Shown here: one piece after another, positions 1 through 64,000 of the stretch
Numbering within the stretch: position 1 is the first letter of the stretch
Layout: every line of letters begins with the position of its first letter
Origin: Carcharhinus longimanus
Lineage: Eukaryota
Length of the DNA stretch: 64,000 nucleotides
Direction of reading: 5' to 3'
Assembly (NCBI GenBank): GCA_030264375.1
Contig: JASCQW010000105.1
Span: forward strand, 44,533,234-44,597,233
Made by a program: the position numbers and the translations under genes
Notes under the pieces: generated by a model
Databases searched by the model: none
Told to the model about the DNA's origin: nothing
Seen by the model: the letters and a program-made list of their open reading frames with translations, nothing else

Positions 1-941
1 TCCCAAAATAGCCATAATTGGCTACTTAAAGATCTCTGGCAGGTGGGAAGGCCTGCTGTGTTGCCATGGGCCCTCCCACCAGGGACATAATCCAGTGGAA
101 GCAGGTAGATGGCAGTACCCCCCCCCCCCCCCAAAAGCTTCCACCCACCACGCCACTAAACACGCCATGGAGCACAGTAGATGGTTCCACCTACAGTTTC
201 AAAAACTTGTCAAGCTTTCGAGGATCAATCATGGAAAATTAGATTGTGCCCATGTCCCAATTCATGATAATCTTATAAATAAATGATATAGTCCTGAAAT
301 GCAATAATCATAATCTCAACTGTCTGACTATCTCCTGCACCATTGTTCCCACCCACTCCCCTCCTTGTCCTCACTTTTCACCCTACCAGCCTTCACATTC
401 AAAGGATCATCATTTGCCATTTTTACAAACTCCAGCATGGTGCCACCACTAAACATATCCTCTACCCACTCCTCCATCTGCATTCTGCAGGGACTATTCT
501 GTCTGGGATACCCTGGTCCACTTCCTCCATCACATGGCACCTTTCCATGCAATTGTAGAAGGTGCAAAACCTACCCTTTTACCTCCGCCTTGCTCACCAT
601 CCAAAGGCCCAAGCATTCTTTTCAGCTGAAGCAATGTTTCATGTGCATCTCCTTTAATCTGGTCTATATCATTTGTTGCTGCCAACGTGGTCTACTTTCC
701 ATCGGAGAGACCAAACACAGACCGGATGACCGCTTTGCAGAACACACTCTCCAACTGGACACTGACCTTCCTGTCTCTTGCCAATTCAAGATGTCCATCC
801 TTGTCGTCATATATTCATCCTTGGTGTATTGCAATGTTTCGGTGAAGCCCAACACAGACTGGAGGAACAATACCTGAACTTCCAATAAGGCATTTTACAG
901 CCTTCTGGACTAAAAATGCTAACTGCATTTTACAGCCTGCT

Positions 942-1285
942 GGGTGGCATGGTAGCAGAGTGGTTAGCACTGCTGCTTCACAGTGCCAGGGACCTGGGTT
1001 CAATTGCTGCCTTGGATCACTGTCTATGTGGAGTTTGCACATTCTCCTCATGTCTGTGGGTTTCCTCCGGGTGGTCCAGTTTCCTCCCACAGTCCAAAGA
1101 TGTGCGTATTAGGTTGATTGGCCATGCTAAAATTGCCCCTTAGTATCCTGAGATGTGTAGGTTAGAGGGATTTGCAGGTAAATATGTAGGGAAATGGGGT
1201 AGGGCCTGGGTGGGATTGTGGTCGGTGCAGACTTGATGGGCCAAATGGCCTCTTTCCGCACTGTAGCATTTCTATGATTCTATGA
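942..1285 (+). mobile_element. HE1-type V-SINE (tRNA head, V-domain, HER1/CR1 tail)
   Basis: Head GGGTGGCATGGTAGCAGAGTGGTTAGCAC (A box) and GGTTCAATT (B box). V-domain gtggagtttgcacattctcc...ggtttcctcc. Tail ggcctctttccgcactgtag...ttctatgattctatga. Confidence 0.93.
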
Positions 1286-1608
1286 AAGTTGAGTTCAACA
1301 ACTACAGAGCACATACTCTCTCCTGTAGGCTGTTTTCACAGTAAATTCATTGCAATGTTAATGTAAGCCTACTTGTGATGTTACTGCCATTCCATTTTAT
1401 TTATTTCATTTTTCCTTTTTTAAATTATTTTCAATTTTAAAATCTTCCATCATTTCATTTGACACTTCTTAAAAAGCTCACTTTCTATCTTGTTTCCCCA
1501 CCCACCCTACTCTGGCCATTTGTCACTTGTCGGGTTGTCCTTTGACATGCTGCCTTTTGTTCTGCCGTTAACACAATCTCTTAATGAGCTGCTGTCAACA
1601 TCCTTCTT

Positions 1609-1757
1609 TAAGTCCAACTGATTTATTTGATAGTACACTCACTAGTTTTCAACCCCGAAAGCTAGTGAGTGTACTATCAAATAAATCAGTTGGACTTAAA
1701 CCTGGTGTTGTCAGACTTTTTGTGTTTACCCCAGTCCAACGCCGGCATATCCACATC
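1609..1757 (+). mobile_element. Short Penelope-derived fold-back insertion with 11-bp TSD
   Basis: Inverted arms 1607-1650 and 1657-1700 match at 43/44. The 3' end is ccccagtccaacgccggcatatccacatc. ACATCCTTCTT is duplicated at 1598-1608 and 1758-1768. Confidence 0.85.
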
Positions 1758-2019
1758 ACATCCTTCTTCACCATGATCACAACTCTTTCCATTCCCTTTG
1801 TCCTTTTGTCAATGACACATTTGTCACTTGCATCCCATCCACCCCCCCCACCCCCCTCCCAATCCCTAGAGTATAAATCTTGTCCTATTTTCTTTGTCCT
1901 CAGCTTTCATAAAGGGTCATCCAGACTCGAATGTTAGCTCTGTTACCTCTCGAGAGGTGCTGTCAGAACTGCTGAGACTTTCCAGCACTTTTTTTTGTTT
2001 TTCTCTCCATACCTATTTT

Positions 2020-2765
2020 GTCAGTCCCTCTTATCATATTGTAAACCTCAATTACATCTCCTTTCATTCTTCTAAACTCCAGGGAGTGTGGGCCTAAACT
2101 GCTCAATCTCTCTTCAAACAGACAAACCCCTCGGCCAGGATTTTATTACCCCCATCTGCCACAGGAATCGGAACGGGCGACAGTGGGAGGGTCGTTGACC
2201 TCGGACAGGATTTTACAGTTTTGGGACAAGGGAGGCTGTAAAATCCTACCCCTCATCTCTGGAATCAATCCAGTGAATCTCCTCTGAACTACATCCCTCA
2301 TCAAGTAATGGGAGCAAAACTGTACACAATAATCTAAGTGCAATCTCGCTAATGCTTTGTATGGTAGCAACAACACTTCACTATTTTTATATTCTATTCC
2401 TTTAGCAATAAATTCCAAAATTCCATTTGCCTTCCTTATTACCTGCTGTCCTTGCATACTAGTTTCGTGATTCATGCACGAGGACCCCTTCTGTACCAAA
2501 ACACTCAAGTTTTTCTCTCTTTAGATAATTTGTCTTTGCATTTTTCCAGCCAAAGTGGATAAACCTCTCACCTGTCTATGTTAAAACTCCATCAGCCAAA
2601 TTTTGCTCCATTCACTTGACATATCCATATCCATTTGTAAATTTTTAATTTCATTATCGCAACATACTATCTCACCTATTTTAGTATCACCTGCAAATTT
2701 GGCTATGGTACCTAGTATCCCTATAGTACCCAAGCACTGAACCCTGTTTCACCCCACTAGTTATA
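2020..2765 (-). mobile_element. CR1/HER1 LINE, 3' part of RT ORF, decayed
   Basis: ORF 2146-2508 reads QQVIRKANGILEFIAKGIEYKNSEVLLLPYKALARLHLDYCVQF, the CR1 ORF2 C-terminal signature. A KFAGDTK motif lies near 2690. Confidence 0.9.
2133..2251. mobile_element. ~120-bp PIF/Harbinger-type MITE inserted in the CR1
   Basis: Termini GGCCAGGATTTTA / TAAAATCCTACCC, with a 3-bp TSD CTC at 2130-2132 and 2252-2254. Removing it restores the CR1 sequence aaacccctc|atctctggaatc. Confidence 0.8.
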
Positions 2766-5700
2766 TATAACCTTCACAACTATAATACACCGAAGTGTTA
2801 AATGGCTGCATACCTTTAAATCCCAGCAACTGCTCTCTCAGGGTTGCCAACATGTTGTACATTCATGTACTCCAGTTTCAGCAAGCCTTAAATGTGAGGC
2901 CTAATCCACAAACTCATCTTGAATATTAAATGAAGATGCAGCAAGTCTCCCATTTCCATAATGTGAGCGTACAAACACTCACCCTTGCATTCATCCCACA
3001 GCCTCAATAAGCAGAAAATGTACTCGTATGTGGCGCCTTTGTTCCAAATTATTTTCTGGAAAGTTTAACTAATATTAATGAACCTGTCAAGTAAGGAATA
3101 TTAAAATTGTTTATTTGGAATGGAGAATTATTTGTTTATAAACCAAAGTTGATGAGAATCTATGTTGCAATTGTTTTTGTTAGAGATGAAGAAGGAAATA
3201 AAGTGGTTTATTCAAGAACTTTAAATATTATTGACGAGGGATTGGATTGTTTCATTTTTAAGAGTAAGATTTGTATGGGAAAAATGATGAAATGATCATG
3301 GTCCAATTCTACAGATGTATCGGACACATACCAGAAATAAACTTTTAGACGTACCAATATTCTGGAATGGTAACCATACGTCATGCCAAAAAAAAGTACA
3401 TTGTATCTGGCTCCTCTGTAAGAAACTACAGGCTGTCACATCCAGACTGCAAGGCATCATATTCATAAGCTGGAGGATCCCTTTCAAATGTTCAGAGGAA
3501 TTGCTCAGAGGTGCAAACTTTCCCAGGGTAATTGCCCTGTGCAGAGAACAATCCAAAAATGATATTTAAATCTCAAACTTCAGATGGTTCAGGATAGTTT
3601 ATAAATAGTTACCCACAAAAAGTTAGAAGGATTAAAACCAATTCTAATTTCTGGACAGTTATGTCAGTCTCCCCCAAATCCACCCTGTTCCCCCTCCTCT
3701 TCTCCCACCACCACCACCCTTCAGAACTCTCCCTACCCTCAGGAGACGACAATGTCCAACAGGAACTCTCAATCCTTTGCACTTTCCATATCTCAACTTA
3801 AATACTTGCTTACTTGAACTCTTCGCCTCCCCCAACCACCTTCATCGGCCAAGATCAATTCTCACAAACCCCTCGGTTCAACTCCCGCCCCCCCAAAAGG
3901 TCCAACCTGACCTGACCTGACTGCACACCACCCCCAACCACCACCACCTCTCAGAATCCACATCCCCAAATCCCACTCACTTACGTTCTCCCTGACCTGT
4001 TAAGGACTTTTGAACTTGGCTGGACCTTTAAATGTCCTTGGTTAATGGCAGCTGGTGACATAGAAAAGGAGGCATGGCCTCTTTGCCTTCGACAGTTATA
4101 CATGATGCTTGGCCCTTGGGACATGCTGCACAGCCCAGATCTCATCAGGCCTGAATTGGAAGGTTGGACCAGGCAGGATGGAAAAATAATTCCAGTTGAG
4201 AAAAGTAGGAGCGGAGTGGCAATTTGACAGATTTCCATTCCAAGGAAGCTCTGGCCTGATATTTATCACCTCCTCCATACCAAATATGCTATAGTATTCT
4301 AATAAAATTGCATTAGAAGCCAGTATTTTTAAAAGGATGTTGTGAATGACAAATTCTATCTGGTTATCATTATCCAGGTCCTGCGTAATCAATACAGCAT
4401 AATATCCCAATGGGTAGCCGCTTGCCAGACTAATCGTACTAATATAGCTTATTATTGATCAAACTAAATGGCCAAACTAATTAAAGTACAGATATATGAA
4501 ACATAATAAAATTTTATAGTGACAGATTAAAGGATCTCAGCAATTTACTGCCTGTCATTTTTTCCCCAGGTTTTACTTACTCTTGCAGGCCTTCTCAAGT
4601 CGGAAATAGTTTTTTTCTAACATTTCTGTTGTGATTGGTTGCCTAGTGTTGCAGTTCCTGTTAAATACCATTTATGTAATCTATCTCTCTACCACCTCTT
4701 GCGCTGAGGTTTGCTGAAAAAATAATTAATCGTCACATGCTTTGCTGTTGAACAAATTCCCCTTAGATTTAATTCTGCATAAAATATGTACGCAGTCTAA
4801 TTTCAGTGATCTCATTCTTGATACATTAGCAAACAGGGAGTTAGTAGTGAGCACATTGCTATACACCTTTTTAGTTGGAGACATTTAAGCCCTGAAGGAC
4901 TATTAAAATGCTGTATAAGGCCATGGAGCGCTTGATTCCATCATTTGATGTCAGGAAGACTCTTTTTGCAATAATTAGCATACTGCCTCAAAACATTTGG
5001 ATTGCAGAGGTTCCTGCGTCACTTCTGGCAAAGAAACTTTATTTCAACCACACAAGAATACTACCTGCTGCATCAGCTATTCTCTTTAATGGTGTAAAAG
5101 TAACCGTATGAGCAAGGCGATATCATTGGTGCCTTGGGATGTTTCATGAGGCAGCTTGCAGTGATTGCAAAACATAGCTTTTTAAAAAAATATAAAATAT
5201 AAATTTTTTCCCCTCCTTCCCTTCCTCTCCTCTTCTGCTGACTCCTTGCTTGCATATGGCACATAAACATCATTTGCATCCTTCACTCTAGTCACTATTA
5301 TTTGACTGACCATTGACAAGGAAAGTGGGCAGGTTGTTCAACAAAGGGGAATAGAGGGGTCTCAAAAACAAATCTAACAAGCGAAGAGGGCACTAGTAGG
5401 ACATGTTTTTATGCCACACTGCGTTAACATGATTACAATTATGTAGCCCTTCCTTGAAGTGTTTCCCTGCCTGTTTGATGCTCTGTAACTACTAAGCTGA
5501 ATAAATACTTTTTATAAAGAGTTTCCTTCTTGCTAAGGAGGCTTTACGTCAATCCATGTCCAACAACCATCTCTGAAAACTCTGCTCATGTTTTGAAAGC
5601 TGTGACAAATTCTACCAGAGACTGAGATAAACCTTACCATTCTAAAATTATCAATGAAAACCATTCAACAAAAATGTAGAGGGGCGGGCAGCTTCCCCTA

Positions 5701-5959
5701 AGGACTTTCAGGTGGGGTGTGTGTGTGTCCGTGTCTGCATCCACGTGTGCACGTGTGTCTGTGGCCATGTCCCAATCTCAGCATTTCCAGCCCCGCTCTG
5801 CCAGTGTGAGCCATGCTTGCAGTATTGTTATGCTCAAAGTGCTGCACAAGTGCATCTGGCCTGTTTTCTCACCTCAGCCTCTGTTTTTCTCACTCTGTGC
5901 AAACAAGGGAAAATTCTGCCTGTTATGTGTGGCCAAACCGACTAAAGGGGTGACAACAT

Positions 5960-6195
5960 TACTTCTACCCATCTTCCCTGAGTGGAAGTAATTATCAGGG
6001 CCCACTGTATAGTAATGATTGGCAATTTTGGCTGAGTTTCCCCTCCTTAACCCAAGGGCCCTGGGACCAAAACTAAAATCTCTGTCACTCTTGCTTATGA
6101 TACCAATTTAGCATACACTGTGTGGATCATGTCTGGAAACTTCTTGGTTTATATGGTTCTGCTATTGACTAGGTAAATTCATTGAGTACATCAAA
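5960..6195 (-). mobile_element. Old tRNA-derived SINE remnant (family uncertain)
   Basis: The minus strand reads like a decayed tRNA head (tactcaatgaatttacc...agaaccatataaaccaagaagtttccagacatgatcc), followed by gggttaaggaggggaaactcagcc. Confidence 0.4.
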
Positions 6196-7101
6196 GATGG
6201 TGCTGACAGCTCAGTCTGGTCCTGATCACTTTGCAAACGTGGGTAGGATGTAAGTACTTTAAATCAAAAAACTCTTCAAAAAATGTAGCATGTGCACTGA
6301 GAATTCTCACAATCTTGTAATTGCACAAAATTACAGGGTAGGGGTTCTACTTCTGGTACAATCCGTGTTTTGGCTGAAAACTGCATCCATTTTGAGAATT
6401 AGTTTTTCTTAATTTATTGCTAGAAATTTGAATATCATCTGACAGGAAATCTGTCGTGAGCCAGCACAGTCACAGTTTTAGAGCATAGGTTTACAAATAT
6501 TACTTGATATATTGAAGAGTGGTAACCTGTGAAGCTTTAATTAATACAGTTGAAAATGGGTTTAATCACAAAAAACATTTTGAATAGCCCTTAATTCACC
6601 ACCTATCACTAATATATTTTAAGTTGTACAAAATTTTTTTTTAAAAAAAAAATTCGCACCTATTTTCCAGTTAGATTGGGACAGAGTATTTGGATACATG
6701 GGCTAGAATTTTCCAGCTGTGCTGCATGGCAGGGCTGGAAAATGCACCATGCCAACCAAAACTCCATTGACTTTGGCGAGACCAGAAAATCCTGCCAGCA
6801 TCGAGGACATTAAAATCCTGTTCATTGAAATATTTCTTCAATTCACATCATACAAAATGTACACAGTTGGCAGGATTTTCCGAGTTTTAGGCAGAGCAGC
6901 ACAACAGGTGGGAAAAAGCAGTGTGGAAACCAATGGTGAGTTGGACTGGACCTTTTCCTGCCATGGGTAAAATAGAGGTGGAGTGTGGAATGGGACAATT
7001 AGGTGGCTTCCTCAAAGGGCCTTGAGCGTCAATAGGGCACCTGATACCTCCACTTCAGTCCGTAAAATAGGAGACAGGTCAGAATGGCATTGAAGGAGGT
7101 G

Positions 7102-7290
7102 ATGATGTGGAGGTGCCAGCATTGGACTGGGGTAAACACAGTAAGAAATCTCTCAACACCAGGTTAAAGTCCAACCAGTTTATTTGATAGTAATTCCACA
7201 AGCTTTCAGAAACGATGTATCGTTTCCGAAAGCTTGTGGCATTACTATCAAAAACTGGTTGGACATTAACCTGGTGTTGTGAGATTTCTT
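7102..7290 (-). mobile_element. Short Penelope-derived fold-back insertion with 13-bp TSD
   Basis: Inverted arms ~7143-7216 and 7219-7290. The family 3' end reads on the minus strand (gatgtggaggtgccagcattggactgggg on +). ATTGAAGGAGGTG is duplicated at 7089-7101 and 7291-7303. Confidence 0.87.
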
Positions 7291-8648
7291 ATTGAAGGAG
7301 GTGGGCAGACCACACGCTGCATTTTATGAGCTCCCACCTTCCAATACGCTGGTGAAGAGCCAAATGATCCAGCTCCTTTCCATACACCAGAATTCCCACA
7401 TTGTTTAGGGGTAGGTGCATATTACATTAGTCTGCAGATGGACAGGCAGATTGATATGTCAATTAAAATCATTGCATCCAATGTCAAGTTTTCCAGGATC
7501 AGCACTCAATGCTGACTATAGGAGACCCTTGACATTTCTTGACATGGATATTCCATAGCCTACATTTTCCAAATGCAGAAGATCACACAGCAATTGATTC
7601 AATCCAGATCTGACAAGGTTTAAAATAGCACTTTTTTTTAAAACAGCGCAATGGGCAGCCTTGTGCTGTGTCAAGGCATAGCAATGTTGTTCCACTTGGA
7701 AAGTGGAATGGTCCAACCTCATCCACACACTCTACTGGATTTTCATGCTTCCATCTGTCAGACAGATGGGATATCAAATGGTGGATGGAATATCTGTCCC
7801 ATTTTCATCATATGGGATTGATTGCCACTGGGATAACAGTGCAGGAATTAATCCTACCCTTGTTTGTTCCATTGAAGGCATGAGAATTTTAGGCCATGCA
7901 GTCAAGCATTTTATCAGGAAACATGATTTGTAACAACTCAGGAGTTGTGCGCTATGGGGCAATCCAGGTCTGAAATTGGGATCCTCTTGACAATTAAGTT
8001 GAAAAGCTGTTGACAATTTCAGATGTCATAATGTAATGGTGTATGCTAAATTAAATGTGTTTTTATTTATGATTAATGATATGGCTTTGTTCAGAATTAT
8101 AATTGACCATTAAATTGAATAGCATTATGAAAGTATTCAGGTGCATTAGAGTATTGTGTCTGCTTGATAAAATGCTCTTTTGCGTTTAAGTATTAAGATT
8201 AAAATTTTAATAGATCAATTCCCTCAGTGATTTAATATTTTATTGACAGTCCAGTCATTTGCTTAGCCTTTTGAAGCAACAGAGTAGATAACAATCTGCT
8301 TCACTGCTTCAAAATGTTTTAATGTATTTGGCTCTGGCGGTTTTGATGTCCTTTGGATTCTAATTATGAATGTTTGGCATAGTTCCAAACTTTACTAATG
8401 GATTCAGCTCAGCATGGCTTGTTGATGCAGTTGATTGGGCAACTTGAATATTGACCCAGTGTAAAAGATGGAGAAAATGCAAAACAAGTAATTTGGAGTA
8501 TAACAAAATTACGTTGAAAATTATTTAATATTTCATACTGGTTTGTTTGCACTGAAACCCATGCACTAATCCAGTGGAAAAAAGCAAAAACTCCAAGGCT
8601 GGTATTGCTTCCCCTCCTGACCTCCATATATGTGGGAGCCTTGGCTAT

Positions 8649-8784
8649 CAGTGGGATTTTCTGCTTACACCAGAATCTGAAATTTTGAGTTACTTGCCCA
8701 CCCCATCCCAGGGAACCCTAGCAAGGGTCAATTTCAATGGAACTGGCAGATTCCACCAGTGAGAGAGGCTGGAAAATCCCACTC
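8649..8784. mobile_element. Harbinger-type MITE
   Basis: Inverted termini agtgggattttc / gaaaatcccact, about 135 bp apart. Confidence 0.6.
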
Positions 8785-9344
8785 TCTGCTATATAAAGGA
8801 TAGCCCAGATTAAGAGGCTTCAAGTGCAAAACATAAATTTTGGCAATGAAATAATCTATTTTTGTGAAATTGAAATCACCTTTTGCTCCATGAAATTTGC
8901 AATATCCAATCTTTCAAGGTAAGTTTAAATAATTTGGCACAAGGAGAGATTCTGCATGATTTTGATTTGAATTAACAGATTATTTAAATTAAGCAACTTT
9001 GAATTAAGAGTAGACTTGTAATTTGTTAATTTTATATGATGTGTGAAGAAACTAATGTTCCAAATCACTCTGAAGGGAGTTTCAGGCAGGAGGGTGGTCT
9101 CACTTATTTCTTTTTACAACATTTCTTAAATAAATGAATTATTAATGCTTTATTGTTTTCTGATAATGTAAGATTTAAGCCATTATTGCAAAATATAAAC
9201 TGCTTTAATTTACAATTTCAGAATGACTAAGAAGAAGAAATGGTCAGTAAACAAGGGTAGCTTCCCATATTATACATTATATTGGATGTGGAGATTTTGT
9301 TTATGTTCAAGACATCAACAGTCTGAACTCATCAACTTTTTTCA

Positions 9345-9497
9345 ATTTATTATTGTTACATATGTTGGTGTATATAGTACAAAGTATTGTTTCTTCGGCC
9401 CTATATAGACAAAGCATAGGATATTTAGGGGAGAAGGAAAGAAAGGGGTGCAGAATATAGTGTAACAATCATAGATTGAGTTTAGGGAAAGATAAAT
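9345..9497 (-). mobile_element. Rex1/Babar LINE 3' UTR fragment
   Basis: tttattattgttacatatg...aaagtattgtttctt matches the tail of the Rex1-like copy at 45095-45250. Confidence 0.7.
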
Positions 9498-9955
9498 ATG
9501 GTCATCGCTGGCAAGGCCAATTTTTGTTGCCCATCCCTAATTGCGCTTAAAGTAAATACAGTAAAGTCTCAATACCAGGTTACAGTACAACAGGTTTATT
9601 TGGAATCACGAGCTTTCAGAGCTCTGCTCCTTCATTCAGGGGTGTGTGTGTGTTTGGGGGGGCGGGGGGGAGATGCAGGTGGGGCACTCGCCTGATGAAG
9701 GAGCAGCATTTTGAAAGCTCTTGATTCCAAATAAACCTGTTGGACTTTTAATCTGGTGTTCTGAGATTTCTTACTAGTCCAATACCAGCATCTTCACATC
9801 TAAAACTAAATAGCTTGCTTGGCCATTTCAGAGAGCAGTTCAAAGTCAACGATATGGCTATGGATCTGAAGTGACATGTAGGCAGATCAGGTAAAGATGG
9901 CAGATTGCCATTAACATTGAGCAATGCAATTACTACAATGCCACCATCTCCTCCC
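9498..9955 (-). mobile_element. Meta-domain-type tRNA SINE with Crack-like LINE tail, interrupted by a Penelope-derived insert
   Basis: gcccatccctaattg tail, plus gcttgcttggccatttcagagagcagttcaaagtcaac...gacatgtaggcagatcaggtaaagatggcagatt, the reverse complement of the central domain at 61200-61290. Confidence 0.7.
9559..9800 (+). mobile_element. Penelope-derived inverted-end insertion with degenerate hammerhead motifs
   Basis: The arm at 9559-9640 is the inverse of the arm at 9690-9776. The + arm has CTGATGA (9692-9698), AGGAGCAGCATTTT, GAAA (9713-9716), then GCTC. Confidence 0.8.
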
Positions 9956-10141
9956 ACCACTCATTTCATAAATATCAATGAATACCAGCAGAAAAGAAGT
10001 GTACCGTAATCAATCAATGATTTAGACATTCATGAAAATAGATGATAGTGTTTTTCTCATTGTAAATAATAAAATTGTATTGTTTCATATTTTCAGTTCT
10101 CAATGACATGTTTTTAGTCATTATAAATTTATCCTTTTCAG

Positions 10142-10230
10142 ATTCTGCAGATGAAAGTAAACCTTCCGAAAGTGCCCAAAACGAAGAGGTTAAAGATGAT
10201 GAAAAGAAGGCCACTGAGGAAAATGCCTGA
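10142..10230 (+). CDS. GAP43: GAP43 (neuromodulin) terminal coding exon; upstream exons lie outside the window
   Basis: Acceptor atccttttcag| at 10141, phase 1. Encodes (D)SADESKPSESAQNEEVKDDEKKATEENA*, which aligns with the recalled tetrapod GAP43 C-terminus [28 protein letters not shown]. The downstream UTR matches mammalian GAP43 blocks. Confidence 0.93.
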
Positions 10231-10535
10231 AGATGTAAGGTCCCCAGCCCCAGCTATTCTCTCCCCTTTGATGTGTGGACCATTCCCCATATGGCTAAAG
10301 GCGGGAAAGTTTTCCAGTCAAACCGTGTGGCTTAATTTAAATGTTCTTGGTGTTGTTCTGGCAGTTTGATGACCATCATTTGGAATTCTTGCACTGTACA
10401 AAATTTCTCTGGCTCTCTGTTTCACTGTATGCAATGTTATTTTAAGAAGTAAAAATGTAAGTGAAAATGGTATCCTTTAAATGTGATGGGAATGAATATA
10501 CATTTGTTTTGAGAATAAAGCAACGTGCCAATTAT
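10231..10535 (+). other. GAP43: GAP43 proximal 3' UTR
   Basis: Blocks cagtcaaaccgtgtggcttaa, ttcttggtgttgttctggca, ggaattcttgcactgta, aatgtgatgggaatgaa and aataaagcaacgtgccaatta are colinear with the mammalian GAP43 3' UTR as I recall it. Confidence 0.85.
10514..10519 (+). terminator. Canonical polyadenylation signal AATAAA of GAP43
   Basis: AATAAA in the conserved context AATAAAGCAAcGTGCCAATTA, with GU-rich sequence downstream. Confidence 0.85.
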
Positions 10536-13500
10536 TGGTGGGTAAGGCCTCATTGTGACCCCAACCTTGGGGTTGTTCTTTATCTTAAACACTATCTCCA
10601 TTGAATTGATTCAAATATTTAATATTTAATTGCAGTCTAAGTAATCAAACCTTATTTTAATTTATCCAATTATTCATGTATATTTGATTGTCATTGTCTC
10701 ATAACCGTAAACAGAATTGTACTGATGACATGTTGCATGACCTTTGGCAAAATTACATTACGCATTAGGGAGAGAAATGCATTGATCATTTAATTACTAA
10801 CCAACTATATTCTGCAGCTATAAACTTTTATGACCAGCTGACTTGTATATTCCTCTTTCTGTGGTGTTTTCTGTGCTGCCCTATATTCTGCTGCAGTCTT
10901 CTTGGTCCATCAGAGAATTTTCACAATTGATCTTCACTATTTAGATCTGAATTAGAAAAATAATATTTCCTAACATTAATGGCAAAGGCTAACATTCCCC
11001 CCCACTTGTGTTTATCAAGAGAAAATGTCACACTTAAAATAGAAGTTCCTATGAATTTTATGGGAGCAGATTTAAAAAAAAATAGAAAAAATGGCAGCTA
11101 ACAGGACAGGACAAAATTCAAGTACATTGGATAATTTGACTATTTTACATTGTTGTGATTGATGTATTATGGGATTTTTGCATGGGTTGTACCCCATTTT
11201 ACATATATGTATTGCCTCTGTGCATCAAATGCCAGTCAAACTGCATGTTTTTCCAGAGTAGTGCATTTCATTTTATTAATTGGGATTCACACTTAAAGAT
11301 TGCACTCATTGTGTGATGCTTGACAAGGCTATAAATCCATAAAAATATTGTTCTTTGCTATTAGATCTTGTGTTTCCTAAATAGGTTTCCAATTCCAGAT
11401 ATTCCAATACTTAAATTTACTACACATTCCAGAAGATAAAATGTGCATTTTCTTATAACAGTGCTAACTTGTTTGGAAACTGTCTCTTGTGATATATTGC
11501 AAGGAAGCTGATTCACAATGCTGCCTTAACTTCAGGTCCTCACATCATTCCAAAGACACATTCATCATCACATGCAGCATGTATGAATGAATTAGTAAGA
11601 GCACTAATCTGAACAATGGGAAAGAGGGTGCTCTTCCTTTCACAGACAGGTCAACCTTTACTGAGTTAAGTTGCCCACCCATATGAAACTACCAGAAGTC
11701 AATGTGAGGCCTAAAATCTAAAATTATGTCTGTGCCTAAGAGAAAGCTAGTCACAAGTCAATCCATTTTGTTTCACCAGCCATTACCCTTCATTATCTCT
11801 GAAACCACCTGCACTTACTGATATGTAAAATTGGAACTGCCTGGCAGGGCTGCTAGTGACGAATGAACCAGTGCATGTTTTTACTATAATATGTGTTGTG
11901 GCACTTGCAATAGTATTCACTACATTATAGAAATATTGTAGTTACAACCTTCATTCACAGCGCTCTCATATTGAATTTTTGTACTTTTTCTTCAAATTTG
12001 GTCTACACTGCCATCTGAAAATATTTTGGCACAATTGTGTTCGGCAGCTGAGAATTGCTGATGATGATTAGAAAGTAAAATGTTACAGTTAGGCTTGATA
12101 GAACACTTAGGTTTTCTTTAATATAAGGTTGTTTTTGTGGTTTGAGCATGTTGGGGAAATGTACTAAAGCAGTCACATGACCAAACATTTTTAGCATATT
12201 CGGGTCTTTCCACTAACTCAAAGATGTCCTTAAGTAATTCCTTTCACTTTTATTCACATCAAAAAATGGCACTGAAATGCAAAGTGACATTAGAGAGTCA
12301 TAAACCCTGCGTTAAAGTGATCAAACAAATTAATTACAGATGTCAGTAAAACAAAACAATTCAAATTCCTAAGCATTTAATCTGTTACATTACATGAGAA
12401 AACATTTTTAATTAATACACATTGATTATATTCACAATAGATGCTTTTGCGATGAAAAGTTAATTTCAAATTCAATTATTTTGCCAAAAGAAATGGTTTA
12501 GTTGCAATACCTTCACATGGCTCTTACTATGCAATTGTGAATGTAATTGTAACATTAATCTGGCTGTAATTTCACTTTAACAATGTAAAGACCACGAAGT
12601 ACAAAAGTTTTTTTTAAAAATGTGCAGTGGGATAACAGCATTTAGCTAATGTGTGCAGCTTCTGAAATAATGGTTACTCTTGATTGTAACTTGTGTGCAG
12701 AACTAATTAGGGATCCTTATATTACCTCAAATAATGAACTTTTAATCTAAATGAGCATCTTTGTATAATGTGCCTTTCCACTTCATTGAAGTAAGCTCGA
12801 TCGCTCGTGTGCCACTTTCTGACAGCTGCTGCCATTGAAATCTTAAATTGTAGCAAAGTGCATTAGAAAAAGCTACCGTGTCACCTTCACAATTTACGCT
12901 AATTACACATAAAAATTAGTGATTTTCTAACCATATTTCAAAATGCATAAACATTAAACAAAGAGCATGCTGTGCAAGATAGTTTGTTACTCACAACCAA
13001 TATGTACATTGTGTAAATCTGTATTTTAATGACCATTCATCTTAAGCATTATTATTACAGATCCAAAGGTCTCCTCATTAAATATTGGTATCATACAGAG
13101 AGAATTTTAAATTATCAATGCATTAAAAGAGGCAGGAACTAGCAGTCCACTTCAAATTCTGATCTGCTTATCACCACTTAATAGAAGCAGAAAACTCTCT
13201 CGGCTTAGATTGAATACTTTCCCAACAGTGTGAACTTTACTTTGATGAAAAATAATAACTGAGGCTAGCAGTTTGGTTACAGTGATCTTAACTGTTAATG
13301 AATAAAATTAAAATCAAAGCACAACTCTCATTAAGGAAATTGAGAAGTAACTTTTTTTTAGTCATCAGTGACTTCAGTGCAAAAAAGACGATTGCTAAAA
13401 TATACCCCCATTTCTCTCCAAGCTAAACCATTGCCTGTTGGTGTTTGAATTTGCTGACCAATAATGCTAAGGCAACTTATTCAGAGAGTGACATTAAATA

Positions 13501-16500
13501 GTCAGAAATGCTCACTACATTATAGATATGACATTCTAAAGCAAATTCTTGATGGCCAGATTCTTTAATCTGAGAAGTGTTCCTTTTCTGACAACACAAA
13601 GATTGTGATGCAGTTCCTGCAAAGCTGTGCAAATTATCTTGACTGGCAACTAGCAATTAACAGCCAAGGGATTTAATTTTTTTCAGATTTACACAGGAAC
13701 ACATTCACTTTTAGTTTAGAACAACAAAAGCAGAAAATAAACTTCACTGCACAGGATGGATTTCTTTTTCAATAATGAGCAGCTGTTAAATTCTTGTATT
13801 AAGCACAAAACAGTCAATCTGTTTTTGGCTTTGTAAACTATAGGATGGAGATAACATCTGCGGAGGACTTCACAAAATATTACATTAAATTGAAAACTAA
13901 TTGAAAATAGATTAATTTTGTGTTAAGGTTGACCATACAGATAAATGCAACTCTCAGCAACTTTGGAAGTACTGTTGGGATTATTTCATCAGACATCATA
14001 GGTTAAATGTTGTGATAACTTTGTACTGTGACCTTCAATCTCCACATTTTTGTCAGGGCTGTGGGATAATGAAGCGAGAAAATACCACATTTAATCAAAG
14101 TGCAGCATAAAAACATAGATCCTTGTCCTGACCAAGTGATTTTTTTTAAAAAAATGGATATTGGAATATTAAAAAGCTGAAAAATATCTGTCTAAAATTC
14201 TCCTCCTCAATACTATTTGGCTAGAAGTTATTAAATTTAGTGCCCTTTAATATGATTACCATCATACTCTGAAATCATGCATTGTCTATGATGCACATTG
14301 GCAACCAATAGTTACCATCTAACATAGTAGTTGGATTTCTTGTAATTGTATGTTTCTAGTTTGTATTGACAACAAAAAGTTGTGAAATTATTTTTTGTTA
14401 CCAGTCCATTCTTTAAGCAAGATTGAACATAGATAATTCTTAATTAGTTAATGTCCTCCAGGTTGACTGTGATTATGTGCCATGATTACAACCAAAGCTG
14501 TTGCCATATTGTCCAGTTGCAAAACTGGAAAACTAGCCTGTCACTTTGAACATATTGTCAAACTTTTCGAAACTGTTCCACTTTTCTATTGCATCTATAA
14601 CTAAACATGATTGTTTTATGTAGCACTTGTCAGCATTTTGAACCACGTGTATTAAAATGCAATGAGCCTTCTGGAAAAAAAAACCCTATGTAGGCCAGCA
14701 AAGGGTTACTGTCTAATTAACTTTCTATAAGAAATGTAGAAATTTTAAGTTAAAAGTCTTGAAGGCACAACACAGTCTGCTTTTCTTATATCAGTAACAT
14801 AGGTAAGTATTGAAAGCTTTGTTGATCTTAGTACAGATAGGTTTTTTGATTATAATGGCAAGCTTATTGTACTTCAGCATGTGGGCAGACATCACTAAAT
14901 CACCAGATCTGTTTTATACATACCACCAAAAGCTTTCACTTTAAGCAATCACTTGCATTTCAGTATGTGTCAGACCTTCAGTAAGATGGCATTTATTTTG
15001 TTGTATCCTTGGTGAAATAATGTCATCTACTTGAATATTTTCAGTGCTTACTGTTATTCAGTCTTGCTTCAGAGAGGATGGTTGTTCCTAATATCAGAAG
15101 TGAATAGCTTTTGTTTGATTGTTCTGCAAGGTCTCTTGCTGAAGACTGTTGTTTACTAATTAGATTTGATAGGGGATTGAATTAGCGGGAATTTCAGCTT
15201 GTTTTAATAATGATTCTTGCCCGAAAGTAAAAGCATTTAATACATACACTGGTACGGTGTGATTTCATATATCACACCAAACAACAACATGGCTATTTAA
15301 AAAGGATGTTTTTAACCTACTGTTTTTAAGATGAACACAAACCACAGGAAACGTTTAATATTGTTCTTGAAATGACTTTTTATAATGCTGTATCAATATT
15401 CTCCTAATTATCAATGTGAGCATGTTATGCCTTGCCATTTGACAGACTGCAAGCTTTTGCCATACCAAAAACTACTGCATTTGATGTCTTCTTAGAATGA
15501 TATAGTTACAGAGCTAGCAAGAACTAAATACAAAAGAAACCTGTATTATTAAGTGACTACTTTCCAATTTTAATCATGTGGTCTCTTAATCCTCACCAAG
15601 ATTGAATCTTTTTCATGGTTAGATGACTAGAAGTGGGTGTATTTTGTAGCACATATATTTCTATTAGTCTAAGTAGCAATTTTCAGGTTTTACTCATCAA
15701 AACAGAGCAAAGGGGACCACTACAGTTATAATAGTGTGCAGCCATTAACCATATTAGTATGTGATTGCTTAATAAAGGCTTCACTCGCCATACATGTGGA
15801 AAAAGTAGTGGGATTGGTGAAACAGGCCACTGAATGCAGGTGACTGCTTAACAGAAAAAACTACTTGTTGGGGAGGGGGGTTTTAAAATGGGGACACATG
15901 CAGGCCTGTTTTAACTGAGTTTAGAACTCTTGGTCACTATCTTTTTTAACTGTGCTAAGGGAGTGTCCAGATTCTTTATGCATGCTGGTCATAGGTTTCA
16001 AATTGTACTAATGTTGTATTTGCTGGAGCTGTACTTTTGACTTGGAACTAATTGATGCTTGGGCTAAAAAATTTTTTAAAGGCTGCATGTATATTTCCAA
16101 CTATCTTGCCAGAAAATGAAACTCCAGTAGACAAAACCTGTTGGCAGTGCAATTGCAATGGTTCATTTTTCAATGTTGCCCTTCTTATGGATATGACAGG
16201 TCTGAAGCAATTAAATGACAGGTGGAAGCCATCATTAGCCACCTTATATGTCAAATAGTCAATTTTACCTTGTCTCTGTAATTGTGTTTCATAGGATGTC
16301 GTCATATTGCACTGGAACACTTGGTATTTCAAATCCATTGCAATATGGTGCCAATTAGGCTTCAAAGATATGCAAATCGAAGTACAGTGAATGGTAGTTC
16401 ATGAATATAATGAAAAGAAAGTCTGAGTGCCCTGGGTTTTGGTAAATCTAATTGAGCATCATGAATATCAATCCCAATCATGCACGAGCATGAAATCGCA

Positions 16501-17431
16501 GACAAAGTACAACTGTGTTTTAAATGTTGACCATCCTCCGAGCACGAAGTTTGTAGTTGGAAGCATACATTTCTTTCAGCCTTACAATGCATTTTTTGAT
16601 TGCCTTCCTGCCTACTTGATTGGCCACTGCCTTACGCAATCCTGATCTACTTGCTTGGTGCTGTTGAGTCCTTGTGATGTTCTGTAGTGCTTGATTGCTG
16701 GTATTTTTGTACTGGTAAATTATTTTTACTCAGCAGTAATGATATTCTGAATTTGTGAGTGTGTGTAATTGGTGTGGCATCTAAGATGGCTGATGCAGAA
16801 TGTGGCCTGCCTTTTTTCACAAAATGTCAGAGAGACAGTGGGGAGAATGAAAAAAAATAAAAGTCACCAGTCTTCACAAAACTCAAGTCTTTGGTGTTTC
16901 CTTTTCATTATGACTCCTTAGTAGTTTATTTAAGAGTGCTTGAGTGCTATAAGAGTATATATTGATCAGCAAAAAGGTATATTTGTGTCAGTAAAATCCA
17001 TTTAACTTCTGTTTAAATTACCCTTTATTTCTGTCGCATGATGAAAAGCTGAGCAAACTATGGAGTTGATTATGGGACTATCAGCAATAGCAGATCCACA
17101 AAGCTAAACTTTGTATAATGGAAGCTAAACTTGTACGAGACTCTTTGCCCCTTGCCCTTTCAACTAAATTAACATTCTTCCTGCCAGAGCTCCAGATACC
17201 AAGTCAACTGATCTGGTCAGTTTGTCAACATTTCAAAAGAAAATCCAAAGTTATCAATGTGGCATAATTAAATCAGTTGGAACATAGGACTGAAGTTTAT
17301 TAGAAAAAAAAGTCAAATGCTGCTGTTTGTGCAAGAATTTTAAGGAAAAAAAGCTTGATGATTTTTGAGACTTCTAAAAACAGTGCATTTTTGTTCAACA
17401 TTTGTACTGTCACGCCCATCCTTTTCTCCTT

Positions 17432-17846
17432 AAAGAAACAAAGAAAATTACAGCACAGGAACAGGGCCTTCAGCCCTCCAAGCCTGCACTGACCATGCTG
17501 CCCAACTTAACTAAAACCCCCTACCCTTCTGGGGCCCATATCCCTCTATTCCCATCTTCATGTATTTGTCAAGATGTCCCTTAAAAGTCACTACTCTATC
17601 TGCTTATGCTGTCTCCCCTGGCAACAAGCTCCAGACACCCACCACTCTGTGTAAAATAAAAAATCTGCCTTGTACATCTCCTTTTAAACCTTGCCCCTCG
17701 CACCTTATATCTGTGTGCTGTAGTAATTGACTCTCTGGGTCTGGGAGCCCAGAGCCTGAAAAAAGCTGACTATCCACTCTGTCCATGCCTCTCATCTTGT
17801 AGATTTCTATCAGGTCGCCCATCAACCTCTATTGTTCCAGTGAGAA
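17432..17846 (-). mobile_element. HER1/CR1 LINE 3' end
   Basis: aaagaaacaaagaaaattacagcacaggaacagggccttcagccc tail. Minus-strand translation GDLIEIYKMRGMDRVDSQ...RFF..RVVGVWSLLP. Confidence 0.9.
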
Positions 17847-18420
17847 CTTTCTGGAATATCCAAACTGCTGTATGTAAATATTCTGTCACTACGTGTGTGG
17901 GATTGCTAATGATTCCTCAGAATAAGGAGAGGGATTGCAGTGACGATGAATGTAAGTGCTATTGCATCTGAAAATAAATCTGATAAAATGACTTCTTCAC
18001 AACAGTGTAGGTGTCAGCCAAAGTCTTTTGAGACACTTATAAAATTGCTTCGAAGTACAACTGTTCAGGAATTTTAAACTTGAAATGCCAGAGAACAAAC
18101 ATTAGCACAAGACGGGCATTAGAAATCGAAACACTCAGCCAAAAATAGTGCCAAACCAATTCTTTTTAAATATTATATTTTGATTATCATTTGCAACAAA
18201 ACACTCATTCTTTGAAGGAATTGGCTCTCCCTTGATTATGTATGCCTCTCTGTGGCGTAGCTATGGGTAAGTTAATGCTTTGGCATAATCAATGGGAGAA
18301 CTTATCAATCTAATCAATAAACTTCACAATTCATGCTCTTTGTTGCTTACATTGCAGAAATGATCCATTTTTTGAATCACATTGGGAGGTAATAACACAT
18401 TTTGAGAGTTTGAATATTAT

Positions 18421-19122
18421 GGCTGGGATTCTCCTTGAAATATTCCAATTTGCAGGAAAATGGAAGTAACTTCTGCTGTTTTGATTTTTAGGCGTTATTT
18501 CCAGAGTGAATCTCTGACACTGTGCATCACGGAGTGCCCTAGCAGCATTCTCCCTGAAAATCTCTGGGTGGGGCCTATTCTTAACCGAGATGCTGGCAGT
18601 GTCGCATTGAGTAGGCCACAGTGCACGTGCCGATCAGCGCGGAGATTGGCACGTGTAGTGGCCCTGCATTGCTGGCTGATCACTGGTCAGCCCTGCAACC
18701 TCCCCCATTGCTGGACTTGCAGACCCCTTTGTGCCCAGATCGCTGACCTCCCCAAGCCAGCACCTGATCTCCACAATTTTTACCTTCCCCCCACCCCACC
18801 AGCCCCAAAACCCACCCAGATGGCCTCTCACCGCCCGCTACCTACAATCCTGATTGCGGAGTGGCAGCAGGACCCTACCCTCAGTGATCACCCACCCAAT
18901 TGGCCCTGCCTCCAATAACCCCACCCTCGGTTAGTCCTGAGCCCACTAATGAAATTTAAATTCCAATTTCCATATGGTAATCAGTTCCAATTTCTGGCAT
19001 GGAGCTGATTACTCTGGAAACGTTAGTCGCAAGACTCACGGAGGCCATGGCACCAGTAGGAAGCCTGCGAAATGGCCTCAGCTGATGTCTTCCCAGCCCA
19101 CAGCAGGCAGGGTGATTCTCCC
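18421..19122. mobile_element. Non-autonomous Harbinger-like element, decayed
   Basis: Starts ggctgggattctcc. Its first ~260 bp are colinear with the elements starting at 50388 and 51238; the latter has perfect TIRs. Confidence 0.6.
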
Positions 19123-19724
19123 TATCTACATGGGAACTGAGAAAATGATCAGAAGCTGATATACAGCGTCATAAAAATTGACACAACCCAAAAGGATGAC
19201 AACTCATAAACTTCCCTCATCGTTCCCAGACACATCGTGAAAAAAAGAGATTGAAATTCTGTGGGGATTCTGTCCTTCTCCACTGTCATCAATTCATTGG
19301 GTGAAGGTCCTAGAGAAATGCTATAAATAAGAACACAACAAATTAAGGCACAGGAGCACAGTTGGCCATTTTGTCCACTCAATCATTCGGTTTGATCACG
19401 TGAACATTTACATTAGCTCCACTTTTCTGCTCTATTCCCCATATCTCATGACATCCTTAATATTTGAATTCAAACTTGAAAGTACTCAATAAGTGAAATT
19501 CTCTGCCCCAGGGAATGGATATTCAAAACTGCACAACCCAATGAATGAAGAACTTTCCCCTTATCTCATTCCTAAATGTTNNNNNNNNNNNNNNNNNNNN
19601 NNNNNNNNNNNNNNNNNNNNNNNNNNNNNNNNNNNNNNNNNNNNNNNNNNNNNNNGATCCATTGACCTCAGGCAGGACTTTTGGAACGAACAAGGCAGCT
19701 GCCCTGCGTCCAAGACGTTTATTG

Positions 19725-20588
19725 AGTCATAGAGGTATACAGCATGGAAATAGGCTCTTCAGCCCAACTTGTGCATGCCACTTTTTTTTAAACCATTTAC
19801 TTAGTCCCAATTGTCCTTATTTGACCCATATCCCTCTATATCCATCTTATCAATTGTAAAAGTCTAAATAAACGTCTAAATGCTTTTTAAAAGACAAAAT
19901 GTACCTGCTTCTACTACCACCTCTGGCAGCTTGTTCCAGACACACTCCACCTTCTGAGTGAAAACATTGCCCTCCTGGACCTTTAATATCCTTTCTAAAG
20001 TAGGGTGACCAGAACTGTACACAGTATTCCAAGTGTGGCCTTATCAATGTCTTGTACTACTTCAACAAGATGTAGTCCTGTATTCAATGTTCTGACCGTT
20101 GAAACCAAGCATACCAAATGTCGTCTTCACCATTCTGTCCATCTGTGACTCCACTTTCAAGGAGCTGTGAACCTGTATCCCGAGATCTTTGTTCTATAAC
20201 TCTCCCCAATACCCTACCATTAACTGAGTAAGTCCTACCCTGGGTTGATTTACCAAAATGCATCATCTTGCACTTACCTAAATTAAACTCCATCTACCAT
20301 TCATTAGCCCACCAGCCCAGTTGATCAAGGTCCCATTGCAATCCTAGATAACCTTCTTCATTATTCACTATGTCACCAATCTTGGTGTCATCTACAAACT
20401 TATTAACCATGCCTCATAAATTCTCATCCAAATGGTTAACATAAATGACAAATAACAGACCCAGTACAAATCCCTGAGGTGCATTGCTACAACTACTCTG
20501 TCTCTTGTCATCAAGCCAATTTTGTATCCATTTGGCTGCCTTATCCTGAATCCCCTGAGATTTAACCTTACACAACAATCTACCTTGT
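19725..20588 (-). mobile_element. HER1/CR1 LINE fragment with internal deletions
   Basis: ORFs [20 protein letters not shown] and MEFNLGKCKMMHFGKSTQGRTYSVNG. Tail gagtcatagaggtatacagcatggaaataggc. Confidence 0.92.
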
Positions 20589-21339
20589 CGAGTCCTGGAC
20601 TCTACGGTCAGGAAAATAGCTTTTCTGCATGCATCCTGCCAAACTCATTATTACAGGAGTGTTTTTCTGCTGCAGCCAGGTTTGCTGCTGGGCTGTTGAA
20701 TCAGGCACGTGGGCCAAAACTGGATTCTTGCTGGGCATCAAACCCATTGCATGTCTCCTTGCTTGCTGTGCAGGTCCCGATCAGATTCCTGTCCAGAACA
20801 AGCACGACCCTGTCATTTCAATAAGAGGCTGGCTTCTTGAGCCTCCAGTTATGCTCCTGCCTCTGTAATGAGAAGGCTGGTAGGCACCAAATAGTGCAGT
20901 TCTAATAACTGTTGGTCTGTCACCTTGGACTCGCAAGGCGGTGATGGTGAAAATTATATGCTGTCCTCCTCCACTGTTGCAAGGCTGCAGAATGATGGTA
21001 CCCCAAGGGACCTGGGAGTTGGGTGGGCTTGGGCTGATGAGAAGGTGGTTGACCTCAGAACATCCCCGGAATGGGCAACCTGTGGCTGGATTGATCTTTC
21101 AAGCCCTGGGAAATGTACAGGTGACTCTTAGCTTGGTGATCTCGGGCAGCTTTCAGTTAAAAATCTTCACTCTTGTCTACATACAATGAAACCTTTGAAT
21201 TGGCCTGGTCATTTTAATATTCATGCCCTCTAGATACGTAGACTCACAGCAGCATTCTATTCTATAGAAGGGGTTGCCCTTGTTCCCTCTCCAAAGTCCC
21301 AGATATTTAAGTCCCCTGAAGGACAGGAGGTATCAGTTT

Positions 21340-21638
21340 CTTGAGTAGGAGGCCAGTTGGCTCGTCAAACTTGCACCAACAACAATCCCACTCAGGCCCT
21401 AACCCAGTAACCCCACATATTTATCTTTCTAATTCCCCCAACACTAAGGGACAATTTTTTTAGCATAGCCAATTAACATAACCCCGCATTTTGGAGTGTG
21501 GAAGGAAACCAAATCACCCAGGGGAAACACTTGCAGACATGGGTAGAATGTGCAAACTCCACACAGTCACCCAAGTCTGGAATTGAACCCAGATCCCTAG
21601 CACTGTAAGGCAGCAGTGCTAACCGCTGTTACCGTGCC
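21340..21638 (-). mobile_element. HE1-type V-SINE
   Basis: Reverse complement of the SINE head and V-domain: gtgcaaactccacacagtcacccaag...ggaattgaaccc...ggcagcagtgctaacc. Confidence 0.9.
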
Positions 21639-21784
21639 AAACATTTAGCAAGGCTCTCACCTACAATAGCATGGAAATAGTTTGTGCAACTCCACTTTCC
21701 ACATCATCTGAAGGTCAAGAACAGAGGCCACACCATCACCAACTAAGGAAACACCATTTTAAGTTAAGTATTGTGTAATATGGC

Positions 21785-22095
21785 AGGATTAATTAGTAAT
21801 CTCATGATGAGCGATCATCTGGAAAAAAACTGATAACACAGCTGAAATCCATGTGAAGTTTGAAAATGACATACTCAAGTTCAAAACACAAATCTTAAAC
21901 TTAAGTAAAGCCAATTGCGCAGGTATGAAGATGGAGCTAGTTATGTTTGACTGGGTAAAGTGAACAAAATTTATTGTTGTAAACAGTAAGTAGGAAATAT
22001 TTAAAAACATAATTCAATATTTTCAAAAAAAAGTTCCATTAAAAATAAACACCACAAAAAATATATATCTGTGGCTTACTAGGGAAATTAAACAT
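21785..22095 (+). mobile_element. CR1 ORF2 endonuclease/linker fragment
   Basis: Translates to GLISNL..DHL...ILNLSKANCAGMKMELVMFDW and later LWLTREIK, typical CR1 linker motifs. Confidence 0.65.
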
Positions 22096-22109
22096 CAAAT
22101 TACATTTTT

Positions 22110-22463
22110 TTACATTTATTCAGTCATTGGAAGTGGTATGCTGGCTAGGCCAACATTTATTGCCATCCCTAATTGCTCTTGAGAAGTAGGCGGTGGTGAG
22201 CTGACTTCTTGAACCACTGCAATCCGTACGTTGTAGGTACTTTCACAGTGCTATTGCGGAGGAAGTTCCAGGATTTTAACCCAGAGGCCTTTGGAGGGGA
22301 ACTTGCAGGTGGTGATGATGTTCCCATATATCTTCTGCCCTTGTCCTTCCCAATGGTAGAGGTCATAGGTTTGGAAGATGCTGTTGAAGGAGCCTTGGTG
22401 GGTTCTTGCAGTACATCTTGTAGATGATGCACACTGCTCCTAGTGTGTGTCAGCGGTGGAGGC
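22110..22463 (-). mobile_element. CR1-group (Crack/Daphne-like) LINE 3' end
   Basis: Reverse complement of the family at 48350-49080 (gccatccctaattgctcttgagaag...tcttgaaccactgcaatcc). Confidence 0.8.
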
Positions 22464-22489
22464 AAATTGCAGAAGGTTTGAGAATTGGG

Positions 22490-23700
22490 AGTGTTAATTT
22501 TCTGGTTCCATCGGCAGCAGACATTATGGCAGATGGGACAGAAAAATACAGATTATAACTAACACTCAGTATCCCACTGACGTAAAAATGGAACAAAATT
22601 TTCCGTTCCCGGGTTTCGTGTCAGGGACCATATTTGCATTGATTTGAATATCATGAATCATGAATACTTATTAAAAAGATCACCAGAATTACGCCTGAAC
22701 TCCAGGTCAAATGGCCACGCAGGCAGCAAATTAGACTGGCTGATTCACAAGTGGATATGAATGATGTGCACCTGGCAACCATGACTTCACTCCTTTCCTT
22801 GAGACATGTTGTCGTACCTTTCATTGCACTGAATTCAGTGTTCTGCACCAAGACTGCTCAGGCAAGTCCAGCAGAAACTCAATTAGGGGTCAGAGCCGAG
22901 GCTTACCATGCCAGACAAGGGGGAAAGCAGGTTGGGTGGAAGGTGCTGGAGACAAAGGCTTAACTGGGAATGGGGTTGGGTGGGTTCTGAGAGAAGACAG
23001 AGGCAGGGAAGGGCTAGTGAATGAAGGCTTGGTGAGGGGCAGGGGTGCTGTGTCTAGACATGTCTAAATAGAGGCAAGAGAAGAATCTGGAGGGTAAAGT
23101 CTTGACTGAGGAATGATCAACAGAAGAAGGGAGCACAGAGACACATAATTGCAGGCAGGGGTGAAATAAATTGGCTCCAGAAAACAAAGGCGTTCCTGGG
23201 CAATAGAGCAATGGATAGTTGGGGTCAGAAAATGTAGACAGTCCTGTGGATCTGCACCAAAATTTATCAATCTGTGCTTGGCTCATCTTTCCCAGTCCCA
23301 GTCCAAGAAGGGGGACAGCCTGTCAGACCTCTGCCAGCCATCCCAGCCTGGTGGGCAGGGCAAGGCCAGTTCCTCATATGCATTGGTCCTGGGGGTTGAT
23401 GGCTTGATACTGGGCTGCTGATGGCACAATCATAGTCAAGACAGTTACCTGCAGCCTGTAGATGGGGAACTGATAATGTGGACAAGATCTTGAGCACATA
23501 TTCTCTGTGTGTGAGATCGCTGCAGAAAGCTCAAACTCTGCTGAAAACTGGAAATTGCAAATCTGACATTATGAACATTGGCACACACCCATGATGGGAG
23601 TGAACTTGATTTTAATACATGTCAATGAATTTAAATACACTTCCACCAAATTATCCCCATCACTAAATTTTCATACCTCACATAGAATCTCTCCTGTGCC
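22490..23700. mobile_element. Decayed non-autonomous Harbinger-like DNA transposon sequence
   Basis: Subterminal-type segments (catatttgcattgatttgaatatcat; gatttaatacatgtcaatgaatttaaatac) and a purine-rich interior resemble other copies in the window. No clean TIR pair was found. Confidence 0.4.
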
Positions 23701-23789
23701 ATTTGGCTCATCGAGTCTGCATCGATTCCTCAAAAGAACATTTTACCCAAGCCTCATCTCTCTGCCCGATTTCCATAACCCTATGCATC

Positions 23790-23981
23790 AACATAACTGA
23801 CATGTCATTGGACGCTAAGGGGCAATTAAGCATGGCCAATACGCCGAACCTGCATGTCTTTGGCATGTGGGAGGAAATGAGCATTCAGAGGAAATCCACA
23901 CAAAATCACGGAGAAGGTGCATCTCAACACAGACAGTCAACCAAGGTAGGAATTGGACTGGATCCCTGGCACTGTGAGGCA
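23790..23981 (-). mobile_element. HE1-type V-SINE, truncated by a gap
   Basis: gacgctaaggggcaattaagcatggccaat...ggatccctggcactgtgaggca. Confidence 0.85.
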
Positions 23982-24197
23982 NNNNNNNNNNNNNNNNNNN
24001 NNNNNNNNNNNCCTCTTGGGGTACAAAGGTCAGTATAACCCCCAGGGAAAGGGTATAGCCAGGCAGTGCTCTGACACTGCCTCTTGGCACAGTCTGCCAC
24101 AGCTGGGTTGCCTATGACAACCTTGCAGTGTCAATTTGTACTGGGGACAGTCCCATGGGGTATGGCCTAAGGGGAGCCTCATGTGAAGGGAATCATC

Positions 24198-24826
24198 TTA
24201 GAATCATAAAATCCCTACAGTGCAGAAAGAGGTAATTTGGCCCATTGTGTCCACACCGACTCTTAGTCAGGCTTACCCCATAACCCCATGTATTTACCCC
24301 ACTAACCAATAAATCTTGGGACACTAAGGGCAATTTAGCTTGACCAATTAACTTGCATATCTTTGGACTGTAAGAGAAACTGGCAGAGCCAGAGGAAACC
24401 CAGAGAGAATGTGCAAACTCCAATGGGTGGCATGGTGGCACAGTGGTTAACATTGCTGCCTCACAGTGCCAGGAACCTGGGTTCAATTCCAGTCTCAGGT
24501 CAATGTCTGTGGCGAGTTTGCATGTTCTCCCTGTGTCTGCATGGGTTTTTCCGGGGACTCCCATTTCTTCTCAGACTCCAAAGATATGTGGATTAGGTTG
24601 ATTGGCCATGCTAAATTGACTTTTAGTTTCAGGGGGATTATCAGGGTAAATACGTGGGGTTACAGGGATAGGGCCTGGGTGGGATTGTGGTCGGTGCGGA
24701 CTCAATGGGCCAAATTGCCACCTTCTGCACTGTAGGGATTCTATGATTCTCCATGCAATCACCAAAGGTCAGAATTGAACCCACTCCCTGGCGCTATGAG
24801 ACAGCAGTGCTAACCACGGTGCCACA
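24198..24826 (-). mobile_element. HE1 V-SINE (-) split by a nested HE1 (+)
   Basis: Its 3' part at 24198-24421 and 5' part at 24751-24826 join as gtgcaaactcca|...caatcaccaaaggtcagaattgaaccc. Confidence 0.85.
24425..24748 (+). mobile_element. HE1-type V-SINE, full length, nested
   Basis: gggtggcatggtggcacagtggttaac...ggttcaattcc...ccttctgcactgtagggattctatgatt, flanked by ctccaat / ctccat. Confidence 0.93.
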
Positions 24827-26139
24827 AAATCTGCCCCATTTATGATGGAGGGGGAGTGGACACTCAGGGTGATGGGAACGATTGAGGGGGTGGGGATGGA
24901 TACTTCCATGGTGACTGTGAAGGGGGTGCAAGGGAAGTTTATTTTCATTTGTGATCGGGGTGACATTTGGTGATGGCATTCTGATCCCAGTGGAGCCTGT
25001 TCTCAACTCTAAGAATCCCCACCCCACCGTACTGATGGTGCAAACCATGCCCACTCTTATTTTTTAGATCTCAAAGAGTTAAGGTCTGGAGAGAAAGCGG
25101 ACGAGAGTGTTTCACATGAGTTTTTCTCACCAGAATAACAGTTTGACAAATTCTGGTAAGATCACTCCATGCATGCATGCGTGTGTGTGTGTGTGTGGGC
25201 AGTGTGGGGGAAATACTCGATGGTCTATGGGGCCCTCGATAAGTTACAATACAATGGACCTTAAAGTAAGATGGGGAGCAATCAGATCCATGTGGAGTAT
25301 CAGGACATCAATATCAAATGGTTCAGAGGGTAAGCGAGAGATTTCCAGGATGATAGTAATCAAGTATTAGAAGGGGAGGAAGAAGATGATTGAGGGAGGA
25401 AAACCTGTGCATGACGGGATTAACGGTGAGGCTGTAAAACCTCAGCATCATCATTTTTTAAGCTAATCCCATGGTGCAGTTAAAAAGAAGCCAAGAACAA
25501 AAGTGTCAGGGGAGGGCCGTCAGGTCTTGTAGGAGGAGTCGATTACTGCACTTGTGGGCCAATTGAGCAGGTACCCTTCTCATTCCTGTTTTACCAAATG
25601 GAGAGGAAGGCACAGCTGAGACATATTAGGGAATGTAACATGCAAATTTAAGGAGAGTAGCCCCTTAACTCAAAGCACATTCTTGCAAGAGTACAAAGCC
25701 CATTGGAGGATTGACTTCTGTCCCCCCCAGTGGGAAAGTGTCAGAAGAAAAAAAACCTGAAAAGGGGCTAGTTATGCAAATGCAGATGCCTAATAGCTTG
25801 AACAACTCTAAACATTGCAGCAGGCAGTTCAAGATTTTGAAGGCTCCCTCCCCCAGAAAGCTCTCATAAGGTGAGTGAAAGTTAAGCCAGTTTGATCATT
25901 CAATAGATACCATCAGGCAGTGCCCTGAGGCTTTTCTCAGCTGGCAAAGCTCCATCACATCAAGCTCCTGTTTTAAAGCCCTGTCTTGCCTTGTCATTAA
26001 GGGTGGGGAGAGGGGAGAGGGGAGAGGGGAGAGGNNNNNNNNNNNNNNNNNNNNNNNNNNNNNNNNNNNNNNNNNNNNNNNNNNNAATAATAGTTACGAT
26101 GAAAGTGATCTCTTGTCTCCACAATGCTCTCATTACATG

Positions 26140-26525
26140 GATAGACTGATCAGACTGGGCTTGTTCTCCTTAGAAAATAGAAGGTTAAGAGAAGACTTGA
26201 CAGAGGCATTCAAAACCATGGTGAGTTTTAATAATTAGAACCGTGAAGAACCATAGGATGCTAATGTAAAGTAATTGGGGCAAGAGCCAATGGTAACATG
26301 AGAAAAAACACTTTTACACATCAAATGATTTGGACCTGGGATGCACCAGTTAGGAGGATTGTGGCAATAGATGCAATCACTGCTTTTAAGAGATAATTGG
26401 ATGAATGGCTGAAGAGAAAAAAAAAGTGCAGGTCTGTGAGGCAGAGGAACTGAGACTTATTGAATCACTGTTGCAGAGAACTGGCAGAGATATGACAGGC
26501 TGCCTGCTGTGCTGTAACCATTCGA
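26140..26525 (+). mobile_element. Old CR1 LINE 3' end
   Basis: RLGLFSLENRRLREDLTEAFKTM motif, followed by a CR1 3' UTR ending gctgtgctgtaaccattc. Confidence 0.8.
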
Positions 26526-27504
26526 CAAGTGTGTCAGTCCTCTGGCACCATTTCCATATCCTAGGAGCTTATGGCCCTAATTCTGCAATTTCACCCTTAT
26601 TTCCTTCAGCAATCTAGAATGCATCTTATCTGGATCTGGTGGCCTATTTACTTTAAGCCTGTTTCTTAGATTCGCAATGGAGCCTTCTCTTATGTTCAAT
26701 GGAGGGCATAAGGGTAGGAATTCTCAGGGGAGCCTAGTTATATCTTTAGTGATCCCTATCAAAGTTGTCTGTAGACCTAAGGAGAGAAGAATTAGCCCCA
26801 GATTCCTAAAACACATTACTTGTCACAGCTTGTTTGGGGGTAGAAACCTTTTCCATGGATTGCCACCTTGATGTGGTGGAGAGGCTTGTGTGCTGTTGAT
26901 GATCCCTTAAAGAACTTGTTTGATGGTAGGGCAACCCATGGAGGAAAAGTTGGTGGGGGGTGTGGGCTGAGGCATGCCAGACAAAAGTGTGGTGAAAATG
27001 TGTTCAGCAGCAGAACAGGCAAAGGAAAATTGTACTTTCTCCAGTTGCAAAGGTGAAAGAAGGCCACAGCAACAATGAGGGGCACAATTCTCCCAATCCA
27101 CCCACAACAAGTTTAATGGTAAGTGGGAGAAGTGAATTGAGCAGGAGCCTAAAAGTCGGAAATCCCACGATGTAAGAACAGTTTGAATTTTTCCCAATGG
27201 TGGGTTATTGGCAGTTTGGTTTTCCTGCTGCATAGTAACATGAACACTATTTGCATTCATTTGCACCTCATGAACATTCACTAAAACAGCTGCCTGCTGA
27301 AATCTCCCCCTACCTTCCAATCCTTTTCAACCAGCAGGAAATTACACTGGCATCAAACCTTTTTGCAAACGAGTGGCATGCGCAAGACAGAACTCAGTTC
27401 ACTTATGACTTTGAGGTGAGCGCAATATACAGAGCCTGTCTGATCTATATACATTTCAGTATTCTACATGATATTGTACTACTGCTTTCCTACCAGTCTC
27501 AGTT

Positions 27505-28835
27505 ATAGAGTCATAGAGGTTTACAGCATGGAAACAGGCCCCTCGGCCCAACTTGTCCATGCTGCCTTTTTTAAAACCCCGAAGCTAATTCCAATTGCCC
27601 ACATTTGGCCCACATCCCTCTATACCCATCTTACCCATGTAACAATCTCAGCACTTTTTAAAAGACAAAACTGTAGCCCCCTCTGGCAGCTTGTTCCAGA
27701 CATTCACCACCCTCTGTTTTAAAAAAATTGCCCCTCTGGGCCCTTTTTTATCTCTCCCCTCTTACCTTAAACCTATGCCCCCTAGTTTTAGACTCCCCTA
27801 TTTTTGAGAAAAGATATTAACTATCTAGCTGTTTTATGCCCCTTAATATTTTATAGACCTCTACAAGATCACCCCAAAGCCTCCTATGCTCCAGAAGAAA
27901 AACATCCCAGTTTATCCAGCCTCTCCTTAAAACTCAAACCATCAAATCCTGGTAGCATCCAGTAAATCTTTTCAGTACTCCTTCTATAATAGGGTGACCA
28001 GAACTGTACACAGTATTCCAAGTGTGGCCTTACTAACATCTTGTACAACGTTAAGAAGACATTCCAACTTCTGTAGTCAATGTTCTGACCAATGAAAGCA
28101 AGCAAGCTGAATACCTTCTTCAGCACTCTGTCCATCTGTGACTCCACTTTCAAGAAGCAATGAACATGTACCCCTAGATCTCTTTATTCTGTAGCTCCCC
28201 CAATGCCCTACCGTTAACTGAGTAAGTCCTACCCTGGTTCAATCTACCAAGATGCATCACTTCACATATATCTGAATGGAACTCCATCTGCCATTTGTCA
28301 GCCCAGTGGCCCAATTGATCAAAATCCCCTTGCAATTGGAGATAACTTTCTTCACTGTTCACTATGCCACCAATCTTGGTGTCATCTGCAAACGTATTAA
28401 TCATGCCTCCTATATTCTCATCCAAATCATTAATATAAATGACAAATAACAGTGGACCCAGCACCAATCCCTGAGACACACCGCTGGTCACAGGTCTCAG
28501 TTTGAAAAATACCCTCTGGCTTCTGTCATCCAGCCAATTTTGTATCCATTTAGCTCCCTCACCCTGGATCCTGAGAGACTTAAAATTATGCAACAACCTA
28601 CCGTGCTGTATGCTGTCAAAGTCCATGTAGACACATCGACTGCACTGCCCTCAATTACCTTCTTGGTTACCCCTTCAAAAAAACTCAAATATGTGAGACA
28701 TGATTTTCCACTCAAAGCTCTGCTGACCGTCCCTAATCAGTCCTTGCTTCTTTAAATGCTTGTAGATTCTGTCTCTCAAAATACCTTCCAACAACTTACC
28801 AACCAGAGATGAGGCTCACCGGCCTGTAGTTCACA
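27505..28835 (-). mobile_element. HER1/CR1 LINE (RT domain to 3' tail)
   Basis: ORFs GKSCLTYL, VTSGVSQGLVLGPLLFVIYINDLDENIGGMINTFADDTKIGG and [19 protein letters not shown]. Confidence 0.95.
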
Positions 28836-28839
28836 GTTT

Positions 28840-29695
28840 CATAGCAATGTGACCGCACCATAGTTACATCAGTAATTATATCAGCATCAGATATTCCTGA
28901 TGTTAACCCTTTACTCTACACCTCTTCCCAAATCTTTTTCCAAGCAATATACATTCTCCTTCTATGTATATGAGGAGATACATATCCTCATATCTCCCCA
29001 CAAAGTCTCAGGTTTCACATCGTGGGTGGGATTTTCCAGTCACGCTAACTCCAAAACTGGAAAATCCGACCTAAGGTCAATGGACCTTTGCAAGTTCTGC
29101 CAGTCCCCACCTGCTACAATTTCTATGGCATGTGGGCCAGAGAAAACTCCCTGCTGTGAGTCTCTGTGGTGCCTTGATCTCCATGTTGGATTCTGAGTCC
29201 ACTTTGAGGCTGAGAATAAACTGCACTCTCTCGTCATTCACTTGGAATGCATACAACCTGGGTGGCTGTAGTCTTTCTACTTGTTTCTGGCTCCGTGTCT
29301 CCACCTGGATCTAAATGGTATGTCTAAGGTTCGATTGGTTTTCTTCCTAATGGCATCAAGATGCTTCAGTTCCTGATATTCCTCTGGTCTGTCTCAATTG
29401 TATAAGGTCTCAGCTGTGGAGTTTCTTCTATTACTGTGCGTTTGCTTCCGCACTCTGTCCCCGTGCTGTAGCACTTTCAGGTCTCAGGCTCTGTGACTGA
29501 TATTGAAGTTACGAGCATGACTGTTTCTTTGTTACTCTTCTTACTCCCTAAATTTCTCTTGAATCTAAGATAATGTTAAGTTGTAGTATTTGTTGTTCAG
29601 CTGAAGCTATGTTCACAGCTGTCCTCCCATCAATAGGATGGTGAGAACGTGTTTTTCAGCGATCAAGTTCTGTAGTTAAGGAGAGCTGAGCTACC
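28840..29695 (-). mobile_element. Gypsy LTR retrotransposon remnant: integrase C-terminus, PPT and start of 3' LTR
   Basis: The minus strand gives ALLNYRT*SLKNTFSP..LLMGGQL*T, RNFNISHRA*DLKVLQHGDRVR and ETRSQKQVERLQPP. A polypurine run AAAAAGATTTGGGAAGAGG lies directly before TGTAGAG at 28920. Confidence 0.75.
29024..29154. mobile_element. Harbinger-type MITE, same family as 2133-2251, opposite orientation
   Basis: gggtgggattttccagtc...ccaaaactggaaaatcc...aggtcaatggacc aligns with the reverse complement of 2133-2251. Confidence 0.75.
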
Positions 29696-29829
29696 TTTGT
29701 TTTTTTTTCAATCAATTCCTGGATTGTTTNNNNNNNNNNNNNNNNNNNNNNNNNNNNNNNNNNNNNNNNNNNNNNNNNNNNNNNNNNNNNNNNNNNNNNN
29801 NNNNNNNNNNNNNNNNNNNNNNNNNNNNN

Positions 29830-30716
29830 AGATACAGTTTCATCAAGGTTTCCAGAGTGGAGGGCATGCTCTCGCTGACCTCTTGCTCAAAATGGGCATA
29901 GAATGCATTGAGCTTATCAGGGAGGGATGTGTTGGAACTGACGATTTTACATACCTTCATCTTGTAGTCTGTTATGTCTTGCAGACCTTGCCATTGTTGG
30001 TGTGGATCAATGTGGCTAGCCTGGGATTCTAGCTTGGTCTGGTTCTGTCTTTTGGCATCTTTGATGGATATTCTTAGATTGTATCTGATTTTCTTGTATC
30101 GGTCAGTATCACCCGACTTGAACGCCTCAGACCTGGACTTCAGTAAGTAGTGGATATTCCTGTTCATCCGTGGGGAACACATTGATTTGCTTCTTTGGCA
30201 TACAGTCTTCTACACAATACTAATGAAGTCAGTTACTTAGTGGCATACTCGTTCAGGCTGGTCACAGAGTTTTTAAATACTGACCAGTCCACTAATTCCA
30301 AGCAGCCCCATGGGAGATCATCCGATTCCTCAGACCAACATTGCACCACTCTCTGATGGATTCTCCTGCTTCAGTTTTTGTTTGTAAGACAGCCCTGGTG
30401 GTTTGATTTGCCAAAGTGTGGGTGGGTGACAGAGTGGCAGACATGTCTGATATTTGTGTCACAGTGGTCTAGGATATTTGCACCTCTGGTGGAACAGGAG
30501 ATGTGTTGGAGGTAACTTGGTAGTACGCTCTTGGGCTTGATCGAATTGAAGTTCTCAGCTACGATGAACAAGATCTCGGGATGTTTTGTCTCAAGGCTAT
30601 TTGTAGTGGTGTATATTTCATCCAGCACAATCTTTGTGTCCTCATGGAGTGGGATGTAAACTGCCATCAGGATAACAGAGGTGAACTCCTGCAAAAGGTA
30701 GTAGGGATAGCATATC
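29830..30716 (-). mobile_element. Rex1/Babar LINE, endonuclease and linker
   Basis: EFTSVILMAVYIP...ILFIVAENFN...HISCSTRGANILDHCDT and MNRNIHYLLKSRSEAFKSGDTDRYKKIRYNLRISIKDAK. Confidence 0.88.
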
Positions 30717-30939
30717 AGTTCATGTGATATATTCTGCTCTATTGGTGATATGAATGACAGTGGAAAATTTCAGCCTATGTGATGACAACAGAAGTGAACT
30801 ATGCCTCCCCATTCTTTTCAACATAGCCCTTTTAATAATGAACCATCCATACAATGACTTCACACTGTCATCCTGGTTTTATTCTTAGTCAGCTAATCAT
30901 AGCCAGAGTACCACTTGCAGTGATTTCTCCTTCAGTTCT

Positions 30940-31880
30940 CTCACTTGATAACTCCCACGATCTATCCTTGAATCCCATACTATTTCTCATGTATGTGTTG
31001 CCCTATGGCAACATCACCTCTACCTCACCATCAAATTTGCTACGAGTGCTAAATTATCTGACTGTTCATTCATCATCCAGTACTGCATCAACAGAATTTT
31101 CTCCAACAAGATATTGATTAGATTGGAACCATTGCTTTTTAACTACCATGATAAATATTCTTCCCTAACTACCCATTCCCCTTGGCAACAGACCTAGACT
31201 AAACCAGTCTGTTTACAATCTTTTCATCTTATTTTGACCCCAAGATGAGGTTCTGACCACATATCCTTACCATCATTAAGCCAGCCTATTTCCAACTCTG
31301 CAACNNNNNNNNNNNNNNNNNNNNNNNNNNNNNNNNNNNNNNNNNNNNNNNNNNNNNNNNNNNNNNNNNNNNNNNNNNNNNNNNNNNNNNNNNNNNNNNN
31401 NNNNTCATTAAGCCAGCCTATTTCCAACTCTGCAACATTGTCCAACTTCACCTTGTCTCAGCTCATCTGCTGCTGAGCCCTCCTTTATTACCTCTAGATT
31501 TGACTACTCCAACATACTCCTTGCTCGTCTCCACGTCTTATCTCTCACCAGGACCCACTCATCCTCCTCTTCTAATACCTCACCTCTTTCTATTCTTCCG
31601 ATCTCAGTAATCTCCTCCAGCCCCACAATCTTCTGAGATATCAGCACTCATCTTGTTCTACCCTGTTCAGCATCCTGATTTTAATCACAGCTCCACTGGG
31701 GGCTGTGCCTTCAGCTCCTTAGGCTCTGTGCTCTGGAATTCCCTCCCTAAAACTCCCTGCCTCCCTTGCTTTCCTCTTCTTAAGTCATTCATTAAAACCT
31801 ACCTGTTTTCACCAAGCTTCTATCATATTATCATGCACTATTTGTTCATGTTTCTTGGTGTGTTATTTTATTTTGTAGTA
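30940..31880 (+). mobile_element. L2 LINE 3' portion, decayed
   Basis: attacctctagatttgactactccaac (ITSRFDYSN) and GGCAFSSLGSVLWNSLP...KSFIKTYLF. Confidence 0.82.
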
Positions 31881-31904
31881 CTCCTGTGAAATAACTTATT
31901 ATAT

Positions 31905-32000
31905 TTTGTCAGCTCTGTTGAGTCATCCAGATTCGAAACGTTGGCTCAATCCTCTTTCCACAGATGCTGGCAGAACTGCTGGTATTTCCCAGCAGATTCA
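31905..32000 (+). mobile_element. Penelope-like 3' terminus with degenerate hammerhead
   Basis: agctCTGTTGAgtcatccagattcGAAAcgttggct...ccacagatgctggcagaactgctg. Confidence 0.7.
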
Positions 32001-32109
32001 GACTCCGACATCCATAGTAATTTTCTCTTATGTTTTATTATATTGTTGTTCTCATTGGTTGTCCTGGTCCCTTGCCACTATCCCTCCCTGCAAACATATA
32101 CACACACAC

Positions 32110-32930
32110 CACTCCCCTCCTCCATCTTAAATAATGGAACAGCAATTGCAATTTTCTAATCCATTTTCCAAACCTTCAGAGCTTTAAAAAAAAATATGGC
32201 CACCATATATCCTATTTCCCTTTAAAGTGAAAACCTTCAGGTCCTGTTGATTTATCTATCTTAATTCCAATTATTTTCTCCATTATCATTGGCTTTACTT
32301 ATCTTAACTCTATTAAGATCCTCTCATTGACTTAATGGACTGCTGGGATTTTGTCTTCATCCACTGTGAAAATGGATACAAAGTTATTCATTTAACAAGA
32401 CTACAACTTTTATTGGTCATTATAGTGCAATCTGCACCTGCTTTTAAAGACCCAAGTTCCTCTTACCATTCCCTTTCTCTAACACTTATATTTTAAAAAG
32501 GACCATTATCTTTAATATTGGCAGAGTTTTTTTCCCACTCTCTTGTGCCCACTGTTTTCTTTTTATCCCTTTCTTTCTATTTCTCTCCCAAGAGCCTGGA
32601 TTTCCTATTTGCCTTGCATTTGCGTGTGACTTTACTTTTAGCTTGATATTGTGTCTTATTTTGTTTGTTGACCATGGTTAATTAAATAGATCAATTGAGC
32701 TTTTCCCTCTTCTGGATTTGTATTGTGCCCAAAACTTATTTGTATACGTCTAACTTTTGTGGATTTATCTAGTAATGAGTCAATCCAGCTCATTACAGTC
32801 AATGACTAATTAATTTCACATCACCTTAAAATTTGCTTACCTTAAACTTAAAACCTCAGTTTATGACTCTTAATTCACCCAACAAACTGTACATCAAACT
32901 TAATTGTATTATGGTCATTATTCACAATTG
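32110..32930 (-). mobile_element. Highly decayed CR1 ORF2 fragment
   Basis: tcttcatccactgtgaaaatggatacaaag (minus strand: FVSIFTVDED) and ccttcaggtcctgttgatttatc. Confidence 0.55.
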
Positions 32931-33954
32931 ATCTGTGAGACAGAAGTCTGGAGAAAATCCTGAAGACAAATTCAAACTGATGATTTCCAGCATTTTCTGT
33001 TTTTACGTCAGATTTCCAGTATCCACAAACTGCTTTTCAAACATGATTGCTTGACTTCTGGAAAAAGAGGTAACACATCAAATGAAAGGGATATCTAATA
33101 TCGTTCTGGATATTAATTAATAGCTATAGGATTTGACTATCCATGACTAATGGGTTTTTTTTAAAAGGGTCAGAAGTAGTTAATAACTGTAGTTCTGTTG
33201 TATTTTCCAGGAGCTGGGTGAGGGAATGTTGGTACATAAGGATGAAATCAGATGAAGTTTGGTGTGGGTGGATGAGCATGGGTGACTGATGACCCCATCT
33301 TATTCTGGATACACAAACACACAACTAACTAGTAGTTACACAGCTAAGTTTTATTGAAAATGTTTTTTTTTGAATATAGATGTTATTATTGCTCATCCCT
33401 AGTTGCCCTTAAGATGGTTCTATAACTGGATCTTTCCTGACCTGGAGCCTGTGAGGAGGTTTTTCTGCATTATTGTGCCTGGATCTGCTGATACAATTAG
33501 TTCCACTGTAGCAGATCCAAACAATTCCAGTTCTAGTGCCACCTGATTTCCCTGGCATGTGGTTGTTGGCCTCTTTAGTGAAACCTTATCTCACAAAGGT
33601 ATGTTTAATTGAAATCATAGTGTACCTTTAACAGTTTACATCCTGACAACCCATATCAAAGTGTCAGCTGTCTTTAATGTCCTCTTGAATGCAGCATAGA
33701 AACTTGCAGGGAATTTAAAGCTAATCTAATGCTCTTGTTTTCTTGTCTTAGCATCTGTACAAAAGCAAATAATAGCAGTAGGAGACTCAATGGTGCTGCA
33801 TTTCACATCTGTACATTCACGCCAGCCTGGAATGTTTTCTTAGCTGTCATTTCATTAGAAATCAAGATCAGAATTCTTTTGAGGTGGAGTGACCTTAGAT
33901 CCACCAATGTTTTGTCCCATAACCTTCACTATCCACAAATACAAACAAAATACT

Positions 33955-34100
33955 AAAATAAACACATTAAGTACTGGGAAAACTCAGCAGGCATGGAGCA
34001 TTTGTAGAGAAAAGCAAAGTGAATGTTTTGAGTCCAATAGGAGTCTTCTTTGAAGAAGAGACATATTGGATTCAAAACATTAACTCTTTCCACTGATGGT
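33955..34100. mobile_element. Head-to-head (inverted) Penelope termini of a second family
   Basis: agtgaatgttttgagtccaata...tcttc is inverted against gaagaagagacatattggattcaaaacattaact. The PLE tail ctgggaaaactcagcaggc..agcatttgtagaga reads on the minus strand. Confidence 0.65.
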
Positions 34101-34379
34101 GTACCAGGAAAACACAGTTCTTTCATGTGTCACCACTGGGCCAAAGGGAAATCATTTCTTTGGTGCAGCCTGTATAAAACTGCAGCATTTAAGGGGTGCC
34201 ATCACTTCAGGTTAGAAAGCTGCCTCAGACATCAGCAGCTGGAAGGAACTTAGGATTTCCAGTGCATCAGTAGGGAAGGCCCTCTGTCCCTCACTAATGC
34301 TTCTAACACATGAAAGATTGTTAGGCTTTGTCTGAGGATGCACACAGAGTGCATTCTCCATCACCTCAAGACACGTCAT

Positions 34380-35200
34380 TGTTAGGAAACTAATGTAGTT
34401 TCAAGGAATTTATATTTTTATTGGTAAATATTAGAAACAAGACATAGTTTTAAGTGGGTTTAATTTAGTGTTTTTGTGTAAAGAAAGGTAAACTTACAGT
34501 TAGATTTATGCTGGGCAAAGGTGTTTGTAAGTGTGGTGCTTTTGGTTTCCATTTGAACTGTGCTTCTATTGTGCATAGAGGCGCTATGGTGTGTGAAGAG
34601 TAGATAAAAGCTGGCAGAAGCATGAAGTAATTGCTTACTAACTGGGCACCCTTTTAAGGTGAGAAAACTTTTGAGTTTAGTTTTAGCTGATTTGATTTGC
34701 AGTTGGAGATAGAACACCAAGATGTGAACATCTGCCAGAAAGACTGGAAGGACATGGGGGCTGGGAAAAAGTAGACTAAAAGAACCAGATAAAGTCCAGA
34801 CAACCAGGGAATTTGGACAGAAGAATATCTTAGGAAGACTAAAGTTAAGAGAACAGACTAAGAGACTGAATAGTTCAGAAGAATTCAAGGGAAGATCAGG
34901 TAACATGTTCTGAGTTAAAGGGACATCTGCAGTACCCAGATTTAAAGTGAGAAAGCAGACTTCAGAGGCAAATCAAACATTTGGTGTCATCTTAATACGC
35001 TCTGGGAATCGATAGTTAAAGTAATTGTGAAGAGTTTGTGTAATAGTCAAGAGAAATAAATCCTGAAGGAGATGCAAAATCTGGACACTGGCTTCCTTAT
35101 TAAAAGTGGAGAAGAAGCTTTGTTTGAAAGAATAGTTTGGAAAACTTGAAGTGTTTTTTTGTGTGCAACCAAGTGAGGGAAAATATTGTTTAAAATAAAA
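34380..35200 (+). mobile_element. Probable LTR fragment (Gypsy-type)
   Basis: Begins TGTTAGG, with purine-rich LTR-like composition. No partner LTR or PBS is seen. Confidence 0.35.
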
Positions 35201-35207
35201 TTTGAAA

Positions 35208-35512
35208 GGGCGGCACAGTGGTTAGCATTGCTGCCTCACATCACCAGGGACCTGAGTTCAATTCCAGCCTTGTGTCACAGTCTGTGGTGTTTGCACTTTC
35301 TCCCTGTATCTGTGTGGGTTTCCTCTGGGTGCTCCAGTTTCCTCCCACAGCCCAAAAGTGTGGGTGAGGTGGATTGGCCATGCTAAATTGACCCTAGTGT
35401 CAGGGGGATTAGCAGGGTAAATGTGTGGGGTTATGGGCTAGGGCCTGGGTGGGACTTTTGTTGGTGCAAACTTAATGGACTGAATGACCTCCTTCTGTAC
35501 TGTAATGATTCG
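35208..35512 (+). mobile_element. HE1-type V-SINE
   Basis: gggcggcacagtggttagcattgctgcctcac...ccttctgtactgtaatgattc. Confidence 0.92.
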
Positions 35513-36136
35513 AAGTGCGTGAATTTGAAATCGCTTATGTGGAATGTCATAGAATGTGACCATTCCATACCATTGTTTCTCACCTTTCTCAGCTTCTCTG
35601 CAACCAGACCCCCTCCAGTGGCTCCCCTCCATTGCAATGACTCACTTGATTCTGTTCTTAACATTGCCAAAGAAAGGTCACCAATCTGTGCCATCTTCCC
35701 ACATGGGCATTTTTTCAATGTCAAAGTAAACCTGCACCACAAAGGGATGGAGGCAGGGATGGAGGCTAAGTACTTCAGAGCTGAGAGCTTAGCAAAATGA
35801 GGTGTCTCCTTTCCCCTGAGAAGGCAGCTCTCATTACTCGTTGCTTCAGCCATATTGGTCTCTCCCAGAGGCTTCTGAGCCTCTAAGCTGGCAACATGGG
35901 GCACCTGTTTGCTGTCCTTCATCTGATGGCAGGTGAGAAGCCTGTGTGGGCTAGGACCCCCATCCCCTTGCACACACCACCCCCCTGCCCNNNNNNNNNN
36001 GAGCAGACTTAAAAAGGCTGAGTGGCCTTTTCCTGCTTCTATGTCTTTGTTTCTATGAAAGCCAGAGTTCAGTTAGACAATGGGACTCACCTGGGGGATT
36101 CGAGGAGAAATCCACTGACAAGTAAGTGAGGCCAAT

Positions 36137-36472
36137 ATAGAACTCTACAGTGCAGAAACAGGCCCTTCGGCCCATTGAGTCTGCACCAACCACAATCCCA
36201 CCCAGGCCCCAACACCTATATCCCTACATGTTTACCCGCTAATCCCTCTAAACTACACATCCCAGGACACTAAGGTGCCATTTTAGCATGGCCAATTAAC
36301 CTAACCCACACATCTTTGGACTGTGGGAGGAAACTGGAGCACCTGGAGGAAACCCACACAGATGTGTGGAGAATGTGCAAACTCCACACAGAGTGACCTG
36401 AGCCAGGAATCAAACACAGGACCCTGGAGCTGTGAAGCAGCAGTGCTAACCACTGTGCTACCATGCTGCCCC
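36137..36472 (-). mobile_element. HE1-type V-SINE, full length
   Basis: atagaactctacagtgcagaaacaggccc...gcagtgctaaccactgtgctaccatgctgcccc. Confidence 0.93.
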
Positions 36473-39039
36473 GTGGCCCAAGATATACTTTATAACCTGC
36501 ATTAACCTTAAACTTTGTGTATATTTGTGAAGCTAAGGGAGGAATAAAGGTATATTGTATCATAATCAACCTTTTCATGCTCTGTAAACCTAATTATCCT
36601 GCAATTCTGTTCCTCCACGTTTTGAAAAAAAATATAAACTTTTGAGCTAGGGTGCCATTCTGGGAACTTCTCATGCAGTTATAACTCCAAATGGGACCAT
36701 AACACCACACAATGCAGATAGAAGTTTAATGATCTCACAAGAGTTGTCAAGATAAATCAGGACTGTGCTGCCAATCCACTATTCATGTAACATACTCATG
36801 AATGGAGACTGGAGGTAAAAGTTGCAAAATGGCAATTTTCATTGGCACAGCATTACCATGGCTTCTAAGGTCTGACTGTTTTGGGCACAGTTCAAAATCA
36901 CTTTAAAGATAGAGGGACATTGCCTGTGCTGACAACACCAAGATTTCTTGGGATCAGGATGTATTCCATGTTCTGTCGTTCAGACAGCTTTACTCAATAA
37001 TTCTCTATCAGAATCTGGGTAGAAGCAAATTCATTTCTGCTGTGGGAAACCTCAAAATCCAGACCATACCTTCAAGTAGGATAATGGAAAGGAGGACCTA
37101 TCAGGGAGGACATATATAGAGAGGAACTAGAATCTCAAAGGCTCGTCACCTATAGTTCCTGTGTTCTCTTAAAGTACACCAAGATTGAGAATTGTATTGA
37201 TTTTGAGTCTGTAGATTTTATTCTGTCATCACAGTTTAAAATGAAGTGGTTCACTTTTGACCTGTTTTTCGACATTCCCCAATTAATTGGGGAACAGGAA
37301 AAACAGGAGGGTGCAGCAGGGCTGGGAGACGCAAGTGGAGGCAGTGCAGCAACTTCCCCACTGGCCTCCACAGCCACCACGCACCTCTGGCCACTGGAAT
37401 TCTGGTATAATCAGCTCCATGCTGGAAATTGGCGTGGAGCTGATTAAAATATTTATATTTGAATTTAAATCTTATTAGCAGGCCAGGGACTGAAGTCTCT
37501 GGGCCTGCTAGCCTCCTCCCACCCCATCCTAACCAGGAATGTTTCACTCCAGCAGGGTCAGGCTGCCAGCTCCCCTTCAGTGGGGAGTTGTTGTAAACCC
37601 TGCTGGAGTGAAGAGGGAGTTGCCATGGAGACCCATCCAGGTCAGGGTAAAGGGGGTGCCCCCCAGGCATTGCCAATCTGGCACTGCCCAACAGGCAGAG
37701 TGACAATGTCTAGAGGTACCTTGGCACTATCCACCAGGTACCATGGGGGCAAGGCCAGAGCCTAATGGGGCAGGACCTCTGTGGGAGAGATCAATGGGGT
37801 TGGGGGGCTCCCATTGCCACTCTACAGTCAGGATTGTGAGCAGAGGGAAGGAAGGGCTGATCAAGACTGGCCATTGGAATGTTGGATNNNNNNNNNNNNN
37901 NNNNNNNNNNNNNNNNNNNNNNNNNNNNNNNNNNNNNNNNNNNNNNNNNNNNNNNNNNNNNNNNNNNNNNNNNNNNNNNNNNNNNNNNNNNNNNNNNNNN
38001 NNNNNNNNNNNNNNNNNNNNNNNNNNNNNNNNNNNNNNNNNNNNNNNNNNNNNNNNNNNNNNNNNNAGTCAGTTTCAAGGAATGGCTAAAAGAATGTGAA
38101 CTTAGGATGACTGTTTAAACAAATCATGTATTTCTTTAATGGATCTATACCAGAGAGGGGACATTTACCCTCTAATATGATAAGCTGTCTAAACCATTAA
38201 TTTTAATAGCTTTGGTGTGGAGCTTAGTTGACAAGAAAATATGACTGACTTTTCTGTAGGTAGAAGGAAATCCACATTTGAATGTAAACTTCTGGAGTTG
38301 TTAAAAAGGTGGAAGGAAGTGAGGTGAATTGCATTGTATAGCCATGAGGAGTGAATTTGAACCATCAGCAACAAAGGAAGGATTAACGGAGACTGGATGA
38401 TAAAAGTTGAGAAATCATAATTTTCATTGGCACAGCATTACCATGGCCTCTGCGGTATGACTCTTGAGTGATGAGAAACTTCTGTTTTCTTCACTGCTTC
38501 TTGTTAAGTATATGTAAAATCTTGCTTAGTGAATTCCACTTAATTCATAAATACTAGTTATTTACCTTGTAGGTCAAGCACAACTGAGGACCCTTGCATT
38601 ATAAATTAAAATTCTGACCTTTTTGAGTTTGTTTTAATTAGTAGGGTTTTATAATTCAAGACCCTAAACATTCCAATTGCACTGCCCTTTGATCATTTGA
38701 CAACTGGGTCTATGTATCCATGTGCTCAGCTGAACAAAGTCTTCTGTCTTTTATATTATAAGAGTATTTTGGAAGAAGAGGTTGGCCATTCCAATCATCA
38801 CTTCTAGGAAAACTGCTGCAGCCACTTCATTATTTCCAGCTTAGCAGCTAACCTGCCAAACAGCAGTGCAGTGAAATGAGTTAGACAGAAACATTCAGCA
38901 GGAGAGTCATTGAGCACTAAAAAATTGGGGACCAAACTATCTCAATCCAAAAGTCTACCCTAAACTAGCTTGCTATTAGGATATCATGAGCCAGAAATAT
39001 GCCAGACCCTGTCACACTACATTCTGCACCCCCTCCTTT

Positions 39040-39125
39040 CCTTCTCTATATACAGTATGTTTTGCATAGTGTGCAAGAAACACCACATTTCATTGTATAC
39101 ATGTAACAATAATAAATCAAATGAT
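39040..39125 (+). mobile_element. Rex1/Babar LINE 3' tail
   Basis: gcaagaaacaccacatttcattgtatacatgtaacaataataaatcaaat. Confidence 0.65.
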
Positions 39126-40285
39126 AAATAATGCATGCTTGCAGGCATCAGTTGCCTAGCATTAGACTACAACTCCCAGAGTGCTTAGGTGCCAATGAAA
39201 TCCATGTTCCAGTGAAAATGAAATGTTTTTGAAAGATTTGTTAGTCTGCTTGCAATGAAGTAACCATCAGTAGTTACCTGTCTGATTTTCTGCAGGCCTT
39301 CTGCTATCCTATTCACATATGTATGTGGCAGATTGTTGCTATAGTCTGTCTTTGATGAAGTGGATCCCTGTTGACATATTTGTTTAGTGAAACTGCTGCT
39401 ATTGCCAGATTGTTACAATGGCACATCTCCACTAATCTGTTTAATTTCTGTCAGCTGAAGTTTTTTGTACCCTTAATTCCACAAAGAATTTATGCAATGT
39501 TTGCTTAAAAATGAGACGTTATATTGCTGCATCTAAAATTACTGAAGCTTAAAGTTCAACATATTAAATTATACATGCCTTCAAAACATGTCAAGCTCTG
39601 CTTATTTCAAATGTCAAATGACTATTTTACCATTTATGTAAGAAATTGCCATCATTTATCCAAGTACTGTTACACCTGCATAAACATGGATGAGCTTTAT
39701 CTCTTTCAGCTATTATAAAATAGATTATAATGATTATCTTAAGGTAAAGCATAAGTAATAATTTGGTATCAAAGAACTTCTCAGCTAATAAGGAATCCAG
39801 TTGCCTTATTGTATCTTTGCTGGCTCTTTAAAAGAGCTATTTCATAAATATCACTCCTGTTCTTTCCCCACATCCTTTCAAACCTTTTGCTTTTTAATTA
39901 TAGTCAATCCCCTTTTGAAGCTGCTTATACTAATTAATCCTTCCATCTCGTGCTTAGAGTCTTCTGATCGCTGGCCAGCTTCACAACCTCCATTGTTGGC
40001 CTTGCAATCCCACCTCCCCAAAACTTGCCTGGACCAGCCTCAATGTGCCACCCTCAGCCTGCCTCAATGCTCCCACTGCAGCCTTGGTCTCATGATTCTC
40101 TACCCCCCCCACATCCACTTCCCTCTGCCCCCCCCACCTCGCTCCACTGATTGCTCGCAGAGTGGCAGCAGACCCCCTGCTCCTGCCTCCGCCGCCCCCG
40201 TTTCCTCACCAGAGAATGATCTGGCCCAACCCCCCCACCGGACCTGAGTTCCTGACCACCACCACCCCCCCCACCCACCAGATTT

Positions 40286-40374
40286 GACTCACCTGATGAA
40301 GGGGCAGCACTCCAAAAGCTAGTGCTTGTGCTACCTGTTGGACTTTACCTTGGTGTTGTGAGACTTCTTACCGT
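40286..40374 (+). mobile_element. Penelope-derived terminus with near-intact minimal hammerhead
   Basis: TCAC-CTGATGA(40293-40299)-AGGGGCAGCACTCC-AAAA-GCTA-GTG, then cctgttggactttaccttggtgttgtgagacttctta. Runs into a gap. Confidence 0.8.
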
Positions 40375-40597
40375 NNNNNNNNNNNNNNNNNNNNNNNNNN
40401 NNNNNNNNNNNNNNNNCAGCCCTTGCGCCTAGGACCCTCTATGGAAAGCACAAAGGGAAAAAAAAACCCACAACCCAGCAATGCAATTTAAAACTAAACA
40501 CAGTACACTCACCAGCCACCAGTACACTGCTCCAGAGAGCAAATGAACAATCCCTCACTTTTCCACCATTTTCTTTATGCCACCCTTGGTCAATTGA

Positions 40598-41862
40598 CCA
40601 ATCTCTGAAAGAGAGCAGGTATCCACATGGCATTCAATGGGCAAACTACCTCAGATTGCTCTTGTCTGGATTTCCTTCAGCATATAAGGTAAGTACACCC
40701 CATATTGATTGCTTTTACAAACACCAGTGTTTCAGCAGCTAAGGGGCTTTTAACTATCCTTTCTATTTTCTTTGGCTCCCTGGCCCATGGACAACATTTA
40801 TTGTTCTTTCCCAGCAATAATATGATGAACCATACTGTACTCGAATATCCATCAGGAAGATTGGCATGTGAAGCACTGCCACAAATGACTAACCTCATTT
40901 TCTGGATCACCCAAGGCTGGGAACTTGAGTGCATATTTCTCTGAATTTAGTTTATTCACTGATCTGTTTGTTCTCACAACTTCCTCAACTGTAATACATT
41001 TCATTATAATACTCAGTTCCAAAACATCATAACTAGCATCATGTTTAGTCTAACTGCCCAATCAAACTTCTTAGTTGGTCTGTTTCTTCCATGGATGGAG
41101 GATTCTCTTTTTATGAGGACCTGGCCTTATTTACTGAAATGCAAATGACATTTTCTGAGGAATGCTGTTGATTCAAAATTACTCCCGACTTATTCTACTT
41201 ATGATTAACCTTGCATCCCGAAACCTAACTTTCAATTTCAAATTATTTTATTTAATCGATCACCCATTGCTCAACTTGTGCAGAACCATCAATATGCATT
41301 AGAAAAATGTCTGCCAGTTTCTCCTTGTGATAGCAGTAGAACATTTCTGGGTCTGCCTTTAGCTGAATAGCACCTACTTTCAACAAAATGGACTTAATGG
41401 AAAAATACTACATATTTGATGCATCATTCAATCCATAAACACTCCTGATCAATTTCCAGTCTCCCTTCTACGTCACCAGCTTTTTTAGGTGGTTTGAAAG
41501 TCATTTCCATGAAATTTCTCACTCTGCAAAAATGCAGCTTTTATATCAATCAACTTACACACCCAGGAAGATGTTGCTGAGAGCTAAGGAAGTTTTCAAG
41601 GTCACTTTTCCTGCACTTGGAGAGCCCACCCTGACATCTTGATCATCAAGATTTTCTTTGAAATGCTGAGCTATTAGTTTAGCTTCAGCCTTATCTTCCA
41701 TCAGGAAGACGTCTTTCTGTGTGTAACCATTTGTGTGATAAGGCTGGTGGTCCTTTACTGCTATTTTAGTGTGTACACCAAATTTTTCCCAACTTCTGTT
41801 TTTGGCATCCTTTAGCAACTAATATTCTAATTTGCTGGTGGTCACTAACTTCTCAAACTTCC
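40598..41862 (-). mobile_element. Decayed Ty1/Copia (GalEa-like) pol: reverse transcriptase and RNase H
   Basis: Minus strand, with frameshifts: KAEAKLIAQHFKEN..VRVGSPS, IDIKAAFLQ, KPPKKAG, WKLIRSVYGLNDASNM*Y, KADPEMFY, IFLMHIDG. RNase H follows as GSASHANLPDGYSS, KKIERIVKSPLAAETL and LPIECHVD. Confidence 0.88.
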
Positions 41863-42017
41863 TGAGAGTGTAGTGGAGGTAGATTCGATCAAGGTATTCA
41901 AAGTGGAATTGGACTGCTATCTGAAAGGGGAGAACGTGCAAGGTTATGGGGATAAGACAGGAGAGTGGGATAGGTAAAATGCTTTTTCAGAGAGCTAGTA
42001 CAGCCCTGATGGGCCTT
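41862..42017 (+). mobile_element. CR1 LINE 3' end
   Basis: cctgagagtgtagtggaggtagattcgatc...ttcaaagtggaattggactgctatctgaaag...gatgggcc. Confidence 0.8.
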
Positions 42018-42349
42018 TGTAGGAGTTTTTCAGAGACCTATGTGTTATGCTGGCTTCAATGTGAGAGATTTCTCTTTATTAAGTACAGCTCAGCAAACAC
42101 ACAGAACTCACAAAGACAGTAATTCTGGTTGAAGGCGTACTTTATTGCTTAGGCCTGGTCCATGTGTATAGGAGAATGATTTGGAGAAGCCCAAATTATT
42201 CTAAATTGCATTGTTATCAGTAATACAATTATAATTTTGACTGGAGGACTATGCACTAATGGGGTACCAGCTGTTGCACATGGGTGGTCTGCAGGCACCC
42301 CACTCTGAACAACTTCCTCTTCTACCTAGTCTCTTGCCATGTCTTCCAA

Positions 42350-42960
42350 CTGTCACAGCTGTCCCTGGACAATCCCACTCTGACCCTGCTGCTGCAAACT
42401 GTCATTCAGTACCCTCCTTCTGTCATCTTTGACCTTCCCTCTGTTACCTTCAACTGTCCCTCCATCAACCTTGCTCTGTTTTCAGTGATTCTTGAACCAC
42501 TCACCATCATCCTTGATCAAATGCTCTGTCAACCAACCACCCATCATGCTTCCCCTGCATCTGTTTCCCCCTCGACCTGCCTACCATCAAACATCGTCCT
42601 CAACCCTCCCTCCACCCTTGATCTGTCCTCAATTACCCTTGAATCTTCCAACTTCACCTTGACTCCAATCATTCCAGATCTCCCCTCTATAATGCATGAT
42701 CTGCCATTGGTAGAGATTGATCTTCCACGTGTTGGCAAGTTCCCTCCCTCTGTCCTCCATAACCCTTCTGAGAACAACCACAACCTGTCCTCCCTTCAAT
42801 AAACAGCCATGCTCCGACCTACCTGGAAAAGGTCCACTTATCCTCCCTCAGACAGCAATGTCCTGACCTCCATAGACAGTCATTATCCCCATTTCCATGG
42901 ACAGCAATACCTTGACCTCTCTGGACAACTGATACTGGAACTCAACAGAACAGTTCAGCC
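42350..42960. repeat. Degenerate pyrimidine-rich minisatellite (~21-bp units, then ~24-bp units)
   Basis: gtcatctttgaccttccctct / gttaccttcaactgtccctcc / atcaaccttgctctgttttca / gtgattcttgaaccactcacc, and later gacagcaat..ctgacctc units. Confidence 0.6.
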
Positions 42961-44789
42961 TCCTTTCGCTTGATTCAGCAAAGTTTTCCATATTTAGTAA
43001 AGCAGCTCTTACTCACTCAATCAAAATTCACCATGAGGACTACTTCATCTGCTGCAACCCACCTTTCCCCACCCCTAAATAGTAAGGGTACAATTTAACC
43101 TGATGAGCATGTTTTAATAGTATGCAAGGCATGCTAATCCATTACAAAGAGGTTCCCACTGTTGGCCATTTGGGAACCCAATCCACTTTCAATCCAACAC
43201 TGACTTAGTAGTCACCTTTATTATAGCTGTTGGGAAGCTGTGTTTTGGCTAGCCACACCATTAAGATTGTCTGCCTTGTTTCCCACTCCATCAATGTGTC
43301 AGATGTTTTTAAAAGAATTTATATGCAGAAGTATATTCTAAGAAATCTGAGAACATGTACAGTGGAAAAAAATCACACTTTTTCAAAATCCTTGCATTTG
43401 ACTCCTGTCATCCTCGCAAAATAACATATACTATATATGACTGAACAATACAATTTAATGGACTGACTCAGATTAGATGGGGGAGGGGGAAATTGTCAAG
43501 AAGAATTGCAGACGATGAGGGCCTCGCTTCATTTCACTTACACATCATGCTTCACTAATGGGAGTGTCATTAATGAATGTTTTACATTGTGCCATTTCCA
43601 CTCAAGGTTTTGAAAGCATCCTGCTATATTGGTCCCTGGAGTCATTTAAGAAGAAACTTGTCTCATGGAGCATATGCTGGCCCAGATAATAAACGCTTTC
43701 TCTGGCCACTTGGTGCATTGCCAACAGACTTTTGTCCTAAACCCATGAACTGTAAGTGTTTTGTGTACTAAGTGATGTTACACAGCACTTATAGTGTGGT
43801 ACGGAATAACGGACAACTCGGGGGAATGCCATTCATTCTAATGATTTTTCACTGATGTTTGCTGATAGCTTTTATGTTGTATGGAAATCCATGGCATACA
43901 AAAAGTAAGTTTTGTGTTAATGAAGTAGGTTTTGAATTGTTTAAGCACGTTGGTGGAATTATACAATGAATATACGACTCCTTCATTGTTTAGGATTGAT
44001 CAATGAATTCTTTTTAAAAATGCAATTGATTTTTGAAACTAAGATTCATCTGCACTGCACTCTTGACATTCTTGGAATAGATTGAAGTCTAAAGGCAGTG
44101 ACCTTGTGACTTCTGGCTGTAATATCACCTTGTGCTTTAGTCGGTTCATCGTTCCACAATCCAATCAAAAGCATGCTGGATCGTTCATCACAGTTTCATT
44201 ATTGGCCCTTGATAAATCTTACTTTCTATATTTGCCACTCATACACTTAGATGTGTTGTTGAAGTGCAATTATTTTCACTTACTTTAGACCAATATCATT
44301 GATCATCATCAACTGCAGTAAAATGCCACTGTCAGGTCAGTAGTAAACATGATTTGTACTTTGTTGCATTTCTGGTAATTTGGAGTTAATCCCTTGATTG
44401 AAAGGCGGAGGTTACTCGTTTGTTTCATAGGTTTTATGTAAAATATGTTACAAAAATCAATATTTCCATGCTTTATAAATAATTTTAGTNNNNNNNNNNN
44501 NNNNNNNNNNNNNNNNNNNNNNNNNNNNNNNNNNNNNNNNNNNNNNNNNNNNNNNNNNNNNNNNNNNNNNNNNNNNNNNNNNNNNNNNNTTCAATGATTG
44601 GAAAAACTAGTCAGGTCAATGGATGTGTGTATATTGAACATGAGGCATCATTTTTAGGCCAAATCAATAGTAAATGGTTTGCTGTGCTTGAAGTATTTTT
44701 GTCTTTCCCAAGTCATTTTGGTTTATTTTCCATATACAGATGTAAACAACAGCAAATCAAGTCTTCAACGGTAAATCAAGGGGGAAAGA

Positions 44790-45036
44790 TTCAGTGGAGA
44801 TGTGTGGGGAAAGTTTTTTACACAGAGTGGTGGGGGCCTGGAAGGCACTGCCAAGTGAGATGGTTGAGGCAGACACATTAGCGACATTTAAGACTTATCT
44901 GGATAGACATATGAACAGAATAGAGGGATATCGAGGGAATAAAGGAATATCGATGCTTGGTCTAGATAGGACAATGTGATTGGCACAGGTTTGGAGGGCT
45001 GAAGGACTCGTTCCTATACTGTACTGTTCTTTGTTC
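44790..45036 (+). mobile_element. HER1/CR1 LINE 3' end
   Basis: RVVGAWKALPSEMVEADTLATFKTYLDRHMN, with tail tactgtactgttctttgttc. Confidence 0.9.
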
Positions 45037-45094
45037 AATATTTCTAAAAATGGGAGTGGAGATCAGAAGGGTGATTATTAGGAGGAAAATATTT

Positions 45095-45890
45095 TGATTT
45101 GATTTATTATTGTCACATGTATTAGCATACAATGAAAAGTATTGTTTCTTGCACACCATACAGACAGAGCATACATTCATAGAGAATGCAATTAGAGAGT
45201 GAAGAATATACTGTTAAAGTCAAACTAGGGCGCAGGGGAAAAGATTAACTTAATGCGAGGTAGGTCCATTCAAAAGTTGGATTGCAGCTGTTCTTGAGTC
45301 GGTTGGTGCGTGACCTCAGACTTTTGTATCTTTTTCCTGCTGAAAGAACATGGAAGAGAGAATGTCCGGGGTGCATGGGATCCTTAATTATGCTGGCTGA
45401 TTTGCCAAGGCAGTGGGAAATGTAGACAAAGTCAATGGATGGGAGGCTGGTTTGCATGATGGATTGGGCTACTTTCATGACCTTTTGTAGTTTCTTGTGG
45501 TCTTAGGCAGAGCAGGAGCCATACCAAGCTATGGTACAATCAGAAAGAATGCTTTCTGTGCTGCATCCATTGGTGAGAGTCATAGCTGACATGCCAAATC
45601 TCCTTAGCCTTCTAAGAAAGTAGAGATGTTGTTGGGTTTTCTTAACTATAGTGTCAGCATAGGTGGGGGGTGGGGAGAGGGGGGTAGGGGAAGAGACCAG
45701 GACAGGTTGTTGGTAATCTGGATACCTAAAACCTGAAGCTCTCGACCCTTTTCACTTTATCCCCACTGATGTAGACAGGGGCATGTTCTCATCTATGCTT
45801 CCTGAGGTCGATGGCAATCTCCTTCATTTTGTTGACATTGAGGGAGAGTTTATTGTTGCCACACCAGTTCACCAGATTCTCTATTTCATT
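45095..45890 (-). mobile_element. Rex1/Babar LINE 3' portion
   Basis: AQSIMQTSLPSIDFVYISHCLGKSASIIKDPMHPGHSLFHVLSAGKRYKSLRSRTNRLKNS, with tail catgtgacaataataaatcaaatc on the minus strand. Confidence 0.88.
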
Positions 45891-46574
45891 GAAGTGTCCA
45901 GAGTACAACGTCCTGTCAGAAGGTATTAGGGAAGCTAAAATACTGGCATTAAATAGGGGGGACATTAGGAGAAATTTTCAGTGGGCCATTAGAAACAAGA
46001 AAGACAAGAAAACATTGGAGCCTTCATTTGTTTCCAACATCAGTTAGGTGAAATGATGTTGAAAACTAACACAATGAAGAGAGGTTGTGAAGAAGTTGTA
46101 AAAATAAAAACAAAAAACCTCCTCTCCTCAAGGTGAACAACAAAATGTGCCAGAAATCCAAAGCAGGAATATTAACATCCCGAAATAATAGAAAATATAG
46201 GTCAACCTTTTAATAGAGACTCTCTCTGGTCTCAAACCTGCCGCTGTCACTGCCAGTGAGAATGCAGCATCTGATGCTCAGCAAAGTCTCTGATCACAGC
46301 AGCCGGGACTGGACAATCCCAGCCACGGGCGAGGTCAGGGAATTTTGACCTGAAAATCCTCCTGGTCTTATTTGTGTGGAAATGCTGGAGAAATAGTGTC
46401 AATCGGTATTTATGTTGTTTTCCTGGGATTTCTGCCAATCTTTTTCTCAATTTGAAGCTTGAGGTCAGGGACTCTGTTTAAAGATTTTACAACTATTTCC
46501 AAACTTTTGATGAAGGAAAGCTACCCAAAAAACATAAAACCATTTTTTCATTTAGGGGCATTCCCGAAGGACCA

Positions 46575-47225
46575 TGTGGTCGGGTGGGACCCTATGGAAT
46601 GTCAAAGTGCAAAGCTGAACTAATCAAGTGTGAGGGGGCATCTCCCAGGCCTGTGGAGGATTGGCAATTGAAGCCAGGGCAGATTAGTGTTAAGTCACAT
46701 TGTTATTCTGCCTGACCCTGTTGTCGATGCAGGGTGGGATTTTCCGGCTGCGTTTGCCCCAAAACTGGAAAATCTTAAGGTTCAAACCCAAGGGTAACTG
46801 ACCTTTCTACAGTCCACCCCTCGCCCACTACGATTCCTGTGGTGGGCGGAATGGCAAAATTCGCCCCATAGTTATTTATTCATTGACAATAAAACCTGTT
46901 GTTCTTTGAGTCATCCTGGATTTATTACACTTGGTGATGAGGAAATACATTCGAAGCCCCTTGGGGATCTCAATGTACAGCTACAGGGGGAAGAGACTGG
47001 AGCATTGAAAATAATAAGAAGCAAATTGCAGGTGCATGGTAAAATGCCTTTGATTGGGAAATTAGGACAATTTGCCCCTGAAGTAGAAAACTAGGGGGCA
47101 GTGTATTGAAAGGCTACTTTAACTTCTTTGTAGTAAATGAGATAGTAACTGAAGAAAAGTGGAAGGTTCTATTGCTCACATTTTGTGACCTACAGAAATC
47201 ACAATCAGAAATTTAACAGCTTCTG
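46575..47225 (+). mobile_element. Gypsy (Mag-like) remnant: 5' LTR end, PBS and gag N-terminus
   Basis: The LTR ends aataaaacc...ttattaca at 46929, followed by PBS-like TGGTGATGAGGA at 46932-46943. ATG at 47044 opens MPLIGKLGQFAPEVEN*..CIERL..FFVVNEIVTEEKWKVLLLTFC. The LTR start is approximate. Confidence 0.8.
46732..46867. mobile_element. Harbinger-type MITE (2133/29024 family) inside the Gypsy LTR
   Basis: gggtgggattttccggc...ccaaaactggaaaatc...cgattcctgtgg...aaaattcgcccc. Confidence 0.75.
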
Positions 47226-47566
47226 ATGCTTCAAACAACAAGGGTGTGATCGTAAACCTTGTCCTGCCCGTTGTTCAGCAAGACAAGCTGATAAGATCCA
47301 GTGAAAGGTGAAAAATCAGGTTTTCTCTTAGTCTATCGCCTTTCCCAATCAATGTGGCCCAGTTCTGCCAATGGGTGCCAAGTTGATTTGAATACTTGAG
47401 ATGTTTAACATGTCATTAATGAGTCCTGGATGATGTTGTCTCAGCTCATTTGTGTTAACCACCTTGCCAGTCAACCTTCAAGAATCGCGGCTGGTCTCTA
47501 CCAACAGAGACTAGATCTGATCGCCTTGCCTGGATGATCAGGAGCCATTGAAGCCCCCGGCTGGTC

Positions 47567-47641
47567 ATAAGAACATAACATAAGAAATAGGAGCAGGAGT
47601 AGGCCATCTAGCCCCTCGAGCCTGCCCCGCCATTCAATAAG
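47567..47641 (-). mobile_element. Young CR1 3' tail running into a gap
   Basis: cataagaacataacataagaaataggagcaggagtaggccatctagcccctcgagcctg. Confidence 0.85.
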
Positions 47642-48216
47642 NNNNNNNNNNNNNNNNNNNNNNNNNNNNNNNNNNNNNNNNNNNNNNNNNNNNNNNNNNN
47701 NNNNNNNNNNNNNNNNNNNNNNNNNNNNNNNNNNNNNNNNNNNNNNNNNNNNNNNNNNNNNNNNNNNNNNNNNNNNNNNNNNNNNNNNNNNNNNNNNNNN
47801 NNNNNNNNNNNNNNNNNNNNNNNNNNNNNNNNNNNNNNNNNNNNNNNNNNNNNNNNNNNNNNNNNNNNNNNNNNNNNNNNNNNNNNNNNNNNNNNNNNNN
47901 NNNNNNNNNNNNNNNNNNNNNNNNNNNNNNNNNNNNNNNNNNNNNNNNNNNNNNNNNNNNNNNNNNNNNNNNNNNNNNNNNNNNNNNNNNNNNNNNNNNN
48001 NNNNNNNNNNNNNNNNNNNNNNNNNNNNNNNNNNNNNNNNNNNNNNNNNNNNNNNNNNNNNNNNNNNNNNNNNNNNNNNNNNNNNNNNNNNNNNNNNNNN
48101 NNNNNNNNNNNNNNNNNNNNNNNNNNNNNNNNNNNNNNNNNNNNNNNNNNNNNNNNNNNNNNNNNNNNNNNNNNNNNNNNNNNNNNNNNNNNNNNNNNNN
48201 NNNNNNNNNNNNNNNN

Positions 48217-48316
48217 AACATTGGAATAGTTTAGGTTAGAGGGTCATTAGATTGGTCCCACTGGTCGGCGCAACATCGAGGGCCGAAGGGCCTGTACTGC
48301 GCTGTTATGTTCTATA
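48217..48316 (+). mobile_element. CR1/HER1 3' tail emerging from a gap
   Basis: ggtcggcgcaacatcgagggccgaagggcctgtactgcgctgttatgttctat. Confidence 0.85.
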
Positions 48317-48349
48317 TAAATTCTATAAGAATAAGTCATGTTCTACGGC

Positions 48350-49080
48350 AAATAACACCTCCTGACTTTCTAGAGCTTGTCCACCATCTACAAGGCACAA
48401 TTCAGGAGTGTGATGGAATACTCCCCACTTGTCTGGATGGGTGTAGCTCCAAAAACACTTAAGAAGCTTAAAACCATCCAGTTTAAAGCAGCCTGCTTGA
48501 TTGACACCCAATCCACAATCATTCACCTCCTCCACCACCGATGCACCTGGCAGCAGTGTGCACGAACGACAAAATGCACTGCAAGAACTCACCAAGACTT
48601 CTTAGACAGCGTCTTCCAAGGCCAAAACCACTACCATCTAGAAGAACAAGGGCAGCAGATACATGGGAACTCCACCACAAGGAAGTTACGTCCAAGTAAC
48701 TCACCATCCTGACTTGGAAATATATATTGTAAAAAGTCTCACAACACCAGGTTAAAGCCCAACAGGTTTATTTGGTAGCAAATGCCACTAGCTTTCGGGG
48801 CTTTGCCCCTTCGTCAGTTAAGTTGGGAGAACTTCTTACTATGCTTACCCCAGTCCAACGCTGGCATCTCCACATCTTAGAAAAGTATCACCATTCCTTC
48901 ACTATCAATGGGTCGAAATCCTGGAACATCCTCGCTAACAGCACTGTGGGTGTATCTACACCATAGGGACTGCGGCAGTTTAAAAAGACAGCTGATCACC
49001 ACCTTCTCAAGGGCAGTTAGGCATGCCAATAAATGCTGGCCTAGCCAATGAAGCTCACAAACCCATAAATGAACATAAAA
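48350..49080 (+). mobile_element. CR1-group (Crack/Daphne-like) LINE 3' portion
   Basis: LSTIYKAQFRSVMEYSPLVWMGVAPKTLKKLKTIQFKAACLI, with tail aataaatgctggcctagcc. Confidence 0.82.
48728..48876 (+). mobile_element. Penelope-derived insertion with an inverted 5' segment carrying an intact hammerhead core on the minus strand
   Basis: Minus strand 48817-48789 reads CTGACGA-A-GGGGC-AAA-GCCCC-GAAA-GCTA. The + strand ends ccccagtccaacgctggcatctccacatc. Confidence 0.82.
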
Positions 49081-49227
49081 ATGTTAAAAAAACAAGCTGC
49101 CCTACGGCCAATAATTGGCTGCTCCAGGGAAAATCACTTGTGAATGACTATTTCCCTCTGGCGGTGTGTTCAGGACTTGCAAACAAGTCTGACCACTGCA
49201 TCCTGCCTCTGGAGGGAATATCTGGTC

Positions 49228-49585
49228 CTTGAGCACATCATTGAAGGTGACATGTCAATGCAGTATTAATATGGTGTTGCAATTGCAGGGGTGCCATCTT
49301 TAAGATGAAATGCTATACCAAACCCAAATTTGTTCACCCAGGTAAAAGATTTTTGAAGAAGAGCAGGGAGTTCTTTTGGTGTCCTGGTCAATACTTTTTC
49401 CTCAACCAATATCACTAAATAGATTCTCTAGTCATGTATCTAATTTACTTGCTGCGCACGATTTGTTACTGGGTTTCCCCGCATTGCAACGATGACTACT
49501 CTTCAAAAGTACCTCATTTGCAAAGAAAGCACTTTGGGACATTCTGAGGTCAGGAAAAGCACTTTCAAGAAAGTGCTTTCTTTTC
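49228..49585 (+). mobile_element. DeuSINE (SacSINE1/AmnSINE1-related) remnant
   Basis: Deu-domain blocks ttgaagaagagcagggagttct..ggtgtcctggtcaata..ttcctcaaccaatatcactaaa and cttcaaaagtacctcatt...gcactttgggacattctgaggt. Confidence 0.85.
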
Positions 49586-49943
49586 ACCAATGTTTATTGT
49601 TTTATTATTTCCAATGCCAGGAATACCATTACAAAACAACAATAGGCTCAAATCTTCTGGTCTCTGGGTCATCAGAGACTGACCGTAGAACCCAAGATGT
49701 ATGTTGGCACCTCTCGGAAATCCTGACATATTGCTGATAAATGTTTTTTTTTTGCCCCAACTGCTCCAACAACAGATTTACTTGGGTGTTCTGTTAAACC
49801 ATTACTTTGAATATTGATGGATATTCTTAATTTGATATTCACTGTGGCGTTGTATTTTCAACATTTTATTGGATTCTGTATTAGAGCTAAGACCGTGGTT
49901 TTTGTACCTTTTATAATTATTAATGATGCAATGTACTTTTTTT

Positions 49944-50243
49944 TAAGTTTAAAGTTTATTTATTAGTGTCACAAGTTGGCTTATGCTAACACTGCAATGA
50001 AGTTACTGTGAAAATCCCCTGTGGCCACACTCTGGCACCTGTTCAGGTACAAAGAGGGAGAATTTAGCATAGCCAATGCATCTAACCAGCACGTCTTTCG
50101 GGCTGTGGGAGGAAACTGGAGCACTCAGAGGAAACCCATGCAGACACAGGGAGAATGTGCAAACTCCACACAGTCACGCAAGGCTGGAATTGAACCCGGG
50201 TCCTTGATACTGTGAGGCAGCAGTGCTAACCACTGTGCCACCA
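49944..50243 (-). mobile_element. V-SINE with alternative (non-HER1) tail
   Basis: HE1-like head and V-domain, but the 3' end reads ttttcacagtaacttcattgcagtgttag...cttgtgacactaataaataaactttaaactt on the minus strand. Confidence 0.9.
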
Positions 50244-50387
50244 TATTCATCTACTTTAAAGTGTATTGCCTGTTATATTGTACTGGAATAAATTTGTAAA
50301 TAAACTGGTAAAGTATAACATCTTTGGTTTTCTGCATGTATTATAAGAACTCACCTCTCTTGTATTTTTAAAAGGTGACAAGATACA

Positions 50388-51145
50388 GGGGGCAATTCTC
50401 CCAAAAAAAAACTCAGAAGTGTAAAATTTGTGCGAAAACTGGAGTAAATCATAATGGATTTTCAGCAGGAGTTTAAAAGTGAATCTCCCACACCCTGTGC
50501 ACTGGAGAGTGACTCAGCATAAATCCTGTTGAAAATCAGGGGGTGGGATCTATCCCCACAGAAGCGGCTGACAGCATAGCACTGAGTGGACCACTGGGCA
50601 TGTACTGATCTGTCAGCACTGGGATCGGTGCATGTGCAGTGGCCCCTGTCTGCCGGCCTCCCACTTGCTTGGCCAGTTCAGTCACTGTCCAGCCTCACAA
50701 CCCCTGCATCACTGGCCTTCCAACACCCCACGGCCCAGCTGCTGGCCCCAAAAACATTCCCGGGCAAAGCCTCGATCTTCCCCAGCCATCCAGCAGGCTC
50801 AATTTCCAACCCTCCCCCGTCCCCACTGCAGTGCTGACCCCATCCTGCAGCCTCAACTCTCCCAGCAGGTTGCCCCCCACCCCGCTGGCCAGGTCTGAGT
50901 GCTAGTCTCCTTCCTTCCCTCACTGATCCCAGGTACAGAGTGGTAGCAGGACTCCCCGCCCCTTTGGTACTACCCTACTGCACCAATGTCCAGCACAGAG
51001 TTGACAGTGCTGGAAATCTGACACTAGGAGATGCGGTCAGGGCCAGATACCCAGCGTGAATTGCACGATTTGGTTGACACGTGAATCTCCAGCCCACTAA
51101 ACTAAAAAAAAATCAATGCAGCGGGATGGAAAAAATTATGGTCAC
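50388..51145. mobile_element. Non-autonomous Harbinger-like element
   Basis: Begins ggggcaattctcccaaaa, similar to the 51238 TIR, and is colinear with the 18421 copy. The right end is degenerate. Confidence 0.6.
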
Positions 51146-51237
51146 AATTTTTGAAGAATGACCACTGGACCCTTTAGTATCCAGGTCATTATAACTTAGT
51201 CAACAAATTATTTGACAAGCTATCTGGAAAAGATAAT

Positions 51238-52782
51238 GGGTGCAATTTTCCCAAAAAAATGAAGTTCCCAGCGGGCAGGGAACTAGGCAGTTCCCCCACC
51301 CGTTTTTTTTTTTGTCTGAGCTTAGTTAAGTGAATTTACGGCACTCTGTGCAGCACCGAGGCCATCAGCAGGTTTACACTTGTGGGGGAATAGAGGTGCG
51401 AAGTCTAATTCTGCCCGAGGGACTGGCATCAGAGTACTGAGGGAGCTAGTGCACAGGCTAAGCACCTATCTCCGTGCTATCATGCAACACGTTTACCAGC
51501 CTACCAATCGTTGGCGCCCNNNNNNNNNNNNNNNNNNNNNNNNNNNNNNNNNNNNNNNNNNNNNNNNNNNNNNNNNNNNNNNNNNNNNNNNNNNNNNNNN
51601 NNNNNNNNNNNNNNNNNNNGGAATGGACTGCCTGCTGTGATAGTGGAGTCGGACACTTTAGGAACTTTCAAGCGGTTATTGGATAGGCACACGGAGAACA
51701 TCAGAATGATAGGGGGTGGGATAGCTCGATCTTGAGATTGGATATAGCTCGGCACAACATTGAGGGCCGAAGGGCCTGTACTGTGCTGTACAGTTCCATG
51801 TTCTATTTCCCATTCTCTCACAATCCTGATTTTCATTCAGGAGGGAGGGAAGGAGAGTGTTTAGAACATTGGGGCGGGGAGGGGAGGGGGGAAGGGGGCT
51901 TCTTTCGCCATGGCAACTGCTTTACACACTGTCCGTGCCTGGCCTGGTTGGAAACGGAACTGCTCGATTCCCCTCTTAGCACATGGAGCTCCACCTAGTG
52001 ACCCTGTCCATAGCTGAACACAGCGCGGGTGGAAGGGGCTGGGAGTGGGCCGGGTCGGGGGGTTCGATCCTCGTGGGTTTCCGACAGGGGTTCGCGTTAG
52101 CTTCCCCTCAGCTCCCGGTTTTCCAACCAATGACTGGACGCGTTTGGGAGATTTCATCGCACGTGATCTCCGAATTCCCCGCGCCAGCCCCTCCCCCACC
52201 TAATGGCCAGCCCTGGTCTCCGAATGCCAGCACACATCAGCCTCCATGCAGAGTTCCCCTTTTCCCTCCTCTCCTTTCTTCCTCTGCCCTGTCTGACCAC
52301 ACTCTCTGTTAAGCCAGACTCTCTGGCACAGCCCCCCTTGGCACTGTACAGTGCCTGTTGTATACTGTTAGTGTTATAGGCTGGCAGTGCCAGGGTACTC
52401 AATAGGCAGTATTACGGTGCCCAGTGGGCTGTGCCAGGCTGGCTCTACCGAAGGGGCACCCACTGCCTCTGACCTTCCGGGAGGCCTCAATGGTACCTGG
52501 TCCCACCAGTGACACCATCACGCCTGCTGAGGACTAAATGTGATTCCCCGCTTGTGTACATCTTCACAGCCAGGGTCAGAAGCATTAGTGAGCCTGACAA
52601 TACCAACCTCGCTAAAGAAATGTAAATCAGTATTTGCATATTGTAATCAACCTCGCACTATTCCCCAGCGCGAGACTAATTTTGTTGAAAGAAGTGGCTT
52701 AGGAGACTCACAACCAGCATCCGGCTGCGATTCATGTTTTTAGCCACCTGCTGACATTTCCCAGCTTGGGAAAATTGCACCC
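51238..52782. mobile_element. PIF/Harbinger non-autonomous element with perfect 17-bp TIRs and 3-bp TSD
   Basis: GGGTGCAATTTTCCCAA at 51238-51254 and TTGGGAAAATTGCACCC at 52766-52782, with AAT on both flanks. Confidence 0.88.
51620..51806 (+). mobile_element. CR1/HER1 3' end nested in the Harbinger element
   Basis: NGLPAVIVESDTLGTFKRLLDRH, with tail gggccgaagggcctgtactgtgctgtac. Confidence 0.88.
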
Positions 52783-53763
52783 AATGTCTCTTAATAGTTG
52801 TTCTCTTTGGGAGAAATGTGGTTCACTTTCTCGGAGCTAAGTGTGTATTAATCCTGATCTGCTCAACTTGTGTAGGTCTTCATCCCCAATTGCTAGCTAA
52901 ATTTTTCTGGCTTACTCCTCTGGTTCAGGCTTACCTAAACCTGGAAATCATTGCTCTGTACATTGGATAAACTTTTTAAATTTGCAGAGTAGGTCAGCTA
53001 CATTCTAATTCAAATTGGAAAATGTTGTGGACATTCTGACCATATCCCTTTGACTTTCCTCCTTGTTTTATTCAATTTATTGTCAGCAATACCCATAACT
53101 ATCTTGAAGGGGATTTTGATCTGAGCTCCTTGGATGATCATTCTCATTTAAGAACATGGTTGGAACAATTTTACAAGTTGATCAAATGACAGACACAAAG
53201 GCTTTCATCACACACATTTTAAATGCGTCTGAGGAACTTACTTAACTCTCCCCAAAGCTCGGGGATCATCAGAGAATATTTCTGTCCTCCAGATAGATTT
53301 TTAAACATGGATTATAATTATGTAGATATTGTAAGGATCCAGTCATCTTTCTACAGCGATGTGCCTCTCTACTGAAGAATGTATCTTCAATACAGAAGAC
53401 TGGATGAGACAATATACTTTGTAAATTATATAATTTTTTAAAGAACCAAACATTCAATTCNNNNNNNNNNNNNNNNNNNNNNNNNNNNNNNNNNNNNNNN
53501 NNNNNNNNNNNNNNNNNNNNNNNNNNNNNNNNNNNNNNNNNNNNNNNNNNNNNNNNNNNNAACCAAACATTCAATTCACTTTTAATGTAATTCAATCACA
53601 CTACTGACAGTTCGAGGAAAAGTAAGTCAGATCTTATTTTGAATATAGAATCAGGTCTTATTAATATACAGAGATATATTTATGATATCTGTCAACATTT
53701 TAAGTAGTTTTTACCTAAATCCGTAAGGAGAAAGGTATAGCCTCCAGCAAGATCTACCCCAAT

Positions 53764-54020
53764 TATAATAACTCCACAGAGGAGAAAGTTCTATCACCAA
53801 GTTGCTTTATTTACAGCATACATCTACACATAGCCAGTTACTCCCTGCTGAATGCAGGCTGGGAGTCTGACACACCTGCTTTATATAGGTAGCATGAGAC
53901 TCCCTGATTAAGACTCATCAGGTAGCCCTTTTGCATACCGAACAAATAAATGAACTCAAATTAACTTAGGGGTTCATACTCGAGCAAGCCAACCTCATTA
54001 GACTGGCTGAAATCATCACA
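53764..54020 (-). mobile_element. Solo LTR (257 bp) with 5-bp TSD
   Basis: Ends TATAATAA (decayed TGT) and ATCACA. CCAAT flanks it at 53759-53763 and 54021-54025. A minus-strand TATA box (ttatata on +) and AATAAA (tttatt on +) occur in the expected order. Confidence 0.8.
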
Positions 54021-54283
54021 CCAATTAAGGGGAGAACAATCATAATTACGCATTAGCAGCTACCTTAGCTTGAAAGACATGGAACTGAATCCGACAAATC
54101 TAAAAGTCATATTATGTAGTTCCAATATTTATACCTAACAGAGCTAAACATGGATAAAGCATGTTGAGTATTTATGTTGGAGAAAATCCATCAACATTCA
54201 TCAGTCAAACAAAATACCGAAAGGACAGACAGTTGTCATTTTATTTCAATGCCGAGTTTCCAAGATTCAGTAACTTTGGGGCA

Positions 54284-54565
54284 CAGAAACATAGAAACTA
54301 GAAGAAGGAATAGACCATTCTGTTTTTCAAGCCTGCTCCACCATTGAATATGATCATGGCTGATCATCAATTTCAATATCCTGATTCCTCCATATCCCTT
54401 GATCCCTTTAGCCCCAAGACCTATATCTAATTTCTCCTTGAAATCAGATAATGTTTCTCCCTCAATTACTTTCTGTGGTAGTGAATTCCACACATTCATC
54501 ATTCTCTGCGTCAAACAATTTCGCCTCATCTCAGTTCTAAAAGGTTGACCCATTATCCTCAAACA
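54284..54565 (-). mobile_element. CR1 LINE 3' end
   Basis: LRIMGQPFRTEMRRNCLTQRMMNVWNSLPQKVIE. Confidence 0.9.
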
Positions 54566-56994
54566 AGGTTTTAAGTTTATCCATTGTGGCATTTTACAAT
54601 TTACCAATACCTTGCTGAGGTGATGTAAAGACCAGTTCCTGAATTTGTTTGAACTCGCTTGTGTTAGGATAGGATACCGTTGTCCTTGAGCAAACCTTTA
54701 AATCTTTGTCCAGTAGATGAACTCTGCTTTTAATATTTAATCTCTTTTTCATAAGGCAATCACTTTTTTTTTAACCTTATAACTCCTTATTATTAGCTGG
54801 ATTCAGTTATAACTCTGTCTTGATTACTATATTCCTTTGCACCCGCATCTTGACCAGCATGAGTGCAGGCAATAAGGGTAGGAGATTTTAAGTAAGTGAC
54901 GTTCACAAACGAGAGGTTCAACAGAGTACAAATGCCTTTCAAAAAAGGTCTTAAGAGTACAATAAAGAATTTCAGTATGGTACTGTCTACAGTAAGTTAA
55001 ACATGCACTACAACAATGCTCCTCTAAACCACTTCTAGGCTAATCTTTAGATTCAATACAAATCTTTCCACAATGGTGAGTGGGATGAAATGTCATGAGT
55101 CTGAGACAGCAAGGTGAATCAAGGTCATGTCTTAATGTCTGATGAACTCTGAAATGCATCTACAAAGGCTAACAAACAACAGTTGAAAGCAGATAATGAA
55201 GTGGATGATTCAGATGAGTCTTGAATGCCTATTGGTAGGTTAACAACAGACTGTTCAATGTTGTAATTAGATGCCATTCTCAAATTTGAAGAAATCTATA
55301 TTTTCAAAAAGAAAAATGTGGTAAATATAATGGCACTCATTTAACTGTTGACTGCCCTGTCCCCTTCAGGTGCCACCCTCTTGGCGCTACTTGGTGCTTA
55401 ATAGGCAGTGTCAGTACTAGGCTGGCAGTGTCAGTGTGCCCAGTTGGAAATTCCAGGCTGGCATCACCCAGGGTGGCACTGCCCAATCCTATCCCCAATC
55501 ATTCGGAGGGCTTCAATGGCCTCTGGTCCCACTGGTGAGGCCATCTCATCAGGTCCCTGTTGGTGCGGATCAAATGTGATTCTTGCTGGTGAGAATCTCA
55601 ACCGATGCACAGCTAAGTGTAAGTGAGCCCGAACGATAGCATCCGAGACTCACTAATGATATTTAAATAAGCTCATAAATATTGAAATCAGCTTCCTGCC
55701 CTTTATAGGTGTCAAGCTGATTTCACTGGCAATTCAATGTCAGTAACATCGTGGGTGGCCACAAACCTGATTTTTTTTGTCTCTTGCGTGATTTTAGCAG
55801 CTCGCCACGCAGATTGACCGGCCGGGTGAGCTGGTAAGGTCACCCCCCCTACTTCTTTTCAGTCTATAGATAAGAGCTAAAATGTTTACCATAATTACGA
55901 TTTCATGTTCTTCTGCTAAATTTATGCAAAGACATTAAGTTTTTTTATCCCAATTGTGATTATGTAACAGAAAAGCTGTGATTTGCCTCTAATTATAAAA
56001 AGACTGAATATTCCTAGAAACTGGATTGCCTATTTATTTCTGGCATCGTAAACACATGCCCTCGCCCTTAAAGCCACGAGTCTTACAATAGAAGCAACAC
56101 ATGGTGCCATCCCACTGAGTTCAAGCTTAATGAATGCCAAAAATGGCCAGCTGGTAGCATGATTACGTTCATACTTTAATTATATGGCAATTTACCTTGC
56201 TTAGACTGGAAAGAGAAAAATCCAACCAAAGTTAATATGGATTGGTTCAGCAAACAATTAATATGTCCAATCCCGTCTGGTTTAGTCTAGACTGCTGGAT
56301 TCTATAAAACTGCAAAAATTGGATAGAGTGAATGAGCAGCACAATGAATATTTGCAACAGGTTTCACTAGTTGCTAGGTTACATAATCACAATACAGTGA
56401 TTGCTTAAAACAGCGCTGACACATTTCCAGCAACATACGTCACAATTTCAATTTAATCCCTGCTATCTCTGTGCACACAAATTAATTTAGAAATGGGAAT
56501 TTGCTAAAAGCAATACCCCAAATAAAAATCAATGAGCAGACGAACGATCAAAGCATAATTCTGGCAGGCCCAATAAAAGACATATGCTGAAGCATTAAAA
56601 TTTGCCTTATTATGCAAAGAATGGTAACAATTTATCAGCGGGATATTTCTTTCTTTGCACCAATAAACATCAATGATAGTTTGTGCTCCCTGGTTCATTA
56701 TTCCCTCACTGGCCATCGAAAGCTGCACCAATGCACATTGCTGTTCATCATTGTACTGTAGGATCCTTCCTCAAGGTAGAGACAAGAGATTAAATCATTT
56801 CATAATTTCATTGTCAAGATTATCATAAAATGCATTAAAAACATATTTAATTTTAATTTGTATTCTTAATTATATAACGTGTTAGATCTAGATTTATTTA
56901 CATTAGTTGCGTTTTCTTGTGTTAGGTCTTACTATTTTTTAACACCATTAGACATTCTCAGGATTGGAGGAAGCATGAGGTAGAGTGGTATTTT

Positions 56995-57690
56995 TTCTTT
57001 ACTCATTTACAGGATATGGATACCACTTGCTACACCAGCAATTTTGCCCATCCCAAGTTGCCTTCAGAAGGTGGTGATGAGTTGGCTTCATGAACTGTTG
57101 CAGTCCCTGAGCTGTAGGTACACCCACAGCGCTGTTAGGGAGGGAGTCCAGGCATGTGACCCAGCAGCACTGAAGGAGCAGCGATATATTTTTAAGTCAG
57201 GGTGGTGAGTGAGTTGGAAGAGAACCTCGAGGTGGTGGTGTTCCAAAGTATCTGCTGCTCTTGTCTTTCTAGATGGTAACAGTTGTGGGATTATAAGATG
57301 CTGCCTAAGGAACCTTGGTAAGTTCTTGCAGTGCACATTGTAGATTCATTGATTGCGGGATTACTGAGCTATGTCTATTACTTGTTGCTTGTGCTGCTTG
57401 ACATGCAAGTAATACTGTCTTGACCAGATTGACACCTCATTTTTAGGTATGCCTGGTGTTGTTTCTGGTGTGCCCTCGTGCACTCTACATTGAACCAAGT
57501 TTGATCCCCTGGCTTGATGGCAATGGTAGAGTGGGGATATGCCAGGACATGAGATTACAGATTGTAGCGGAGTACAATGCCTCTTGGATGCCCAGTTTTG
57601 AGTTGCTACAACTGTTTGAAGTTCATCCCATTTAGCATGTTGGTAATACCAAAAACACAATGGAAGGTGTCCTCACTGTGAAGAGGGAGC
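56995..57690 (-). mobile_element. CR1-group (Crack/Daphne-like) LINE fragments joined by deletion
   Basis: Tail gcccatcccaagttgccttcagaaggtggtg, and upstream WYYQHAKWDELQTVVATQNWAS. Confidence 0.78.
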
Positions 57691-58759
57691 GATAGTCAAA
57701 TTATTTCTGAGGCAGCCAACAGCAGATAATTGCCAGCAACATTAAGCTCTGAGCAGACAAACTGAACTGTGCAGTGTGAAAAGGCAAACAATAGCACTGG
57801 TGAAATTCCGCCATGTTGGGTGATCCCAGTACATGGTCAGTCAGCTGATTAAATTTATCAAAGCCACAAGAAGCAGAGGACCCTAATTTAAATAAGTTAT
57901 TCACCGTTTAAAATTCTTCTATGTGCACTGATGCCACCAGAGAAGCCCATTCCAATATGGTGGGCGTTGGATTTCTCTGAGTTGCCTCTTGCTGGCCATG
58001 TAAAACATTTGAATGTTGTTCTGTGACCTGCACAATCTGTTTTCTAGGTTCTCATGGTCGTTTCATTCTTTTCACATGAAATAATAACCTAGCAGCTTTT
58101 GTGTACTTTAAGAAGTGCACCAGTGGCATCTACTGGTGTAAAACAATATTACACCATAATTCTTTGGTAATGCTTATATTGTAACATAACAGTCATAAAT
58201 GCACAGAATATGTAATTCATAAGGTTTGAATGCATTTAAACACAATTTTAGACTGTTTAATTTACATAAATATACATTATTATTTCATTGATCAAATGCA
58301 TCAAACTATTGGAATTATAGTGCGTTATTCATTAGAATTTAATGCAATTTATTGAGCTGCAATGAAAGGTAAGTGGCCAATAAACTCATTTTTTTCAAAT
58401 ATGTATAGAAACCATCGATAGCTAAATTGACCTATATAATGCCCTTTTTTCTGCTATGTACCAAATGAGACCTGAGATAGAGTCGGAGACCTGTCTATTT
58501 ATTTCTGAAGGAGACACTACCTTGGAAAATGGGATAATGCAAGCACATAGGCAGCATACAGAGAAGCAAAGTGATGGTGTGAAGCAGTGTGGAAAGCTGA
58601 TTTGAAGCTGCCACTGTCATTTTTTAACTGCACACTTCAACCAATGATGTATATTAATCTCATATGACTGAACACACGTTAAACTCTCAATCGTGCTATT
58701 TAAGGGATCATAAATGATTCATGGATTAGTGGCTGGATTATTTCTTCTGATTCCTGGTG

Positions 58760-60615
58760 CCTCTGTGCCCATTTTTGGAGGTTTCCAGTGCTTGGTTGAA
58801 GTTTGAGTACTCTACACTTGACTCTTTGCGTAATTAGTTTTCCATTGTGCAAAGCATTGAGTTGAAAGAAGTTGCTTTCAGGTGGATGGACAAGTAGCTT
58901 TGTAGAGCTTCCGCTGGACATGAGTGGGAGATTGAAGAGAGGTCATACAGAGCAGGATAAGCTGCTGGAAGATGAGGAGAAAGGTGCCCAGTGTGGTCCT
59001 CTAATCCTGCTGCTCAGTTGGAGAACTGATTGATGAACTGCTGCAGTGAAGCCTCTTTGAAAAGTAGTATCCATATCCATAAATATAGTAGTCTGAGCTC
59101 AGAAAGCAATCGTCCACTACAGTGCTCATACCTCTGATGGATGCTGGGAGAGCTGCAGTGGAAGCGATTGGTGCTGCAATGGAACTGTGGCATCAACTAT
59201 TAAATGCCGTGTCATGTTGGCTTGCATGGACGTGCTGATGGAAGCGATTACCCATTCCATGTTGGAAAGGATGAGCTGCAATCTCTGCCCAGTTGGAAAT
59301 GGAACCCTCCACTTTCCTTGCTATTGTGGATGGGTTCCCAGTGCATCAAACTTCTGCTATATATCCATCAGACTTCTTTTGAAATACGGCCCATCAAAAT
59401 CCTCATCTTACTCCTCTGCAGCAGAACCGTGGTTTAACCCTACCCTCCCATAAGCTGCCATTTTCATTATCCTTTCTCCCCTGCCTGGCTCCAGTACACT
59501 GTGCCCAGTGTGTCATCTCTCATTGATCCTACCTGCTAAAGTACATGCTGTACCAGACTCTGAACGGGTGGAGTGCAAATTCAAGTGATGGTGTCTCTCT
59601 TCATCCTCACTTCCTTCTTCCTTTTCCAACTGAGGATGTTCATAGAATCCCTACAGTGCAGAAGGAGGCCATTAAGCCCATCAAGCCTGCACCAGCAGCA
59701 ATCCCACGAAGGCCCTATCCCCGTAATCTCATGTGTTTACTCCCCCCCAATCTCCCCTGACAGTTAGGGGCAATTTTGCACAGCCAATCCACCTAACCTG
59801 CACATCTTTGAAGTGTGGGAGGAAATCAGAGCCCCAGGAGAAAACCCACACAGAGAATGGGGAGAATGTTCCTGGGTATCTGAAATGAAAAAGGGACGAG
59901 ATAGGAGAAAGGGAGAAGTGCATGCTTACGCAATCTGCAACTCTTGAATCAAAAAAGATAGTGGATGAAGGCAAAATGAGAAGCAACAGGGAGGATTAGG
60001 TATGCAGGTAATTTCAGTATTGATACTTTCAGCATCACTGGTGGCCACGGTTTCAATAGTGCTCTTCCCATGATGGCCTGTACTTTGTTCTCTGTGGGAA
60101 GTAAAGTATGTGGACAAAATTGTCCTTCTCCAGCTCTTTGCTGCTGATTATTAACATCCTTCTCCTGCAAAAAAAAGGAAGAACAGCATCAGTACTTGTC
60201 ATGCAATATGATTGGGTGATATGGCTGTTATGGTTGAATAGCTACAAGTTCGTGTGAGCTGTGAGTGTGAGGCTTGTAACAAGACTAATTGTGTGAGGGT
60301 GAAGTAGACCATATGAATTGAAAGGTGAATAATAATTATTGACAAAAAGGTAATGGGGATAAGGCTAGCTGTATATGAAATGCCATTTGAAGATTGAACT
60401 CAGTTCCACTGAAAACCTGCATAAAATCATTAAACTTCCTCCTGCACTATATCCATTTTTTTGGAGCTGCATTCCTGCCTTGACCTCTGCCACTTCTTCT
60501 TCCCACTGCTTCCTGAGTAATGCCTGAAGGACTTCTGCCCTTCTTGAAGAAACAGGATGTCTCTCCTTTCCACCAAGACCTCTATGCATGATCAGAAAAC
60601 CTTGGTGTACAATCT
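58760..60615 (-). pseudogene. Decayed spliced Myb/SANT (NAIF1/MSANTD-like) gene of a Harbinger transposon
   Basis: Minus strand 60615-60405, with frameshifts: PRFSDHA.EVLVERRDILF...LLRKQWEEEVAEV...KKWI*CRRKFNDFMQ. Acceptor ttttttttgcag| at 60165 is followed by EKDVNNQQQRAGEG. A downstream segment reads TIARKVEGSISN..LQLILSNMEWVIASIS. Confidence 0.75.
59641..59870 (-). mobile_element. 5'-truncated HE1 V-SINE
   Basis: catagaatccctacagtgcagaaggaggcc...gaaaacccacacagagaatggggagaatg. Confidence 0.88.
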
Positions 60616-60877
60616 GTTTCAACTGTAATGTTTGACAGTACAAGTTCAGTTTCCGAAGGTCATTTTTCATAGCTACAATGCAATTGCCCTAAAAGAAACA
60701 CGGACTATGCTTAACTAACTCTAGATGTCTACAAAATGGGTTAAGCTGCAAAGCCAGTGAACAGCGGTAGTGATGGCTTCATGCAGTTAAAATCCAAAAC
60801 CCAGCACAGCTGTGTGCAACATAATGAGTTAATTATCTATATTAATTATCTATGTAAGTTCCCTAAACGTAAGTGTT

Positions 60878-61480
60878 TTTTATTCATTTATCAGATGTGG
60901 GCAAACCTGTGGTTAGGCCGGCATTTAGTGTCCATCCTTAATTGCCTCTGATAAGGTGGTGGTGATCTGCTTTGTTTAACCACTGCTGTTGTTGTGGTGT
61001 AGGTCCACCCACAGTGCTGAAGGAACAGCAAGAGTGGGGTGGAGGCGATGGTGTACTGATGTTGTCATTGGACTAATAATCCAGACACTCAGGATAATGC
61101 TTTGGGGACCCAGGTTTGAAAATACAACGGATGGTGAAATTTGAATTCTAAAAATATATGATGACCATGAAATCATTATCAATTGTTGTATAAAATCATC
61201 TCGTTCACTAATGTCCTTTAGGGAAGGAAACCTGTCATCTTCACACCTGATCAGGCCCACATGTGAAGACAAACCCACAGAAATGTGGTTGACAAGCTGA
61301 TCAGTTCAAGAATATTTAGAGATAGGCAATAAATGTTGGCCAAGCCAGTGTGTGCCTACATGACATGAATGAATAAAGTAAAATGTGTTTCCAAGTCAAG
61401 AGGGTGAGAGACTTGGAAGGGAGCATCTTATGTATCAGGTGACCATGTTCTTATAAATGGTAGCAGTCATGGGTTTGAAG
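60878..61480 (-). mobile_element. Crack/Daphne-like LINE tail, interrupted
   Basis: ttcatttatcagatgtgggc...tccatccttaattgcc, resuming at 61380 with ttccaagtcaagagggtgagagacttggaaggg. Confidence 0.7.
61043..61378 (+). mobile_element. Meta-domain-type tRNA SINE with Crack-like tail
   Basis: tRNA head (ggtgtactgatgttgtcattggactaataatccag...caggtttgaa), central gttcactaatgtcctttagggaaggaaacctgtcatc, and tail ggcaataaatgttggcc...atgaatgaataaa. Confidence 0.78.
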
Positions 61481-61489
61481 TTAGTCTAA

Positions 61490-62915
61490 ATATAGTTACT
61501 GGAAAAATATTAGAATTAATTATTATGGCGAGAATAGCAATGCATATGGAAAGTCACAATTTGATCAAACAGAGTCAGCTTGGTTTCATGAAGGGGAAAT
61601 CACGTCTGACAAATTTACGAGAGTTCTTTGAGGTGATATCTGTCAGAGTAGACAGAGGAGAACCAGTCAATGTTGCATATTTAGATTTTCAAAAGGCAAA
61701 TGATAAGGTGCCACACAATAGGCTACTACGCAAGATAGGAGCTCATGGTGTTGGAAGTAATATTCTGGCATGGATGGGTTAACTAGCAAGAAGCAGCAAG
61801 AGTGATAAGGGGTCTTTCTCAAGTTGGAGGGCAGAGGCCAGTGGAATGCCACAGGAATCAGTGCTGGGACTGCAGTTCTTCATAATATATATTAATGATG
61901 TGGAGGATGGGACAGTACACTGTGGCCAAATTTGCAGATGATGCAAAAGTGGGAGGGTAGGTTGTAAGGAGGATATGAATATCTTAGAGAGAGAGAGATT
62001 GACAGATTAAATGAGTGAACAGAAAATTGAAAGTGGAATTCAACATGGGAAAATGTGAAGTGTTTTTCGTTTTAGGAAGAAAGAATGTGAAGTTGGATTA
62101 TTATTTAAATGGAGATAAACTATAGAAAGCTGTAGCATAAAGGTACCTGGAGGTCCTTGTACATGAAACCCTGAAATCTAACATACAGATTAAAAGTTTA
62201 AAGTTAAAGTATATTTATTAGTGTCACAAATAAGCTTACGTTAACACTGCAATGAAGTGACTGTGAAAACCCCAAAGTCACCACGCTCCGGCACCTGTTC
62301 GGGCATACTGAGGAAGAATTTAGCATGGTCAATGTGACTAACATGCATGTCTTTTGGACTGTGGGACAAAACTGGAGCACTCAGAAAAAACCCATGCAGA
62401 CATGGGGAGAACATGCAGACTCCATACAGACAGTGACCCAAGCTGGGAATGGAATCCGGTCCCCAGAGCTGTGAGGCAGCAGTGCTAACCATGCTGCTCT
62501 ATATAAATAGCTTAGAGAGAGATGTTGACAAATTAAATGAGTAGGCAGAAAATTAGCAAATGGAATTCAACATGAGAAACAGCGAGATTTGTTTTCTTTT
62601 GGAAGAAAGAATGAGAAGGTGGATTATTATTTAAATGGAGATAGACTACAGGAAGCTGTTGCATAAAGGTACCGGGGGGTCCTTGTAATGAAATGCAGAA
62701 TGAAATGCAGAAAGTAATAGGAAAGGCAAATGAAATGATGGCATTTATTTCAAGATGATGGGAGTATAAAAGTAAAGTGTTGCTGCAACAGTACAATGTT
62801 CTAGTGCGGCCACATTAGAATACAATGTACAGTTTGGTCCTCTTACTTAAGGAAGGATACATTATCATTGAGGGCAGCACAGAAAAGGTTTACTAGGATG
62901 ATCCTGAGCATGAGG
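61490..62915 (+). mobile_element. CR1 LINE RT fragment with internal duplication
   Basis: SQLGFMKGKSRLTNLREFFE..VDRGEPVNVAYLDFQKANDKVPHNRLL, KFADDAK and VRPH.EY. Confidence 0.92.
62192..62495 (-). mobile_element. V-SINE with alternative (non-HER1) tail
   Basis: Same structure as 49944-50243: aaagtttaaagtt...tttattagtgtcacaaataagcttacgttaacactgcaatgaag...ggcagcagtgctaacc. Confidence 0.9.
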
Positions 62916-62924
62916 AAGGGAGTG

Positions 62925-64000
62925 AGTTACTTGCTTCAGGATTCCCAGCCTCTGATCTGCTCTTATAAACATAACATTTATATGGCTAGCCCAGTTCAGT
63001 TTCTAGTCAATGATAACCTCCAGGGTTTCTATAGTCAGGGATTCAGTGATGGTACTGTCATTTAAAGTCATGGGGCGATGTTTAAATTCTCTCTTGTTGG
63101 AGATGGTCATTGCCTGGCACTTGTGTGGCATGCATGTTACTGACCCCTTGTCAGCCCAAGGTCCTTTATATTATCCAGGCCAAGCTGCATTTGGACATGG
63201 CCTGCTTCAATATTGGAGGAATCGTGAATGGTGCTGAACATCGTGCAGACATCAGCAAACGTCCCCACTTCTGACATGATTTTGGAAAGAAGGTCATTTC
63301 TGAGGCAGCTGAAGATGGTTGAGCCCATAACAGTACCCAAAGGGGTTCCTCCAGTGATGTCTTGGAACGGAGATGATTGACCTCCAATCACAACAACAAC
63401 TTTATTTTCTGCCAAGCATTACGCCAACCAGAACATGATCTCTTTGATTCCTATTGACTCTAGTTTTTCTAGGGCTCCTTGATGCCATACTCAAGTGAAA
63501 TGCTGCCTTGATGTCAAGGACAGTCACTCTCACTTCACCTCTGGTATTCATTTCTTTTGTCCATGTTTGGACCAAGGCTGTAATGAGGTCAGGAGCTGGG
63601 TAACCCTGGCAGAACCCAAACTGAGTGTCAGTAGACAGGTTATTGCTAAGCAAGTGCCACATGAGAGCCTAGGTCAATGACCATTTCCATCACTTTCTTG
63701 ATAATCAAGTGAACTGAGGAAAGGTAATTGGCTAAATTGGATTTGTGTGTAGGATATACCTGGGGAATTTTTTACATTGCTGGGTAAATGCCAGTATTGT
63801 AGCTGTACTGGAATAGATTGGTCATGGGCACGGTAAGTTCTGGAGTACAAGTCTTCAGCATTATTGCCAGAATATTGTCAGTGCCCAATTTTTTTGCAAT
63901 GCCCAGTGTCTTCAGTAGTTTCTTGATATCATAAGCAGTCAATCAAATTTACTGAAGACCAATATCTGTGATGCTGGAGGCCTCTGGAAGAGGCTGAGAT
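62925..64000 (-). mobile_element. CR1-group (Crack/Daphne-like) LINE RT region
   Basis: QFGFCQGYPAPDLITALVQTWTKEMNTRGEVRVTVLDIKAAF and VVVIGGQSS..DITGGTPLGTVMGSTIFSCLRNDL..VGTFADVCT. Confidence 0.88.

What the first reader, a model, noticed from the sequence alone, without database searches (positions are those of the whole stretch)
1598..1768. 149-bp TSD-flanked hairpin element folded back at a hammerhead stem II
Seen: 44-bp arms matching at 43/44 around a 6-nt loop, an 11-bp TSD, and the 3' end shared with 7102, 9559 and 48728. The apex is AGTTTTC-AACCCC-GAAAGCT, the GAAA/AGCT half of the family hammerhead mirrored, with CTGATGA missing. Both arms share variants (tgatagtacactc) absent from the other copies. 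Established: Penelope-like elements carry minimal type I hammerheads and often form inverted ends. Inference: the second arm was copied from the first at insertion, by cDNA snap-back at the ribozyme stem.
Basis: partly seen in the sequence, partly recalled or inferred. Interest (0 to 1): 0.72.

Follow-up and report, generated by a model that had tools for sequence, protein, structure and literature searches.

The report
Ordinary double-primed Penelope retrotransposon stub
This 149-base DNA hairpin is real but is one of thousands of short back-to-back end pieces of a Penelope-type jumping gene; its fold point does not use the ribozyme stem, and it likely formed when both cut DNA strands each copied the element's RNA and the two copies were joined.

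Summary
In detail: 44-bp arms (43/44), a 6-nt loop and an 11-bp TSD. Six of 11 paralogues of the host repeat run straight across the empty site. The element is the end (pLTR plus tail) of a Penelope-like retrotransposon with an inverted, tail-less 5' copy, a published layout. About 2,300 such inverted copies match exact anchors in this genome. The 'private' variants are subfamily alleles. Both arms do come from one source lineage (110 of 112 pairs agree at one diagnostic site, 50 expected). Snap-back at stem II is not supported. This junction has no microhomology and lacks the 5' strand of stem II. Breakpoints in 170 gap-free copies spread along the end, and the rate at GAAA/stem II is among the lowest. 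In 89 of 170 copies the inverted arm holds sequence the direct arm lacks. The inverted arm starts at a near-fixed internal site (47 of 55), like the second RT start seen in vitro. Best reading, inferred: twin priming of both target strands, then end joining. It is not a MITE (exact apex in 2 copies). This scan noted the same pattern before (163 notes, at least 27 genomes; 42 in this genome).

The parts
1598..1608 (+). Left target-site duplication ACATCCTTCTT; its last TT also pairs with the element (2-nt microhomology)
   Evidence: empty-site paralogues; family TSDs mostly 11-15 bp, found in 139 of 200 copies
1609..1650 (-). Inverted, tail-less copy of the pLTR end (element positions about -62 to -103 counted from the 3' end); starts about 25 nt further in than the usual -28 to -41 site
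1651..1656 (+). Loop AACCCC: part of loop II plus the 3' strand of hammerhead stem II; blunt junction with no microhomology
1657..1671 (+). 3' half of the minimal hammerhead: GAAA, palindromic AGCT, predicted cut site after 1664, 3' strand of stem I (GTGAGTG). No CTGANGA core, so predicted unable to fold as a ribozyme
   Evidence: landmarks mapped on intact copy L021; motif scan; no Rfam hit at gathering
1651..1757 (+). Direct, 5'-truncated pLTR end (-109 to 0); 1657-1700 pairs with the inverted arm; carries a 3-nt deletion near 1720
1720..1757 (+). One-sided 'tail' of about 35-38 nt beyond the usual start of inverted arms
   Evidence: PMC8557442, PMC11167929
1758..1768 (+). Right target-site duplication; its first 5 nt repeat the element's last 5 nt (ACATC)
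1480..2000 (+). Host: an older, different repeat split by the insertion; decayed hammerhead-like motif at about 1906-1939
   Evidence: 2 of 11 paralogues keep CTGACGA...GAAA in the aligned region

Best explanation
The hairpin is a one-off, 5'-truncated insertion of the end of an abundant Penelope-like retrotransposon, with an inverted tail-less copy and an 11-bp TSD, and it likely arose by twin priming. Inferred steps: the element's GIY-YIG endonuclease makes a staggered cut. The bottom-strand end primes reverse transcription at the RNA's outer start (tail end). The top-strand end primes a second cDNA on the same or a sibling RNA at an internal start, usually the tail boundary, and here likely about 25 nt further in through a TT/AA microhomology. 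Both cDNAs stop early at roughly independent points and are joined head to head, bluntly in this copy and by microhomology or short templated patches in most others. The hammerhead is a passenger. Its helices guide a few percent of junctions, as any short inverted match does, but not this one.
For: Shown: at least 826+484+1027 inverted-arm copies match exact anchors. The outer end of the inverted arm falls at -28 to -41 in 47 of 55 copies found in a sample of 89 anchored only on the 3' end. Inner breakpoints spread from -33 to about -170, with correlation -0.08 between arms. 89 of 170 gap-free copies have an inverted arm reaching at least 10 nt further 5' than the direct arm; 45 versus 34 of 122 when both arms are limited to the same range. 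Microhomology of 2 nt or more occurs in 49 of 81 insertion-free junctions against 17.5% by chance, and 22 of 36 longer insertions share an 8-mer or more with the element or flank (no chance control was run for that count). Arms agree at diagnostic sites: 110/112, 168/177, 29/31 against 49.7, 111.4, 19.4 expected. Published: the anole PLE protein cuts and extends both strands, starts RT at two internal sites that bound the tail with no difference between strands, is predicted to be a dimer, and needs no ribozyme cleavage (PMC11167929).
Against: Twin priming is not observed directly, and arm identity cannot tell it from fold-back. Near-symmetric junctions are somewhat enriched (27 of 122 against 17.4 shuffled, p about 0.01; sampling by total length may inflate this). 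47 of 170 copies are geometrically compatible with fold-back, including this one. The focal inverted arm does not start at the usual internal site (minority class, 5 of 53 uncensored). Most long copies (26 of 30 in the longest class) have N at the junction, so the resolved sample favours short or lopsided copies. Deletion at the centre of a palindrome after insertion could also create lopsided arms.
Confidence: 0.62

Rival explanations
1. Fold-back (self-priming) of the first cDNA or of an antisense template at any inverted microhomology, with the outer end set by endonuclease resolution at the tail and later central deletions making the arms lopsided.
For: The focal geometry (inverted arm begins 6 nt inside the direct arm) allows it, as do 47 of 170 copies. 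Modest excess of near-symmetric junctions. Nested mini-hairpins and templated patches occur at junctions. Self-priming was proposed for PLE junction palindromes (PMC3846280) and endonuclease resolution for the tail (PMC8557442).
Against: It needs a second event in 89 of 170 copies. The outer end matches an RT start site that was shown in vitro on both strands. The focal junction has no priming microhomology.
Confidence: 0.22
2. One reading: snap-back specifically at hammerhead stem II.
For: The focal breakpoints lie at stem II/GAAA. Stem II-paired junctions exist: 3 of 35 apex-selected loci (L359, L362, L369) plus L002, L003 and L009 from a query-biased set.
Against: The focal copy lacks the 5' strand of stem II and has 0 microhomology. 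Breakpoint hazard at stem II/GAAA is 0.011 and 0.009 per nt, against 0.012-0.025 elsewhere for the inverted arm and 0.005-0.10 for the direct arm. Both ends fall there in 3 of 170. Non-ribozyme palindromes guide junctions as often.
Confidence: 0.05
3. Retrocopy of a transcribed, already hairpinned parent copy, 5'-truncated inside the inverted arm.
For: It would explain the unusual outer end at -60/-62 and both arms sharing the A allele at CpG site -72 (A/A in only 2 of 76 pairs). One other copy (L007) has the same apex.
Against: L007 carries different subfamily alleles, a different outer end and a different TSD. No other same-subfamily copy shares the apex. The -72 A allele also occurs in direct-only copies of this subfamily (L018, L021).
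Confidence: 0.08
4. A pre-formed MITE-like or self-copying ribozyme hairpin family.
For: The element is short, non-coding, has long inverted repeats and a TSD.
Against: The exact apex occurs in 2 copies, against 293 hairpins that reach stem III with varied apices. Lengths form a continuum. The inverted repeat is not terminal, and there is no catalytic core.
Confidence: 0.02

Closest known systems
Insertion unit of EN+ Penelope-like elements: 5'-truncated copy, adjacent inverted 5'-truncated copy, one-sided 30-40-bp tail, TSD (PMC8557442 Fig. 2 text; PMC3846280 Pen2a_Av)
   Same: Same layout; tail on one end; TSD; hammerhead motif in the pLTR; RT, then GIY-YIG-type endonuclease, then pLTR in longer related copies
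   Different: Only 149 bp, no ORF left; the inverted arm starts about 25 nt further in than usual for this family
Neptune/Nematis-type PLEs (CX2-5CxxC linker between RT and EN, PMC8557442)
   Same: Related copies L408 and L412 read C-x4-C-x2-C just before the endonuclease; L406 has the same spacing
   Different: No tree was built; those copies belong to related subfamilies (about 76-86% identical to the focal arm); not checked against Repbase or Dfam
Anole Poseidon PAc internal RT initiation (PMC11167929)
   Same: Two element ends about 35 nt apart; insertions keep sequence on both sides of the ribozyme cut site
   Different: The main text read (parts 1-2 of 4) does not describe how inverted ends are joined; here that is inferred from genomic copies
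Minimal type I hammerheads of metazoan PLEs (PMC4209133)
   Same: Intact family copies have CUGANGA, stem II, GAAA, palindromic AGCU and a 7-bp stem I
   Different: The focal copy keeps only the 3' half, mirrored; it is a remnant, not a ribozyme
LINE-1 twin priming (recalled from memory; not read here)
   Same: Second-strand end primes internally on the RNA; head-to-head junction; TSD
   Different: In L1 the two segments do not overlap; here they overlap and give a hairpin, and the second start is near-fixed

Membership tests
EN+ Penelope-like element | pLTR end linked upstream to a PLE-type RT | tested here: met
   Related copies L418 and L422 have YIDD-bearing RT stretches (RVT_1 E 4.9e-4 and 2.8e-5, below Pfam's gathering score) upstream of the EN end and of a pLTR 81-82% identical to the focal arm. 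Not present in the focal stub.
EN+ Penelope-like element | C-terminal GIY-YIG endonuclease | tested here: inconclusive
   A VYLIRC...WYIG-type motif is seen by eye in L405, L408, L412 and others, and the EN C-terminus is contiguous with the focal subfamily's end in L332 (arm 94% identical). Pfam gave no hit for 2 of 2 EN stretches.
EN+ Penelope-like element | Inverted 5'-truncated copy at the 5' end, one-sided 30-40-bp tail, TSD | tested here: met
EN+ Penelope-like element | Hammerhead motif in the pLTR | tested here: met
   Intact in family copy L021 and at least 2301 matches to a pattern spanning part of the motif; 3' half only in the focal copy
Neptune/Nematis clade | CX2-5CxxC linker between RT and EN | tested here: met
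   (L406, L408, L412), related subfamilies only
Neptune/Nematis clade | RT phylogeny | not tested
   no tree built
Minimal hammerhead ribozyme (focal copy) | CUGANGA core, stem II, stem I | tested here: not met
   core and 5' strands of stems I and II are absent; Rfam 0 hits
Minimal hammerhead ribozyme (focal copy) | GAAA, palindromic stem III, UH site | tested here: met
   GAAAGCTA at 1657-1664
Minimal hammerhead ribozyme (family) | Self-cleavage | not testable with these tools
   needs an RNA assay
MITE / pre-formed hairpin family | Many copies with the same ends and internal structure | tested here: not met
   exact apex in 2 copies; continuum of lengths
MITE / pre-formed hairpin family | Inverted repeats at both termini | tested here: not met
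   57 unpaired bases follow the right arm

The most novel reading that the evidence does not exclude
Thousands of these stubs record the unvalidated late steps of Penelope integration. A dimeric RT-endonuclease primes cDNA from both strands of one cut at two fixed RNA start sites, the two cDNAs are joined by microhomology or templated end joining, and a subset runs off an RNA 5' end or pause just upstream of the hammerhead core (-125 to -130), 30 nt after a TATA-like box.
Probability: 0.5. Interest if true: 0.55.

Novelty: new member of a known kind. Interest (0 to 1): 0.24.

Why it matters
The copy itself is ordinary transposon debris with no predicted ribozyme activity. Its value is as one data point in a large natural series. 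How PLEs make their inverted ends is still open: PMC11167929 leaves the later steps unvalidated, and PMC3846280 proposed self-priming. The series argues against a ribozyme-stem snap-back and for two-ended priming, which the existing in vitro system can test directly.

Tried and rejected
Rfam scan of the window: 0 hits at gathering. Stem II hotspot: rejected. Pre-formed apex family: rejected (2 exact, 5 with one mismatch, of which L328 and L330 are an unrelated repeat and L329 another subfamily). A sharp RNA 5' end at -129: only partly supported. For it: 14 of 24 direct arms at risk end at -124 to -130, and 16 of 35 apex-selected loci have an arm ending at -125 to -129. Against it: counted by eye over 98 of 100 rows (2 rows of another family dropped), 16 arms end at -124 to -131, 16 at -132 to -141, 2 at -142 to -154, and 64 run on. 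RNA: no RNA holder listed, which is no evidence either way. Apex in other samples: no listed contig spans it, uninformative. No empty allele among the listed joints (lists were cut). First Pfam scan of 7 ORFs near family copies: 0 hits. Literature: 'Penelope' + 'twin priming' gave 3 papers, none on PLE insertion by title or abstract; 'Penelope' + 'inverted' + 'snap-back' gave 0; the five-term search gave 15, none PLE-mechanism papers by listing. Subscription papers are not covered.

Full report
Observation. The hairpin is as described: arms 1607-1650 and 1657-1700 with one mismatch, a 6-nt loop, and an 11-bp direct repeat at 1598 and 1758. It folds far better than shuffles. The element sits inside an older repeat, and 6 of 11 paralogues of that repeat run across the site with the target once, so the TSD is real. 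Contigs from other sequencing runs carry each junction (3 of 4 runs laid for each side), though none listed spans the apex.

Identity. The window lies in a 2.68-Gb genome; a shark or ray is my guess from recalled repeat content. The last 38 nt of the family occur exactly 859 times. Longer copies run upstream through an intact minimal hammerhead (CUGANGA -123 to -117, stem II -116 to -104, GAAA -103 to -100, predicted cut after -96, counting the last base as 0), then a 3' UTR, then the end of an endonuclease-like ORF. Related copies add a C-x4-C-x2-C linker and RT stretches (weak Pfam RVT_1 hits, no Pfam hit for the endonuclease). This is an EN+ Penelope-like element, probably Neptune type. The layout of an inverted 5'-truncated copy, a one-sided 30-40-bp tail and a TSD is described in PMC8557442 (passages) and PMC3846280 (passages). 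Minimal hammerheads in pLTRs are described in PMC4209133 (passages).

The shared variants. The three other window copies belong to other subfamilies (79-84% identical), so they were the wrong comparison. The focal alleles are common in its own subfamily. Across copies, the two arms agree at non-CpG diagnostic sites (110 of 112, 168 of 177, 29 of 31; expected 49.7, 111.4, 19.4) but only at chance level at CpG sites. Arms within a copy differ 4.4% (54 copies) against 8.4% between copies. The arms therefore come from one source lineage and then decay separately. One mismatch in 44 is unremarkable against 4.4%.

Breakpoint map. Exact anchors in the inverted arm and the tail find 826, 484 and 1027 copies in three length classes. 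I parsed 200 (77, 93 and 30, taken in genome order; 5 gapped rows of the middle class were not fetched and entered only the inverted-arm hazard). Of these, 170 are free of N; four short copies were corrected by hand. The focal copy has its direct arm starting at -109 and its inverted arm spanning -103 to -60/-62. In the family, both inner breakpoints spread from -33 to about -170 and are uncorrelated. The per-base rate at GAAA/stem II is 0.011 (inverted) and 0.009 (direct), the lowest and second lowest of the regions. Both ends lie there in 3 of 170, and both lie within the whole hammerhead in 29 of 170. Microhomology is strongly enriched: 2 nt or more in 49 of 81 insertion-free junctions against 17.5% expected. 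It uses any short inverted match: stem I (L243, L253), the AGCT/CTAG palindrome (L139, L230, L234), stem II (3 of 35 apex-selected loci) and non-ribozyme matches. The focal junction has none. A stem II snap-back would have kept the GGG strand, as in L002 and L003. The exact apex occurs twice in the genome, among 293 hairpins reaching stem III, so this is not a pre-formed family.

Mechanism. Two features favour priming from both target ends. First, in 89 of 170 copies the inverted arm holds at least 10 nt that the direct arm lacks. The anchors favour this class, but with both arms limited to the same range the split is still 45 versus 34 of 122, as expected for two roughly independent cDNAs. 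The window copy at 48731-48876 is of this lopsided kind. Second, the outer end of the inverted arm lies at -28 to -41 in 47 of 55 copies from a sample anchored only on the 3' end. PMC11167929 (parts 1-2 of 4 read) shows that a PLE protein cuts and extends both strands, starts RT at two internal sites that bound the tail, and does not need ribozyme cleavage. The joining step is my inference. Against it: a modest excess of near-symmetric junctions (27 against 17.4), 47 fold-back-compatible copies including this one, the unusual outer end of this copy, possible later deletion at palindrome centres, and heavy gap bias in long copies (26 of 30).

Side result. Arm ends are enriched just upstream of the catalytic core in two samples but only broadly in a third (counted by eye). 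A TATA-like TTTATAT lies 30 nt upstream of -129 in intact copies. No pile-up at the predicted cut site was evident.

Novelty. The layout is known and the copy is ordinary. I found no paper stating twin priming for PLEs in three searches, which do not cover subscription journals. A 2026 preprint on PLE-derived retrozymes gave two passages with nothing on inversions. No supplements were read. This scan's own notes reach the same twin-priming reading many times. They are unchecked and not independent support; I had recorded this reading before looking.

Verdict. Real feature, member of a known kind; the stem II snap-back is not supported; twin priming is the likely mechanism (about 0.6). Interest 0.24.

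Noticed in passing
window 1480-2000: The element is nested in the end of an older, different repeat whose hammerhead-like motif is decayed at about 1906-1939; 2 of 11 paralogues keep CTGACGA...GAAA.
   Followed up: partly
window 9559-9800: Another inverted Penelope end whose direct arm keeps CTGATGA...GAAA at 9692 and whose loop holds about 45 nt of GT/G-rich non-element sequence.
   Followed up: no
window 48731-48876: Strongly lopsided copy: the inverted arm reaches the CTGACGA core while the direct arm is little more than the tail.
   Followed up: partly
window 7104-7290: Minus-strand hairpin copy of another subfamily with an 8-nt loop and an apparent 13-bp TSD, read by eye.
   Followed up: no
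L021:1449-1482 region and family copies: TATA-like TTTATAT 30 nt upstream of position -129, where arm ends are enriched; possible pLTR promoter.
   Followed up: partly
L008, L009, L012, L182, L206: The two arms differ at a subfamily site (GTTTA versus GTGTA), always with one allele per arm; might mark use of two RNAs or a recurrent mutation.
   Followed up: no
L091 and L292 junctions: Junction patches that look copied from the element's ORF end, several hundred bases upstream (read by eye).
   Followed up: no
window about 1720: The direct arm has a 3-nt deletion right at the tail boundary, where inverted arms usually start.
   Followed up: no
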